Shown here piece by piece: positions 1 through 64,000 of a stretch of 64,000 nucleotides of DNA. The stretch covers positions 1,696,001 to 1,760,000 of the forward strand of contig CAVOXA010000001.1 of NCBI GenBank assembly GCA_963700285.1, in the 5' to 3' direction. Position 1 is the first letter of the stretch. The number at the start of each line of letters is the position of its first letter. The DNA comes from an uncultured Chloroflexia bacterium. Its GTDB lineage: Bacteria > Chloroflexota > Anaerolineae > JAAYZQ01. A program made the position numbers and the translations under genes. The notes below the pieces were generated by a model that saw nothing but the letters and a program-made list of their open reading frames with translations, was not told where the DNA came from and searched no databases.

Positions 1-1572
1 GCCCTGACCCACCTCGGCGCTGCCAATATAGACCAGGGCCTCCTCGATCTCCGCGCCACCTCGCAGCTCAATCTTGGCCCAGCAGTTTTCCTGATAGCCA
101 AAGGAAAAGCCGACGTTCTTGAAGGCGGTGGCCAGGCCAATACCCCGCCGGCGGGTGGACGTAGCCGAAGGCAGGGTTGGCTTCTGCCACCCGTCTTCGG
201 TCTGCTGCCAGCCAGCAGCCAGGGCGCACCGCTCCGTCACCTCCGTGAGGCTTACGCCATCGGGCAGCGGCGTAGCCATCGCGGTGAGGCTGCCCTCGCC
301 CAGCAGATTCTTCAGTCGCAGCTCGACCGGGTCCATGCCCAGGGCCTGGGCCAGCTTGCTCATCTGGGCCTCGGCGGCAAAGCAGCCCTGGGGCGCGCCA
401 AAACCACGGAAGGCGCCGCCAGGCACGTTGTTGGTATAGACGGCGTCCACATCTACCTTGACGTTGGGGATTTCGTACGGGCCGGTGCAGGTCACGGTGG
501 TGTTGCCAGCAACCTTGTTGGTCGTATAGCAGTAGGCTCCGCCATCAGCCAGTACCTCGACCTCAGCGGCTACCAGTTGTCCCTCGCGGGTGGCTCCCCA
601 CTTGCAGTGGAACCACATGGGATGTCGCTTGCAGTGGCCGATGATGGACTCTTCCCGGCTCCAGACGATTCTGACCGGACGGCGGACGCCCATCTGGTCA
701 AGCCGCCAGGCAGCCAGTGCCACCACGATCTGGATCGACATGTCCTCCCGCCCGCCAAATGCTCCACCAATCGCCGGATAGATCACCCGAACCCGTTCCG
801 GTGGTAGAGCCAATGCGTGGGCTATCTGTTGCTGATCTTCCCGCGTCCACTGGCCACCCACAAACACCGTCACGATGCCCTCGCCGCCAACTTGCTCATT
901 GTGGTCGACGTAGGCCACTCCGGCCTCGGGCTGTAGGTAGGCGTGCTCCTGGGGTGAAGTATAGTACTCACCTTCGATTATCAGGTCGGCTGCGGCCCAG
1001 CCTGCAGCCATGTTTCCCTTGCGGATCTGGTGGTGTGAGATGAGGTTGCCCTCAGTAGCCAGCTCGGGGTGGATCTCATTGGGCTCTCTGTCCGGATGGA
1101 GTTGGGGCGCGTCGGGGTTCAGCGCCATGGACGGATCGGATAGAACTGGCAGATCCTGGTACTCGACGTGGATCAGGTCACGGGCGCGGATGGCGGCTCC
1201 TTCAGTCTCGGCCACGACCAAGGCTACCTGGTCGCCAACAAAGCGCACCACATCCGCACCGGGCACTGTGCTCCCGGGCCCACACAGGACCGGCTGGTCC
1301 ACCGTCTGCAGACCGTAGAGGTTCACCGGCACATCTTTGGCCGTTAGGATGGCGACCACGTCTGGGACAGCCTCCGCTTCCGTCGTGTCGATGGCGAGGA
1401 TACGGGCATGGGGCCGCCCGGCAAAGAGTATCTTGGCCTGGAGCATGTCCTCCATGACCAGGTCGGCCGGGTATGCCGCTTCCCCCGTAACTTTGGCACG
1501 AGCGTCCACGCGGCTGATCGACCGGCCTATGTTTCCGGCATACTGGTTGGCTTTCCGTTGGTCAATGGTCAT
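1..1572 (-). CDS. Xanthine dehydrogenase family molybdopterin-binding subunit (3' end runs off the window)
   Basis: Not in the ORF track (no stop in window). Manual translation from ATG 1572 (ATGA overlap with the upstream stop) gives MTIDQRKANQYAGNIGRSISRVDARAKVTGEAAY...QEHAYLQPE...IGGAFGGREDM...AFRGFGAPQG, typical XdhA/CoxL motifs. Confidence 0.93.
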   Translation of the reverse strand, partial: MTIDQRKANQYAGNIGRSISRVDARAKVTGEAAYPADLVMEDMLQAKILFAGRPHARILAIDTTEAEAVPDVVAILTAKDVPVNLYGLQTVDQPVLCGPGSTVPGADVVRFVGDQVALVVAETEGAAIRARDLIHVEYQDLPVLSDPSMALNPDAPQLHPDREPNEIHPELATEGNLISHHQIRKGNMAAGWAAADLIIEGEYYTSPQEHAYLQPEAGVAYVDHNEQVGGEGIVTVFVGGQWTREDQQQIAHALALPPERVRVIYPAIGGAFGGREDMSIQIVVALAAWRLDQMGVRRPVRIVWSREESIIGHCKRHPMWFHCKWGATREGQLVAAEVEVLADGGAYCYTTNKVAGNTTVTCTGPYEIPNVKVDVDAVYTNNVPGGAFRGFGAPQGCFAAEAQMSKLAQALGMDPVELRLKNLLGEGSLTAMATPLPDGVSLTEVTERCALAAGWQQTEDGWQKPTLPSATSTRRRGIGLATAFKNVGFSFGYQENCWAKIELRGGAEIEEALVYIGSAEVGQG

Positions 1573-3002
1573 GGATCAATCGCCTCCGCCGCCCTCTCGA
1601 TGGCCCGCACGATCTTGTAGTAGCCGGTGCAGCGGCACAGGTTGCCGTGCAACCCGGCGATGATTTGCTCCTGGGTGGGATGAGGGATCTCTTCCAGCAG
1701 GTTGGCGCCTGACATGACGAATCCAGGCGTGCAAAAGCCGCACTGGACTGCCCCCTCGTTAATGAATGCCTGTTGTACGGGGTGAAGCACCTCGCCCCGG
1801 GCCAGTCCCTCGACGGTCGTGATGTCCGCCCCGTGAGCGCGGGGGGCGGGTACCAGGCAGGCCAGCACGGCGATGCCATCCATCCAGATGGTGCACGCGC
1901 CACACTCGCCTTCGCCACAGCCCTCCTTGCTGCCGGTCAAGCCCAGATCCTCGCGCAGCATGTCCAGCAGCGTTTTGTCGACCGCACCCTGCACAGAAAC
2001 GCGTTTCCCGTTGACCGTGCAGACGATCGGTTCGGAACCGCCAACCTGGTGGGTGGCAGTCTGGCCAGCCCCGGCCTGGAAATGGCCGTCCCCTTTCCCC
2101 CATAGCAGGGGCGGGGTGCTGGGGTGATCCGAGCCTTCGGTACCCTCGCGGAGGGCGCCAAGGGCGCGGCGCACCAGCACCTGGACCATCTGCTGGCGGT
2201 AGCCGGCTCCACTGCGGATGTCGTCAATGGGAGCGGCGGCCTCCGCGGCCAAGCTAGCTGCCTGGGCGATGCCGTCCTCATGGAGCGCCGAGCCCACGAG
2301 CGATCGTTCCGCTGCCGGCGCTCGGATGATGGTCGGTGCCACGCTGCCCAGCGTGATCGATGCCGCGGCAACGATGTCGCCCTCAAAGGTCAGCACGACG
2401 GCGGCATTGACCACGGCGATGGCGTGCGAGCGCCGGAGGCCCAGTTTCACAAAGACGCCGCGCTGATTGCCCTTCAGGGCCGGGAAAGAGATGTCTGTCA
2501 CCAACTCATCCTCAGCCAGAGCCGTCTGCCTCACGCCACGATAAAAGTCGGGGAGGGACAGGGTGCGATTCCCCCGGCTGCTGCTCAGGGTCAGGCAGGC
2601 GCCCAGCGCCCACAGCGTGGTGATCGTATCGTTGGCGGGGGAGGCGGTGACCAGATTGCCGGCGATCGTACCTCGGTTTCGAAGCTGGGGGGTCCCGACC
2701 TGCCAGCACGTCTGCACCAGCGGAAATGCCTGCTTGGTTAGCAGGTCCGAGGCCACTGCCTGGTTGTGCGTGACCAGCGGCCCGATGTGGATGACGCCTC
2801 CACCATCCATCGTGATCTGGTGTACGCCTGAGGGTTCTGATACGCGGGTCACGTCGAGCAGTACGGCGGCCGGCCGTATGCCGCGCCGCAGTTCCACCAT
2901 CAGATCGGTTCCACCAGCGATCAGGCGGGCTTCCGGGCCGTGCTCGGCCAGGAGGCGCAGAGTTTCGTCAACGGAGGGCGGTGTGCAATAAGTCTGCCAC
3001 AT
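1569..3002 (-). CDS. Fused xanthine-dehydrogenase-family FAD-binding subunit + 2x[2Fe-2S] subunit
   Basis: N-terminal AGGTDL and QLRNRGTIAGN...ASPAND (FAD domain); C-terminal GCGEGECGAC and QCGFCTPG...GNLCRCTGY. Start 3002 follows an AGGAGG RBS. Confidence 0.93.
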   Translation of the reverse strand: MWQTYCTPPSVDETLRLLAEHGPEARLIAGGTDLMVELRRGIRPAAVLLDVTRVSEPSGVHQITMDGGGVIHIGPLVTHNQAVASDLLTKQAFPLVQTCWQVGTPQLRNRGTIAGNLVTASPANDTITTLWALGACLTLSSSRGNRTLSLPDFYRGVRQTALAEDELVTDISFPALKGNQRGVFVKLGLRRSHAIAVVNAAVVLTFEGDIVAAASITLGSVAPTIIRAPAAERSLVGSALHEDGIAQAASLAAEAAAPIDDIRSGAGYRQQMVQVLVRRALGALREGTEGSDHPSTPPLLWGKGDGHFQAGAGQTATHQVGGSEPIVCTVNGKRVSVQGAVDKTLLDMLREDLGLTGSKEGCGEGECGACTIWMDGIAVLACLVPAPRAHGADITTVEGLARGEVLHPVQQAFINEGAVQCGFCTPGFVMSGANLLEEIPHPTQEQIIAGLHGNLCRCTGYYKIVRAIERAAEAIDP

Positions 3003-3131
3003 GTCAGAGTCCTCCTGGGGACACGCGAGTACGCTGCGCAGTCTGGGTCTGGGTTCACTACCCCCAGCGTCCCAACTCAACTCGTTGGCTGGGACTGCTC
3101 GCTCACAGTCCGGGCAGTCCCAGCCACAGGC

Positions 3132-4082
3132 TCAAGCTTCAATCCATGTTCCACTTTCGCCATCCAGCGCCCGGGCGATGTTCGGCGGATCAGTGATGAG
3201 CGCCTTGCCGGCCGGATGGGCGTCCAGGAAGGACAGGACCGATTCGATCTTGGGGCCCATACTGCCCGGCTTAAAGTGCCCTTCGGCCTGGTAGGCGCGG
3301 GCTTGGTCTGCCGTCATCCGGCCCAGCCATTGCTGGTTCGGCTCGTTAAAGTTGATGGCTACCTGCGCGACCGCCGTGGAGATCAAGAACAGGTCTACCC
3401 CGAGTTCTTTGGCCAGCAGACTGGTGGCCCGGTCTTTGTCGATCACGGCTCGTGTTCCCACTAGATAGCCGTCCTCGTCTTCGATGACAGGGATCCCACC
3501 ACCGCCCACGGCGATGACGATAAATCCCTGCTCTACCAGGGCTCGGATGGCGTCCAGTTCAACGATTCGCAGTGGAATGGGCGATGCGATGACGCGACGC
3601 CAGCCGCGGCCAGCGTCCTCGATGACCTGCCAGCCATCCTCCTCAAACGCACGGGCTTTCTCTTCGGTCGTGAAACCGCCAATGCCTTTCGTCGGGTTCT
3701 GGAACCCTGGGTCATCTCGGTCCACCAGGACTTGGGTCACAACCGCGGCGATAGGCTGGTGGATCCCCCTCCGGCTGAACTCGTTCTCCAGGGCCTGGGC
3801 GATCATGTAGCCAATAGATCCCTGCGTGTCGGCCCCGATGAGGTCTAACGGTGTCGTGTGCACCTCGTGCTCGGCCAGCTCATTGCGGCGCAGGATAAAA
3901 CCGACCTGAGGCCCGTTCCCGTGGGTGATCACCAGGTTCCAGCCGCGCTCGATCATGTCGGCGATGTGTTTGCAGGTTTCCTGGACCGCGCCCCACTGAG
4001 AGGCCACGTCTTCGTGTTGTTTGTCAAGGATCAGTGAATTGCCGCCGATGGCGATGACGGCGGTTTTTCGCTTTTCGCTCAT
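3132..4082 (-). CDS. arcC: Carbamate kinase
   Basis: VIAIGGNSL, THGNGPQVG, GGGGIPV, AVIDKD, GSMGPKI motifs; AGGAGG RBS before ATG 4082. Confidence 0.96.
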   Translation of the reverse strand: MSEKRKTAVIAIGGNSLILDKQHEDVASQWGAVQETCKHIADMIERGWNLVITHGNGPQVGFILRRNELAEHEVHTTPLDLIGADTQGSIGYMIAQALENEFSRRGIHQPIAAVVTQVLVDRDDPGFQNPTKGIGGFTTEEKARAFEEDGWQVIEDAGRGWRRVIASPIPLRIVELDAIRALVEQGFIVIAVGGGGIPVIEDEDGYLVGTRAVIDKDRATSLLAKELGVDLFLISTAVAQVAINFNEPNQQWLGRMTADQARAYQAEGHFKPGSMGPKIESVLSFLDAHPAGKALITDPPNIARALDGESGTWIEA

Positions 4083-4109
4083 GGATTCCTCCTTCGGTTT
4101 GGGAACCGA

Positions 4110-4166
4110 TGATAGGGCAACCGTGATTCGGGAAGCGCGACTTGCATCCACTTCCCGAACCTACGG
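4110..4166. repeat. Intergenic GTAG-type (REP-like) palindrome
   Basis: Minus strand reads GTAGGTTCGGGAAG...CTTCCCGAA, an inverted repeat. Confidence 0.4.
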
Positions 4167-4178
4167 TTCCCAGGCCTG

Positions 4179-5216
4179 CTACAGGTTCCCCATTGTCAAG
4201 GCCATTACCGCTTTCTGGACATGCAGGCGATTCTCGGCAATGTCATAGATGGCGCTGCGCGGACCGCTGGCCACCTCGTCTGTGACTTCAGTACCCCGGT
4301 CGACCGGCATGGGGTGACTGTAGATAGCATTGTCGGTGCGCGCCATGCGCTCGCTGTTCGCGGTCCAGCCTGGGATGGTGAGGGCCTTCTGAATCTCGGC
4401 CTGCTTCTGAAGCACGCCATCCTGGTATGCCTCGGCTGTTACCCAGTTGCGACTGTAGACGATGTGCGCGCCGTCGTAGCCGCTCTCAGGATCGTTGACG
4501 ACATTGAAACTGGCCCCTGTTTCGGCGCAGTTTGCCTTGGTCCATTCGTACACTTCCGGGTCCAGGTCATAGCCGTCTGGCCGGGCCACCGTGACGTTCA
4601 TTCCAAAGCGGGACGCCACGAGGAGCGCTTCCTGCACGCTGCACCACGATCGGGCCAGAGCGCCGGAGCCCCAGGTGAGCAAAAAGTTCTTGCCCTTGAG
4701 GTTCTCATAGTCCGGCCGGCCAGGTCCTTCGCCATACCATTCGGCCCAGCCCATCACGTCGGCCATGCCCTGGCAGGGATGATACTTGTCGTCGGCCATG
4801 TTGACGATGGGCACATCCGCCCACTGCGCGTACTCGCGCAGCATCTCGTTGCCGGCGCCATAGTAGGGGACCTTGTCCTCCAGAATGCGGATGCCAATCC
4901 CACAAACGTAGCGCGCCATGACCTGGGCCGCGTCTTCGATCGTCTCGCCCGCCTGTTTCTCGGTCTTGAAGCGGCCCGCTGAAGGTGTCATGAACTGAGC
5001 GTGCCCACCCAACTCGGTGGCCGCTGCCTCGAAGGACATCCGGGTGCGCACCGAGGGGTTGTAGAAGAACATCATGAAGGTCTTGTACGCCAGCGTGCTT
5101 GTCCAGCGCGGCGAGTAGCGATCGCGCTTCATCTTGGCCGCCAGGTCAAGCAGCGCCTGCAACTCTTTGAGCGACCATTCTTGAGATACGATAAAGTCCT
5201 TGCCGTATAGGTCCAT
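4179..5216 (-). CDS. Aspartate/ornithine carbamoyltransferase-family protein (divergent; SVRT and HPMP motifs)
   Basis: PSVRTRMSFE carbamoyl-phosphate motif, HPCQ, HPMP, AENRLHVQKA; GGAGG RBS before ATG 5216. Confidence 0.9.
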   Translation of the reverse strand: MDLYGKDFIVSQEWSLKELQALLDLAAKMKRDRYSPRWTSTLAYKTFMMFFYNPSVRTRMSFEAAATELGGHAQFMTPSAGRFKTEKQAGETIEDAAQVMARYVCGIGIRILEDKVPYYGAGNEMLREYAQWADVPIVNMADDKYHPCQGMADVMGWAEWYGEGPGRPDYENLKGKNFLLTWGSGALARSWCSVQEALLVASRFGMNVTVARPDGYDLDPEVYEWTKANCAETGASFNVVNDPESGYDGAHIVYSRNWVTAEAYQDGVLQKQAEIQKALTIPGWTANSERMARTDNAIYSHPMPVDRGTEVTDEVASGPRSAIYDIAENRLHVQKAVMALTMGNL

Positions 5217-5268
5217 CTTTAGCCTCCGTTCATCGGAGATTCGGGATCCGATTCTCCGAACCCCCACT

Positions 5269-6330
5269 CTACATCGTCAACGCCATGACCGCCTTCTGTA
5301 CGTGCAGGCGGTTCTCCGCCTCGTCATAGATTGCCGAGGACCACCCGCTCGGGGGATCGGTGTTGTCCATGACCTCGTTGGTCACTTCCCAAGCACGGTC
5401 TGCCGGCAAGCAGTGCATATAGATGGCATTCTTGTCGCCCAGCTCCATGTACTCACGCGTGGCTTTCCAGTCTTTGTACTTGTCAAAGGCCTGCTGGGCC
5501 ATTTCCAGGCTGTCCTCACCGACCGGCGGTTTGTAAATCGGAGTCGCCGCCCAGGCTTTTGGATACAGGACGTGCGCGCCTTCTGCCGCACCCATAAAGT
5601 CGTGGGTGATCTCAAAGCTGCTGCCGTTCATCTCGGCGTTGGCCTGGCAGGCGGCAATGATCTGGGGATCCAGGGCCATCTCCGGCGGGTGAGCCAGCAC
5701 GGTGTCGCAGCCCATCATCGTGGCGGCGATAATCGCACTCTGCGGTACTGCCCGCGGCTTGTGGGCGCTGGGGGAGTAGGCCCAGCTCATGACGAACTTG
5801 ATGTCCTGGAACGTCCCGAATTTTTCCTTGACCGTCAGCACGTCGGCCAGGGCCTGGAAAGGATGGTACATGTCGTCTTCCATGTTCAAGATGGGAATAT
5901 CTGACCACTTGGCAAATTCGTGCAGTAATGCATTGGCCCCGCCATACTCCCAGTCCACCGGATCGCCGTAGCAGCGGATCGCGATGGCCTCGCCCATGCG
6001 GGACAATACCCGGGCAACGTCGCTCACCCGCTCGGTGCTGTAGGCCACTTCTTTGCCTTCCAGCGCCGGGGTATAGATCTTGCTCGGATCCAGAAAGTGG
6101 GCGTGGCCGCCCATCTGGTGCATGCCCGCTTCAAAGCTGTTGCGGGTACGCAAGCTCTGATTGTAAAAGATCATGAACAGCGTCTTGGCCCGCAGCAGGT
6201 CGTCGTGCAGCCGGCCAATGGCCCGATCCCGTTTGAGGTCCAGGGCCAGATCCAGGATCTGTCCCACCTCCTCCTTTGACCAGTCCAGTAGTGTGATAAA
6301 GTCACGTCCGCGAAAAGTGTCTGTCCTCAT
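5269..6330 (-). CDS. Carbamoyltransferase, YgeW/AOTCase-like (knotted) subfamily
   Basis: SLRTRNSFE, HPFQ, SWAYSPSAHKPRAVPQS loop (resembles YgeW), HCLP, AENRLHVQKA. Confidence 0.9.
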   Translation of the reverse strand: MRTDTFRGRDFITLLDWSKEEVGQILDLALDLKRDRAIGRLHDDLLRAKTLFMIFYNQSLRTRNSFEAGMHQMGGHAHFLDPSKIYTPALEGKEVAYSTERVSDVARVLSRMGEAIAIRCYGDPVDWEYGGANALLHEFAKWSDIPILNMEDDMYHPFQALADVLTVKEKFGTFQDIKFVMSWAYSPSAHKPRAVPQSAIIAATMMGCDTVLAHPPEMALDPQIIAACQANAEMNGSSFEITHDFMGAAEGAHVLYPKAWAATPIYKPPVGEDSLEMAQQAFDKYKDWKATREYMELGDKNAIYMHCLPADRAWEVTNEVMDNTDPPSGWSSAIYDEAENRLHVQKAVMALTM

Positions 6331-6418
6331 TTTGATTCTCCTTGTCTGATTTGTAAAGAGACCTGGTATTCTGAGGATTGGGCAACTCGGCTACGCCCAA
6401 TCCCCAGTCTCCAGTTCT

Positions 6419-7885
6419 CTATTTTCCTAGCCCTGTCATCTCGTTGAACTGCTCAATGAGCGCGTCGATCTCGTCGATCTGGCCGTGGATGTCGCTCCAG
6501 TAGTTGCGGTCGTACCATTGGGCCTGGATCTCTTCGTAGGTTTTGCCCTGCTGTTCCACCCAGGTAAAGTACTTTAGATTGTGGATCCGCTTCTGGTCCC
6601 AGTGGCCCAACTCCTCCACATAGTCCATCGTGCAGCCCAACAGGTAGCGGTGATAGTCAGCGGCGGCATCCACTTTGGTATACTCGCCATGTTCCTCGTG
6701 CAATTCGTGAAGCCTGCTCTGATACAGCTCCATTGAATCGGTCCACACGGTTAGGACTATGTCCTCCTCACCCAGTTCGTACCACTTGGCAAACTTGATG
6801 GAGGACAGCACGTTGGCGATACTCGAAATACCCATCAGATCCAATTGGCCCACCAACTCCTCCGGGACCCCCTGCTTCACCAGGTAGGCACGCCCTGCAG
6901 GTTCGTTGAACAGCCGTACCAGGCACATGCAAGCCTCGTCGTCGATGGACATCACCATGTCGGTGTTTCTCATGTTGTGGATCCAGGGAACGTGTTTGTC
7001 ACCGATACCCTCGATGCGGTGCCCGCCATAGCCATTGAGAATCAGGGTGGGGCACTGCAGGGCTTCGCTGCCGGCGACCTTGCTGGCGGGAAAGATCTCC
7101 TTCATATAGTCGCCGCAGCCAATCGTGCCCGCCGAGCCTGTGGTCAGGACCACGCCCCGGTAGACGTCGTTCGGCCCCATTTCCTGCTCGAGGACCTCTT
7201 CCATCGCGTGGCCAGTGACGTCATAGTGCCACAGGTGGTTGCCGAACTCATCGAACTGGTTAAAGATGACAATATCGTCACCCCGCTCTCGGGTGAGTTC
7301 CCAGCACTTGTCAAAGATCTCTTTGACGTTGCTCTCGCAGCCAGGTGTGGCGATGACTTCGCCGGCGATGTTTGACAGCCACTCGAAGCGCTCGCGGCTC
7401 ATCTCCTCGGGGAGGATAGCGATCGACTCGCAGGCTAGCAGGGCCGAGTCGTAGGCGCCGCCCCGGCAATAGTTGCCCGTGGACGGCCAAACGGCCTTCT
7501 GTGAGGTAGGGTCAAATTGGCCTGTGACCAGGCGTGGCACCAGGCAGCCAAAGGTCGCACCGACCTTGTGCGCACCGGTCGGGAACCACTTGCCCACCAG
7601 CGAGATGATGCGAGCCGGCACACCCGTCAGCGAGGATGGCAATTCGACATAATTCACTCCGCCAAAGCCACCACCGCGAGCCGTGGGTTCATTCTTCCAG
7701 GTGATGCGGGAAAGGTTGAGCGAGTTCACGTCCCACAGGCCGACATCTTTCAGCCCCTCTTTGATGCTGTCCGGGAGCAGGGATGGATCCTTCATCTGTG
7801 CAAAGGTGGGGACATAGATGTCGCGCTCCCGCGCTCTCTGAACGGTTCTTTCCAGTTGTTCTTTGTGAATGGTCAAATCTATCAT
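6419..7885 (-). CDS. PLP-dependent enzyme, fold type II (cysteine synthase/dehydratase-like)
   Basis: FPTGAHKVG (PLP lysine), PSTGNY, TGSAGT phosphate loop, HRIEGIG. Confidence 0.85.
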   Translation of the reverse strand: MIDLTIHKEQLERTVQRARERDIYVPTFAQMKDPSLLPDSIKEGLKDVGLWDVNSLNLSRITWKNEPTARGGGFGGVNYVELPSSLTGVPARIISLVGKWFPTGAHKVGATFGCLVPRLVTGQFDPTSQKAVWPSTGNYCRGGAYDSALLACESIAILPEEMSRERFEWLSNIAGEVIATPGCESNVKEIFDKCWELTRERGDDIVIFNQFDEFGNHLWHYDVTGHAMEEVLEQEMGPNDVYRGVVLTTGSAGTIGCGDYMKEIFPASKVAGSEALQCPTLILNGYGGHRIEGIGDKHVPWIHNMRNTDMVMSIDDEACMCLVRLFNEPAGRAYLVKQGVPEELVGQLDLMGISSIANVLSSIKFAKWYELGEEDIVLTVWTDSMELYQSRLHELHEEHGEYTKVDAAADYHRYLLGCTMDYVEELGHWDQKRIHNLKYFTWVEQQGKTYEEIQAQWYDRNYWSDIHGQIDEIDALIEQFNEMTGLGK

Positions 7886-7910
7886 CGTCTGACTCTCCTA
7901 TAAAGTGTTG

Positions 7911-9209
7911 CTACGCGAACCTTGGGTTGTTCATTTCGTCCAACGCGCGCCGCACGTCATCCAGGTCCGGTGTGACGACGGCGGGGCGACCTACAGATTT
8001 CATGGCGGTGGCAATGTCTTTCAGGCCCGAACCTGTGGCCAGTACGACCACTCGCTCATCGACGGCGACCAGTCCGGCATCGACCGCCCTGACCAATCCA
8101 GCGTAGGCGGCCGCGGCGGCTGGCTCGGCAAAGACGCCGCAGCCCTGGGCCAGCTCGGGGATGGCGCTGACGATCTCTTGGTCGCTCACCCGGATAAAGG
8201 CGCCGCCGCTTTCGTTGGCAGCGCGCAATGCCTTGATGCGATCGCGAGGGAGACCGGCTACGATGCTATCCGCCACGGAATGGGCTTCCACGGGCTCCAT
8301 CTCCCAGCCCGCCAGCCCTCGTTCCCAGGCATCCACCAGGGGTGAGGAACCCTCGGCCTGCACACCGATGATCCTGGGCATGCGGTCGATCTTGCCCAGT
8401 GCCATGAGATCCCTGAAGCCCTTGTGTACGCCACCGATGATACAGCCATCACCTACCGGCACCATCACAACATCCGGCGCTTCCCACGCCCCCTGATCTC
8501 CATCAGCCAACTGCTCGCAGATCTCGTACGAAACTGTCTTCTTCCCCTCGCTCATGTAGGGGTTGTAGCCTGTATTCCGATTGTACCAGCCAAACTCTGG
8601 CGCGGCCTGCAAGCACAGTTCAAAGGCATCGTCATAGGTGCCGTCTACCAGGAGGACGGTGGCACCATAGACCAATAGTTGGGCGATCTTGGCCTCGGGA
8701 GCGGTACGGGGTACAAAAATGACGTTGGCCTGCGCGACCGCGGCACACAGCCCCGAGAGGGCGGCCGCTGCATTGCCGGTACTGGCGGTGGTTACGATCT
8801 GGTAGCCCAGTTCGCGGGTCTTGACGACGGCGATGGCCGAGGCTCGGTCTTTGAAGGAGGCCGTGGGCTGTCGCCCGTCGTCCTTTACCCACAGGTGATG
8901 CAGGCCCAGTTGGGCTGCCAGGCGTGGTGCGGGATACAGGGGCGTCCAACCGACGCTGCCCAACACAGTGCCCTCGATCAACGGCCGCGCTGCTTCAGGC
9001 TCTACTGGCAGCAACGGCAGGTAGCGCCAGATGGAGCGTGGGGCATGGCTACCGGTCCTGCCCGAAGCAAGGCGCTGCCCGACGAGTTCATAATCATAGA
9101 CAACGTCGAGTATGCCGTCATCTCCATGTTTGGGGCAGACGTACTCGGTTTCGCCGGCTCCGTATTCTGCGCCACAGATGGTGCATTTGAGACCTATAAC
9201 GTGATCCAT
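7911..9209 (-). CDS. thrC: Threonine synthase-family PLP enzyme
   Basis: N-terminal CxxC Zn ribbon, PTASFKDR, ASTGNAA, EGKKT, PVGDG, EPAAA. The catabolic context may mean a different substrate. Confidence 0.85.
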   Translation of the reverse strand: MDHVIGLKCTICGAEYGAGETEYVCPKHGDDGILDVVYDYELVGQRLASGRTGSHAPRSIWRYLPLLPVEPEAARPLIEGTVLGSVGWTPLYPAPRLAAQLGLHHLWVKDDGRQPTASFKDRASAIAVVKTRELGYQIVTTASTGNAAAALSGLCAAVAQANVIFVPRTAPEAKIAQLLVYGATVLLVDGTYDDAFELCLQAAPEFGWYNRNTGYNPYMSEGKKTVSYEICEQLADGDQGAWEAPDVVMVPVGDGCIIGGVHKGFRDLMALGKIDRMPRIIGVQAEGSSPLVDAWERGLAGWEMEPVEAHSVADSIVAGLPRDRIKALRAANESGGAFIRVSDQEIVSAIPELAQGCGVFAEPAAAAAYAGLVRAVDAGLVAVDERVVVLATGSGLKDIATAMKSVGRPAVVTPDLDDVRRALDEMNNPRFA

Positions 9210-9285
9210 CGTGAGTCCTTACCCGCCTTTTTGTCCAAATTGGATGGCCTGTGTCTCCATGCCAGGGATCTGCCTCTGTCAGCGC

Positions 9286-10035
9286 TCATCGGCGCACAAC
9301 GTGGAACCGGAAGAACTTGGGGACAAAGTAGTTGCGCGAGCAATCCAGGGCACTGCCGTCGGTGTCAAAGACCACTTCCTCCATCATCAGCACGGCCTGT
9401 CCTGGCTCAATGGCCAGCTTTGAGGCGAGCCGGGCGTCGGCGCTGATGGCCACGATATCCGCCACGGCCTGGTCTACCTGCACGCCCTGGTCCTGCCTCA
9501 GAAGATCGATCACGGAGCCGGTAAAGGTTGCATCGACTGCTTCCACGGACAGGATTGAGGCCAGCACCAGATCGACCATGTAGGCAACTGGCCTCCCCTC
9601 GGCCACGATAACGCGCTCGACACTGGTGAGGGCAGTGCCGGTGGGAACCTGCAGCTTTTCGCACAACTCGGGGTCAGATGTCACCTCCCCAAGCTGCAGA
9701 TCATCGTACCCGAGCTGCAGCCCTTGCCGTCCGGCCAGCTCCAGGATGCTCTCCAGGCGCTCCAGGCCGCCTTCGAGCCGGCCCCCTCGGCCATTTGCGA
9801 CAAAGGTGCCCACACCATGGCGCCGGACGACCATGCCTTCCTGTTCAAGATTCTGCAAAGCTTCCCGCAGGGTGGGGCGGGAAATGCCCAGCTGCCCGGC
9901 CAGGTCGGTCTCCGAGGGCAGTTGCTCACCTGGCTGGTATGTCCCGCCCTCAATCAGACTCAGCAGGTACTGCTGCGCCTGTGTGGCGAGAGAAACGCGA
10001 TTAAGTATGAGCGGCTGGACTGTATCGTCAGTCAT
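9286..10035 (-). CDS. GntR-family (HutC/UTRA) transcriptional regulator
   Basis: LPSETDLAGQLGISRPTLREAL...RHGVGTFV wHTH followed by a UTRA-like domain; first gene of the operon. Confidence 0.92.
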   Translation of the reverse strand: MTDDTVQPLILNRVSLATQAQQYLLSLIEGGTYQPGEQLPSETDLAGQLGISRPTLREALQNLEQEGMVVRRHGVGTFVANGRGGRLEGGLERLESILELAGRQGLQLGYDDLQLGEVTSDPELCEKLQVPTGTALTSVERVIVAEGRPVAYMVDLVLASILSVEAVDATFTGSVIDLLRQDQGVQVDQAVADIVAISADARLASKLAIEPGQAVLMMEEVVFDTDGSALDCSRNYFVPKFFRFHVVRR

Positions 10036-10053
10036 CTGACGTCTGACCTCTGA
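10031..10053 (-). promoter_or_regulatory. Putative GntR operator: three 7-bp direct repeats TCAGA(G/C/T)G overlapping the start codon
   Basis: Minus strand TCAGAGG-TCAGACG-TCAGATG between the promoter and ATG; a related CCAGACC lies in the promoter spacer. Confidence 0.45.
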
Positions 10054-10064
10054 GATATGACAGC

Positions 10065-10093
10065 AGTATATCATGGTTAGGTCTGGCTGTCAA
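10065..10093 (-). promoter_or_regulatory. Sigma70-type promoter for the gntR/purine operon
   Basis: TTGACA (10093-10088), 17-bp spacer, TG-extended TATACT (10070-10065). Confidence 0.8.
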
Positions 10094-10135
10094 GGAGGAA
10101 GTGCTCCATTGCAGGTTGCCAACCGGTCCTTCAGA

Positions 10136-10283
10136 GTCGGTGCGGATCCGCGCATCGGTTTCGAGCCAATACTCGTTGTGGGACTCGAAACGGTCTATCT
10201 TGCCGTGGCGATGGGTAAAATGCCCGCAGGCGCGCAGGATCTGGTCATAGTTGTGCATGTCGTCGACATAATAGTACTCAACC
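10136..10283 (-). pseudogene. Fragment of an ATP-grasp-domain protein gene
   Basis: EYYYVDDMHNYDQILRACGHFTHRHGKIDRFESHNEYWLETDARIRTD resembles the N-terminal part of a conserved ATP-grasp family; no proper start or C-terminus. Confidence 0.55.
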
Positions 10284-10601
10284 GGGCTTCCCGGAGTTCG
10301 GGGCTTGGCGTTGGCTCTCTCTGCGGGTATCATACTTCCAGCCGGGGTAAGCGACGTCGCCGTCGCCAGAACGGGGCCATTCTACTACAGAACACGCCTC
10401 CTCGAAATCAACAATGCCCATCAGCGCCGTATCCGACGGGTCGCACAGGATATTCGACGAATCCAGATCGCCGTGAACCAGAGTCGGTTTGAAGCTCCGG
10501 TATCCTTGATCGGCCAGGAACGACTCGAATAGTGCCCGTGTCCAGGTTCGCTCTCGAACGCTTAGAGATGGGTAGACGTGCTGTCTGACCTCACCGTACA
10601 A
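10278..10601 (-). pseudogene. Fragment of an aminoglycoside-phosphotransferase (APH)-like kinase
   Basis: LVHGDLDSSNIL...GIVDFEEA catalytic motifs in a 107-aa ORF lacking the N-lobe. Confidence 0.65.
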
Positions 10602-10661
10602 TGCCTGCTGTCTTTTACTTGTGCAGGCCCGATGCGCGGCAGTACGATGGGCCGGAGCGTT

Positions 10662-11132
10662 CTAGGTGGGGTGCTGTGCTGGTTCCTGAGCTGATTTGAT
10701 GATGCCCTCCAGCTTTTCGACATAAACAGGTGGAAGCTGCAGGGACCTGGCCCCGGCTAGAATGGGCCGGACATAGTCCTTGGATGGCTGGAAGGGACCA
10801 CCTGGCTCGGGAATGACATAGGTAATCGCTGCTATTTCTGTACCGTCCTTCCCGCTCACGCTGATGTCAATCTTCTGGTAGTAGCCCTTGTCCACCCCAG
10901 CTATGGCGTCCAGGGCTTCGAGCGCTTTGGGGCTCATCTCATAGAGGAGGCCCAGTATTTCTTCGTCGCCAGCTTCCTCCAGGTTGCAGCCTCCACCCGA
11001 ACTGCCCTGGCCGTAGGTTGCGAAAGAGACCCTGTAGCCTGATAACCGTGCGATTCCCGTGGGCTTTGCCGATGGGCTATATTTGCCCATTTCCTCGGCG
11101 TCCAGAAGCGTGCAGTAGGCAAAGTAGAGCAT
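10662..11132 (-). CDS. Gamma-glutamylcyclotransferase-family protein
   Basis: MLYFAY N-terminus, GLLYEM, PSKDYV...LPPVYVEKL; GAGGAGG RBS. Confidence 0.85.
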   Translation of the reverse strand: MLYFAYCTLLDAEEMGKYSPSAKPTGIARLSGYRVSFATYGQGSSGGGCNLEEAGDEEILGLLYEMSPKALEALDAIAGVDKGYYQKIDISVSGKDGTEIAAITYVIPEPGGPFQPSKDYVRPILAGARSLQLPPVYVEKLEGIIKSAQEPAQHPT

Positions 11133-11328
11133 ATCCCCTCCTCTGGTTGGGCGGATCCGTAGCATGACCAGCGCTGTGGTCACTCGTGAGGCCATTATAC
11201 ACCACAGTGCCTGAAGTGACAAACAGGCGAAAACGGCACCTGGCTCTCTTTGCACTTCCGGGGCTTTCCGGCTAGAATGGTTCGAGATGATAATCGGTAG
11301 GGTAGTCGAGGATTGGAGGAAGTGAGAG

Positions 11329-12090
11329 ATGAGCAGCGATCAGCCGGCCCTCATCCTTTCCGGAAAGACCAAACCGTACCTTATGGCCCACCGCGGCAAC
11401 AGGGTGGCCTGCCCGGAGAATACCCTGGCTGCTTTCCGGCAGGCGCTGTTCGACGGAGCGGACATCATCGAGACCGACCTGCACCTGACGGCCGACGAGG
11501 TCTTTGTCTGTATCCACGATGCGACGGTAGATCGCACGACGGATGGCACCGGGGCGGTGGCCGGCTTGACATTGGCCGAGCTAAAGGGGTTGAGCGCGGC
11601 CTGTGGCCGCCCGGAATTCGAGGCAGAGCGTATCCCGACACTGACGGAACTGGCTACCATGCTACCCGGTGACGTGGCGCTTGGCCTGGAGCTGAAGAGC
11701 GATCGTTTCCTCGAGCCTGAGGTCTGCGCGAGCCTTTTGGCCGAGCTGGACCGGACCGGAGTCCGCAGCCGGACGGTGGCGCTGTCCTTTTCGCTGGCCA
11801 GGCTGCAAGCTGTGCAGGCGGTCGCCCCCGACATGCCCATCGGTTGGATCACGCTTACGCGACTTGTGCCCCTTCGAGAGGCCCAACTGCTGGGGCCGCT
11901 GTGGCTGCTTCCCTTCCTGAATCCTCTCTATGTCTGGCTGGCGCACAGGCGCGGACAAGTGGTCTGCCCCCTGGATCCCACTCCCGACAAGCGGCTGCGA
12001 TTCTACCGCTGGCTGGGTTGTGACGCGGTGCTGTCCGACGATCCTGGAGCAACGCGCCGGGCGCTGCAGAGGCTCGGAGCCCCAAAGTGA
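11329..12090 (+). CDS. Glycerophosphodiester phosphodiesterase (GDPD)
   Basis: AHRG...PENTLAAF, ETDLHLTAD, IHDATVDRTT, LELK motifs. Confidence 0.93.
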   Translation: MSSDQPALILSGKTKPYLMAHRGNRVACPENTLAAFRQALFDGADIIETDLHLTADEVFVCIHDATVDRTTDGTGAVAGLTLAELKGLSAACGRPEFEAERIPTLTELATMLPGDVALGLELKSDRFLEPEVCASLLAELDRTGVRSRTVALSFSLARLQAVQAVAPDMPIGWITLTRLVPLREAQLLGPLWLLPFLNPLYVWLAHRRGQVVCPLDPTPDKRLRFYRWLGCDAVLSDDPGATRRALQRLGAPK

Positions 12091-12224
12091 CGGTGTCCCG
12101 AACGCGATCCAGAGGGGTTCGTACATCCCAACTTCTGGTTGTTCCCTACAGTAAGCTTTCCGTTTGGCCCAATACTGCCCCGAGCCGCGCTGTGTTTACC
12201 TTTCTTGAAGGCGCATTGCTCACA

Positions 12225-12254
12225 TTGACAAGATGGCGCTATTCGTGGTAGAAT
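12225..12254 (+). promoter_or_regulatory. Sigma70-type promoter upstream of the structured leader and ABC operon
   Basis: TTGACA 12225-12230, 18-bp spacer, TG-extended TAGAAT 12249-12254. Confidence 0.7.
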
Positions 12255-12263
12255 AGGCCTAAG

Positions 12264-12490
12264 GGTGTCGTTCCATGCTGGGCTGATACGGAAGCTGCGA
12301 GCCTGGCCTCCGGCAGTCGGTTCATGCGCACGGGGAAAGGAAGCGTACAGTGCAGTACGGTGCCAGCCACCGAGTCCTCAAGCCAGGGGATGCGGTAGCA
12401 ATATCCGCCGTTCTGACCCACTGGCCTCAGCATCTGATCCATGGGGCCAGGTGGTCGACGATCCAGTGGGTGTCGCAGTGGACGATAGCC
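12264..12490 (+). ncRNA. Candidate structured RNA (leader or small RNA), family not recognised
   Basis: Closing stem 12264-12278 with 12475-12490; internal stems CCTGGC/GCCAGG, CGTAC/GTACG, GCGG...CCGC, ACCCACTGG/CCAGTGGGT. Lies between a promoter and a terminator. Confidence 0.45.
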
Positions 12491-12521
12491 TCTGGCTATT
12501 GGCGCGCGGAACCAGATCTCT

Positions 12522-12568
12522 GAGGTGGCTCCTGCAAGCAAGCACAGGATACCGCCTCTTTTTGTTTT
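12522..12568 (+). terminator. Intrinsic terminator within the ABC-operon leader
   Basis: GAGGTGG-C-TCCTG...CAGGA-TA-CCGCCTC stem followed by TTTTTGTTTT. Confidence 0.7.
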
Positions 12569-12719
12569 CTGCAGCCAAGGTCGCTGTGCAAAGGGCCGAG
12601 GCCAGGTGCTCATCCAACGGGTCCCCGGAGGTGCAAGGCAATTGATCTACGGTCCAATGGGGTTAGCCATCCCACTTGCTGGATTTCTGGTTACAGACAT
12701 TTCACCGGAGGGAAAGAAC

Positions 12720-13757
12720 ATGAATCGTAAGATGCTGTTTGTGACACTCATCGTCTTGATGAGCCTGGTGTTGGGGCTGGCTGGTTGCAGCACCGAAAAG
12801 GAGAGCACAGAGATCAATGTGCTCTGCACGCCCCAGGAAGAGTGGTGCCAAGGGATGAAGCAGGAATTTGAGGACAAGTATGGCATCACCGTCAACTATG
12901 TCCGCATGTCCAGTGGCGAGTCGCTGGCCCGTCTGCGGGCCGAAAAGGACAACCCCCAGTTCGATATCTGGTGGGGAGGACCCATCGATAGCTTTGTCGC
13001 GGCCAAGGGTGAGGGTCTGCTGGAAGCCTATGATTCGCCCAACTATGGGAATCTCCTGGACCAAGACAAGTTCAAAGACCCGGACAACTACTGGGCCGGC
13101 ATCTATGTCGGCAGCCTCGGCTTTTGCACCAACGAGGATTGGCTGGCGCAAAACCCAGGCGTAGAGCCTCCCACTTCTTGGGACGATCTGCTCAAGCCCG
13201 AGTTCGCCGACCAGCTCATGGTTGCCCACCCCTCAACTTCCGGCACGTCCTACACAGCGCTGGCCACCGTTCTCCAGCTCAGGGGCGAGGACGCGGGCTG
13301 GGAATACCTAAACAAGTATGCCGATCAGATGTTCCAGTTCACCAAGAGTGGCGCGGCCCCGGCCAAGTTTGTGGGCCAGGGCGAGGCAGGGGTATGCATC
13401 GTCTTCTCGCACGACATCGTGCACGAGATCGAGGACAACGGGATGCCGCTGGCGCTGACCTTCCCGGAAGAGGGAACCGGCTATGAGATCGGCGGCATGG
13501 GCATCGTCAAGGGGGCGGCACACCTGGATGCGGCCCAGAAGTGGTTCGACTGGGCGCTGACCTCCGAGGCGCAGTCGCTGGGCCCCAAGTACCACGCTTA
13601 TCAGGCGCCGACGGTCGAGGGCGTGGAGCTGTCCCATCCCGAACTGCTCGAGGTCAACCTCATCGACTACGACTTCCAGTGGGCCGGGGAGAACAAGAAG
13701 GCATTCATCGACAAGTTCACCAACGAGATCTCTGCTGCTGACCAGCTGAAGGAGTAG
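12720..13757 (+). CDS. ABC transporter substrate-binding lipoprotein (AfuA/FbpA family)
   Basis: GGAGG RBS, lipobox LAGC, NPQFDIWWGG, HPSTSGTSY, FPEEGTGYE. Confidence 0.92.
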   Translation: MNRKMLFVTLIVLMSLVLGLAGCSTEKESTEINVLCTPQEEWCQGMKQEFEDKYGITVNYVRMSSGESLARLRAEKDNPQFDIWWGGPIDSFVAAKGEGLLEAYDSPNYGNLLDQDKFKDPDNYWAGIYVGSLGFCTNEDWLAQNPGVEPPTSWDDLLKPEFADQLMVAHPSTSGTSYTALATVLQLRGEDAGWEYLNKYADQMFQFTKSGAAPAKFVGQGEAGVCIVFSHDIVHEIEDNGMPLALTFPEEGTGYEIGGMGIVKGAAHLDAAQKWFDWALTSEAQSLGPKYHAYQAPTVEGVELSHPELLEVNLIDYDFQWAGENKKAFIDKFTNEISAADQLKE

Positions 13758-13769
13758 GGGTTTTCTGCC

Positions 13770-13800
13770 AAGTGGGCGAGGGCAAGCCCCTCGCCCACTT
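13770..13800 (+). terminator. Stem-loop after the binding-protein gene (attenuator or mRNA stabiliser)
   Basis: AAGTGGGCGAGGG-CAAGC-CCCTCGCCCACTT, a 13-bp perfect stem. Confidence 0.6.
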
Positions 13801-13817
13801 TGCTACGGGGGACCAAC

Positions 13818-16115
13818 ATGGCTGTATCTGCGCCGCTGAAAACAGACCGGACCGAAGGTCGACGGCTGACGTCGCTCCGGAACCGCTACCGTGAGTTTGC
13901 CCTCATTGCCCGCGACCCGGTATTGATGCTCAGCCTGCTATATGTGGGTCTTTTTCTGTTTATCTTTGTTGTCTTTCCACTTTTCCGCGGCACTTCCAAC
14001 GGCTTTATAGATCAGGAAACCGGCAAGTTCAGCGTCGAGTACTTTCGCCGCTACTTTGATCCCTATTACAGCCCCTATCTCCGTCGCGTGTTCCGCGATA
14101 CCATCATCATGGGCGTGCTGACGGCGACCGGAGGCACGGCGCTGGGTTTTGTCTTTGCCTACGCCATGGTGCGATGCAGCATGCCCTTCCGGCGGTTAAT
14201 CCACCTGCTGGCCCTGGTGCCGACCGTTTCGCCTCCCTTCGCCATCGCTCTCAGCACCATCCTTCTGTTTGGCCGAAACGGGCTGATCAGCCGCAAGCTG
14301 CTGGGTATGACCTTTCCTCCAGGGTCCAACGACATCTATGGCATGGACGGCCTGGTGTTCGTGCAGACAATCACCTTCTTTTCGGTGGCCTACCTCATTG
14401 TCCGGGCCATGTTGGAGCGACTGGATCCCAGCATGGAAGAGGCGGCGCACAGCCTGGGTGCCGGCAAGTTTCACATCTTTCGTACGGTGACCCTGCCTCT
14501 TCTCATCCCCGGCATCGCCGGTTCCTTCCTGCTGCTCTTTGTCGAGTCTCTGGCGGACCTTGGCAACCCTCTCTTTATCTCGGGCAACGTGATGGTTCTG
14601 TCGGCCCAGATCTTTCTGGCCGTGGCAGGTGAGTATGACTACCAGAAGGCCTCCGCTCTTGCATTGGTGCTCCTGATCCCCACGCTGGTCGTTTTCCTGG
14701 TACAGCGCTACTATGTGACACGCCGATCCTACGTTTCGGTGACCGGCAAACCGACTGGCGGGCAGATCATGGTCAAGGAACCGGTGATCCGCTGGTCGTT
14801 CATCATCGTCACCTACCTGGTCTGCCTGCTCATCATTGTGCTCTATGCCGGCATCTTTTGGGGATCCTTTGCCACAGCCTGGGGCGTGGACTATACGCCC
14901 ACCCTGGAGTGGTGGCGGCTGATGGTCACCCGCGGTGTGGAGTCTATCCTCGACACCACCTTCTTGAGCGCTTTCGCCACGCCTATCGCCGCCCTGACGG
15001 GCATGGTCGTCGCCTTTCTCGTGGTGCGCAAGCGCTTCAGCGGAAAGGACGCGGTGGACTTTACCTCCAACCTGGGTGGGGCCGTTCCGGGTACGATTCT
15101 AGGCATCGGTTTTGTTCTGGCCTTCAGCACACCGCCCATGATCGTCGTGGTCGTGCTCTATGTGCTGCTGGCTTTCTATCTGGCGCGGACGGCCTACAGT
15201 ACCCGTCGCGAACAGTGGATTGTGCTTGGGGTTGGGACTGTCACAGGCCTGCTGCTTAGCCAACTGGATAGGTTCCTGGGCGACGAGGGAATGATGTATT
15301 TGGTGGGCGGCATCTTTATCGGGTTGGGCCTTTTGCTGTGGTTGTGGCAGAAGCGACAGTCGCTGCGGCCCGTGGCCGGGTGGATCCTGATCGGCCTGGG
15401 GGCCTATTTGCTGGCTGCCAACCTCGTTGTCTATGCGGCCATGCCCATCGCCATGGCGAGTCGAGCCCTTCCGCGTGGTTTCTGGAGCAATGCTCTCTTT
15501 CAGTTTGCCGACTACATCCAGGTCTTTTTCCAGACACCCACGCCTCTGTCGGCCATCATCTATACCTTTGCGATTGTGTTGGTGGTGGGCAGGGTCGCGG
15601 GTATCGTGCGCCTGGGGCTGACGACGGTGTTGCTGGCCCTGGTGGCTGTGATGTGCTTCATGGGCAAACCTCTGGCCCTGGTGGGTTCGGCCTATATCAT
15701 CATTGCCGCCTATGCGGTGCGCAGTTTGCCCGCCTCGGTACGGGCCGGCATCGCCGCCCTGCAGCAGATCGACCCCAGTATTGAGGAGGCATCCAACAAC
15801 CTGGGCGCCGACGCCCAGTACACCTTCCGCAAGGTGACCCTGCCCCTTATCCTGCCAGCCCTGTTGGCCGGCCTGATTTTCGCCTTTACGCGGCACATGA
15901 CCAGCCTATCGGCCATCATCTTTCTGGTCAGCCCCCGGTGGCGCATCGTGACGGCCAGCATCCTGAGCGAGTGGGAGCAGGGTGGTGTCGGAGTGGCTGC
16001 TGCCTATTCTGTCACCCTCATCGTGCTGGTGATGATCGCCATCGCCGTGCTCTATTTCTTGGTCAACAAGCTCTTTGGTGGCCGGGGTGACGTAGACCTG
16101 TCGTTGGGAGCCTAG
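13818..16115 (+). CDS. ABC transporter permease (AfuB/FbpB type, two fused BPD domains with a large hydrophobic insertion)
   Basis: Two EAA motifs (EEAAHSLGA; EEASNNLGA) and many TM helices. Confidence 0.92.
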   Translation: MAVSAPLKTDRTEGRRLTSLRNRYREFALIARDPVLMLSLLYVGLFLFIFVVFPLFRGTSNGFIDQETGKFSVEYFRRYFDPYYSPYLRRVFRDTIIMGVLTATGGTALGFVFAYAMVRCSMPFRRLIHLLALVPTVSPPFAIALSTILLFGRNGLISRKLLGMTFPPGSNDIYGMDGLVFVQTITFFSVAYLIVRAMLERLDPSMEEAAHSLGAGKFHIFRTVTLPLLIPGIAGSFLLLFVESLADLGNPLFISGNVMVLSAQIFLAVAGEYDYQKASALALVLLIPTLVVFLVQRYYVTRRSYVSVTGKPTGGQIMVKEPVIRWSFIIVTYLVCLLIIVLYAGIFWGSFATAWGVDYTPTLEWWRLMVTRGVESILDTTFLSAFATPIAALTGMVVAFLVVRKRFSGKDAVDFTSNLGGAVPGTILGIGFVLAFSTPPMIVVVVLYVLLAFYLARTAYSTRREQWIVLGVGTVTGLLLSQLDRFLGDEGMMYLVGGIFIGLGLLLWLWQKRQSLRPVAGWILIGLGAYLLAANLVVYAAMPIAMASRALPRGFWSNALFQFADYIQVFFQTPTPLSAIIYTFAIVLVVGRVAGIVRLGLTTVLLALVAVMCFMGKPLALVGSAYIIIAAYAVRSLPASVRAGIAALQQIDPSIEEASNNLGADAQYTFRKVTLPLILPALLAGLIFAFTRHMTSLSAIIFLVSPRWRIVTASILSEWEQGGVGVAAAYSVTLIVLVMIAIAVLYFLVNKLFGGRGDVDLSLGA

Positions 16116-16119
16116 TCTC

Positions 16120-17199
16120 ATGTATCTAACGCTTGAAGATGTTGTCAAAGTCTTTACTGCTCGTGGCGGCAGCGGCGAGGTGACCGCTGTGGATCACGTG
16201 GACATCGAGATCGAAGAGGGTGAGCTGGTGACCCTGTTGGGACCGTCGGGCTGCGGCAAGACCACCACGCTGCGGCTCATCGCCGGCTTTGAGTTCCCAA
16301 CAGAGGGCACCATCCGGCTGGACGGCCAGGTCATCAATCAGGAGCCGCCCCACAAGCGCGGAATGAGCATGGTCTTCCAGAGCTATGCGATCTTTCCCCA
16401 CCTCACCGTCTTTGAGAATACGGCCTACGGGCTTAACGTCCAGCGCATATCCAAGAAAGAGGTCCAGGACCGTGTGGCGCGCTCCCTGGAGTTGGTGGAA
16501 CTAACCGGGCTGGAGAACCGGGCGCCCAACCAACTCTCCGGCGGGCAGCAGCAGCGCGTGGCGCTGGCCCGCGCCCTGGTCATGGAGCCCAAGGTCTTGC
16601 TCATGGACGAACCCCTGTCCAACCTGGACGCCAAGCTGCGCGAGCAGATGCGCACCGAGATCCGGCGCATCCAGAAGCGCCTGGGCATCACCAGTGTCTA
16701 TGTCACCCACGACCAGGTGGAGGCCATGACCCTCTCGGATCGGATCGTGGTCATGAACGAGGGCAAGATCGAGCAGATCGGTTCGCCGACCGAGATCTAT
16801 CGCCGGCCCCAGACCCGTTTCGTGGCAGACTTTATCGGCCAGGCCAACTTTGTAGAAGGGATCGTGCGTGAGCAGCGGGAGGGGGAGTTGGTCCTCGACG
16901 CCCTCGGCACCAAGCTGACGGTCCCAGCACCTGGCAGCAACTTTTACAAGGATCAGACGGCGATCCTCGTGATACGGCCCGAGATGGTCGAGATCGATCC
17001 CGCCGAGGCGCAGGTGGAGGGTATCGTACGCAGGGCGACCTACCTGGGCAACGTCGTCGAATATGACGTTGAAGTGGCCGGCCAGCTCCTGGCTCTGGTT
17101 GAATACGATCCGCGCCACACCACCATTCATCCCGAAGGACAGACAATGGGCCTCCGTTTTCTCGAGGACTGCCTCTATGTCCTGCCCCAGCGGGAGTAG
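16120..17199 (+). CDS. ABC transporter ATP-binding subunit (AfuC/PotA family, TOBE domain)
   Basis: [28 protein letters not shown]. Confidence 0.96.
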
Positions 17200-17207
17200 C
17201 TTCTCTT

Positions 17208-17963
17208 GTGATAGACCTCGCCGTCGTCGATATTGACGGCTGCTTGACCCCTGGGGTGGCCAGCGACTGGAACTGGGAGGCCCTGCGGTCCATACTCGAC
17301 CTCAACCGGCGGGCGCGGTGCGGTGAGCAAGTGCCGGCTGTCACGTTGTGTACCGGCCGCCAGCAGCCCTACGTCGAAGTACTCATGCAGGCCATCGGCG
17401 CCAGTCTGCCTGGGATCTATGAGAACGGCTGCGGACTGTACTTCCCCGACTCGTACCGCTTTGCCCTTCATCCTCTCATTTCCGTAGAGACGCGGGAGGT
17501 TCTGGCTGTGGCCAGGGCGAACCTTCTTTGCGAGGTCATCGAACCGGGGTTGGGGTATTTCCAGCCGGGAAGAGACTTCTCGCTGAGCATTTTTCCGTCG
17601 GCCCGCATTGGGGTTGTGGATCTGTGCCGGGTGGTGACCAACGTTCTGCATGCACACAAAACCTCTCTGACAGTTCAGAACTCAACGGCGTGTGTGGACA
17701 TAACTCCAATAGGCATCGACAAAGGAACCGGCCTGCGTTGGCTGGCCGAGGAGGCGGGGATCCCGCTGGAGCGCATGGGCGGCATTGGTGACTCGACCAG
17801 CGATCTAGGGTTCCTGCGTTTGGCGGGGCGTTCTGCGGCGCCGGCCAACGCAGTGGAGGAGGTCCGGGCGGCGGTATCCTATGTCTCGCCCTACGAGGAT
17901 GGCGATGGCGTGGTCGATATCTTGCAGGGCTGGGCCAGGGACCGGCAGGAGGAAACGGCGTGA
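17208..17963 (+). CDS. HAD-superfamily IIB hydrolase (phosphatase)
   Basis: DIDGCLT, CTGR, DKG, GIGDSTSD. Confidence 0.88.
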   Translation: MIDLAVVDIDGCLTPGVASDWNWEALRSILDLNRRARCGEQVPAVTLCTGRQQPYVEVLMQAIGASLPGIYENGCGLYFPDSYRFALHPLISVETREVLAVARANLLCEVIEPGLGYFQPGRDFSLSIFPSARIGVVDLCRVVTNVLHAHKTSLTVQNSTACVDITPIGIDKGTGLRWLAEEAGIPLERMGGIGDSTSDLGFLRLAGRSAAPANAVEEVRAAVSYVSPYEDGDGVVDILQGWARDRQEETA

Positions 17964-18826
17964 CTGCAACCTATGACACGGACGTTATGATGTTGGGACA
18001 TTTCGCCCGAGATCGTCTGGTCGTCGATGGACAGGGCGAGATCGTGTCAGGCGGTGGAGTCTACTATGGCAGCGTGGCTCTGCGCCATCTGGGCATTGGC
18101 GTTGCGGTTGTCACCCGGCTGCATCCAGACCACTTTCCGCTATTGGATGAGCTTAGGCGAGAGGGAGTCGATGTCTATGCCACGCCAGCTTCAGAAACTT
18201 CTGGCATCGAGAACATCTATGACTCGGCCGACATGGAGCGGCGCATCTGCAAGCCCCTGGGCTTTGCCGGTTCCATTCGGCCTCAGGACGTCCCGGATCT
18301 CTGGGCCCAGGTCTATGTGGCCGCCTCCATTATCGCTGGCGAGATCGATCTCGCGCTCCTCAAGGCCCTGGCGCGGCGTGGGCCTGTGGCCCTTGATGTG
18401 CAGGGCTTTGTCCGCGTCCGCGATGGCGGCGATCTGGTCTTCCGCCAGTGGCCTGACATGGAGGAGGGACTGGCCCAGGTGACCTACCTCAAGGTTGACC
18501 GCGCCGAGGCCGAGCTGCTGACAGGCCAGACCAATCTGGAACTGGCCGCCCGCCAGCTAACCGAGTACGGGCCAAGCGAGATCGTCGTCACCCAATCCTC
18601 AGGCGTCACAGTTCTTGCGGATGGCTGCCTCTATCAAGCGCCTTTTACCTCCCGTTCCCTCTCGGGGCGGACAGGCCGGGGTGATACCTGTTTCGCTGCC
18701 TACCTTGGCTGCCGGCTGACCGAGCCACCAGCGCAGGCAACCCGTCTGGCTGGGGCTGTCACTTCCCTCAAACAGGAAAAGCCCGGCCCCTGGCGCGGCA
18801 GCCTGGCCGACCTGCAGCAGATATGA
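17960..18826 (+). CDS. PfkB/ribokinase-family carbohydrate kinase
   Basis: GGGVYY, LDVQG, RTGRGDT anion-hole motif; GTGA translational coupling. Confidence 0.88.
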   Translation: MTATYDTDVMMLGHFARDRLVVDGQGEIVSGGGVYYGSVALRHLGIGVAVVTRLHPDHFPLLDELRREGVDVYATPASETSGIENIYDSADMERRICKPLGFAGSIRPQDVPDLWAQVYVAASIIAGEIDLALLKALARRGPVALDVQGFVRVRDGGDLVFRQWPDMEEGLAQVTYLKVDRAEAELLTGQTNLELAARQLTEYGPSEIVVTQSSGVTVLADGCLYQAPFTSRSLSGRTGRGDTCFAAYLGCRLTEPPAQATRLAGAVTSLKQEKPGPWRGSLADLQQI

Positions 18827-18856
18827 ACAGGCGCAGACAGACAGGGAACGCCCATC

Positions 18857-20155
18857 GTGCTGCTTGATCGAAGGCAGGTCAGGCTCATGCTGCCCCTCGG
18901 GGCAGCCATGGCCCTTTCTCTCACCGGTGATCTCACAATGTACGCTGTACTGGCCAACCAGACAGAGGTGCTGGGCATAGGCCTGGCTGTCGTAGGGGTC
19001 CTGCTGGGGGTGAATCGCCTGATCCGAATCCCTGGCAACCTACTGGCTGGCGCCCTCAACGATCGCCCTGGCCAATGGCTCGGACGACGCCCGCTCTTTC
19101 TTCTGGGTCTCTTTCTTGGGATCCTTGCCACATTGAGTTACGGACTGGTGAGCGGTTTCTGGCCCTTGCTGGGTGGCCGTCTGTTGTGGGGTACTGCGTG
19201 GTCGCTCATCAACGTGACCGGATACACGATGGTCTTGGATTGGAGTACACAGGCTGACCGTGGGCGCATGATGGGCTTCTATCAGATGGCTTTCATGCTG
19301 GGTTTGGCCATCAGCCCGCTGATGGGTGGGATACTGACCGACGCTGTGGGTTTCCGGCTTGCAGTGCGCATCTGTGCCGCCGTCTCGGGCATTGGCCTCG
19401 TTTTGGCATTCTTGACCCTGCCCGAGACGGGGCCGCCGCAGGACAAGACAAGGCAGAAACTGGGGCTTGGGGCACAGCGCCTTGCGGCATGGGCTGGCAC
19501 CTGGCGACAGGTGCTGCGATCTGGCCCTTCAAAGTTGATTCGTCGAGGTAGTGGCCTTGTTGATCGGCGGATCCTGCTGGCAGACTATATCTACCTGGTG
19601 ATTCTCTTTGTGAGCAGCGGGGTCATGATGTCCACCATCGCCCTCTACCTGGGACAGCGATGGGGCGCCAACATCTCGCTCAACGGAATGCTGATCGGAG
19701 TGTCCACGCTGGCCGGGATGTTGCTGGCCATGCGGGCTTTCGCGGGCATGCTGGCCGGGCCGCTGGCGGGTACGCTGTCGGATTACCTGCGCGATCGGTG
19801 GCCGGTCGTCCGCGGAGGGATCCTGCTGGGTGTGGCCGGATTCATCATCCTGGCCTTGTTCCTTGACGTCTGGGCCGTACCGGTTGGAGTGGCCCTGGTA
19901 GCCATCAGCGCGGGAACCCTGGCGACGGCGCTCGTGGCGCTGGTAGGCGACCTGGCAAGGGCTGAGCAGAAGGGCTTGACCATCGGCGGGCTTGCGACGG
20001 CTGGCGATATCGGGAGTGCCGCCGGCCCGTTCGTGGCTTATGCGCTGCTGGCGACCCTGGACCTGCGCTGGATCTATCTACTATGCGCACTGGCCCTGGC
20101 TTCTACCCTGATAGCGACGGTGGGACAGGGGAGGCGAAGCACGACGACGGTGTGA
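18857..20155 (+). CDS. MFS transporter
   Basis: About 12 hydrophobic helices, GALNDR...GRR motif A variant, RGRMMG. Confidence 0.88.
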   Translation: MLLDRRQVRLMLPLGAAMALSLTGDLTMYAVLANQTEVLGIGLAVVGVLLGVNRLIRIPGNLLAGALNDRPGQWLGRRPLFLLGLFLGILATLSYGLVSGFWPLLGGRLLWGTAWSLINVTGYTMVLDWSTQADRGRMMGFYQMAFMLGLAISPLMGGILTDAVGFRLAVRICAAVSGIGLVLAFLTLPETGPPQDKTRQKLGLGAQRLAAWAGTWRQVLRSGPSKLIRRGSGLVDRRILLADYIYLVILFVSSGVMMSTIALYLGQRWGANISLNGMLIGVSTLAGMLLAMRAFAGMLAGPLAGTLSDYLRDRWPVVRGGILLGVAGFIILALFLDVWAVPVGVALVAISAGTLATALVALVGDLARAEQKGLTIGGLATAGDIGSAAGPFVAYALLATLDLRWIYLLCALALASTLIATVGQGRRSTTTV

Positions 20156-20177
20156 CCTGTGGCGACTCCTCCATGTG

Positions 20178-21806
20178 TCAGTTGCAGCCCTTGGGAACTT
20201 CCAGTGGATAGACATAATCTTCGGACCGGTCGTTGTACCAGATAGGCGACACAAACTGTTGGCCTGCCTCCATCCGCAGCGTGATGCTTCCCCGCCCCCG
20301 GGGAGGCACGTACAGAACAAACTGATGGTCGCCGGGAGAGAGCTGCAATAGCAGCCTGCCTGGGATATCGCCCTGCTTTGCGGCTACCGACCACTGGCCC
20401 GACCCTCCCCGAATCTGCTCGACCTCAAGGCCCTCTCCAATGTGGTTTTCGACGAGCAGAATCCCCTTCCCCGGCTGCGGCTTTTCGTACCAAGCGGGAC
20501 AGGTATCCTTTGGCTTGGCGGTCGGCGCCGGCGCCTTTGTGGAAGCTTGAGTTGGGGCTGGTACCTCGGTGGCGGCCACCGTAGCGGTTGGGGCCGTGAC
20601 CGCAGGCCGAGTAGCGGTCGCTTGGAGCGTCATCGTCGGCTGGGCTGTGTCGGCCGCGGCCGGTGCCAGGCTTGTGGTCGCCCTCGCGATGGGAGGCGCC
20701 GTGGGCGTCTCGATGGGAGGCGACGCCGACATGACGATGGGCGCTGACGTGACAACTAGCGTAACCGCCTGCTGCGGCGTGACGACCATGGTCACGAACT
20801 GGGGCGGCCGCGACCTGGTCCGCCCGCCCTCCGAGCCGCTGAGGGCGAGGTATAGGCCAACTCCGATCAGGAGGAAGAGCAGTGCGCCAATCATCGCGAC
20901 CAACAGGGGAACAGGGTTCCTCCTGGTCCGCCGAATGGCGGGGGTCGGGGTTGCGGGCCGGGGGGTCAGACCGAGTGCGGCCCTGCTCTCTTTTCCCTGG
21001 CGCAACGCCGCAGCAAACTCGCTGGCTGTCTGGAAACGGTCTGCGGGTCGCTTGGACAGGGCCTTGGCGACAACCTTCTCCAGCCAGCTCGGCAGCTCTG
21101 CATCGTTCCGCCGCAGAGGAGGCGGCGGCTCGTGCACCTGCTTGTACAGCGTCGCCATGGGGGTCTCGGTGTGAAAGGGAACGTGCCCGGTGAGCATCTC
21201 ATACAGCACGATGCCCAGGGCATAGATATCGGTACGGCCATCCGTTGGCTCGGCCAAGCCCTGTTCGGGGGACATGTACTCGGGTGTACCGATGCTGGCC
21301 CCCGTCCGTGTGAGCCGGGTGCTGGCATCCAGGGCCCTGGCAATGCCAAAATCGGTCAGCAGGGGGCGTCCGTCCCGGGCCAGCAGGATGTTGCCGGGCT
21401 TGACGTCGCGGTGTACGAGGCCATGCTGGTGGGCCTGGTCCAGGGCGTCAGCTACCTGCGCGGCCAGCGACACAGCGCGCTCTGCCTGGATCGGGCCGCG
21501 CTGCAGCAGGTCCTTGACCGATCCCCCCTCGGCATAGTCCATGGCCATGTACTGGCGGCCCTCCACTACGCCAGCGTCATAGACGTGCAGAATGTTGGGA
21601 TGGCTGAGCCGGGCCACGGCCCGCGCTTCCTGGCCAAAGCGGGCGATGAACTCTTGGTTGCGGGCCAATTCACCCCGCAACACCTTGATGGCGACGTAGC
21701 GGTTCAGCGATTCCTGGTAGCCCCTGTAGACCACCCCCATCCCGCCCTCACCGATCTGTTCCAGGATCCTGTAGGGGCCAAAGGAGGTGCCGATCAATCG
21801 ATCCAT
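20178..21806 (-). CDS. Hanks-type Ser/Thr kinase 1 (kinase-TM-Pro/Thr linker-small extracellular beta domain)
   Basis: GEGGMG, VAIK, HRDVKPGN, DFG, GTPEYMSPE; TM VPLLVAMIGALLFLLIGVGLYL. Confidence 0.95.
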   Translation of the reverse strand: MDRLIGTSFGPYRILEQIGEGGMGVVYRGYQESLNRYVAIKVLRGELARNQEFIARFGQEARAVARLSHPNILHVYDAGVVEGRQYMAMDYAEGGSVKDLLQRGPIQAERAVSLAAQVADALDQAHQHGLVHRDVKPGNILLARDGRPLLTDFGIARALDASTRLTRTGASIGTPEYMSPEQGLAEPTDGRTDIYALGIVLYEMLTGHVPFHTETPMATLYKQVHEPPPPLRRNDAELPSWLEKVVAKALSKRPADRFQTASEFAAALRQGKESRAALGLTPRPATPTPAIRRTRRNPVPLLVAMIGALLFLLIGVGLYLALSGSEGGRTRSRPPQFVTMVVTPQQAVTLVVTSAPIVMSASPPIETPTAPPIARATTSLAPAAADTAQPTMTLQATATRPAVTAPTATVAATEVPAPTQASTKAPAPTAKPKDTCPAWYEKPQPGKGILLVENHIGEGLEVEQIRGGSGQWSVAAKQGDIPGRLLLQLSPGDHQFVLYVPPRGRGSITLRMEAGQQFVSPIWYNDRSEDYVYPLEVPKGCN

Positions 21807-21884
21807 ATCAAGTCCTCGCCGTGCCCTGCGACCCGTGATCTGTGGCCACATTCTATCACAGTTCAGGTGAACAGGCAAGGTCCC

Positions 21885-23918
21885 CTAGCGCGCCCAGCTC
21901 GGGTCGCCATCCCGGTGTGGTCCCTGAACCAGCGCTACCTTGTCCCTTCCGTCCAGTGGCACGGCCCAGATATCCGATGTATCCTGCTCATCGTTCCGCC
22001 CGTTGCTGTTGGAATCGAGCAACTGGGTAAAGGCGACCCAGCGGCTGTCGGGCGACCAGGCAGGCGTGCGCGCCCAGGCGTTCGCCGTCAGGCTCCGTGG
22101 GTCGCTGCCGTTGGCCCTGGCTACCCAGACGTCGCCCATATCCTCCTCGTCGACGGCGCCATTGCCATTGGTATCGCGGGAGATGCGGAGGAAAGCGACC
22201 CATTGGCCATCGGGCGACCAGGTGGGCTGCACGTCGCAAGCGGGCCCGCCCAGCCAGACCTGGCGCTGGCCTCCATCGCCATTCATGGTAAAGATATCCC
22301 AGTTGCTGCTCCCCTTAAAGCCTTCAGTATAGATGATCCGCCCATCGGGGGCCCAGTCAGGCCATTGGTCCTCGGCGGGGGTAAAGGTCAGGCGCGTGAG
22401 CTGGCCGTTGGCCTGACGGACGTGGATCTCCGAGTTCCCCTCGGCGGTGGTCGACAGCGCCAGGCGGCGCCCGTCGGGGTCCCAGCGCGCATAGTCATCC
22501 CAGGCGCCCGTGGCCACCAGTGGCCCCTGTCCCCCGCCGCTGCCGTCCATCGACCACAGATCGTAGCTGCCCCGCCGGTGGCTGGTGAACGCGATCCGGG
22601 CCCCATCGGGCGACCAGTCGGGCAGCCAATCGTTGGCGTTGTTGTTGGTCAGCCGGGCCACGTTGCCGCTCGTCAGATTCACGACATAGATCTCGAGGTT
22701 GCCGTGGCGGTTGGAGGTAAAAGCCAGCCGCCCAAAGTGTGCGGTAGGCGGCCGGGTTGGAGGCGGCGGTGCGTCCGTTGGAGGTAGCGGGGTGATTGGT
22801 TCCGCTGCTGTGGGGTCGGGCGGCAGCGGGGTGTGTGGCTCCGGCCCCGGCACTGTCCCCACGGCTGGCACCAGCGTCGATGTGGGGCGGGCAGGCGCCG
22901 GCGTGACCACGACGATCGACCTGGCGGCGGTGGGAGTGAGCCTATCCGCAGGAGCGCCGCCACCGGACAGCAGGAGGAGCAAGCCCAGAAGGATTACAAG
23001 GGCCGCCGCAGCGCCGGCCAGGATCCAGGGCAGCAGGGATCGCCGCCGGCCCGTTGGCAGGGGCCGCGGCCCGCCGGCCAGAGATGCCCGAAAGGCCCTT
23101 CGCAGCTCGCTGCCCGACTGGTACCGGTCCTGGGGCCGCTTGGCCAGCGCCTTCAGGATGACCTGCTCCGAGGCCACGGGCAGGCCCGGCCTGATCTGCC
23201 TCGGGGGCGGCGGGACCTCATAGATGACCGCGTGCAGGGTCGCATGGGGCGTCGAGCGGCGAAAAGCCGACCGGCCGGTGAGCATCTGGTAGAGCAACAA
23301 TCCCAGGGCGTAGAGGTCGGCGCGGTGGTCCACCGGCTGGCCTTCGGCCTGCTCGGGGGCCATGTACTCCGGGGTGCCCAGGATGATCCCGGTGCGGGTC
23401 AGGTGCAGGCCATCGGCCGCGCGGGCAATGCCAAAGTCGGCCACCTTGGCTGTTGCGTCCCGGGCCCGGAGCGGGTCGGCACTGAAGAGGATGTTGCTGG
23501 GCTTGATGTCGCGGTGGATCACGCCCTGGCCGTGGGCATAGTCCAGCGCCCTGGACACCTCGGTCACGATGCGCAGGGCTTCTGCCTCGTCCAGGGGACC
23601 GGCGGCCAGCCGTTCCTGGAGGGAGCCGCCCTCCAGGTACTCCATGGCGATATAATACTGCCCGCTGGCGACGCCGGTATCATAGATGTGGACAATGTTG
23701 GGATGGTTGAGCCGGGCTACCGACCTGGCCTCACGCAGGAAACGGGCCACAAACTCCTGGTCGTGCCCAAAGGTGGCCGGGAGGACCTTGAGGGCCACGT
23801 ACCGGCCCAACGATGGCTGCCGCGCCTTGTAGACGACGGCCATCCCACCGCGCCCGATCTCGGTCACGATCTGGTATGTGCCTAGCTGGCTGCCGATCCA
23901 TGATCCGTCAGTACTCAT
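21885..23918 (-). CDS. Ser/Thr kinase 2 (kinase-TM-linker-TolB/PD40 beta-propeller)
   Basis: GRGGMA, HRDIKPSN, DFG, GTPEYMAPE; repeated PxWSPDG; two DxNxNG loops. Confidence 0.95.
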   Translation of the reverse strand: MSTDGSWIGSQLGTYQIVTEIGRGGMAVVYKARQPSLGRYVALKVLPATFGHDQEFVARFLREARSVARLNHPNIVHIYDTGVASGQYYIAMEYLEGGSLQERLAAGPLDEAEALRIVTEVSRALDYAHGQGVIHRDIKPSNILFSADPLRARDATAKVADFGIARAADGLHLTRTGIILGTPEYMAPEQAEGQPVDHRADLYALGLLLYQMLTGRSAFRRSTPHATLHAVIYEVPPPPRQIRPGLPVASEQVILKALAKRPQDRYQSGSELRRAFRASLAGGPRPLPTGRRRSLLPWILAGAAAALVILLGLLLLLSGGGAPADRLTPTAARSIVVVTPAPARPTSTLVPAVGTVPGPEPHTPLPPDPTAAEPITPLPPTDAPPPPTRPPTAHFGRLAFTSNRHGNLEIYVVNLTSGNVARLTNNNANDWLPDWSPDGARIAFTSHRRGSYDLWSMDGSGGGQGPLVATGAWDDYARWDPDGRRLALSTTAEGNSEIHVRQANGQLTRLTFTPAEDQWPDWAPDGRIIYTEGFKGSSNWDIFTMNGDGGQRQVWLGGPACDVQPTWSPDGQWVAFLRISRDTNGNGAVDEEDMGDVWVARANGSDPRSLTANAWARTPAWSPDSRWVAFTQLLDSNSNGRNDEQDTSDIWAVPLDGRDKVALVQGPHRDGDPSWAR

Positions 23919-23977
23919 CGTTGTGCGCCTCAGACCCGAGGCTTGCTGGCTCTCTGGCTGATACGGCTGGCTGCCGA

Positions 23978-25186
23978 TCAGTAGTTGATGGTGAGCGTGT
24001 AGAGATGGTTCTGGTTCAGAGCACCTCCAGTATAAACCTGAAGGTAGTACGTACCGGCCGGCAGGTCCCGTATCCGCAGGTTCATCTGACCATCGCCTCC
24101 AGGTAGCTGGTTAATGTCTCTGTCGACTGACGACTTGTCTGTTCTACGCACCAGGACCTGGCCGTCAGCCTGATAGTTGGTGACGTCAACATTTAGCGTC
24201 GAGTTTCGAGCCAGTACGACGCGATAGTAGTCATTTGTGTCGTTGGGATAGGCACTGTAGGCCTGTCCCGGCCTCAAAGGACCGTATGCTGTAGTCATGG
24301 TATTAAACTGTTCGCAGAAAACGTTGCTCGCAGAGCACGGCGGCGCAAACTGAGGAACCTGATTGGGCTGACGTCTCAGCACTGGCAGAAAGGTACGGGA
24401 CTTTTCGGGTGCGGTCGTACCCAGTGTCACGTCGTCAACAAACAGGTTGCTGTTTGCGGAGCTGTCGGTCTCGGCACGGATATCCAGTTGGACCGTCTGA
24501 CCGGCGTAGGCGCTCAGGTCCACCACGCGTTTGACCCACGTATCCGTATTTGTTTCCGTACACAGGTAAAAGACATCCACAGCTGTAGCGTTATTGATGA
24601 CAACGCCACCAAGGTCATTTTCACAACTATCCGCAGAGGCAATCCACATCCAGAAGCCCAGAACCGCTTCTTGTGCATTCGCTGGAACAGTGACAATCTG
24701 CGCGATTGCCGAAATTTCGTCGTCAGCGCCGCCCAGCCATACGGCCCAACGGCCACCGTGCGGGGGGGTGAGGAGGACCTCCTCATCCAAGATGAGGGGC
24801 CAGCCCTGCTTGGAATACTCGTACCACGAACCATCGGGCCCATTCTCAAAACCACCGTCGACGATGCCGTTGACCGCGGCCGGGGCGCCTGCCGTTGGCC
24901 CGTCAAGCTGGGCCTGCTGGCCCGGTCCCTTTGGCAGGCTGTGAGGGTCGACCATGCCCTGCTCAGTCTCACCTACTTTCCGGCTTTCCCCAGTGGGCTC
25001 GGCAACGCTTCCAAGTAGCTGTGACGCCGCGTCGCGCAGGATGGGACCGTCGCTGTTCGCTGTGCCCTGCGGTCTGGCGCCTGTCAGGGCCTGGCTAGGC
25101 CCACGGGCAATGCCTGGTAGGCCGGCAAGGATCATCACCAGACTCAGTCCCACGCTTACTATGATGGCAAAACGCCCAAAGTTCAT
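23978..25186 (-). CDS. Secreted protein: signal peptide, jelly-roll/CBM-like domain, FLPVLRR motif, PPC-like domain
   Basis: Hydrophobic N-terminus; NGIVDGGFE...VDLSAYAGQTV...FVDDVTL; RTFLPVLRR at 24371-24397; C-terminal GPL...YPNDTNDYY...GTYYLQVY...YTLTINY. Confidence 0.75.
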   Translation of the reverse strand: MNFGRFAIIVSVGLSLVMILAGLPGIARGPSQALTGARPQGTANSDGPILRDAASQLLGSVAEPTGESRKVGETEQGMVDPHSLPKGPGQQAQLDGPTAGAPAAVNGIVDGGFENGPDGSWYEYSKQGWPLILDEEVLLTPPHGGRWAVWLGGADDEISAIAQIVTVPANAQEAVLGFWMWIASADSCENDLGGVVINNATAVDVFYLCTETNTDTWVKRVVDLSAYAGQTVQLDIRAETDSSANSNLFVDDVTLGTTAPEKSRTFLPVLRRQPNQVPQFAPPCSASNVFCEQFNTMTTAYGPLRPGQAYSAYPNDTNDYYRVVLARNSTLNVDVTNYQADGQVLVRRTDKSSVDRDINQLPGGDGQMNLRIRDLPAGTYYLQVYTGGALNQNHLYTLTINY

Positions 25187-25260
25187 GTCCTTCTCCTTTT
25201 CCTTTCTGGCTGCTGTGCTGTTGATGTCACGCTACTCTCTCTGCTCACGGAGGCCAGTTG

Positions 25261-27162
25261 TTAGGGTGGCGGCTCGGTTGGCAACCCGGGACCACCTGAT
25301 GGGGGCTTCCAGGTCAAGGTCCGTTCCTCGCTCATGGGACTCAGCGGCACCCCGGTGGGCCTGCCCTTGGCGTCCTCGCCCGTCTTTTGCATAACATGCA
25401 CCGACCACTGGAACTTGCCATCAGCCGACAGATCTTTTGCCAGGTAGTCGTGCTCGCTTAGGGTCCAGTGAGACTCCCGGGTCCACGGCGTCTCGTCCTT
25501 CCAGGTATCGGCCGGAGCAGCTGTAGGCGAGAAGGTCACCACAACCTCATAGTACACCTCTGGCGGCAATTGGCCCACAGGCTGCCAGGACAGTACGACC
25601 GTGTCCTGCGTCGTGAAAGCATCACCATCCTGCGGGCCCAGCAGGACCGGGGCGGCAAACTGCCCGCTAACCCTGGTGGGTGGCGCCGTCACGGTAGGCG
25701 CAAGCTTGGCCGGCGCTTCCGTCGCGGTTGGCGTGGGTGACTGGGTCGACGTGGGCGCAGCGGTCGTTGTCGCCGTCGGCGACGGCGTTGGCGGACTGGT
25801 GGCTGTATCGGCCGCCGTGCTTGTCGCCTGCCGAGTCGCTGGGGGCGGCGTTTCCGTGTCCTCTGTGGTGGGCGGCACGGAGGTCACCGCCGGTGAGGGC
25901 GTGGGTGCTGGGATCCTGCTCTCCACCGTAGGTGGTGCGGGTGTAGCAGACGGCCCGGGCAGGGGCGACGGGCCCGGCTCCTGGGCCGTCGCCGTCTGGG
26001 CAACGGCCGTCTGGGCCATGGCCACCGCCGTCGCCTCCGTCTGGGGAGCAGGAGGGGGCGGCCCGCCGATGCCCCCCAGGGCCATGACCAGGCCCGCCGC
26101 CAAGAGGATCAAGGCCAGGGCGCCCACCACCCATATCCCGACCGGCACCCGGCGCCTCGCCGGTTGCGGACCAACCGCGGCTCCAGCCCCGGCCGGACCC
26201 CCGGCCGGCGGCGCTTGTGCTGGCCCCCCCGGCACCGCGCCCGCGGCAGCCACGCCAGCCGCTCCCACCAGCACTGTGGGTGATTCCGGGGGCGGCGTGA
26301 CCGGCCGGGGGGGTGGGGCCTTGACCGGCTGGCCGGCCATGGCCCTCTCCAGGTCATCGGCAAAGGCCCGCACGGACGGGTAGCGATCCGCGGGCGCCTT
26401 GGCCAGGGCCTTGCCCAGCACGTATTCCACCTGCACCGGTAGATCCTGCCGCGTCCCGCGCACCGGTGGCGGTGGCTCGAAGGCGATCTTGAACATGAGG
26501 GCCGCCGTGTTATCGGCATAAAAGGGCACGCCGCCGACCAGCATCTGGTAGGCCACCACCGCCAGGCTGTACTGGTCGCTGCGGGCATCGGCAACCTGTC
26601 CCTGGGCCTGCTCTGGGGACAGATACTCGGGCGTTCCAATCACCATACCTGTGGCCGTCAGGCCCGAGTCCTGCACGGCCCGGGCGATACCAAAGTCGGT
26701 CAGGGTGACCCGTCCCGCGCGTCCGACGACGACGTTCGAGGGCTTGATGTCGCGGTGGACCAGCCCGTTGTGGTGGGCAAAGTCCAGCGCGTCGGCCAGC
26801 GGGCGCAGGATCGACATCACCTGCTTGGGCGCCAGGGGGCCCTGCCGCTGGACAAGGTTGGTCAGCGTCTCTCCGGCCAGGTACTCCATCACGTAATAGT
26901 ACCAGCCGCCCTCCTGCCCTACGTCGTAGATGTGAACGATGTTGGGGTGTTCCAGCCGGGCGGCGGCGCGCGCCTCGCGCAGGAACCGCTCGACCGAGTT
27001 CTGCTGCCAGGCCAGATGGGGGGCCAGTACCTTGACCGCCACGTGGCGGTCAAGGTTCGGGTCATAGCCCCGGTAGACGGTGGACATCCCGCCGCGGCCG
27101 ATCTCGTCCTGGATCCGGTACTTGCCCAACTGGGTTCCGACTAGTGATCTGTCATTGTTCAT
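25261..27162 (-). CDS. Ser/Thr kinase 3 (kinase-TM-linker-FN3-like extracellular domain)
   Basis: GRGGMS, HRDIKPSN, DFG, GTPEYLSPE; C-terminal FAAPVLLGP...LSWQPVGQLP...FQWSV...PLSPMSEERTLTW. Confidence 0.95.
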   Translation of the reverse strand: MNNDRSLVGTQLGKYRIQDEIGRGGMSTVYRGYDPNLDRHVAVKVLAPHLAWQQNSVERFLREARAAARLEHPNIVHIYDVGQEGGWYYYVMEYLAGETLTNLVQRQGPLAPKQVMSILRPLADALDFAHHNGLVHRDIKPSNVVVGRAGRVTLTDFGIARAVQDSGLTATGMVIGTPEYLSPEQAQGQVADARSDQYSLAVVAYQMLVGGVPFYADNTAALMFKIAFEPPPPVRGTRQDLPVQVEYVLGKALAKAPADRYPSVRAFADDLERAMAGQPVKAPPPRPVTPPPESPTVLVGAAGVAAAGAVPGGPAQAPPAGGPAGAGAAVGPQPARRRVPVGIWVVGALALILLAAGLVMALGGIGGPPPPAPQTEATAVAMAQTAVAQTATAQEPGPSPLPGPSATPAPPTVESRIPAPTPSPAVTSVPPTTEDTETPPPATRQATSTAADTATSPPTPSPTATTTAAPTSTQSPTPTATEAPAKLAPTVTAPPTRVSGQFAAPVLLGPQDGDAFTTQDTVVLSWQPVGQLPPEVYYEVVVTFSPTAAPADTWKDETPWTRESHWTLSEHDYLAKDLSADGKFQWSVHVMQKTGEDAKGRPTGVPLSPMSEERTLTWKPPSGGPGLPTEPPP

Positions 27163-27270
27163 CCTCACCTGCCTCTGTTTGGCGTCTAGGCTAACGTCGT
27201 CAAGGGTGACCGCTATGGACGCGATGCAATTCTAGTTACGTCCATGCGCGCTCAGGTCTCCGTCGTTGCT

Positions 27271-28437
27271 TCAACGCGGGATACCCTCCCACTTGAACCA
27301 CACCGGGTCGGAGTCGACCTGGCCCGGCTGCTTGCTCAGGTTGCGCAGGTTGGTCCCCCGGTCGTTCACCACCTCCATGACCCAGATCTGGCGCGTGGCT
27401 TCGCTCAGCTTGTCCGCCCGGTTGGAATAGAATGCGATCCGGCGGCCATCCGGCGACCAGGTGGGATGCTTGTCCCACTCCCAATCGTTCTGCGTCAGGC
27501 GCCGCTGGTTCTGGTCCCCGGGATCCAGCGTCTTGATATAGATCTCGTCGTTGGCGTTGCGGTTGGTCACCCAGGCCAGCCACCAGCCGTCGGCCGACAG
27601 CACCGGGTCCCAATCCTTGCGGTTGTTGACGATGATCATCTCCTTGCGGCCCGTGTCCAGCCACAGGCGGTAGATGTCCAGCGGCCTGTCGCTCACCTCC
27701 ACCCGCCACGCGCCGTCGGGCGAGGTCCGGTCGCGGACCAGGCCCCACTGGTATGCCTGCGTGTTGCACATCGGCGCCTGGTTCGAGCCGTCGCCGTCCA
27801 TGACCCAGATCTCGACCGGGCCACAGGCGTTGCCGCTGCGGGCGTCGCAGCGCTGCTGCCGCCGGAAGCCGATGACGCCCCGCTCCGCGTAGCGGCAGCG
27901 GGGCTGGGCCGGCGGCCTGGCCGTCGGCGGCGCCTCCTCCGTTTGCCCGGTCTCGGGCGCTGACGCGGTCAAAGCAGGCGCGGCGGGCGTGCCCGGTATC
28001 AGGGTGGCCGTCGGACTGACCTCGGGCGGGGTCGCCCCGGCCCCTGGCGGCGTGGCCGTGGGCGGTCGCGCCGTGTCCTGGGGTGTTGCCTCCACTGGGC
28101 CCGGATTGCCGGCCTCGGGCGAAGGGCTCGTCGGTGGCGTCTCGACCACAATGAGTACCGCCGTCCGTACCGACTCTACCGTACTCTCTACGAGCTCTTT
28201 TTCCGGTCGCTGGAGTAGCAGCAGGGCCAGTAGGGCCAGCAGCATCACGACCAGAACCGCGGCGATGCCGCCCACCAGCCCGATCAGTAACGTGGATGAC
28301 GAGCGGCGCCCGGGTCGCACCGAGGTGGGGGAGCGGCCCACCGGCTGCGCCCCCGACCCGGACGGCAGCGTCTGTCCGCACTGGAGGCAGTAATAGGCGC
28401 TCTCTGGGTTTTTCTTGCCGCATTCTGGGCAGTACAT
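27271..28437 (-). CDS. Zinc-ribbon, TM, PD40/TolB-like propeller protein
   Basis: MYCPECG...YCLQCG, TM helix, Pro/Thr linker, HPTWSPDG-type repeats. Confidence 0.85.
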   Translation of the reverse strand: MYCPECGKKNPESAYYCLQCGQTLPSGSGAQPVGRSPTSVRPGRRSSSTLLIGLVGGIAAVLVVMLLALLALLLLQRPEKELVESTVESVRTAVLIVVETPPTSPSPEAGNPGPVEATPQDTARPPTATPPGAGATPPEVSPTATLIPGTPAAPALTASAPETGQTEEAPPTARPPAQPRCRYAERGVIGFRRQQRCDARSGNACGPVEIWVMDGDGSNQAPMCNTQAYQWGLVRDRTSPDGAWRVEVSDRPLDIYRLWLDTGRKEMIIVNNRKDWDPVLSADGWWLAWVTNRNANDEIYIKTLDPGDQNQRRLTQNDWEWDKHPTWSPDGRRIAFYSNRADKLSEATRQIWVMEVVNDRGTNLRNLSKQPGQVDSDPVWFKWEGIPR

Positions 28438-28622
28438 GGTTCAGTGTCCTGAGCGAGTTATCCTCTTCAGGGATCGCGAGTAGCTGGCCGCTGGGCACCG
28501 CCGTGAACAGGCGGTGCTGGATGCTGCATCTGGATCCGGCGTGCTACCGTCTCCAGCACCGGCTCTTCAGGCCGGTGCGAGCGCCTGCTGGTAGCTGTTG
28601 GGCACAGTCCCTTCAGCCGTTT

Positions 28623-28669
28623 GTAGTGCGCGCTTCAGCGCGCTTCTGTGGCGCCAAAGCGCCTACTAC
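28623..28669. repeat. Inverted pair of GTAG-type REP-like palindromes
   Basis: GTAGTGCGCGC-TTCA-GCGCGC facing GCGCCAAAGCGCCTACTAC (reverse complement GTAGTAGGCGCTTTGGCGC). Confidence 0.55.
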
Positions 28670-28796
28670 GAACCTCTGTTCGTCTGCCACAGTAGGTTCC
28701 CGCCTGTCCCATTGCTTGACCGGTGGGTCAAGAGCCATAACGGGGCTGGAAAACCGGCCAGCCTGCCTCCAAGCCCGATTGATCGGGCGCCGCTCT

Positions 28797-28822
28797 GTAG
28801 CCGGGCGACTTTATCGCCCGGC
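28797..28822. repeat. GTAG-type REP-like palindrome
   Basis: GTAG-CCGGGCGA-CTTTA-TCGCCCGG. Confidence 0.55.
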
Positions 28823-28869
28823 GGTCTGCACCGGCTCCGATGGGCCGCCAGCCAGGCATCCAACTCGGG

Positions 28870-29083
28870 CCCCGCCCTGAGCCTCGAATCCTGAGGCTGT
28901 CCCCAGAACCTACTACACAGGGCGGGACCGGTTCATCTTTGGTTGGGCACACCACCCGGGCGGCGCCCCAACCGGGAACAGGCCTGGAGTTTTCTCTCTC
29001 TCGGCACTAGCGCCGCGTCCGTGAACCCGGCGCACCTGGCCTTTGAGGAACACACCTGGCGACCCCGCACACCGAAACCCGAT
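28870..29083 (-). ncRNA. Remnant of the DGR template RNA: TR 3' end/IMH* plus downstream structured spacer
   Basis: 29055-29082 is identical to 30083-30110 (VR1 3' end), then diverges (GGTGTGT vs GGAGAGT). It is followed by a structured stretch closing with CCCGCCCTG...CAGGGCGGG. Confidence 0.7.
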
Positions 29084-29953
29084 GAAATCCACGCCGACCT
29101 GGACCGGAAACACCAGGCTCTTCTTGGGATGCAGGACCAAGCGCAGCCGCGCCCCCAGGAACTCACGGATGGCGGCCTTCCAGTCCTGCAGTTGCGCCTT
29201 GTCGTTGCAAAAGAGGACAAAGTCGTCCATGTAGCGCAGGTAGGCGCGACACTTCAACTGGTGTTTGGCAAACGTGTCCAGCTCGTGCAAATACAGGTTG
29301 GCCCAGAACTGGCTGGTAAGGTTCCCGATCGGAAGGCAGCGCGGGCGCAGCGCCGCAAAGAGGCCCTCACCCGAGCCCGTCGTCGGGTAATCGCCCGGGA
29401 AATAGACGGGCGGGCACTCGCTGGCCTGGATCCCCGCGCCGCTGTCCAAGATCTGGTCCACCAGCCACATCGCCTCCTGGTCGGCGATGCGCCGGGCAAG
29501 CAGGCCGCGCAGGATCTGGTGGTCGACGCTCGGAAAGTACTTGACGACATCGCCATGAAAGGCGTAGCCGTACTGGCGCAGCCAGGCCTGGCACTGATCC
29601 AGCGCCCGGTGGGTGCCCTTGCCCTGGCGACAGGCAAAGCTGGTGTCGATGAAACGCGCCTCCCAGATCGGCTCGATGACCCGGCACAGCGCGTGGTGCA
29701 CGACCCGATCGCGGAAGGGCGCGGCGCTGACCAGCCTCCGCTTCGGCTCGTGGATGTAGAAACTGGTGTAGGCGCCGGGCTGGTAGCTCCCCCCGCGCAG
29801 CTCGGCTTGCAGGTCCAGCAGGTTGTGCTCCAGGTCAAACTCAAAGCTGGCCACCGCCGCCCGGTCGCGCTTGCCTCTGCGGGCGGCGCGGAAGGCCAGG
29901 TAGAGGTTCTCAAAGCTATGGATCTGTGGGTACAGGTTCTTGTACGTTTTCAT
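28913..29953 (-). CDS. DGR reverse transcriptase; C-terminal thumb replaced by TR-derived sequence (probably inactive)
   Basis: MKTYKNLY...ARRGK, EPKRRLVSAAPFRDRVVHHA, ACRQGKGTH, DVVKYFPSVDH, CLPIGNLTSQ, YLRYMDDF, GVDFIGFR, then non-RT sequence beginning CAGSPG, the same as the target C-terminus. Confidence 0.92.
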   Translation of the reverse strand: MKTYKNLYPQIHSFENLYLAFRAARRGKRDRAAVASFEFDLEHNLLDLQAELRGGSYQPGAYTSFYIHEPKRRLVSAAPFRDRVVHHALCRVIEPIWEARFIDTSFACRQGKGTHRALDQCQAWLRQYGYAFHGDVVKYFPSVDHQILRGLLARRIADQEAMWLVDQILDSGAGIQASECPPVYFPGDYPTTGSGEGLFAALRPRCLPIGNLTSQFWANLYLHELDTFAKHQLKCRAYLRYMDDFVLFCNDKAQLQDWKAAIREFLGARLRLVLHPKKSLVFPVQVGVDFIGFRCAGSPGVFLKGQVRRVHGRGASAEREKTPGLFPVGAPPGWCAQPKMNRSRPV

Positions 29954-30010
29954 AGATCATGCTTCCCCGGCACCTGAGGGGCTAAAGCTCCCAAAACCCT
30001 CCCGCGGCGA

Positions 30011-30037
30011 TCTGAGGGGGGCAAAGCCCCCCTCAGA
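30011..30037. promoter_or_regulatory. Post-VR DNA hairpin/cruciform (DGR target-recognition element)
   Basis: TCTGAGGGGGGC-AAA-GCCCCCCTCAGA, a perfect 12-bp stem about 40 bp downstream of the target-1 stop codon. Confidence 0.75.
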
Positions 30038-30075
30038 CTCCCCCTCAGAAGTCCAGGAACCAGCAATCCAGAAGC

Positions 30076-31605
30076 TCACTCTCCTGGCGACCCCGCACAC
30101 CGAAACCCGAGACTGATGTAGCTGTAACCCGGGTTGTGGCTGTACGCGGTCCGCCGCGCGGACGTAGTACGCATCGTTGAGCCACGAACCGCCACGCAGC
30201 ACCTTATACGAACCGCTGGCCGGCCCCGGCGGGTTGCGGTAGGGCGAGACGCCGTAGTAGCTGCTGCTGTACCAATCGTTGACCCATTCCCAGACGTTGC
30301 CGGCCATGTCCAGCGCGCCGTAGGGGCTGGCGCCGCTGGGGTAGCTGCCCACCCGGCTGGTGTCGCCCACGCAGCCGCTGTAGTTCGCCCGGCTGCAGTC
30401 CGGCGCCTGGTTCCCCCAGGGGTAGGTCCGCGCGCCGGTGCCGCGGGCCGCCTTCTCCCACTCGGCCTCGGTGGGCAGGCGCTTGCCGGCCCAGGTGCAG
30501 TAGGCCCGCGCCCCGTACCAGGTCACTTCGATGGCCGGGTGGTCGCCGTAGCCGGCATCGGCCTGCCAGACCCCGCCGGCCTGGTGGATGCGCACATCCG
30601 GATCGTCTGTGTCCAGCCAGGTGTCCCCCCCTCCTGCTGGTTGCCCCTGGCATTGAGAAATTCAGCGTACTGAGCGTTGGTCACCTCGTACCGGTCGATG
30701 GCGTAGGCGTCAAGGTACACGGTGTGCACCGGCTGCTCGTCGCTGTCGCCGTCGTTGCTGCCCATGGTGAACTCGCCGGCGGGCACGGAGACCATGTCGG
30801 CGGGCGGAGTCCGCTGTTCCGTGACAAAATCCCAAACCGGCCCGGCGGTGGTCGCCCCCCGCGAATCCCTGGCCACCACCTGCCAGTCGTAGTGCGCACC
30901 CTCGCTCAACCCGCCGGGGTCGCAACTGGCGCTGGCCACGTCGTTGCACACGAGCGCATCGCGTATCCGGCGTGCTGTCCCGGCCTCCAGGTAGACGTCA
31001 TAGGTCACCGCATCGCCGTCGGGATCGCCGCCGCTCCAGCTCAGCACCACGTCGACGCTCTGATCCGTGGCGCCGTCGGCCGGCGATGGAGCCCAGGGGC
31101 TGGTGGGCGGCTGGTTCGGGCGGTCCCTGCGGATCGTGGGCAGGTGTGCGCGGTGGATCGTGGGAAAGGTGGCGCGCAGGGTGTAGGAAGACGTGTTATT
31201 GAAACCCGTGGGCGTGTAGATATAGATGTAATAGTCCCCGGGATCCCCGGCGTAGTCCAGGTGGTATGGCGGCTTCCAGTCGCGGGCCACCGTATTGCCC
31301 GTCGATTGGTAGTACAGCAGCAACTGTACATCTTGACCGGTATGGTTGCTCAGGTCCACGGCGATCGGTCCGGCCCTGTAGAGATGGATGGAAAAGTAAT
31401 CCTTCTCGTCGTTGGGATAGCCATAGTAGGTCCGGTGCGAGCGCAGCGGGCCGTTGGCCTGCTGGTAGCTGTTGTTGGGCTCCACCTCCCAGGGGCCCTC
31501 AAAGTAGGCCAGGCTGGCCGCCAGGGACGCCGCCGGATAGGCCGGCACCCACCCCAGGGCCAGCAGTATGGTCATGGCCAGAATCGTTATCCCCGTTGGT
31601 TTCAT
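30076..31605 (-). CDS. DGR target 1: signal peptide, PPC-like, HLPTIRR, Ig/FN3-like, FGE-sulfatase (CLec) domain; two apparent frameshifts (~30600, ~30146)
   Basis: ORFs 30523-31617 and 29957-30595 join up: EPNNSY...[68 protein letters not shown]. Corrected end reads ...[11 protein letters not shown]. Confidence 0.88.
30079..30205 (-). repeat. Variable region VR1
   Basis: KVLRGGSW...GFRCA segment rich in NNC codons (AAC, TAC, AGC, CAC, ATC); differs from VR2 mostly at codon positions 1-2. Confidence 0.78.
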
Positions 31606-31660
31606 TGGCTGGCTCACTCCTCCTGTGAATTGCTATCGCCCTGTCTCACCGTGTCAGAAA

Positions 31661-31684
31661 CCTGCCCTGAGCGCCGTCGAAGGG
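31661..31684. repeat. Short dispersed palindromic repeat (CCCTTCGAC...CTCAGGGCAGG type)
   Basis: Minus strand CCCTTCGACGGCGCTCAGGGCAGG is present downstream of VR2 but absent from the aligned VR1 flank. Confidence 0.55.
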
Positions 31685-31708
31685 ACCGGGAAGCAAAAGT
31701 CCAGAAGC

Positions 31709-33212
31709 TCACTCTTCTGGCGACTGCGCACACCGAAACCCGACGATGTTGTAGGTGCCGTCCAGGCTGTGGTGGATGCGGTTCGCCGCGCGGAGGACGT
31801 TCGCTTCGGCGAGCCACGCACCGCTACGCAGCACCTTAAACGACCCGCTGGCTGGTCCGGGCGGGTCGCGGTAAGGCGAGATGCTGTAGTAGTTGTCTTT
31901 GTACCAATCGTTGACCCATTCCCAGACGTTGCCGGCCATATCCAGCGCGCCGTAGGGGCTGGCACCGCTGGGGTAGCTGCCCACCCGCGTCGTGTCGCCC
32001 ACGCAGCCCTTCAGGTTCGTCCGGCCGCAGTCCGGGGCCTGGTCCCCCCAGGGGTAGGTCCGGGCGTTGGTCCCGCGGGCCGCCTTCTCCCACTCGGCCT
32101 CGGTGGGCAGGCGCTTGCCGGCCCAGGTGCAATAGTCGCGGGCGTCGTACCAGGACACCCAGATGACCGGATAGTCGGCGTAGGACGGGTTGCCATAGTA
32201 GGAGGAGCGCGTATCGGATCCGTAGCTGGTGGGCGGATCGCAGGCGCCGGCAGCCACGCACTGGGCATATTGGACGTTGGTCACCTCGTACCGGTCGATG
32301 GCGTAGGCGTCCAAGGTACACGGTGTGCACCGGCTGCTCGTCGCTGTCGCCGTCTTTGCTGCCCATGGTGAACTCGCCGGCGGGCACAGAGACCATGCCG
32401 GCGGGCGGGCCGCTTGTTACCGTGACAAAATCCCAAACCGGCCCGGTGGTGGTCGCCCCCCGCGAATCCCTGGCCACCACCTGCCAGTCGTAGTGCGCAC
32501 CCTCACCCAGCGCACCGGGGTCGCAACTGGCGCTGGCCACGTCGTTGCACATGAGCGTATCCGGCGTGCTGTCCCCAGCCTCCAGGTAGACGTCATAGGT
32601 CACCGCATCGCCATCGGGATCGCCGCCGCTCCAGCTCAGCTTCACATTCACGCTCTGATCCGTGGCGCCGTCAGCCGGCGAGGGAGCCCAGGGGCTGGTG
32701 GGCGGCTGGTTCGGGCGGTCCCTGCGGATCGTGGGCAGGTGTGCGCGGTGGATCATGGGAAAGGTGGCGCGCAGGGTGTAGGCGGACCTGTTATTGAAGC
32801 CCGTGGGTGTAGTAGATATAGATGTAATAGGTCCCCGGCATCCCCGGTGTAGTCCAGGTGGTAGGGCGCTTCCAGATCAGCGGTCACCCGGTTGGCCGTC
32901 GATTGGTAGAACAACTGCAATTGTACGTGCTGACCGGTGTGGTTGGTCAGGTCGACGGCGATCGGCGCCAGCCCGGTAGAGATGGATGGAAAAGTAGTCC
33001 TTCTCGTCGTTGGGATAGCCATAGTAGGTCCGGTGCGAGCGCAGCGGGCCGTTGGCCTGCTGGTAGCTGTTGTTGGGCTCGCTCTCCCACGGCCCCTCAA
33101 AGTAGGCCTGGCTGGCCGCCAGGGGCGCCTGGGACGCCGCCGGATAGGCCGGCACCCACCCCAGGGCCAGCAGTATGGTCATGGCCAGAATCGTTATCCC
33201 CATGGGCTTCAT
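31709..33212 (-). CDS. DGR target 2 (tandem paralog of target 1); several apparent frameshifts
   Basis: ORFs 32877-33224, 32753-33100, 31836-32756 and 31709-32314 join into the same architecture; ends KVLRSGAW...[14 protein letters not shown]. Confidence 0.88.
31712..31837 (-). repeat. Variable region VR2
   Basis: Codon-for-codon colinear with VR1 (ATC CAC CAC AGC CTG GAC GGC ACC TAC AAC ATC GTC GGG TTT CGG). Confidence 0.72.
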
Positions 33213-33261
33213 TGGCTGGCTCACTCCTCCAGTTGTGCGCTATCGCCCCGCTGGGCAGTGC

Positions 33262-35130
33262 CTACGGCGGCGCCACCGTGGCCCCGCCACCCCCGCCACC
33301 CCCGCCTCCTCCCGAGCGCTTCCAGGTCAGCAAGCGCACGGCGCTGGCCGGACTGAGGGGCGTGCCCCTGGGCTTGCCCTGGGCGTCCTCCCCCGTCTTG
33401 AGCATCGCCCGCACCGACCAGCGGAACTCCCCATTCGTCGACAGGTCCGGCAGGTACTTGTGTTCGCTCATGGTCCAGCTCGTCCCTTTGGTCCAGGGCA
33501 CGTCGTCGGTCCAGGTGTCCCCTCCGTGGGGGTAGGTCACCGTGACGGCATAGAAGCCGTCGGCCGGCAACTGGCCCACCGGCGCCCATTCCAGGACGAT
33601 GGGCTCGTCCCCTGAAAACGCCTGGCCGCCGGCCGGGCCCCGCAGCACCGGTGCCGGGAACTCGTTGCCCGTCGACCGGGGTGGCTGCGTCCGCGTCGGC
33701 GGAGGCCGGGTCGACGGCGGCCGGGGCGCCGTTGCCGTTGGCGGTGCCGCTCTCGTCGCGGTGGCCGCCTGGCTAACCGTCGGCCTGGGCGTGCGCGTCG
33801 GCGCTAGCGTGCGGGTTGGTACTGCCATCTGGGTCGCCGTGTCGGCGGGCCGCTGGGTTGGCGCGTCGGTGGGTGGCGTCGTCGACGTTGGCTGTATCGG
33901 CGTTGGTGTTGGCTGGACGCGCGCCGGCGTCGCGCTCGGCGCCACGGCGGGCAGCGACGTCGGGTTCGGCGCGGCCCGCAGCGTTGCCGTCGGCTCCGGG
34001 GCCGGCCGGGTCGCCGTCGGCCTCAGCGTGGCCGTCTCGCCCGGCGGGTTCAGGGCCACTTCCAAGAGCTCGGTGGGCCGGCCCTGCTCCGTCCGTCCAT
34101 CTCTGCCGTTTCCCGTCATCAGGGCCAGCAGTCCCAGCAGGAGCAGCAGCGCCACGGCTACGCCGGCCAGGAACCAGGGCAGTTTTTTGCGATCCAGGCC
34201 CTCCCCCTGGGTCGGGAGAGGATCTGCCCTGCGACCCATCAACCTCGTCGGCGGCAGCGCGGCCGCACGGGCGGCGACGCCCAGGCCCGCAGGGCGGAGG
34301 GCAGCCTGGGCCAGTGCCCGGCGCATCTCCGCCGCTGACTGCCAGCGGTCCTGCTTTTGCAGGGCCATGGCCTTCAGCACCACGTCCTCCACGGCCGCGG
34401 ATACCTGGGCCCCGGGGTTGGCTTCCCGCAGGCCCGGCAGCGGCGCCCCGGCGCCCCGGTTCAGGGATTCCACCGGCGCCACCCCCGTCAGCAGATAGTA
34501 GAGCGTGCCGCCGACGCCATAGAGGTCGGTCCGGGCGTCGGTCTGCCCCCGCGTGGCGTACTGCTCCAGCGGCGCGAACCCCGGCGACAGGGCCAGCGCG
34601 CCGGTCATCGTGTGCTGGCCCTGTACGTACTCCTTGGCGATGCCAAAGTCGACCAGCATCGCCTTGCTGGCCTGTCCCTTGGGCCCGGCCGGCGTGACCT
34701 TGATGTTGGCCGGCTTTACGTCGCGGTGGATCACCGCCGGATCCTGGCTGTGCAGGTAGTCCAGCGCGTCCAAAACCTGGTCGGCCCAGGCCAGCGCCTG
34801 CGCCGAAGGCGCCGGCCCCTGCTGCTCCACCCGATCGGCCAGGTCGAGTCCCTCGACATAGTCCATGACCAGGTAGTAGCGCCCTGTCTGGGCGAAATAG
34901 TCGGTCACCCGCGGCAGGTGCGGGTGGTCGAGGTGGGCCAGGAAGCGCGCCTCGCGCTGGAACTGCTGCTGCGCCCTGGGCGAGACGTCCAGCGTCTCCT
35001 TGACGGCGCACAGCTTGTCCAGGCGCTGGTCGCGGGCCAGGTACACGGCCCCCATGCCCCCCTGGCCCAGCAGCCGCTGGATCTGGTACCGGTTTTGCAG
35101 GATGGTGCCTGCGGGTAGTAGGCTGGTCAT
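33262..35130 (-). CDS. Ser/Thr kinase 4 (kinase-TM-linker-FN3-like domain, poly-Gly tail)
   Basis: GQGGMG, CAVKE, HRDVKPAN, DFG, SPGFAPLEQ; C-terminal FPAPVLRGP...LEWAPVGQLP...FRWSV...PLSPASAVRLLTW. Confidence 0.95.
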   Translation of the reverse strand: MTSLLPAGTILQNRYQIQRLLGQGGMGAVYLARDQRLDKLCAVKETLDVSPRAQQQFQREARFLAHLDHPHLPRVTDYFAQTGRYYLVMDYVEGLDLADRVEQQGPAPSAQALAWADQVLDALDYLHSQDPAVIHRDVKPANIKVTPAGPKGQASKAMLVDFGIAKEYVQGQHTMTGALALSPGFAPLEQYATRGQTDARTDLYGVGGTLYYLLTGVAPVESLNRGAGAPLPGLREANPGAQVSAAVEDVVLKAMALQKQDRWQSAAEMRRALAQAALRPAGLGVAARAAALPPTRLMGRRADPLPTQGEGLDRKKLPWFLAGVAVALLLLLGLLALMTGNGRDGRTEQGRPTELLEVALNPPGETATLRPTATRPAPEPTATLRAAPNPTSLPAVAPSATPARVQPTPTPIQPTSTTPPTDAPTQRPADTATQMAVPTRTLAPTRTPRPTVSQAATATRAAPPTATAPRPPSTRPPPTRTQPPRSTGNEFPAPVLRGPAGGQAFSGDEPIVLEWAPVGQLPADGFYAVTVTYPHGGDTWTDDVPWTKGTSWTMSEHKYLPDLSTNGEFRWSVRAMLKTGEDAQGKPRGTPLSPASAVRLLTWKRSGGGGGGGGGGATVAPP

Positions 35131-35189
35131 GGTAACTGACACTGAACCTTTCCGAGCGAGATGATGGTAGACGTAGTCTTTCCCCACTC

Positions 35190-36188
35190 CTAGTACTTGG
35201 CTTCCAGGGTATAGGGCTTGGTCAGATCGTCCCCAGCGAAGCGGTAGACCCGGATGTAGTGTTTTCCGCCTGACTCGGGTTTGAACTTGATAGACTCTCT
35301 TTCCCCTTTCCCTGCTGTACTCGATCCGGCGACCAGTTCCCTGTTGGCATCATATACCCACAAGTCCAGATCCAACGGCTCTGGTACTGTCAACGTGAGT
35401 TCGACTCGCTGGTTCTGAACAACGTTGATGTAGAAGTAGTCGCTCCTCTTGTCCTCCCCCCCTTGGCAGTACCCGACATAGGGCACATCTCGAGGTAGCG
35501 GCCCACACGCGGCAGTAAGCGTGTGGTTCGTAGCGCACGTAAAGTACGTTCGCATGACTGCCGGTACGAAGATGCTTTGCTTGACGACCACCTTGGGCGG
35601 CGTTTGATCACTGATCTCCAACGGTGTATTATCACCAACTCCTATTCTCGCTGTGTTGTCAAGTATTGTCTCGCCTACCGGCAGATCATCCAACCCGACG
35701 ACCTGCACCACGAACTTGAGCAGCACCGGCTCCGTCCCAACTTCGCCGTTCCACGTAAGCGTACCGGCGGGTGATTCTGTAAAGTCCTCGGACTGTTGGA
35801 AAGCGTAGAAGTTGCCCAGCACGTCGGTCACGGTAACACTGCCCATGAGCACGCCCGTATTGACGAGTTTGACGGTATATTCAACCAATGAACCCGGCGT
35901 TACTTGTTCGCCGCCTTTGTTGCTGGTTTTCGTTGAACTGCTCAGATTGGGATCTCGCCCGAAATCTGTACCCATCGCGATCAAGTCTCCACCCTTGGTG
36001 GCCGCAGTAGTGTATACCATGAGTGTGATTGCCTGACCTCGAGGAGTGGACATCTGCCCAGTATCCAGGTGTGTGGGTTGACTGGTACCTGCTGCCATCG
36101 CTGGAACTGCAGCGAAGCAAGCCACCACCAAAAAAGCCAGGATGTATTCCGCCAGGCTCCTGTTCAGATGGTCTCCTTTGCTTTTCAT
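35190..36188 (-). CDS. Secreted protein: signal peptide, DUF11-like Ig domain, FVPAVMR motif, PPC-like domain
   Basis: PNLSSSTK...PGSLVEYTVKLVNTG...VTDVL; SIFVPAVMR at 35550-35576; DYFYI...DLDLWVYD...HYIRVY...YTLEAKY. Confidence 0.78.
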   Translation of the reverse strand: MKSKGDHLNRSLAEYILAFLVVACFAAVPAMAAGTSQPTHLDTGQMSTPRGQAITLMVYTTAATKGGDLIAMGTDFGRDPNLSSSTKTSNKGGEQVTPGSLVEYTVKLVNTGVLMGSVTVTDVLGNFYAFQQSEDFTESPAGTLTWNGEVGTEPVLLKFVVQVVGLDDLPVGETILDNTARIGVGDNTPLEISDQTPPKVVVKQSIFVPAVMRTYFTCATNHTLTAACGPLPRDVPYVGYCQGGEDKRSDYFYINVVQNQRVELTLTVPEPLDLDLWVYDANRELVAGSSTAGKGERESIKFKPESGGKHYIRVYRFAGDDLTKPYTLEAKY

Positions 36189-36265
36189 TATGGCCCTCCG
36201 TCTTACTCGGAATTTCTTGCGCAACTCGATGGGAAGTGAGAGGTTCTAGTTCCTCAAGCAAGTCC

Positions 36266-37946
36266 TTATGGCCCCGGTGGGGCTTTGTTTTCCTCACTAT
36301 CTTTGCCATTGCCCCCACCACTAGTGTACTTGAACTTGCGTTTTGCTGCCCATTCGCCGGCTATCGTTGGCAGAACAGCTCGTTGTCAGCGCAGCCTTTG
36401 TGCACTACCACCACTGACCAGTAGTAGGTATCTGTCCCATACTTCTTGATGGCGGGTGCCTCCTGCTCAACTCAACCTGAGTTCGTACGCTGTTGTCGGT
36501 GGATGGCCCCCCGCCGTGGACGCCTAGGGGAAGACTGTCCTCGTCCTCGGCCAGATACGAAGGTCAAAGTAGTAGTCATCGGGCAGCGGCTCATCGTGCC
36601 CATCGCCACGCGAAGATCGGCGCGTACCCTCCAGCTCTGAATCGTTCGTCGGTTCTAGCAGCCCCGCAGCCGGGAACGGTACGTCGGCGTACTTGTCGGC
36701 TGGCGGTCCGCGCGTCGTGGGCTGCTGGGGCTCTTGTCGGCTGGCTTTGTGGCCGCAGTTGGTTCTGCGACCGTGGTCGGAATTAAGGTCGCTGTTGGCT
36801 CTCCCGGTGCCAGCTGCCTCTAGACCCGGCGAGCCTACCGGCGCCGGTGGGCACCGGCGTGTCTCGGCCAGTTGACGCGCCCTGGTCAACGGGTACCTTC
36901 AGCGGCGAGTGTAGCCGTGGGCGGGACGCCTGGACCTCCGGTACGTCGGATCGCCGGCAGCTGGCGCCCCGGTTTCGCCGCCTCGCGTAAAGAGGGTAGT
37001 AGATACCCAGGAGGATCAGCAGACCGCCAGCAAGACCCCCGCCACGGCCGCCATGGCCCAGGGCGCTCTGGATCAACGGCCGTTCCTGCGGCGCCGCCAC
37101 CACCGTCGGCACCCTGGACTCCCCGTCCGGGGCGCTGACAATCACCACGCCGATGTTGTCGCTGCCACCCCGCGAATTGGCCAGGTCGATGAGCAGGTCC
37201 GCCGCCTCCTCGGGCGGGTTCCGCCGCACCAGCTCCGCGATCTCTGGTCCTCCACGTGCCCGGTCAGGCCGTCGGTGCACAGGAAGAGGCTCTCACCCTC
37301 GTTCAGCGCTCCCTTCGAATATGTCCACTTCGACCGCAGGCTTGGCGCCCAGGGCGCGGGTGACCACGTTGCGCTGGGGGTGCTTTTTGGCCTGCTCGGG
37401 CGTCAGCAGCCCGGCCCGCATCTGCTCCTCCACCCAGGAGTGGTCGGTGGTGATCCGCTGGATCCCCTGCGGGCCGATGACATAGGCCCGGCTGTCGCCC
37501 ACGTTGGCCACGTACACCCTGCGCCCCAGGATGACGGCCGCTACCAGCGTGGTGCCCATGCCCGACTTGGATGGGTCGGACTGGGCCCAATTGTAGATCT
37601 TTTGGTTGGCGGCCCGAAAGGCGCGCGTCAGGCTGGTGGGAATGTCGTGGACGGCGTCGGGGTAATACTCCTGGCGGACCACCTCCACCGCGGCGCGGCT
37701 GGCCACCTCGCCCGCGCTGTGACCCCCCATCCCATCGGCCGCCATGTATAGCGCGCCCTTGCGCGCCAGCTCGTCCGGCTCCGGTGGGATGTAGTAATCG
37801 ACATAATCCTCGTTGTGGGGCCGGGAACGGCCGACGTCGGTCTTGGCGGCGACAGTCAGGTTCAGCGCCGGCTGACTGCCGGCCGGCCTGGGGGATTTGG
37901 CAGGTTCGGGCTTTGCCGGGGCCTGCGCCCCGCGGTTGCTGCTCAT
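36266..37946 (-). CDS. PP2C (Stp1/PrpC-type) phosphatase 1 with TM and FN3-like extracellular domain; multiple frameshifts
   Basis: TDVGRSRPHNED, ADGMGGH, GMGTT, NVGDSRAY, GGSDNI. Manual reading of 36266-36680 gives FPAAGLLEP...LPDDYYFDLRIW...YYWSVVVV...RKFKY...PPGP*. Confidence 0.85.
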
Positions 37947-37986
37947 AAGCGCCTCCTTCGCTGCGGTGTCACGGCTGGAGAATCGA

Positions 37987-39615
37987 TCATGGCTCTGCGG
38001 TGGGCTGCAGCGTCACAGTTGGCTGCGACGTCGCACGTCCCTTGCTCTCAACGGGCACATAGCGGCCCTGGTCCAGCCGGTAGATCTTTTCCTCGGACAA
38101 CATCATCGGCCGAGCCCCATCTGCCGACACCCACCGGCCATGGGCCAGAATCGGCTCTCCCCTCTGTAGTTCGGGGTGAGCTTTGGTGTGTAAGGGGGTA
38201 TCGGGATACCCGCCGGCCGTGGCATACACCCAGACCGGTTCGCTCCGGCCAACCTCCTGAGCCTGATAGCCGCGCTCCCAGCTCGGATTCCACCACGCCC
38301 AGGTTGGCGGCCATTGTGTCCACAGGGGTTCCAGGAAATCGATCTGCTGGGCGACGACGGACCCCCTTGGTCCCTCCTGGTAGCCAAAGACCCAAACCCG
38401 CTTGCCCGGGAATTCCGTTGTGGCGTCCTGTTCCTCAAGGCTCACCAGAAAGGTCTCTGTGCCCATCCTCAACTGAAAATCGCAACCCCCGGATCTCTCC
38501 CGGCATCTCTGTGCCCGGCCCACCAGGAAGATCCCGCGCCGGGCGGGCCACAGGTCTGCCTCCCGCTGGTTCACCTCGTTCCCTTCCTGGGCCTCCATCG
38601 CCGCCACATCGTTGTAGCCCAGGCTGCTGGCAACTTGGGCCAGCGCCTCCTCGCCCAGCGAATCATAGTGCACAGGATGGGGTTGCGGGGCCGCCTGGGG
38701 CCCGGACCCCACTTTGCCCTGGGCCACCAGGACGGCAGCCGCCAGCGAGGCGATCAGACACAGAAACAAGAGAATGACCATACCCGCGGCCAGGGCCCGG
38801 TGCTCCCTCCCTCCGGCCTGGTCCGCGGCGACGCGCGGGCGGCCGAATAGACCGGTCCCGGGCTCAGCCTGCACCACCATGGCCGTGGCATTGTCTTTGC
38901 CGCCCAGCGTGCTGGCCTGGGCCACCAATTCGGCCGCTGCGGCGCCGGGCGGCTGGGCCTGGAGGATCTCGGCCATCTGCTTGTCCGAAAGCTCTCCGCT
39001 CACGCCGTCGGTGCACAGCAAGAGCGCATCTCCCTTGCGCAGCTTGCGCTCAAAGATGTCCACCTCCACCGTGGGCCGGATGCCCAGCGCCCGCGTGATC
39101 AGGTTGCGTTGGGGGTGCTTCTGGGCCTGCTCCCGGGTCAGCAGCCCGGCCCGAAACTGGGCCTCCACCCAGGAGTGGTCGACGCTGATCTGGGTCAGGC
39201 GCTTCCGGCGCAGCAGGTAGGCCCGGCTGTCGCCCACGTTGGCGATGGTCGCCTGGGGCCCCTTGCCCTGGAGGACGGCGGCCACCAGCGTGGTGCCCAT
39301 GCCGGCCAGGGCCGGATCGGCCTGGGCCCGTTCATAGACCTCCAGGTTGGCGACCTTGATGGCCCGCTCCAGGCTGTCGCCCACGCCGGGGCTGGTGTCC
39401 GCATAATAGGCCTCTTTCACCCGCTCCACAGCGGCCCGGCTGGCCACTTGCCCGGCCCTGTGGCCGCCCATGCCGTCCGCTACCAAAAAGAGCGCGCCCT
39501 TCTCCCGGCGCTGATCCTCATCCTCGGGCAGGCAAAAGCTGGTATAGTCCTCGTTTCTTTCACGCGTCGGCCCGGTGTCGCTCTTCTGGCCGATCTCCAA
39601 GTACGGTTCTGTCAT
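37987..39615 (-). CDS. PP2C phosphatase 2 with TM and an uncharacterised extracellular domain
   Basis: RERNED, VADGMGGH, GMGTT, NVGDSRAY, LCTDG, GGKDNAT; TM ALAAGMVILLFLCLIASLAAAVLV. Confidence 0.93.
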   Translation of the reverse strand: MTEPYLEIGQKSDTGPTRERNEDYTSFCLPEDEDQRREKGALFLVADGMGGHRAGQVASRAAVERVKEAYYADTSPGVGDSLERAIKVANLEVYERAQADPALAGMGTTLVAAVLQGKGPQATIANVGDSRAYLLRRKRLTQISVDHSWVEAQFRAGLLTREQAQKHPQRNLITRALGIRPTVEVDIFERKLRKGDALLLCTDGVSGELSDKQMAEILQAQPPGAAAAELVAQASTLGGKDNATAMVVQAEPGTGLFGRPRVAADQAGGREHRALAAGMVILLFLCLIASLAAAVLVAQGKVGSGPQAAPQPHPVHYDSLGEEALAQVASSLGYNDVAAMEAQEGNEVNQREADLWPARRGIFLVGRAQRCRERSGGCDFQLRMGTETFLVSLEEQDATTEFPGKRVWVFGYQEGPRGSVVAQQIDFLEPLWTQWPPTWAWWNPSWERGYQAQEVGRSEPVWVYATAGGYPDTPLHTKAHPELQRGEPILAHGRWVSADGARPMMLSEEKIYRLDQGRYVPVESKGRATSQPTVTLQPTAEP

Positions 39616-39653
39616 GGTTGCTCGTCATCTCCCATCGGCGCCGGCGCCGCCCC

Positions 39654-40907
39654 TCAAGGGGCTGGGCTCGGCGCGGATGGTGGTTCGGCCAACGGCGTTT
39701 CGGTGGTTATTGCCGTGGGTTCCGCTGTCGGCCGCGGCGTGGGCCGCGGTGTCCAGGTCGATGTGGCTGCCAGGGTGGCCGTGGGCTCCTTGGTGATGGT
39801 TGGCGTCTTTGTGATTGTCGGCGTACTCGTCGCTGTGTCAGTCAGGTTCACCGGCAGCACTGTTCCCTCGGTGCTTGCCGCTGCCGGCACCTCGCTTCCC
39901 GGCGCCATGCCGGGCGCAACCGGCTGATTGGAGAGCAATTGGGGCCAGAGCACCCAGCCTATCAGGGCCAGCAGGGCCAGCAACAGGGCCAGCGTGGCGC
40001 CCACCAGCACCAGGCGCGGCGCATAGCGCCGCCATGCCGACGGTCTCCGTGCGCCCTTACCCGCCCCATCCAGGACGCCCGACGCCACCGGATCGTGCTG
40101 GAGCATGGCCTGGATCAGCTCGCCGGCGGTGCGGAAGCGCGCTTCCGGTGGCTTGGCCAATGCTCGAAGGAGCGCCTGCTCCTGCTCCGGGCTGAGCTTG
40201 GGGTTGGCGTTCCGCGGCGAGGGCGGCGTCATCTCCAGGTGCTGGTTCAGCAGCACGATGTCGTGGTCGCCGCGCACCGGTGGCTTCCCGGCGATCATTT
40301 CGTACAGAACCACCCCCAGGGAATAGATGTCGCTCCAGGGACCCACCGGCCGGTCACCGGCCGCCTGCTCGGGCGAGGCATAGGTGGGCGTGCAGGCCTG
40401 GGTACAGGTGCCCTGGCGCTGGGCAATGCCAAAGTCGGCCAGGCTCGCCCGGCCTTTGCCGCTGATGAGGATGTTCTGCGGTTTTATGTCCAAATGAACC
40501 CAACCCAGGCTGTGGATGGCATCCACAGCCTCGGCCACCGGCTTGAGTAGCTTGGCCGCCGCTGCCGGATCGAACCGGTTTCTGCCTTCCTTGGCCCGCT
40601 GCAGCATGTGCCACAGCGAATCGGCCACATACTCCAGGGCCACAAAGAGGTTTCCCTCCGGCGTGCGGCCCACCTTGTACAACTGCCGGACGTTGGGCGT
40701 CCCCTCCTGGTTCAGGTAGGCCGTCAACCGCGCCTCGGCCTGGAACTTGGCATAGGTTTGCTCATCGCGGCGGTGCAGGACCTTCAGGGCCACGTACCGT
40801 TCCAGCGACTGGTCCCAGGCCTTGTAGACCACCGAATGGCGGCCCCGTCCCAACTCGGCAACGACCTGGTATTGGTCAATGGTGCGTCCGATCAGCGAGT
40901 TGGCCAT
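39654..40907 (-). CDS. Ser/Thr kinase 5 (non-RD: HLD; TM; Thr/Pro tail only)
   Basis: GRGRHS Gly-loop variant, VALK, HLDIKPQN, DFG, short loop to CTPTYASPE. Confidence 0.92.
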   Translation of the reverse strand: MANSLIGRTIDQYQVVAELGRGRHSVVYKAWDQSLERYVALKVLHRRDEQTYAKFQAEARLTAYLNQEGTPNVRQLYKVGRTPEGNLFVALEYVADSLWHMLQRAKEGRNRFDPAAAAKLLKPVAEAVDAIHSLGWVHLDIKPQNILISGKGRASLADFGIAQRQGTCTQACTPTYASPEQAAGDRPVGPWSDIYSLGVVLYEMIAGKPPVRGDHDIVLLNQHLEMTPPSPRNANPKLSPEQEQALLRALAKPPEARFRTAGELIQAMLQHDPVASGVLDGAGKGARRPSAWRRYAPRLVLVGATLALLLALLALIGWVLWPQLLSNQPVAPGMAPGSEVPAAASTEGTVLPVNLTDTATSTPTITKTPTITKEPTATLAATSTWTPRPTPRPTAEPTAITTETPLAEPPSAPSPAP

Positions 40908-40922
40908 GCTCGTCTCTGCTCG

Positions 40923-42515
40923 CTATTCCCTGGCAGCCAGGTACAGGTCGGGGTTCAGGCCCGGCTGCCATGCTCCACGGCTGTGCGTCACGGCGCCGCT
41001 CTCCAGGGTGACCGTGTAATCATACTCGCCCGCGGGGAAATGGATGGTTCGCCTCTGGCCAGCCCTCAGGCTCCAGGGCCGGTCTCCGATCTCCAGCTCC
41101 AGGCTGTAGTCAGTGTCGTTGATGACCACCAGTTCGGCCAGGTTTCCTGTGGCTGTCCCCGGTGAGCTACTCGCGGGCCCGTCGCTGGCCTGCTGTCGAC
41201 CATCCTCTGTTCTGCCTGTGAGCTGAAGGGCGGCCGCAGCGATGACGAGCAGGACCAGCACAATGCCCCCGCCCAGCAGGGCGAGCGCGCAGGAGCGCGG
41301 GTTGGCGCGCAGCCTCCGCCACAGCCCCGAGAGCGGGAATGCCCTGGCTCCCGCTGGCCCTGGCCGCTCGCTGGTGGTATCCACGGCCACGACTGAGACA
41401 AACTTGGGTCCCAGGCGCACCTGATCTCCGGGCCGCAGCGTATAGGGATGGTTCGGGGCCAGCGGCTGGTTGTTGATGAACGTGCGATTGCGACTGCCCA
41501 GGTCCACGATCTGGCACCGCGCTCCCTGGCTCCGGATCTGGGCGTGATATCTGGAGATGAGGGTGTCCGGGATCTGGACCTGGTTATCAGATGCGCGCCC
41601 CAGGCCGACTATGCCAGCCAGCGGATATGCCCGGCCGTCGTTGGCGAGGAGCTTTAGCCTGGATTCGCCGCTCCGCGCCAGCTCGCCTGCAGGCTTGGGC
41701 AGCGCTGCTTGCTCCAGCGCCGCCGCCAACTGGCCCGCCGACCCAAAGCGCTTGCTGGGCCGCTTGGCCATGGCCCGCAGGATGACCTTTTCCACCCCGC
41801 GGGGCAGATCGGGCACCAACTGGCTGGGGGGTGTTGGATCCAACTGTACGTGGCTCTGCAACACCTTGTGCGACGAGGTCGCCTGGAAAGGCACCCGGCC
41901 CACCAGCAGCTCGTAGAGGACCACGCCCAGGGAATAGATGTCGGATCGGTAGTCGACCTGGCGCCCACTCGCCTGTTCGGGTGACATATATTCCGGGGTT
42001 CCGATGCGCACACCCTCTCCGGTGAGGTTCAGGCCCGCCGCGGCCTTGACGATCCCAAAGTCCATCAGCGTCACCCGGCCATCGGGAGCGATCATCACGT
42101 TGCTCGGTTTCACGTCCCGGTGAACCAGCTTGTGCTGATGGGCATAGTCCAGGGCGTCCGCCAGGGCGCGGATGATCTCCACGGACTTTTCCAGGCGGGG
42201 GGCTCCCCGCTGGCCGATCTCCTGCTGCAACGTACGGCCTGGCAGGAACTCCATGACGATATAGTGCGTCCCGCCCTCCTGGTCCACGTCGTAGATGGTC
42301 ACGATGTTGACGTGCTTGAGCTGAGCCGCAGTCTGTGCCTCCCGGTGAAAGCGCTTCACAAACTCATCGTCGGCAGCCAGCTCGTGCTTCAGGACTTTTA
42401 GCGCCACGGTACGCTGCAGGTCCGGGTGGTAGCCCTTGTACACCACCGCCATGCCGCCCTGGCCGAGTTGCTCGACGACCTGGTATTTTCTCAGAGCGCT
42501 GCCCACCAGACTCAA
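40923..42515 (-). CDS. Ser/Thr kinase 6 (kinase-FHA-TM-small extracellular beta domain)
   Basis: GQGGMA, HRDVKPSN, DFG, GTPEYMSPE; FHA LGRASDN...ISRYHA...DLGSRNRT. Confidence 0.94.
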   Translation of the reverse strand: MSLVGSALRKYQVVEQLGQGGMAVVYKGYHPDLQRTVALKVLKHELAADDEFVKRFHREAQTAAQLKHVNIVTIYDVDQEGGTHYIVMEFLPGRTLQQEIGQRGAPRLEKSVEIIRALADALDYAHQHKLVHRDVKPSNVMIAPDGRVTLMDFGIVKAAAGLNLTGEGVRIGTPEYMSPEQASGRQVDYRSDIYSLGVVLYELLVGRVPFQATSSHKVLQSHVQLDPTPPSQLVPDLPRGVEKVILRAMAKRPSKRFGSAGQLAAALEQAALPKPAGELARSGESRLKLLANDGRAYPLAGIVGLGRASDNQVQIPDTLISRYHAQIRSQGARCQIVDLGSRNRTFINNQPLAPNHPYTLRPGDQVRLGPKFVSVVAVDTTSERPGPAGARAFPLSGLWRRLRANPRSCALALLGGGIVLVLLVIAAAALQLTGRTEDGRQQASDGPASSSPGTATGNLAELVVINDTDYSLELEIGDRPWSLRAGQRRTIHFPAGEYDYTVTLESGAVTHSRGAWQPGLNPDLYLAARE

Positions 42516-42712
42516 CGCGGACTGTCCTTTCCCCCTCTATCCGATCGTGGGGTGCACCGTATCCAACGGTTGACATAACATACAGGACTCAGGAGCACAT
42601 AACATGGCACACATCCTCGTGCAACTGCATGGTCTCTGCGGGCCGTGTTCTGGTGTACAACGCCACGGTACAGAGAGGGCAATTGGGCATTGTGACTTGT
42701 ACAGGGGCCTTG

Positions 42713-45700
42713 CTACGGCCCGTACCACCAGGCGCCCTGCGCTGTTCCGGCGTGCATTATACCACAATTCGCCGGGTGGCGCAATGCCTTGACGTTCAGG
42801 TTGCCCAGGCCTCGGTTCACCGGATTCCAGTCTTTCCCCCCATTCGTTGTCGCGTATACGCCGCCGCCGTTGGTCCCGGCGTACAGCGTCTGGCTGTTGG
42901 CTGCGTCGATGACCAGAGCTCGCAGATCGCGGTGGGCCAGGTTCCCGTTGGCCGGGGACCAGTTCGCGCCGCCGTTTGTGCTCTTGTAGACTCCCCCACC
43001 TCCCAGGCCGGCGTATACCGTCTGCCCATTGCCCGGATCGATGGCGATGGCCCAAGGATATCCGTTGCCCGGTTGGCTGGCGAACTGCCACTGGTTGCCG
43101 CCGTTGGTGCTCTTGAAGATGCCCCCCTGCGTGCCGGTGTAGACCACGTTGCGGTTGCGGGGGTCCACGGCCAGGGCGTGGACGTTGCGGTTGCTCAGGC
43201 CGCTGACCACCGGGAACCATGACGTACCGCCATTGGTGCTCTTGTACACGCCGCCGCCCTGACCTGCCGGATGCTCGTGGCCGCCGGTGTACAGTATCTG
43301 GCTGTTGGCAGGATCCGTGGTGAGGCCATACAGCCACAGGCAGCCCAGCCCGTTGTTGATCTGCGCCCAGGAGGCACCGCCGTTGGTGCTCTTGTAGACG
43401 CCCTGGCCCCAGGTGGTGGCATAGATCACCTGGCTGTTGTTGGGATCGATGGTCACTGCCGAGACGAGCGTCGAGCTCGCGGAGCCGCCGTCGGCCTTGG
43501 CGAAGGGTGGGGCGGCGACGCCCGGCGCCTGGGCGGCGAGGACGCTGTTCAGTCCTGAGGACCTCCATGAGTTGCCACCGTCCGTTGACTTGTAGAGGCC
43601 CCGGTCCGTGGCTGCGTACAGGGTGTTGCAGTTGGCTGGGTCCACGGCCAGGCCGTAGACGGCGCGGGCTTGGATGCCCGTGCCGACATGCCACTGGGCT
43701 GCCGGTGGCGCCGCCCCTTGGTGTCTCAAGGCAGTTGGCAGGAAGGCCTTGACTGGACGGAGGCGAGCTGTCGCCCAGCCCTCGTTCCCTGTGCGGTCCG
43801 TCGCCTTACCTACAACTACTGAGACCTGCTCCGCCGACACAGTGAACGGTCCGGAATACACCTTTACTGTTTGGCCAGAATCGGTTGAATAACTGACCTT
43901 TGCCACGCCAGACTGCGTGTCGGTGGCCGTAATCGTGACCTTGACCGCACCTACGTACCACCCATCGGCATCCTTCGTCCCCTCTGGGTCTATGGATATG
44001 GAAGGTGGAACCACATCCTGGCTGCCACCTGGACCCACATCGCCTGTCGGTGGCATTCGAAGATCCAAGGTTCCATTGCCGTCGGTATCCAGTTGCGAGA
44101 TCGGGTGCAGCAGCACTACTACCAGGGTCATAGGTCAGCTTTCCGGAGCCATCTGGGTGTATCGGCGCATCTGCGTACACGACCGTCCGTCTAATCAGGT
44201 CCTCGTCCAGACCCTTCAGATTGCGGATTCGAAGGTCGAAATCCTGAGCGCCATCTGATTCAATCTCCACTGTGTAGATAGAACCTGTGGGCACGCCAAT
44301 GAACATGGCGTCCTCTACTACAAGGTAATCACTGCCAGGGATGCCGAGTTCCAGCCTGCCCTCGTTGTCCAGACCAGTATGTCTTCCTGACTGATCGTAT
44401 ACGTGCAATGCCACGGCCCCAAAGACTGCAATCTGACCGCCGTTTAGCTCAAAGGGCGTATCGGACATTTCGGGAGGGGTAGGCGGTACCGTTGCCCTGT
44501 GTCGAGGCTTGGGGAAATCACTGGGCGAACCTAGATACAGGGCAGGGGTAGACGGATCGGGGCGTTGCGTGCTAGCATAGACGCCAGTTGACGCCGTTGT
44601 GTCAGGTGGACTCGCCAAGAGGAATCCGATATAGTCCGTTACATACGGCGTGTTGATGAGACCCGTGTGGTCTACGTCGGTAGGGGTGTACACGGTGTGC
44701 GCATCGCCCGAGTAGTCAAGACCTCCCGGAACCTGCAGGTCAGCGCTATGCGTCGGTACAGTTCCATCGCCGTTGATCATCTCCATGTCAAGCATGGATT
44801 GCGTCCGACCCGTCCAGTCGAGCCTCTCTAACTCGTGAAGGATGCCAGGCGTATTTAGACCCCCACTGCCAACGATCAGGTGGAAGGTAACATCAAGCGG
44901 CTTGCTGCCCCAATCATCCATAGCCGCGCTGTGGAAACTCTCGGCGTCACCGGCCAGGTAGGCATTGTTCTTGTCCAGGATGACATCGCGTGTCTGTTGC
45001 CTCGTCTGCATCTTACCATTCACGCGATAGTAGCCATCCTTGTAGACTCCAAAGTAACGCTCGGTGGGCAGGATCTGGTACATGGCTGGAAGGTTCTGGG
45101 ACACGGCGCGTACCGTCGGCGGGTGGACGGGACCGACCATGATCCAGAATGTCTCGAACCACCCGGCATCGCCCCAACGCAACACTTTGAGCGCTTTCGG
45201 GGCACCAAGGTAAGGGGTGCCGAGGGAGATGACCTGTTCCACCCTTGCAGCTCGATCCGACTGAGAGGTGACATAATATCGCGCCAGGAGGCCACCCAGG
45301 CTGTGGGCTACGATGTTCACTTGCTGCGCTCCTGTTTCCTTCTGTACTTCCCTGACCTTCGTGTCCAGATCCTCGGCCGTTTTCCCGTAGATCGAGACGC
45401 CAGTCGTAGTCAAAGGTGTACACATTGAAGCCCGCCCGTTTCAGTTCCTCGATCAGAGGGCCGTAGACCTTGATGAACCCACGAAGCTCCCAATCAATGA
45501 TCCCCTTCGCCCGGATGTCGGCACATGGTGATGCCGCTCTCATACCCCATTTGTCCAGTTTCAGGACATTGAGATGCAAATCAAAGGGGAGTGCTAACAG
45601 CGCCGGACTAGGCCAGACTTCATACTCGAAACCCAGACAGGAGTCTTTGTTCCACAAACTGCTGCCAAGCAGGCCTGGGATGATGATCACCGGTGGTCTG

Positions 45701-46257
45701 GTATGAGGCACACCAGAGGCATCAGTACTCAAGTCATCGATGAGCCAATAATTTCCCGTATCATGCAAGATGACATACTTCAACAGTCTTCCAGGGGGTG
45801 CATCCACGCGTAGACGAGCCAATTGCCCGGTCCACAGATTGCCTCCTACCGAAGCTGTGGCCGCTTTGGTGTTGTCCTCGTAGTAGCCGTCCATGGTGAG
45901 TCCTTCCGCACTGCTCACCGACACCTGGAGATAGGTCGCACCCGCTCCAGTAAAGTCGATCCGTCCAGCACCCTGGTTGGGGCCAAGCCAGGCGAAGAAG
46001 TTGCCATTGCTGTAGTAGGCGTCCTGGGGGTAAGGCCCGTGGTACTGGCCCGTGCGCCAGTCTCCATAGAGCCAATCTTGGCCTGCTGTGGTAGTAAACT
46101 GCAGCCCAGGAATGGAGCTTCTGATTGCTTGGCCATCGACACCATTTTCGAAGTCAACAAACCCGTCAGCTCGGGCAGTGGGCACGGTGGACAAACCAGC
46201 GCTCCCAGCATTGACAAGAATGGTCAGGATAAGAGTGATTGCCAGGGATCGTTTCAT
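42713..46257 (-). CDS. Large secreted alpha/beta hydrolase (LCAT/PGAP1-like lipase or acyltransferase) with Ig-like domain, FLPTALR motif and BNR/Asp-box propeller; frameshifts at ~45395 and ~44095
   Basis: ORFs 45013-46257, 43806-45425 and 42713-44131 join up: signal peptide, IIIPGLLGS, YDWRLD, AHSLGG, GTPYLGAP, GDGTVP, then repeated YKSTNGGxxW. Confidence 0.82.
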
Positions 46258-46410
46258 GATACCTCCTGTCTCAGCCCGGTCATAGCGGCGGAGAGCGCAG
46301 CCAGGTGCCCCGCCATCATGAGCAGAAGACCAGTGCTCCGTCGCGAGCAGCCGCTACCTCCGGAGGTTCGCAAGCTGTCGAAGCGGCCCGTACATGGTCT
46401 CTCATGAACC

Positions 46411-47601
46411 TCATCCTCCGGCCTTCGACGCCCTACTTTCGAAACTCCGGCGTCGGGTCCTTCGGTTGTCCGGCTTGTCCTTGCTCTTCTCCGTCCACAG
46501 GAAGAACCGCGTCTCGCTCTTGGGGCTCAGGGCCGGGCCCTCCTTGGTGTCGCCCTGCATGGCGTTCTCTTGCCGTACCGTCACGTCCCACTCAAAGCGC
46601 CCCTGGTCCGCCTGGCCATAGAGCCACTCGGGCACGCGCCACTCCGTTGCCTGCGTCCAGGTGCCCTGGAACTGGGGCTGATCCTGCTGCATGTAGCGCA
46701 GCGAGACGTGATAGTACTCGTTGCCCTGCAGCTCGCCCACAGCTTCCCAGGTGAGCAGGATCATGGCACCCTCGCCGTGAAACGATGCCCCATTCCCGGG
46801 CGCGACCAGCGTTGGCGCCGGGTAGCGCTCCGATCCAGCCACGGCGCCAGGCGTGCCGATGGGGAAGAGCGGGGTCATGATTTTTGTCCAGTCCTGGATG
46901 CCCTGGAGGACGTCCTGCCATTTTACTGTCTGCCCGGCTGCCTGGCCTCCGGCGACTGGCTGCCCGCCTCCCGCAACCTGCCCTCCTGCTGCCGGCTGCC
47001 CCCCGGCTGCTGGCGGTATTGGAGTGGCGAGCGCGGGCACCGTGGCTACCACCGCCTGGGCCGTGGCTGCAAGCTGGCTGCCGGCCGTCGCCACCTGTGG
47101 GGGCAGCGCGATCGCCGGCGCGGGCGTGCTGGCCGCAGCGGCCGTCTTGCCGTCGGCCGCCCCTCCCAGGACAACAACAGCCAGCACGATCAGGGCTAGC
47201 AGCAGCACGGCCGCAAGGCCGCCCAGCGCATAGATCCAGGGCGAGACACCGGCGCCAGCGCGGGGGGCTTCCGCTGCGTATTCGTCTCCGAAAGGCTCTG
47301 CCCTGTCATAGTCCTCTCGGACAGAGAAAGCATGCTGCCCACCCATGGCGATGACGCTGCCAGGATGGATGGGCAAGGCCTGGTGGGCCGGCAGACTCTG
47401 GCCGTCGAGTGTGGTTCCGTTGGTGCTGCCCAGGTCCTCCAATAGATAGTTGTGGCCATCGTACTGGATCGCGGCGTGGTAGCGCGAGACTTGGGACAGG
47501 CTCAACACAATGTCATTGTCTGGACCGCGACCCAGGATGGTGCGCCCAGGGTAGAGCGGTACTTCCCGACCGTCGTAGAGGACCAGTTTCAATCGCTCCA
47601 T
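46411..47601 (-). CDS. FHA-TM-linker-FN3-like extracellular domain protein
   Basis: ILGRGPDN...VSRYHA...DLGSTNGT; C-terminal YPAPTLVAP...LTWEAVGEL...FEWDVTV...ALSPKSETRFFLW. Confidence 0.9.
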   Translation of the reverse strand: MERLKLVLYDGREVPLYPGRTILGRGPDNDIVLSLSQVSRYHAAIQYDGHNYLLEDLGSTNGTTLDGQSLPAHQALPIHPGSVIAMGGQHAFSVREDYDRAEPFGDEYAAEAPRAGAGVSPWIYALGGLAAVLLLALIVLAVVVLGGAADGKTAAAASTPAPAIALPPQVATAGSQLAATAQAVVATVPALATPIPPAAGGQPAAGGQVAGGGQPVAGGQAAGQTVKWQDVLQGIQDWTKIMTPLFPIGTPGAVAGSERYPAPTLVAPGNGASFHGEGAMILLTWEAVGELQGNEYYHVSLRYMQQDQPQFQGTWTQATEWRVPEWLYGQADQGRFEWDVTVRQENAMQGDTKEGPALSPKSETRFFLWTEKSKDKPDNRRTRRRSFESRASKAGG

Positions 47602-47736
47602 TTCTTTCCTCCTCGCCCTGGATTGCTGGCCAGGGCCTTGTATTGCTCGCGGGACATTGGCTGCGCTCGTCCGGCGCAGGTTCGGGCGGGAACGGGGGGC
47701 TTGCTGTAGGTGTCTTCAGCCGGCAACCCGCTCGCT

Positions 47737-48432
47737 CTAAGCCAAGGCAAAGACCAGGAGCACGCCCAGCGTCATCAGCAGGATCACGGTCAGAATGGCC
47801 ATGATAATGGCCAGGGCCCATATTCCCCTTTCGTTCGAGGGACCCCCGGCCGATCCGCTCCTTGTCTGGGGGAAAGGCCGGGCAACGATCGGCTCGGTTG
47901 GTGTCGTACGCTGGACCGGCCTTACCTGCTGTTGCTCCTCTCTCCATTCGGACCCGGCTGGCGCTGTTCCTGGCAGAGGGTGGCCGCAGCGTACGCAGTA
48001 GACTGAGGCCGGGTGGTTGGCAGTGCCACACTGGGCGCAGAATGTCTGGCTGACCATCAGGTACTGGAAGCCCATCGGCGGCGTCCCATCGCCATTGCGC
48101 CAGGACTGGCCCCCGGGTGGCAAGGGGCCCGGTCGCACACAAGTGTCTCGCTGCGCAAGGTAGGTCAGCCGGGCGTCGCCCATGGCGATCACGTCGTTGT
48201 GATGCAAGAGAAGGGGCGCCCGCAGGAGCTGGCCATTTACAAACGTTCCATGGGTGCTGCCCAAATCTTCGATGACGACTTGATCGCCGTTGTGCCAGAC
48301 CCAGGCGTGGCGCCGGGAAGCAAGGCCCGATCGCAACCGCAGATCGTTGTCCCAGCCCCGGCCGATCATCATCTGCCAGCGGACCGGCTCCCAACGGATT
48401 CCACTGCCATCTTGTACGACAAACTCGCCCAT
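47737..48432 (-). CDS. FHA, zinc ribbon, C-terminal TM protein
   Basis: IGRGWDND...ASRRHA...DLGSTHGT; FCAQCG...YCVRCG; GGAGG RBS before ATG 48432. Confidence 0.88.
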   Translation of the reverse strand: MGEFVVQDGSGIRWEPVRWQMMIGRGWDNDLRLRSGLASRRHAWVWHNGDQVVIEDLGSTHGTFVNGQLLRAPLLLHHNDVIAMGDARLTYLAQRDTCVRPGPLPPGGQSWRNGDGTPPMGFQYLMVSQTFCAQCGTANHPASVYCVRCGHPLPGTAPAGSEWREEQQQVRPVQRTTPTEPIVARPFPQTRSGSAGGPSNERGIWALAIIMAILTVILLMTLGVLLVFALA

Positions 48433-48572
48433 TGTCCTTCCCCTCCAACCTGAGCCAACGCCTATGCCGCAGGCGGTCACCCATGCTTCAGGTCGTCGTT
48501 GCCTGCTGCCGTCCGAACAGAGCCCCCAAGACGCGGCTCCTGCACGGCAGCCAGGAAGATGCCAGGGCCGGC

Positions 48573-49115
48573 TCAGTACAGGTGGATCGTGAACACCGTG
48601 TTGCTGACTCTTATCTGTTCGCCGCCGCGCAGGCGTATCTGCGTGATGCGGCGGCCGTTTACATAGGTGCCGTGGGTGCTGTTTGTGTCTACCAGGTACA
48701 GCCCGTCCCTCTGCCATTCCAGGCGCGCGTGTTGCCGGGACGCTTGCGGATCTGGCAGAGTGATGTCGCATCTGCTGCTCCGGCCCAGGGCGATCATCGG
48801 TCGCGCCAGCGGAAACTGTGCGTCCCGCAAGGGTCCGCTGCGGATCAACAGCATGGCAGCCGGCACGCCTGCGGACTGGTACTTTGGTGGCTCGGGCTGG
48901 TGCGTTGGTGGACGGGGTAGCGACGATGGAGTGAAGCTGCGGTAGGCAACCCCGCCCCTTACTGGCTGCCTCAATGGCACTGGTGTTGGTGTCGCCAGCT
49001 TGGTCTTGGGCCGCTGGGCAAAGAGTACCAGCACGAGCAGCCCTGCTACGATGGCCAGCAGCGACATGAAGACCAATAGTACGATTACTGCAATCTCAGA
49101 TTCTGGCATACCCAT
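48573..49115 (-). CDS. N-terminal TM + FHA protein (FhaB-like)
   Basis: Hydrophobic N-terminus; LGRSSRCD...ASRQHA...DTNSTHGT. Confidence 0.88.
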   Translation of the reverse strand: MGMPESEIAVIVLLVFMSLLAIVAGLLVLVLFAQRPKTKLATPTPVPLRQPVRGGVAYRSFTPSSLPRPPTHQPEPPKYQSAGVPAAMLLIRSGPLRDAQFPLARPMIALGRSSRCDITLPDPQASRQHARLEWQRDGLYLVDTNSTHGTYVNGRRITQIRLRGGEQIRVSNTVFTIHLY

Positions 49116-49317
49116 CCTCTCTCAACATTGGCCGCGCACTCCCCCCCACGGGGTATGCTCTCAGTTCTTCCGTCAAGAAACTGCGACTCAGTGGAAAACC
49201 CTTGTCTCCAGACGCAGCGGTTCTCTCCAAAGACGCCCCCGTAGCGAGCAGGATCACGCCGCCCAGGGCCAACGCCAGAAAGGCTAGCCCGAAAACGAGC
49301 AAGATCCGGGTGCGCAC
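49096..49317 (-). CDS. Small membrane or secreted protein (possibly the frameshifted N-terminus of the downstream FHA gene)
   Basis: GAGGAGG RBS, GTG start, signal-peptide-like MRTRILLVFGLAFLALALGG. Confidence 0.5.
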   Translation of the reverse strand: MRTRILLVFGLAFLALALGGVILLATGASLERTAASGDKGFPLSRSFLTEELRAYPVGGSARPMLREDGYARI

Positions 49318-49392
49318 TTGTCCCTCCTCTTCCGATCAGGCGGTTCTCGAGTGGCAGCCCTGGCTTTGGCGCTTCCTGCGATGGGTCTGTCC

Positions 49393-50682
49393 TCATTTAG
49401 GCGCGGCTACTTCCTGGCGGAGGTTCAGGTACACGGCGCAGGCACTAGCCAGGTAGAGCAGGCGCGGGATACTCAGGGTCAGCACCAGCAGCGCGAGCAA
49501 CCACAACCCAAATAGAAAGCGCGAGATCTTGTAGGTCGCCGGCAGCCCAGGCCCGCCAGCGATGCCAAGCAACCAGAAAGATAGGCTCGACATCAGGTCC
49601 TCAATGTTTAGCGGCAGGCCGCTCAGGACCGTCACAAACTTGCCCGTGCCCATGCCGGCGGAGGTCAGGGTCAGGGTGGTATACGCCGCAACGGACAGTA
49701 GGTAGAGGCTAAACAGGAAGAGGAGCAGCGCCGCCAGGCCTGCCAACATCATGTAGCCAACCAGTCGGATCGGAGCGCGGCGGACCATGTCCAGCACATG
49801 GGTCAGTGTGTCGCCGATGCCCATACCACGGTCGGCAACGGTTGGGGCAATCAGCGCTGTTCCGAACCAGGCGACGAGGATGATCACCAGGTTCAGGGCC
49901 AGCAGGGGAAGAAAGGCCAGCGACACCAACAACTCCCCCAGATAGTCAATGCGCCCAACGAGCAGCAGCATGAATTCTGCTACCAGGGCCAGTACCAGAC
50001 CCAGGCTCAAGACCACCGGGGACAGGAGAAACGAGAGATAGGTCTGCCTGACATAGCCTGCTGCCTCCCGGAGGTCCTCCTTTCTGCCTTCCCTCAGTTG
50101 GACCAGGATCAACCGGCTGATGACGGCCGTCACAAAGGTGGAGCTGAGCCATACGGTGCCCAGACCAACCAGGCCGATGGCGGCAGCGATCGCGGTACTT
50201 TCAAAGAGGACCTGGGTTGCGATCCAGAAGAAAAGCAGCCCTACCACACCCGTAACCAGGAAACCAACAAACAGCAGCCCCAGTTTTCGGTAATCCAGTG
50301 CGACGTCGATCGCCCGCAGGATCATGTCCAGGCCTCCAGCCGCAGGGACGGACGATGGGGCGCCTGCCGCGGCGGGCCGGATCGCGAGCCGGATGGCGTC
50401 GGCCGTGACGGTGACGGTCATGGTTGGACCAAAGCGCAAAGATGCGCCCGGAGACACCTGCGCGGCCTGACCCGGCGGCAGCCGTCTGCCCCCAAGAAAG
50501 GTGCCGTTCGTGCTGCCCAGATCGACGACCACGCACTGCTGCCGCCCGTCCCAGTGTAGTTCCGCGTGCCTTCGGGACATGGACCCATCGTCTAGTACAA
50601 TGTCATTGTCCGCTGCCCGGCCAACGGTGTTCACGCCGACCCTCAGCGGATGGGTCTGGCCATCGTCCGTCGTCAGCCTCAT
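49393..50682 (-). CDS. FHA domain + polytopic membrane domain
   Basis: VGRAADND...MSRRHA...DLGSTNGT followed by about 6 TM helices. Confidence 0.88.
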   Translation of the reverse strand: MRLTTDDGQTHPLRVGVNTVGRAADNDIVLDDGSMSRRHAELHWDGRQQCVVVDLGSTNGTFLGGRRLPPGQAAQVSPGASLRFGPTMTVTVTADAIRLAIRPAAAGAPSSVPAAGGLDMILRAIDVALDYRKLGLLFVGFLVTGVVGLLFFWIATQVLFESTAIAAAIGLVGLGTVWLSSTFVTAVISRLILVQLREGRKEDLREAAGYVRQTYLSFLLSPVVLSLGLVLALVAEFMLLLVGRIDYLGELLVSLAFLPLLALNLVIILVAWFGTALIAPTVADRGMGIGDTLTHVLDMVRRAPIRLVGYMMLAGLAALLLFLFSLYLLSVAAYTTLTLTSAGMGTGKFVTVLSGLPLNIEDLMSSLSFWLLGIAGGPGLPATYKISRFLFGLWLLALLVLTLSIPRLLYLASACAVYLNLRQEVAAPK

Positions 50683-50701
50683 CGGTTCTCCCCCACCCAT
50701 C

Positions 50702-51685
50702 TCACTGTATTGGCGACGGGCCGGAATTCAGGACGGTCGCCAGGGCCCATCCCAGCCCCATCACCGCCACGGCGATCAGCAGTACGGCCAGGATCAGCAG
50801 CGCCCGCCGCAGGCGCTCATCTTCCACCGGCACCAGGTCCTGCAGGTCTTTAGCCCAGTCCAGCCAGGCGTCGGGCCGCGTCAGCCTCTCCAGGGTGCTT
50901 GGGAACGTGGGCTCATCCACCTCTGCCCCTTGCCCGAGAACCCGGACCACGATCACGCTGATGTTGTCTGGGCCACCCTTCTGGTTGGCGGCGGCCACCA
51001 GGGCTTCCGCCGCCTGCTGGGGTGGATGTCGAAGCATGATTGCGTTGATCTCGGGATCGGACACGGGAGTAGTCAGACCATCCGAACAAAGGAGAACCTG
51101 ATCGCCCTGGCGCAGCGTCCGGAAGTGGTTCACGTACACCTTTACGTCAGGTTTCAAGCCGAGCGCCCGGGTGATGAGGTGGCTGCCAACCCACTCCCCT
51201 GACGGCTCCCCGCCCCAATCGGCGGCCCAGCTATGGTCCTCTGAAAGCTGGCGCAGCTTCCCATGCCGCTGTAGATAGGCCCGGCTGTCACCCACGTTGG
51301 CGATCCACAGTTCGTCCTGCCGCACGACGGCGGCGACGATGGTTGTGCCCCAGCGCGCTCTGCCCTCTGCGCCCACGCTGGCCGCATAGGCGTAGAGGCT
51401 GGCGCTGGCTTTCCGGATGGCCCGCCCCAAGCTGGCGTCCACCCGGACATCTGGGTCCTGCATATAGCTTCGGATGACCTGGTTTACAGCGCGCCGGCTC
51501 GCCTCGTCGCCGCTCCGGTGACCACCCATCCCATCCGCCACCAGAAAGAGAGATCCTTTCCGGGCCAGCACCTCCGGGTTTTCGTGCTGAAAGGTTCCGA
51601 TCCAGTCCTCGTTGTTTTCTCTATGCAGTCCAGGATCGGAGAACTGGCCAACTTCCAGCTCCAAGACGGGATGGGATCTAGTCAC
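50702..51685 (-). CDS. PP2C phosphatase 3, C-terminal TM
   Basis: RENNED, VADGMGGH, WGTT, NVGDSRAY, LCSDG, GGPDNI. Confidence 0.93.
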   Translation of the reverse strand: MTRSHPVLELEVGQFSDPGLHRENNEDWIGTFQHENPEVLARKGSLFLVADGMGGHRSGDEASRRAVNQVIRSYMQDPDVRVDASLGRAIRKASASLYAYAASVGAEGRARWGTTIVAAVVRQDELWIANVGDSRAYLQRHGKLRQLSEDHSWAADWGGEPSGEWVGSHLITRALGLKPDVKVYVNHFRTLRQGDQVLLCSDGLTTPVSDPEINAIMLRHPPQQAAEALVAAANQKGGPDNISVIVVRVLGQGAEVDEPTFPSTLERLTRPDAWLDWAKDLQDLVPVEDERLRRALLILAVLLIAVAVMGLGWALATVLNSGPSPIQ

Positions 51686-51730
51686 AGGCTCCCTCCCTCA
51701 CTGCCTGCCTGGTCGAGAGGATGTTTCGAA

Positions 51731-52333
51731 TCATTGGGTCCCCGTCACATCCCAGATTGTGATCACCAGGGGTGAGGTTGCCCCACCGATCTTGGGGCCC
51801 GCCGAGACCGAGATACCCCAGATGGTTGGATCGGGTACCGGCGCGGCGACGTTGAACGTGTGGGGCGTAAAGCCCTCAATGAACTCGATCTGGGGCGCTG
51901 CGACCTTGCCGCTGGCGCTGGTTGCCGATTGGCTCCACTGTCCGTTGAACGCCGCTCGTGAGCCATTAGCGGTCGCGATCTCTACCCGGTAGTTGTGGCC
52001 GCCGCGCAGCGGATGGCTGGCGACAATGACCGGGGCCAGCGGACCCACGCTCTGTTGGCGGGCGACGGCCACCGGCTCGCTGCCGGTTGGGCCGGCGGCT
52101 GGCTCGCCAAGGTTGTCCAGCGAGGGCGGCGGGATCAGCGTGACCGTCGACTCTACTGCGGGGGCCACGGCGGTCGGATTCCCTTGATCCATCGAAATCC
52201 CCGTGTCCCCGCCATCCCCCTTGGTGAGCAACTGGTATCCCAGAAAACCGATCCCGCACAGGGCAACGACGATGACAACGGCCAGAATGCCTACGATGGT
52301 CTTTTCCTTGGAGCTCATCTGAGAAAAAGACAT
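51731..52333 (-). CDS. Hypothetical membrane-anchored protein
   Basis: AAAGGAGGAGG RBS; N-terminal TM; beta-rich C-terminal domain. Confidence 0.75.
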   Translation of the reverse strand: MSFSQMSSKEKTIVGILAVVIVVALCGIGFLGYQLLTKGDGGDTGISMDQGNPTAVAPAVESTVTLIPPPSLDNLGEPAAGPTGSEPVAVARQQSVGPLAPVIVASHPLRGGHNYRVEIATANGSRAAFNGQWSQSATSASGKVAAPQIEFIEGFTPHTFNVAAPVPDPTIWGISVSAGPKIGGATSPLVITIWDVTGTQ

Positions 52334-52450
52334 TTCACCTCCTCCTTTCACCTGCTGTTACCCTCTTTCACTTCCGATGTGCCGAGCGATCCTACGCTTC
52401 GCATCGATTCGACGGAACGGCGTCAGTTAGGGTATCTCCCGGCTGCTCCT

Positions 52451-53206
52451 TCAAAACGTTTCCCGCAGTTGGACCAGCATCTCCCGGATGGGTCCGAACA
52501 ACTCCTGGATCGCTGGGTCGTTGGGTTGAATGTTTATGGGAATGGTCAGGTCCAACGGGACCTCCGTCTCAATGTGAAAAGTCTCGTCTATGCGGACCGG
52601 GACCGCAGTCTTGATGGGCACGGTCGTATTGATCGGCACCGAGATCTTGAATGGCGCGCCAATTCCCAGGTCGATGGGGACCTGGACCGTGGTATTGATC
52701 GGGAAATTCCCCTCGAATGGAAAGTCAAATTCCTGTTTGAAGGGGATATCTCCCTTGAATGGGACCGTCTGGGCCAGATGATAGTCGTACTGGAAGCCCT
52801 GCCCGCTCAGGTTGTCCAATGCGGCTATTGCCGCGTCAAGTCCGCTCACGGCCGTCTGCCGCACCGACAGCAGTCTGTAGATCAGGAAGCCGTTCAGAGC
52901 AAGGGACAACAGGCTCATGGCCAGGCTGGCAAGCACCAGCGTCCAGAGGACACACGGTGTATGCCGCGGTGGCATTTCTGCTTGGACCGGCTCCAGACGG
53001 TTCGGAAGTGGCTCCGGCGTGGGGATCTCATCCTGGCTCCCCAGGTTCAGGGTGTCTACCTGCCCGGCTTCCTCTCCATCGACAAGTGTAACCTCGTTGT
53101 CCTTCACGGGCGGCGCCGGCACGTGGTGTGCCGGGCGGCCCTCCTGCCAATTCGGCGGCACCAATGGCTGTGTTATGCGCTCATGTCGGTCCTCGGTGCT
53201 TGGCAT
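52451..53206 (-). CDS. Hypothetical single-TM protein with periodic beta-strand repeats
   Basis: TM LWTLVLASLAMSLLSLALNGFLIY; repeated P-(I/F)-x-T-T-V-type pattern. Confidence 0.72.
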   Translation of the reverse strand: MPSTEDRHERITQPLVPPNWQEGRPAHHVPAPPVKDNEVTLVDGEEAGQVDTLNLGSQDEIPTPEPLPNRLEPVQAEMPPRHTPCVLWTLVLASLAMSLLSLALNGFLIYRLLSVRQTAVSGLDAAIAALDNLSGQGFQYDYHLAQTVPFKGDIPFKQEFDFPFEGNFPINTTVQVPIDLGIGAPFKISVPINTTVPIKTAVPVRIDETFHIETEVPLDLTIPINIQPNDPAIQELFGPIREMLVQLRETF

Positions 53207-53406
53207 CAACGATCCTTTCCTTGGCTTTTTTGCCTGCTCTTTCTGATGTGTTACGCTCCTCCAACCTCCGGCCAAACCTTCTTCGTCACTGGCGGTCTGG
53301 CCCGGTGAAACCGCCCTACCCTACATGATGGCCTATCGCCGTCAGTTTTGCATCTGCATGTCATTTCTGCGGCTGGTCGTACCCCTCTCCAGACCTTCCC
53401 TGCTCC

Positions 53407-54430
53407 TCAGACGTCCCCTAGCATCGCCCGCACCTTTGCTTCGGCCTGGGCGATGGGTTGGGCCATCGGACTCTCTTCGGCTGTCATCGCCTGGGCCTGG
53501 GCCAATGCTGGATAGCCCGCTTCCCGCTCAGCCTGGAACTGGCGGGCAAAGGCGCCGCTCTGGATCTCCGCCAGCGTCTCGCTGAACCGCGTACCGATGT
53601 CAGACATCATTAGTTGCATCGTGCGCAGGAACCCGCCGTACAGGGCTGTTGGGCCATGACTGTCAGAGGCGCGGTAGAACCCCTTCTCGCGAAATGCCTG
53701 CCACACCGTCTCCATCTCGCCCGACATGTACATCTCCATGACCATCGCCTCGGGCGGGATGCCGGCCTCGACACCCAGGGTAAAAGCGCTCATCACCGCC
53801 ACCCCGATCGCCGCGCCCAGCGTCTGCTCGACAAACAGATCCAGGTCTGCCTCCCGGCGGGCATCAAGCTCAAGCGCGCCAGCGTACAGTACGCCCACAG
53901 CGCCCGCAATGCCGAGCAGCCGGTCCCAGGCCCTACCACTGGCATCCTGCTCCACCGAGACGTAGGCAAAGAAGCCCTGCCGGTTCAAGAATCGCTGCCG
54001 GGCGTGCTCCCCACCCATGCGCGGGGCCAACAGCAGAACGTCCACCCCTGGCGGGTGGTTGGACCAAGCCGTAGGCCAGGTTGTAGCCCGAGGCAAAGAT
54101 GACGGCCGAGCCTGGCCTGAGGTTCGGCCCCAGGTCGGATGCAAATACCTCCGGGATCACCTCGTCTGGCAGCAGGACCAGCACGATGTCCGAGGCGGCC
54201 ACGGCCTCGCCGATCTCCAGGACGGCAAAGCCATCGCTGCGGGCCTGGTCGGCGTATTCGTCGGATATGTTGCCTACCACCAGAGGTTCTACACCCGAAT
54301 CGCGCAGGTTCAGGGCAAGGGCGCTGCCCAGGTTACCATACCCCACCACGCCTACCCGCTCCCCCTCCAGGGCACGGGGGTTGGCGTCGGCGGCCGAAAA
54401 GAAACGGTACAGGTTGTCGTTCGATGTCAC
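53407..54430 (-). CDS. ilvC: Ketol-acid reductoisomerase-like protein (divergent); frameshift at ~54050
   Basis: VGYGNLG...LNLRDSG, LLPDE, FASGYN, APRMGG, EADLDLFVEQ across ORFs 53933-54430 and 53407-54144. Confidence 0.8.
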
Positions 54431-55849
54431 AGTGATGATTCTCCTTCCTGGTGATCAGTGCTGGATCGCTGATTCTGCCTGGTCGCGGGTCCCTCCACCA
54501 CCCGCTGGTACAGGCCCGAGCGGTTCCAGCGGTAGGCGATGGCCGCCATCAGCGGGTTCTCCGTCTCGCGCCAGGTGTTCCATGCCCGCCGGGCCGCGAC
54601 AGCTCGCGAGCCCACGGCCTGCGTCGCCCACACCAGGCCCTCTTCTAGTTGCTCTGACGTCATGTCGCGGGGCCGAAAGACGGCCGTCCGCAGGTCGTAG
54701 CGGCCATAGTCCTCCGGAAAGTCGGTGTAGAGTAGTCGATCTTCCTGGGCCAACCGGTCGTACAGGTCGGTGCCCGGATAGGGTGTCAGCAATCCAAAAT
54801 GGGCCACGTCCATCCCTGATTTTAGCACAAACTCTGCTGTTCGCTCAAAAATATCGGGTCCGTCGCCGTCGTTGCCAAAGATGAAGGTGCCTGACGAGGC
54901 CAGGCCGTGATCGTGCAGTTTGGCGATCCTGTCCCTGTACCCGTTCACGCCAACCTTCAGATTCACCCCCTTGCGCATCAGGCGTAGGCTCTCTTCGCTG
55001 ACCGACTCGAAGCCGATCAGCACCGTCATGCAACCACTGCCTCTCAGCGCCGCCAGTACCTGGTGATCGTCGGCGATGTCCAGTGAGGCCTGAACCGCGT
55101 AGGGCCTGTCCTGGCCCTGTTCCGCGATGCCCTCAAAGAGGGACAGCGCCCACTCGCGGTCGGTAAAGACGTTCTCGTCGGTGAAGAGGAGCGGCCGCTT
55201 GTTGCCAACGCCCGCCATCTCGGCCAATACCTCTTCGGGCGGGCGCTTGCGGTAGTGCCCGCCGTCCAGCTTCCACAGCGTACAAAACTCGCAGCGGTAG
55301 CGACAGCCCCGCGAAGCCAGAGATCAGTTGCAGAAAGTAGCGGTGTTGGTATAGATCTCGCCGTGGCCAGGGCAGGTCACGCAGAGGGATCGCGGCCCCG
55401 TTGTAGCGCCGTTTCAGCTTCCCGGCCTCGAAATCGCGGATCAGAGACGGCCAATTCCGTTCCGCCTCTCCCTGAAAGACGACGTCCACATACTTGGCCG
55501 CTTCGTCGGGTCGCAGGGTGGCATGGACCCCGCCCATCACGACTGGTACTCCCCGATCCCGATAGCCCTGGGCAAGGGCATAGGCCTGTGGAGCAGTGAT
55601 GCTCAGCGACGTAATGCCTACCAGGTCTGGCCTGCCCCAAGCCCCGTCGGCGGGGACATCCTCGCCTACCTCGTCTACGATCCGCACTTGCCAATGGGGC
55701 GGCGTCAGCGCGGCGACGTAGGCCAGGCCCAGGGGCTCCATGGTCGCCATGCCGCCAGCGTTGCGCAGCCGCTGGCCGTTGGCCTTCATGGCTGGGTTGA
55801 CGAGTAGCAGCCTTGGTCCCACGGTTCGCCTTTCGCCCCTGAGCGTCAC
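54427..55849 (-). CDS. B12-binding radical SAM protein; frameshift at ~55320
   Basis: EPLGLAY...MGGVHAT...GEAE cobalamin domain; corrected SRGCRYRCEFC; FTDEN, IGFES, TPYPGT. Confidence 0.88.
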
Positions 55850-55851
55850 GC

Positions 55852-58800
55852 CTAAATCACATCTTTCTGTTTCTGGAACAGCAGCGTCACCCCAAAGAAC
55901 AGGAGGCTGAGGACTCCCAGCGCCAGCCAGGAGGCTTTGATATCTGCCTCAAAGGCCGTCTTGTATCGCGTAAAAATCTCGTCGATCTTTTCCTCGGCTC
56001 CGCGGACAGCTCCCTCCCGTGTTCCCTGCCACTCCTGACGGTCTGTGATGTACCGCTCCATCTCGTTGTTCTGCCAATCCTCCATCTGATCCTGTCTTCT
56101 CTCTCCATCTTTTTTGCCAGCAGCTTCGCGGGTTGCCTGCCATCCCTCCAGTTTTCTCTGGTCCTTTGGCTTGGGAGGCGGCGTGGAGCTTGGCAGGGGC
56201 GTCGGCGTGGGCGGCTTTGCCGGCTCTAGTGCGGCGAGGGCTTTACGGGCTTCAGCATCATAGAGATCTGGATTCTGGATCCCGGGGAAATAGCACAGCC
56301 TGAACAACTGCTCGCCCATACACTGGCATTGCCGCCGATCCTTGTCATCTTGATCCCAGTTCTTTCCGTTCCTCCTTGGGCAGGTCCCAGCAGGGGTCTT
56401 CCACGACGTTCTCGCCGATGCCCGTGATGCGCACCAGTCCCTCAAAGGCCCACCGGGTGGACGTAGCGGCGCTGATAGAGTCTCCGCCGGGGATGAGGTC
56501 GCGGGGCAGCAGCGCGCCGGCAAACAGGAACTGGGGCACCAGCACGATCACGACCAGAAAGAGGGCGATGTTCTGGTTGGGCGACGCCGCCGAAATGAGC
56601 AACCCGAGCATATAGCCCGACAGGGTGCACAGAAAGATGGTGATGTACATGGCCGAGTAGCCCCACTCGCCGCCGTAGAACTGGGGATCGACAAAGACCT
56701 TCTTGGCCAGGACAAAGATGACCGACTGGTAGGCGGCCAGGATGACGCCCACCCACACCTTGGACAGGATGTAGGGCATCAGCTTGAGCACGACGGTCCG
56801 CTCCCGCCGGTAGATGTCGACCTCTTTGACGATCTCGCGCACCGAGCTGAGGGCGCCGGTCAGGATGCCGATGAGGCCCATCATGAACAGCATGGTGATG
56901 ATCTGCGCTGCGTCGCCGTTCACCGACGTCGAACAGCTCCTTGCCCCAGATAAAGTCCATCAGGCCGATCAGGGGCGCCACGGCCAGCATCAGGGCCAGG
57001 CCCACCTTGTCCTGGGCGATGATGCGCAGGTTGCGGGCCGAGAGGATCAGGAACTGCCGGAAGGCCGATACCTGCCGCTTCTGCGGGCGTCTGGCGGGCC
57101 GGCAGTGGACGTGGGCGTGCGCTGCTGTCTCCTTCAAGTTCTTGCAGGCGGTCGACGACGTACTCCTGGTACTGGGCGGAGCGGCGGAAGCGCTCGCCCC
57201 ACTCCTCGGGCGTGCCGCGCGTTTCCATCAGCCGGTAGATGTCGTCGAACTCGACCTGTTCCTTGTAGCGGCGCTCCTCGGCCGTCCGGTATTGCTCAAA
57301 GTACTCCAGCGCCTCGTTGGGCGGGCCAAAGATAGGCCAGGTAGCCGCCCTTGGCCAGGAACACCACCTGGTCGCACATCATCACGTTCTTGGTGGCGTG
57401 GGTGACCAGGATGACCGTGCGCCCGCCATCGGCCAGGTCGCGCAGCAGCTCCATCATCTCGGTCTCGGTGCCGGGGTCCAGGCCCGAGGTGGCCTCGTCC
57501 AGGAAAAACAGGCCCGGCTTGGTGAGCAGCTCGACGCCCATGGACACCCGCTTGCGCTGCCCGCCACTCAGGGCGCGTGATGAGGTTGTTTCGCTGCGCG
57601 CTCCAGCCCCAGCTCGTCGAGCACCTCCATGATGCGCCGGTGCCGTTCCTCCTTGGAGGTGTCGGCCGGCATCCGCAGTTGAGCCGCATAGTCCAGCGCG
57701 CTGTAGACCGTCAGCTCGCGGTGGATGATGTCTTCTTGGGGCACGTAGCCCATCTCGCTGCGGTACTCGTCCATGTGGGTGTACAGGTTCTGGCCGTTGA
57801 CCAGCACCCGTGACTTGGGGCCGTTGGCCGGATTGAAGCCGGTCAGGGCGTTCATCAGCGTCGACTTGCCGGCGCCGCTGGCCCCCACCAGGGCCACGAA
57901 CTCTTTGGGATAGATCGAGATTGAGACGCTCTTCAGGATGTTGACCGTCTTGCGAGTACCACTTTTCGATGCGCAGGGCATCCAGCCGGATGTTGCCTGC
58001 CTCGTCGAAATGGCGTGATGCCGTCCTCCTGAAAGACCAGCCGGAACGATGCGATGTCGGATCTCGTCGCCTTCCTGGATCCAGGCCTCCTTCTTCACCC
58101 GTTTGCCGTTGACAAAGGTCCCGTTGTCGCTGTTCAGGTCCCGCAGCCGGAAGCGTGCGCCAAACTGCTCGATGACGGCGTGATAGCGGGACACGCGGGG
58201 ATGTTGCAGCGCAACGACGTTGCTGCTGTGCCGTCCGATGGTGATGCGCCGGCTTCCGCCTGGGCAGGTCTGCGCATGTCCAGGTACTGGGTCTTGGGGT
58301 CTTCGATGCCGCTTTTCGGCCTCGCTCCGGCAGAAAGCCGATGTGCGCCCGGTACTGGAGGGCGATGCGTCTGTCCAATGTACAGCACGTCGCCGTCGGC
58401 CAGGACATGCTGGGCCACCCGCTGACCCTGGTAGGTCAGGCCGTTTGTGCTGCCCAGATCGACGATGCGGTAGGTGTTTCCCAGTCGCTCCAGCCGTGCG
58501 TGATGGCCCGACACCAGCGGGTCGTTGAGCTGTACGTCGTTGTCCGACCCACGCCCCACCGTCACGACTCCTTTGTCCAGGGGGTATTTCTCCACACGGC
58601 CGCTCACATAGACGGCCAGTCCTGGCGCCGGGTCTGATGAGATCTGCACTTTATCGCCAAGTCGTGGCGGAACATGATCCTTTGCCTGGGGCGATTGGAT
58701 CTGGAAGGTGAACTCGTCGATCCGGACCGCGTCGCCGGGGCGCAGGGGGGTCGCTTTCCTAGGTGGGAGCCGCTGGCCATTGAGGTAGGTACCATTGCTG

Positions 58801-59000
58801 GAGTTCAGATCCTCCACGAGCCAGCCATCACGGCCCCAGACAAACTGGGCGTGTCTGCCTGAGACGTTGGGGTCCTCCAGGACAACGTCGTTCTGCCTGC
58901 CCCTTCCCAGCCTCAAAATCGATTGGTAGATGGGCAGCTCATCCTGGCCGCCCCTGGCAATCTGGACTTGTAGGATACCATGAAGCTGTTGGGCACTCAT
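55852..59000 (-). CDS. Triple-FHA ABC exporter (Rv1747-like: FHAx3-ATPase-ABC2 permease); many frameshifts
   Basis: FHA motifs LGRGRQND/SGRHA, VGRGSDND/SGHHA, IGRHSSN/SRYHA; GASGAGKST, LSGGQRKR, FLDEATSGLD; REIVKE...RER permease motif. Confidence 0.88.
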
Positions 59001-59053
59001 TCAGAAGGAATCTCCTCGCAAAAGATGGTACGAATCACTGTCCAAGACAGGCC

Positions 59054-60688
59054 TCATTTCTGTTGGTCGGACGCCTGTCTCAGGGCTACGATGAACTCCC
59101 GCGTAGTGGCATATCGCCGCCCGGGATCAGGTCGCAGGGTCTTCAGGACGACATGGTCCAACGCAGGCGCGATGCTCGGCTTTAGATGGCTCGGCGGGGC
59201 GGGAGTCTCCAGGCCAAAAGCAGGTGGAAGCTGGGCCGTCAGCATCTCATAGAGGCAGACGCCCAGTCCATACTGGTCGCTTTGCAGCATGGCCGCTCCG
59301 TTGAACTGCTCGTAGGCCATGTAGCGCGGGGTGCCGATGCGCGTGCGCGCCACCTGGCTCTCGCCTAGCATGGCGACGATGCCAAAGTCCGCTACCTTGG
59401 CCCCTCCTGTCTGGTCCAACAGGATGTTGGCTGGCTTGATGTCCCGATGGATGATCCCTTTTCGGTGGGCATGGTCCAGCGCCTCGGCTATCTGGAGGGC
59501 GATGGCCGTGGCTTGCCTGGGCTTCATGGGCCCCCAGTGGCTCAGGCCCTGTGCCAATGTGGGCCCTCTGACCAGTTCCATGGCCAGATAGTAGCATCCC
59601 TGCGATTCTCCTGCGTCAAAGACCGTCACGATATTCGGGTGCGAAAGCTGGGCCAGGATGCGTCCCTCGCGCCGGAATCGCTCCACAAAATCGGCTGTGG
59701 CAGTCAACTCGGGGGCCAGCAGCTTCAAGGCGACTTCCCGGTGCAACGCTGTGTGGCGTGCCCGATAGACCACGGCCATTCCCCCATGCCCAAGTTCCTC
59801 CTGGATCAGGTACCGGTCAAGCACAGTGCCGGGGGCCGGGCACCTGGCCGGTGGTGTCGGTTGCTGGCGCCTGGTATGCACCGCGGGCTGGCGTTGTTTG
59901 GCCCTCGTCTCCTGTCTTCCACCGTCACCCAGGTATTGGCGGCGCTGCGGCTTCCGGCTGGTGCGTTTGCCCGCTACTTTCCATAACAATGCGCCTATCG
60001 CGGCGACCAATGCTATCGTCAGCAGGAATATGGCCCCATAGGAGACAAGGTCTGCCCCTGGTACGGCGGGCTTTTCTGCCCGGACCGTCAAGATATATTC
60101 CGTCTCAGCATCGTCGCCCTCGTACGATGTAAAGTACCAACTTATGCGGTTCTTTGCTTCCTTCTCTGTGCGGGCCCGTGTGGTCTGTAGGTCAGTGTAC
60201 TCTGTGATCCTCCCGGGCATGGTCACCCGGTATAGCATGGGCTGGCCCTCGACCAGCCATAGCTGCTGGGGGCTTATTCGGGTCTGGATGGTGTAAGTGC
60301 TCTTCAAGGTTTCTTCTTCGTACCAGCCGTCGATTTGCAGGCCTCCTGCGCTCCCCACAAAGCATGTGATCTGGCCCGGGATTTCGCTAAAGCTGCGAAA
60401 ATCGAACACCGCCTGGATCCCGGTATACTGCTCGTCTTCGTAGGGCAAGGTCCGGGCACCGCACGCTTCGACTTTGCGCCGAGCCTCTTCCAGGTCTTGT
60501 TCCTCCGCTGCGGCTTCTTGCGACCCTTCTTCTGCCCTGGCTGATGCGAAGAGAAAGACGTTGCGCCCACTGCCATCGTCCCATACTTCGGTGGTGACCT
60601 GCTTGATGCCACAGCCCAGCACAAAAAGGGCCAACCCCATGACCAATAGGAGGAGTGCTTGCGCCAGGCGGTCCTTAAGGTTGCTCAC
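59054..60688 (-). CDS. Ser/Thr kinase 7, inverted topology (lipoprotein-type signal, extracellular domain, TM, C-terminal kinase)
   Basis: GTG 60688 overlaps the lgt stop; ...LALFVLGC lipobox; TM YGAIFLLTIALVAAIGALLW; GHGGMA, HRDIKPAN, DFG, GTPRYMAYE. Confidence 0.92.
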   Translation of the reverse strand: MSNLKDRLAQALLLLVMGLALFVLGCGIKQVTTEVWDDGSGRNVFLFASARAEEGSQEAAAEEQDLEEARRKVEACGARTLPYEDEQYTGIQAVFDFRSFSEIPGQITCFVGSAGGLQIDGWYEEETLKSTYTIQTRISPQQLWLVEGQPMLYRVTMPGRITEYTDLQTTRARTEKEAKNRISWYFTSYEGDDAETEYILTVRAEKPAVPGADLVSYGAIFLLTIALVAAIGALLWKVAGKRTSRKPQRRQYLGDGGRQETRAKQRQPAVHTRRQQPTPPARCPAPGTVLDRYLIQEELGHGGMAVVYRARHTALHREVALKLLAPELTATADFVERFRREGRILAQLSHPNIVTVFDAGESQGCYYLAMELVRGPTLAQGLSHWGPMKPRQATAIALQIAEALDHAHRKGIIHRDIKPANILLDQTGGAKVADFGIVAMLGESQVARTRIGTPRYMAYEQFNGAAMLQSDQYGLGVCLYEMLTAQLPPAFGLETPAPPSHLKPSIAPALDHVVLKTLRPDPGRRYATTREFIVALRQASDQQK

Positions 60689-61452
60689 AGGGATGGCTCC
60701 AGGCCCTGTGCGCTGCGCCATACCTGCAAGGCAAATAGAACACCTGCGGTACCCAGGAGCGCCAGATCCAGACCAAAAAACAGCGCCAGCCCCTGAGAGG
60801 TTGCATAGTCTCCCCGTAGCAAGCCGATAGCCGCGCGGCTGGCGCTGTAGATCGAGACATAGGTCAGTACCAGAAAACCAGGATAAGGCTTGTTCTTTCG
60901 CACTTTCCACAAGAAGGCAAACAAAGTCAACCCGACGGTGCTGTAGAGGAGCTGGGTGGGGTAGCGCACGGCCCAGCTACCATCTATGTCGGGCAGGAAC
61001 GCCCCGAGCATGCCGCTGGTCTCCCGGCCGTAGCAACAGCCATTCAAAAAGCAGCCCCAGCGCATGATCCCCTCCGCCATGGCCGCTGCTGGCACGAGCA
61101 GGTCGAAAAAGTGCCAGGTGTTCAGACCCGCACGCCGGCCGTAGGCGTAGGTCCACAACAACAGGGCTACGATCGCGCCGCAGGCGGCTTCGCCCTCCCC
61201 TTGCCAGAAGGGCAGGACCCGTCCCAGATCGCCACCCTTCTCCTGCCAATGCAAAAGCACGTAACTCAGGCGTCCCCCAAGCAGGGCGCTCACAATGGCC
61301 CCAGCGCAGAAGCCATACACGGCTCCTGGCCGCAGTCCAGCCTCTCTCCAGCCCCGGCGCAAGAGTAGATAGCCAGCGATCATCCCCAGCAATAGGAAGA
61401 TGCTGTAGGAGCGGATGGCGTATGGACCGACGTGAAACAAAACGGGATGCAT
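60685..61452 (-). CDS. lgt: Prolipoprotein diacylglyceryl transferase family paralog
   Basis: MHPVLF...IRSY, GGRL, FFDLL, RWGCFLNGCCYG, YPTQL. Confidence 0.87.
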   Translation of the reverse strand: MHPVLFHVGPYAIRSYSIFLLLGMIAGYLLLRRGWREAGLRPGAVYGFCAGAIVSALLGGRLSYVLLHWQEKGGDLGRVLPFWQGEGEAACGAIVALLLWTYAYGRRAGLNTWHFFDLLVPAAAMAEGIMRWGCFLNGCCYGRETSGMLGAFLPDIDGSWAVRYPTQLLYSTVGLTLFAFLWKVRKNKPYPGFLVLTYVSIYSASRAAIGLLRGDYATSQGLALFFGLDLALLGTAGVLFALQVWRSAQGLEPSL

Positions 61453-61959
61453 CGCTGCTATTCCAGCTTGAACTCCTGACCTTGATGAAAAAGGCTGTGT
61501 TGGGATCGGCTGGCGGCCCACGCTGCGCTGCGCTGGATGCGTAGCCTGACGGCTTCGCCTCCCTTCTCCGGAATCCATTGGATTTTGAGCGAGGTATCGC
61601 CGATCCTCACGCGACTCCTGGAGCTCAAGCGGCGCGGAGAGCGATCTGGCCTCGCTCACATAGGCGCCGATCTCACTGCCAAGGTCCCCAACCGCAACCG
61701 AGTTGCCTTCGGGCCAGATCGCGGCAGCCTACCGCGATGCCAGCGTGTCCTGGATGCCAACACCAGTATTGGCCGACTGTCCCCCAATTGCCGGATGTCT
61801 CAGCTCAACCCAACGCCCCTCGGAGACCGCCAACTCCCGCGTGATTGCCGTTGCCTCTCTTTCCCCCCAGTGCTAGGCGCTGACCCCAACCTCCGCCTCC
61901 CTAGCGCGAGTGAGACAATGGGTCTCAAGACCATGTGCGCCAAAGCAGTCGGCCCTTTC

Positions 61960-63054
61960 TCAGCCAGGATGCTGCCGCACCCGCTTTCGATTCAGCAATG
62001 ACAGCGTCAATCGCCCGATCCCGCCCACGATCAGTAGTACAAGCCCAGAGATTGTGAGCCAAACTCCAGGCAGAATGGCCATCTCTATGTCGGTGAGATA
62101 GTCAACGCCTTTCATGATCTGATCCACTTGAATGTCAAAAAGAAGGTTCAGGGCTCTTGCGTGGTTGTAGAGTTGGAGAAACGTTCGCAGGTCAAGGGCA
62201 ACCGCCACGATGGCAAAAAGACCGGCGAGTAGGTATACGATCCCCGGCACCACCCACGTACGGTGGAAGAACATGTCTACGATCAGAAAGACCAGGCTGA
62301 TCGCGGCGATGGCAAGCGTCAGTGTCCCATAGGAGTCTATTCCCATGATCTCGCGCGTGAAAAGGCGGCTAGGATCGGTCCCAAACAGGCTGGAGAGTAT
62401 GCCTACTCCTGCCTGAATAAGTGGGTCTAGCTCCTTGGACACAGTTCCAGTGATCCTCACCCAGGGTAGAAAGGCTCCGCTCGCAAGGAACACCACTGCT
62501 GCTGCCACGAGCCCCTGTACGAACCAGAAGGCCACTGCTCGGCCCTCCCAGGCACCCTTGCTGGCGGGAGACTTGGCGGCCGGCGGCCGGGATGCGGGCC
62601 GAGAGGCGCCTCCGGGCTGTCTGGCGTGTACGGCCGGCGGCGCCGGTACCAGATGCTGCATCTCTGCTGTTTTCTCTCGCTGGCTGCTGGGTTGTGCGGT
62701 CCGGTTGGCGGGCTGGCCCGCTGCTACCGGGGAAGGGGGACGCGCGCCAGACTCACGCAAGACCATCGTTGTCTCGCCGATGGTGATCCGATCCCCCAGG
62801 CGCAGAGCGTATGGGTGGTGGACCTCCAGTCCATTCACGTAAGTGCGATTGGTGCTGCCGCGATCCACCACGAACCACGTCTGTCTCTGGTCATCCCAGC
62901 GGATGTCGGCATGGCGGCGCGATGCCCGTACGTCATTCAGGACAATGTGACAGTCCGAGGAGCGGCCCACGCAGAGTCGCGTTTGTCTCGTTGGGTCCAG
63001 GGGATACGAACGACCTGCCGTTGGGCCTTCCTGAAGGATTAGCGTAGCTTTCAT
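61960..63054 (-). CDS. FHA domain + multi-TM protein
   Basis: VGRSSDC...ASRRHA...DRGSTNRT; Pro-rich linker; about 4 TM helices (GAFLPW). Confidence 0.88.
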   Translation of the reverse strand: MKATLILQEGPTAGRSYPLDPTRQTRLCVGRSSDCHIVLNDVRASRRHADIRWDDQRQTWFVVDRGSTNRTYVNGLEVHHPYALRLGDRITIGETTMVLRESGARPPSPVAAGQPANRTAQPSSQREKTAEMQHLVPAPPAVHARQPGGASRPASRPPAAKSPASKGAWEGRAVAFWFVQGLVAAAVVFLASGAFLPWVRITGTVSKELDPLIQAGVGILSSLFGTDPSRLFTREIMGIDSYGTLTLAIAAISLVFLIVDMFFHRTWVVPGIVYLLAGLFAIVAVALDLRTFLQLYNHARALNLLFDIQVDQIMKGVDYLTDIEMAILPGVWLTISGLVLLIVGGIGRLTLSLLNRKRVRQHPG

Positions 63055-63146
63055 TGTCAGTTCCTATCACGTAGCGGCCGGCTGAGTGGGTGTGCAAGAA
63101 AACCCAGGGCGCTGGCCGATCGTGCACCAGCACCCCACACTGCTCG

Positions 63147-63617
63147 CTACGGTGAGATTACGACCAAGGTAGCTAGCACACCTAGCACCAGTAGCAGCAC
63201 GGCCGTCACGCCAATCATGGCGAATATCAAAGGGTGAAGAGCGCCATCCGCCGGCCCCGCGGCTGCGTCTGAATAGCCAGGCTCGTCGATGGGCGCCATG
63301 CCTGCTTCGTCGTACAGCGCGTAGAAGGCAAGTACCGTACTGGCCAGTCGAACGCGGTCGCCGGAAGAGAGCAGGTGGGGCACGTGCGGCTGAATCGCCT
63401 GCTCGTTGACAAAGGTACCGTTCCGGCTGTTCAGATCTTTGATGATCCAGTCACCGTTCTCGTAGCTGACCCTCGCGTGTTGGCGCGAAGCTAGCTCGTC
63501 AGCCAGTACAATGTCGCACTGCAAAGAGCGCCCCAGCGTGGCCTGACCGTCGGCCACCAGGTGTTCCTGACCAACATCTGGGCCATCCATTACCACGAAC
63601 CTGGCAACTGGAGACAT
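63147..63617 (-). CDS. FHA domain + C-terminal TM protein
   Basis: LGRSLQCD...ASRQHA...DLNSRNGT; GGAGGAGG RBS. Confidence 0.9.
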   Translation of the reverse strand: MSPVARFVVMDGPDVGQEHLVADGQATLGRSLQCDIVLADELASRQHARVSYENGDWIIKDLNSRNGTFVNEQAIQPHVPHLLSSGDRVRLASTVLAFYALYDEAGMAPIDEPGYSDAAAGPADGALHPLIFAMIGVTAVLLLVLGVLATLVVISP

Positions 63618-63714
63618 GAAACCTCCTCCAAGGCCACAGCGTTTTGAATCTGCTCAGCCCTGCCGTTCTGCGGCCGTCGGGTGCGACACTCGGCGATGTC
63701 TTGGTTCGGCTGCC

Positions 63715-64000
63715 CTACTCGACCCAATCCATCCGGGTCCAGGTCCACTCTGGTCCGGTCTCGCCGTCGAACATCTCAAAAGCCCCGCCGCCGATGCCTG
63801 ACGTCACCCAGACCGCCCCCTGCCCGCCCCGGTCAGAACGAAAGGCGATCCGCAGGCCACTGGGTGACCATACCGGCATGGTATCGGTGGCTGCGTTAAG
63901 TGTGATACGCCGCAACCAGGACCCGTCCGAGTTGATAACATAGATCTCCCAGTTCCCATCCCGGTCGGACATGAAGGCGATCTGCCCGCCGTTGGGCGAC
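63715..64000 (-). CDS. TolB/PD40 propeller protein, C-terminal part (5' end outside the window)
   Basis: SPNGGQIAFMSDRDGNWEIY...PVWSPSG...IAFRSDR. Confidence 0.85.
   Translation of the reverse strand, partial: SPNGGQIAFMSDRDGNWEIYVINSDGSWLRRITLNAATDTMPVWSPSGLRIAFRSDRGGQGAVWVTSGIGGGAFEMFDGETGPEWTWTRMDWVE

Follow-up and report, generated by a model that had tools for sequence, protein, structure and literature searches.

The locus examined here raises the question of whether a DGR supplies a receptor kinase with a hypervariable, separately encoded binding subunit. Within the 64,000-nucleotide stretch of DNA analysed (the window), a Ser/Thr kinase gene (kinase 4) is followed by two genes whose products end in a CLec domain (targets 2 and 1) and by a reverse transcriptase (RT) gene, and the original prediction took this arrangement for an active antibody-like split sensor. 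The following features were identified.

35190..36188, minus strand: upstream neighbour, predicted secreted protein with a C-terminal PPC domain (domain search, hydropathy)
33262..35130, minus strand: kinase 4, Hanks-type Ser/Thr kinase of 622 aa (Pfam Pkinase, motifs, hydropathy)
33289..33660, minus strand: C-terminal domain of kinase 4, predicted extracellular, Ig/fn3-like as a lead only (Atlas leads PF25788/fn3)
31709..33224, minus strand: target 2, with predicted signal peptide, PPC-like domain, LPxIR motif, fn3-like domain and FGE/CLec domain (Pfam, hydropathy)
31716..31834, minus strand: variable repeat VR2 with IMH, mismatched to the TR stub at 3 non-adenine sites in 28 nt
30076..31617, minus strand: target 1, with the same architecture as target 2 (Pfam, hydropathy)
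31162-31509: PPC domain of target 1
30084..30202, minus strand: variable repeat VR1 with IMH, which matches the TR stub perfectly over 28 nt and differs at the one TR adenine that survives
30011..30037, minus strand: GC-rich hairpin downstream of VR1 (z = -3.1, 0/200 shuffles)
29084..29953, minus strand: DGR RT, codons 1-290 only (YMDD kept, relatives, PDB match)
29055..29083, minus strand: TR stub, the 3'-terminal 29 nt (IMH* side) of the template repeat, which continue the RT frame after the join TTC|ATC
28870..29054, minus strand: spacer after the TR, also conserved in intact relatives, found once in the genome and without Rfam match
23978..27168, minus strand: second kinase-PPC pair, without CLec or DGR, comprising a kinase with a kinase-4-type ectodomain (25261-27168) and then a secreted PPC protein (23978-25186)

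A receptor-type kinase followed by two predicted secreted targets

Kinase 4, target 2, target 1 and the RT are co-oriented on the minus strand with gaps of 37, 91 and 122 nt, as originally described, and kinase 4 and both targets are likely to be co-transcribed. They lie in an Anaerolineae-type Ser/Thr kinase island, which extends from 20178 to beyond 60000 and includes at least seven Pkinase genes, kinase 4 among them, together with at least three PP2C and at least five FHA genes. A pair similar to the second kinase-PPC pair of this island is present in another genome (G017:C125).

Kinase 4 consists of a kinase domain, one TM helix (aa 320-338), a Pro/Thr linker and a C-terminal ectodomain, as judged by hydropathy, and all of its catalytic motifs were found (G-loop, AVK, HRDVKPAN, DFG and APLE). 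It is thus predicted to be a receptor-type Hanks Ser/Thr kinase, presumably active and with its C-terminal domain outside the cell. The Atlas leads for this ectodomain score 0.86-0.88, below 0.9, and no solved structure matched it by sequence (best E = 0.6). In genome searches, its subfamily was found in 6/23 genomes of this order and in 0/400 other genomes of the phylum.

The kinase and the CLec domain do not share a frame. Kinase 4 stops at 33262, and an RBS-like GGAGGA, a start codon and a signal-like segment belong to target 2 itself, so that the two do not form a kinase-CLec fusion. Both targets, which are paralogues with 89% DNA identity, carry an FGE/CLec domain (Pfam PF03781) at the C-terminal end, and hydropathy shows one hydrophobic segment at the start of each and none further along. 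These data support the prediction that the CLec domains belong to separate proteins, which are probably secreted. A class-wide search with the target N-terminus matched 46/401 genomes, mostly through a single domain, and so did a search of longer proteins among the best 120 of 308 matches. Proteins with fn3 plus FGE were common among the matches of both searches, and the signal peptide-PPC-fn3-CLec architecture was not seen among the 175 related RT loci examined.

A DGR cassette with the RT end, Avd and nearly all of the TR missing

The identification of the RT as that of a DGR was supported. Its nearest relatives (63-82% identity) belong to cassettes of the order target-RT-Avd-TR whose TR/VR pairs are adenine-specific, and its best PDB match is 8ub7 (328 aa; E = 8e-49, versus 4e-17 for a group II intron RT), which we take to be the bRT of Bordetella phage BPP-1. 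A group II intron or retron RT was rejected, since scores fell far below the cut-offs (TIGR04416, 138.5 versus 300; NF038233, 33.8 versus 235) and 8ub7 fits better; no Rfam match was found in 27000-37000. In a tree from which L112 and L085 were omitted as split hits, and in which no starred group includes the window RT, the closest RT (81-82%) sits behind a kinase-TM-CLec fusion (support 93/89). A 10-residue insertion in the RT was considered as a sign of decay and discarded, because the intact loci L089 and L096 carry it too.

The RT retains the catalytic YMDD and lacks ~65-70 C-terminal residues. It stops where the last ~60 residues of 8ub7, presumably the thumb, begin. After codon 290 the frame continues into the 29-nt TR stub and then the spacer, reading FIG at the junction versus FCG in 28/28 close RTs, and beyond this point the sequence lines up with the TR end and the spacer found in relatives. 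The search for intact related cassettes was successful, with the order target-RT-Avd-TR. In 12/12 intact relatives examined, 712-786 bp separate the positions corresponding to the two sides of the junction, and this interval contains the end of the RT, Avd and the TR. The RT C-terminus and Avd were present in 77/80 related loci with room downstream, a count taken from best hits only and hence biased to complete RTs.

An assembly artefact was rejected as the source of the fusion because a 167-nt short-read contig (29022-29188, 1 mismatch) bridges the RT-TR junction; this is one contig of depth ~3 from a single study, and it may stem from the assembly's own source. Among the sequencing runs listed as containing this DNA none is of RNA. 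The three DNA runs consist of low-depth contigs with 6-7% of words, and VR1 and VR2 are unspanned by the listed pieces. Neither Avd, which relatives carry directly after the RT, nor a whole TR was found at the locus, and VR blast, a scan for AAC runs and spacer blast found no TR matching VR1 or VR2 in the assembly. A match on C15 was discarded as the missing TR, since it contains a stop codon and few AAC runs and represents the 3' part of a third target gene. The sole Avd match (PF22296) in the genome lies on C10, with a different TR. As the assembly is 89% complete, a TR could lie on a missing piece; intact variants of two broken DGR loci have been found in long reads (Doré et al., PMC10907252).

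Traces of past diversification

The repeats themselves record adenine-directed change. VR1 and VR2 differ from each other at 17/30 TR-adenine columns versus 7/65 others (p = 5e-6), a strong bias rather than a confinement; as the locus has lost its own TR, the columns were taken from the TRs of relatives, and one column at a frame break was left out. At the one TR adenine that survives in the stub, both repeats differ from it. Differences between the VRs fall on codon positions 1-2 in 22/26 cases, versus 17/32 upstream (p = 0.013). Among relatives, the TR could be delimited in 11/15 attempts, with 12-26 mismatches to its own VR at A and 0-2 elsewhere. The concentration of differences on TR-adenine columns indicates that the targets were diversified in the past. 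The proposed hypervariability of the CLec domains thus has support for the past, not for the present.

The hairpin downstream of VR1 is also present in the closest relative, and no stable hairpin was found downstream of VR2 (z = 0.3). Passages of one report (PMC3240598) describe a hairpin of this kind as required in DGR target recognition.

Frozen, decaying or still diversified targets

We consider it probable that a DGR cassette at this locus lost the RT end, Avd and nearly all of the TR, and that the two predicted secreted CLec targets are now frozen surface binders; it is the loss of these parts that makes frozen CLec tips likely. In the history that would best account for the locus, a secreted PPC-domain gene, similar to those found behind ectodomain genes of the kinase 4 type in this family, would first have gained an fn3-CLec module and a target-RT-Avd-TR cassette. 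The target may then have duplicated together with its 5' UTR, and adenine-directed retrohoming would have diversified both CLec tips. Target 1, whose IMH is perfect and which still has the hairpin, was probably the last target to be active. Finally, a deletion of ~750 bp would have joined RT codon 290 to the 3' end of the TR, in register with a short GG.TT.CG likeness between FCGFR, a motif of the RT, and IGFR, a motif of the TR. The order of these events, the size of the deletion and the role of the short homology are inferred.

A different outcome, in which decay extends to the whole block, with both targets and the RT being pseudogenes and the kinase alone functional, seems somewhat unlikely. 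It overlaps with the reading of frozen targets, as the DGR is dead in both. In the assembly, the frame of target 2 is broken four times (near 32967, 32831, 32811 and 32313), and that of target 1 near 30620 and 30140, with a further, compensated pair of breaks near 30982-30963. Six breaks in 3.06 kb, against a background of 18 in 104 kb (0.17 per kb), represent a ~10-fold excess (Poisson p = 2e-5), which may mean that the targets no longer work and are in decay. Consistent with decay, the RT motif GLPIGN reads CLPIGN, a G to C change at a position that is G in 93/95 relatives and A in 2, and VR2 has drifted at non-adenine sites and is without a hairpin. However, the assembly contains indel errors, since the break at 32313, the sole target break covered, is missing from a short-read contig (with 3 other differences), and another such contig restores the frame of the PP2C gene broken at 37244. 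Near-identical duplicates are expected to polish badly, a frame change was seen in 14/93 orthologous genes of this assembly, and neither target has an in-frame stop when read across its breaks. That the targets are still being diversified, either in trans by an intact C10 DGR or in cis in a subpopulation whose cassette is intact, is very unlikely. Such a process could draw on the intact RT-Avd-TR cassette at G000:C10:227-228.8 kb and on the IMH and hairpin retained by VR1, and both trans activity and intact variants of broken loci have been described (PMC10907252). The C10 TR, however, differs at non-adenine sites from VR1 (15/48) and VR2 (11/36), versus 1/62 for its own VR, on which grounds its action in trans was rejected, and the assembly contains the spacer of this DGR lineage just once.

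A recurring ectodomain-PPC gene pair

The targets could nevertheless serve kinase 4 with a specificity that would now be fixed, the DGR being dead. In such a split sensor they would dock via their PPC-like domain on the kinase 4 ectodomain, and the CLec tip would form the ligand-binding part of the kinase. This arrangement appears unlikely. Genes of the ectodomain subfamily number 10, one at a contig end, and 6 of the 9 evaluable are directly followed by a co-oriented PPC-domain gene; of the remainder, one has a convergent PPC gene two genes away and two have none. By contrast, 0/20 control loci with a distant ectodomain type have an adjoining PPC-domain gene. Within this genome, 6/7 PPC-like genes adjoin its three ectodomain genes, as found with a profile seeded from other genomes. 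The closest RT lies, as noted, behind a kinase fusion, and 3/26 close-clade targets are kinase fusions. Against these points, just 3/10 ectodomain genes are kinases, the co-oriented pair comes from three genomes of two genera in one family, and 8/20 PPC-like matches have no ectodomain gene in the available DNA. Neither the targets' PPC-like domain nor the kinase 4 ectodomain occurs at any of the 175 RT loci, so that the kinase-DGR combination is 0/175, and the target 2 CLec is closest to those of free secreted targets (67% identity). Conservation of the kinase-target linkage, whose absence the original prediction named as refuting it, was not seen in DGR relatives, a co-oriented upstream kinase being found at 0/6 secreted targets with at least 2 kb upstream in the RT clade of the window.

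Since the TR, Avd and RT C-terminus are deleted, the active antibody-like sensor of the original prediction is unsupported. The recurring ectodomain-PPC pair keeps a split sensor possible in a form other than a kinase-DGR link, and it argues for more than a chance neighbourhood of the targets with kinase 4. The two domains are small, ~120 (ectodomain) and ~110 (PPC) residues. It is doubtful, though conceivable from these gene pairs, that in this Anaerolineae-type family interchangeable secreted proteins dock on receptors by a plug and socket made up of a PPC domain and a membrane-anchored Ig/fn3-like domain, and that the DGR captured a secreted partner here. The kinase would then have acquired a hypermutated subunit for binding, encoded apart from it as in an antibody-like split sensor, whose specificity was later locked when the template was deleted.

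In the same clade, L089 has an FHA/kinase cluster downstream of its target and L192 a divergent kinase-like gene. L090 was considered as a naturally split kinase and CLec, but reads as a frame-broken fusion, because its two frames overlap within the Pro/Thr linker and a signal segment is lacking from the CLec part.

The well-resolved dead DGR is a modest result, as secreted targets, two-target cassettes and kinase-CLec fusions have all been published; the useful lead lies in the recurrence of the ectodomain-PPC pair. Binding between the two domains, if it occurs, would explain how orphan secreted proteins of Chloroflexota kinase islands connect to receptors. It would also demonstrate that receptor diversification by a DGR can proceed via a separate subunit, a design of which no description was found in the literature searched.

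Comparison with known systems

Category 'b' FGE/CLec-target DGRs, with Treponema denticola TvpA as exemplar, and cassettes with two targets, which make up 50/372 DGRs, have been described (Wu et al. 2018, PMC5758913). The window targets share with them a C-terminal FGE-type CLec carrying the VR (TvpA, PDB 2y3c, E = 5e-14), the presence of two targets per cassette and, as in DGRs with surface-exposed targets such as Legionella LdtA, a predicted exported product. They differ in their N-terminal PPC-like and fn3-like domains; the cassette, ordered target-RT-Avd-TR in relatives, is here deleted and inside a kinase island.

The 'antigen sensors' of multicellular bacteria (Doré et al. 2024, PMC10907252; Kaur et al. 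2020, PMC7159879), a dataset that includes Anaerolineae RTs, likewise have CLec/FGE targets, some predicted to be secreted, in genomes with several DGR loci, some broken. They centre on STAND NTPases and vWA-MoxR, neither of which was found in the window targets, and the words PPC and Pkinase are absent from those supplementary files of the two papers that were searched.

As with cyanobacterial Ser/Thr kinase-CLec targets (Vallota-Eastman et al. 2020, PMC7517822), a Hanks-type kinase and a DGR-diversified CLec share one neighbourhood. The window also shares its RT lineage with L087, one of the kinase-TM-CLec fusions of its RT clade (L087, L090, L190 and L222); unlike in these fusions, its kinase and CLec are separate genes and kinase 4 has an ectodomain of its own. 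The BPP-1 DGR (bRT-Avd-TR-spacer) differs in gene order and in an RT that includes the last ~60 residues of 8ub7, before which the window RT ends, and has in common with this locus the IMH and hairpin, here after VR1, and a conserved spacer after the TR.

A truncated DGR cassette lies directly behind kinase 4

As the original prediction had described, kinase 4, both targets and the RT are co-oriented with short gaps; all lie on the minus strand, with intergenic distances of 37, 91 and 122 nt.

Genes of the window locus
35130–33262, minus strand: kinase 4, catalytic motifs intact
33224–31709, minus strand: target 2, FGE/CLec target
31617–30076, minus strand: target 1, FGE/CLec target
Start 29953, minus strand: RT, a 346-codon ORF that is RT up to codon 290 only

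Kinase 4 has a single TM helix (residues 320–338) followed by a C-terminal domain of ~120 residues that is predicted to be extracellular (hereafter the ectodomain). Around it, a large island of Ser/Thr kinase, PP2C and FHA genes spans 20178–64000, with several genes frame-broken; a count that is not exhaustive gives at least 7 Pkinase, at least 3 PP2C and at least 5 FHA genes. The targets share 89% DNA identity, and each begins with a hydrophobic segment, read as a predicted signal peptide from hydropathy rather than a dedicated predictor. PPC-like, fn3-like and FGE/CLec domains follow in that order. The PPC-like assignment comes from profiles purpose-built for this analysis, and the Pfam PPC model matches neither target. 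An xLPx(I/V)xR-type motif, possibly a candidate Chloroflexota sorting or processing signal, occurs at 31140–31150 and 32725–32745 and in genes for secreted proteins at 35190 and 23978; it is common in relatives' secreted targets, frequently immediately ahead of the displayed domain. A 56–62 nt stretch at 28616–28677, with many matches in three other genomes (G009, G012, G019) and in many short-read contigs, is probably a dispersed palindromic repeat.

The RT scored 138.5 with the group II intron RT model (cut-off 300) and 33.8 with the retron model (cut-off 235), and its best PDB match was 8ub7, which we take to be the Bordetella phage bRT. Among 160 related RT loci fetched (the best 80 of 309 and the best 80 of 522 confirmed relatives), target-RT-Avd-TR was the order in most close loci; TRs could be delimited in 11 of 15 relatives tried, and differed from their VRs at 12–26 adenines and 0–2 other bases. 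These scores and cassettes bear out the assignment of the RT to a DGR.

Past codon 290, the window ORF aligns to the 3' end of relatives' TRs and the spacer behind them. The same two points are 712–786 bp apart in 12/12 intact relatives examined, a span that holds the RT C-terminus, Avd and TR. At the junction, TTC|ATC, an RT motif and the TR end resemble each other over a short stretch in the same register; the deletion may thus have been guided by homology. Because a 167-nt short-read contig (run X3) covers the junction (29022–29188, one mismatch), the junction is more than a feature of the assembly, with the proviso that this is a single contig that may share its source with the assembly. 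At the junction the ORF carries FIG where 28/28 close RTs examined have FCG. The part that is missing is presumably the thumb. In the Bordetella system, catalysis needs Avd, and the thumb touches the template-primer duplex (bioRxiv 10.1101/2023.10.23.563531). The DGR locus is real, but dead.

The post-TR spacer (28870–29054) is conserved in blocks in 12 relatives (TTCCTC..GGCCAGGTGCG, TTCCCGGTTG, CAACCAAAGA, TGTGTGGTAG) and has no match in Rfam; it is a candidate for a structured DGR RNA in this RT clade.

The targets were diversified in the past

VR1 and VR2 differ at 17/30 TR-adenine columns versus 7/65 other columns (p = 5e-6). We counted a column as TR-adenine when half or more of the TRs from 14 relatives have A there, and omitted one that coincides with a frame break. 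Codon positions 1–2 hold 22/26 of the VR differences versus 17/32 upstream (p = 0.013), and at the sole adenine remaining in the TR stub both VRs are different. Past diversification of the targets is thus well supported by sequence comparison. After the stub adenine, VR1 is identical to the stub for 28 nt and VR2 has three mismatches; a strong hairpin lies 3' of VR1 (z = -3.1) and none 3' of VR2 (z = 0.3). Such hairpins are required for target recognition (PMC3240598). Of the two, target 1 was therefore probably the one that stayed active longest. The hypervariability originally proposed for these proteins accordingly holds for their past, but the deletion has probably ended it since.

An ectodomain-PPC pair recurs within the order

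Ten genes in 6/23 genomes of this order encode the kinase 4 ectodomain subfamily, and none was found in 400 other genomes of the phylum searched. In 6 of the 9 evaluable cases a co-oriented PPC-like gene follows directly: two pairs lie in the window, one elsewhere in the same genome (G000), two in G001 and one in G017. The remainder comprise one gene in G015 with a convergent PPC gene two genes off, two in G021 without one, and one in G013 at a contig end. At loci of a more distant ectodomain type, a PPC-like gene was present in 0/20 in the DNA fetched, several loci being cut by contig ends. A PPC-like profile built from 15 seed domains of other genomes matched 7 genes in G000, 6 of them beside its three ectodomain genes, as are 3 of the 5 Pfam PPC genes there; one seed of these profiles (L051, from the unpublished genome G397) is the sole support of no claim. 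From the PPC side, an ectodomain gene lay near 12/20 matches, a count that is partly circular since that profile included ectodomain neighbours, and was absent from seven other PPC-match loci fetched.

Kinase linkage is not conserved among DGR relatives

We classed the targets of 26 loci (RT identity at least 63%, target ORF present): 10 were secreted (N-termini judged by eye), 3 were kinase fusions, 7 were cut or unclassifiable, and 6 were caspase, NTPase, TIR or HEAT proteins. Six of the secreted targets had 2 kb or more of sequence ahead of them, and none of these six was preceded by a co-oriented kinase, so that the expected conservation of the kinase-target linkage did not materialise; an FHA/kinase cluster lies downstream in one locus (L089), and a divergent kinase-like gene slightly below the Pfam cut-off in another (L192). 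Neither a PPC-like domain nor the kinase 4 ectodomain exceeded threshold in any of 175 RT loci, many of them short. The closest RT (81–82%; L031, also listed as L087, on G017:C11) lies behind a kinase-TM-CLec fusion, and the hairpin between target and RT is the same as in the window; its tree support is 93/89, not starred. That RT (L031:1–460) breaks off as well, at about residue 257, where unrelated sequence takes over. This RT lineage freely swaps target N-termini, in agreement with Wu et al. (PMC5758913).

Related loci in other genomes
L089:7345–17085: undamaged DGR whose RT belongs to the same clade; secreted fn3-CLec target, then directly FHA-ABC transporter gene, lipoprotein-like gene and a gene for a Ser/Thr kinase; closest living counterpart to the window locus
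L286:8120–9360 (G019:C389) and L282 (G001:C9): orphan genes for secreted CLec proteins, in genomes of the same family

The C-terminal end of the L286 product resembles those of the window targets; its locus has no RT match.

The link between the DGR and kinase 4 amounts to adjacency and a suggestive domain pairing. Of the proposal that the DGR is wired to kinase 4, a real DGR next to the kinase and this pairing remain, but the DGR is dead and relatives do not conserve the kinase link.

Frozen specificity, decay and docking

The targets are probably secreted binders that share an operon with kinase 4. Targets and kinase would be expressed together, the target tips would have been diversified via mutagenic retrohoming, and their specificity would then have been fixed by the deletion that removed the RT C-terminus, Avd and most of the TR. 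That they are still being diversified is highly unlikely. Intact variants of broken DGR loci do occur in long reads elsewhere (Doré et al., PMC10907252, section 8), and the sequencing runs searched here span neither VR1 nor VR2, but no TR for VR1 or VR2 was found in the 7.05-Mb, 89%-complete assembly by VR blast, a scan for AAC runs ahead of the GFR motif, or spacer blast. The sole Avd match in the assembly belongs to a NACHT-CLec DGR on contig C10, whose TR is ruled out as template by non-adenine mismatches (15/48 to VR1, 11/36 to VR2). Full decay of the targets, which overlaps with the frozen-binder explanation, we regard as somewhat unlikely. Target 2 has four frame breaks; target 1 has two, along with a pair that cancel each other out. 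With 18 breaks in 104 kb as background (14/93 orthologous genes affected), the six in 3.06 kb are ten times the expected number (p = 2e-5). On the other side, the break at 32313 in target 2 is missing from a short-read contig, itself with three other differences, and a short-read contig mends the frame of a nearby PP2C gene (break near 37244). The breaks may be polishing errors in duplicated sequence or true decay.

The strongest form of the original prediction is a split sensor in which the targets would dock on kinase 4 via the PPC domain. The pairing at six of nine evaluable ectodomain genes versus none of 20 distant-type loci makes docking plausible, but it comes from few independent genomes and kinases make up only 3/10 of the ectodomain genes; the full split sensor is improbable. 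Frozen secreted binders remain the preferred reading.

Other DGR-related loci of the same genome
L004, G000:C10:224000–228860: NACHT-HEAT-CLec target, RT, Avd and TR; apparently intact DGR
L005, G000:C14:609800–614500: second DGR, RT (~115 codons) joined directly to its own TR 3' end
L001, G000:C15:143380–143700: orphaned 3' end of another related target, the third, which keeps VR, stop and a hairpin remnant; a short TR-like stub follows
L002, G000:C10:1150500–1152900: kinase-TM-linker-CLec fusion with VR-like end, broken near the VR

In L004, which has a close counterpart in G001 (L032), the VR differs at 10/21 TR adenines and 1/62 other bases, with one extra base. The L005 RT is flanked by NACHT-CLec-like and KAP-NTPase-CLec-like targets (labelled from motifs by eye), and an RT-to-TR deletion is present in 2/3 DGR RT loci of the genome. 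L002 has no RT nearby; its kinase is similar to that of the DGR target in L031.

Comparison with known systems

In the literature searched, which included few subscription papers, we found neither a PPC-fn3-CLec target nor an ectodomain-PPC pair described. Kinase-CLec targets are known from Vallota-Eastman et al. 2020 (PMC7517822) and FGS-domain fusions from Kaur et al. 2020 (PMC7159879). Doré et al. 2024 (PMC10907252) include Anaerolineae RTs, broken loci and targets that are secreted; Wu et al. 2018 (PMC5758913) describe cassettes with two targets and FGE/CLec targets exposed at the surface (TvpA, LdtA). The window locus is a decayed DGR that resembles published systems in its FGE/CLec targets and its two-target cassette.
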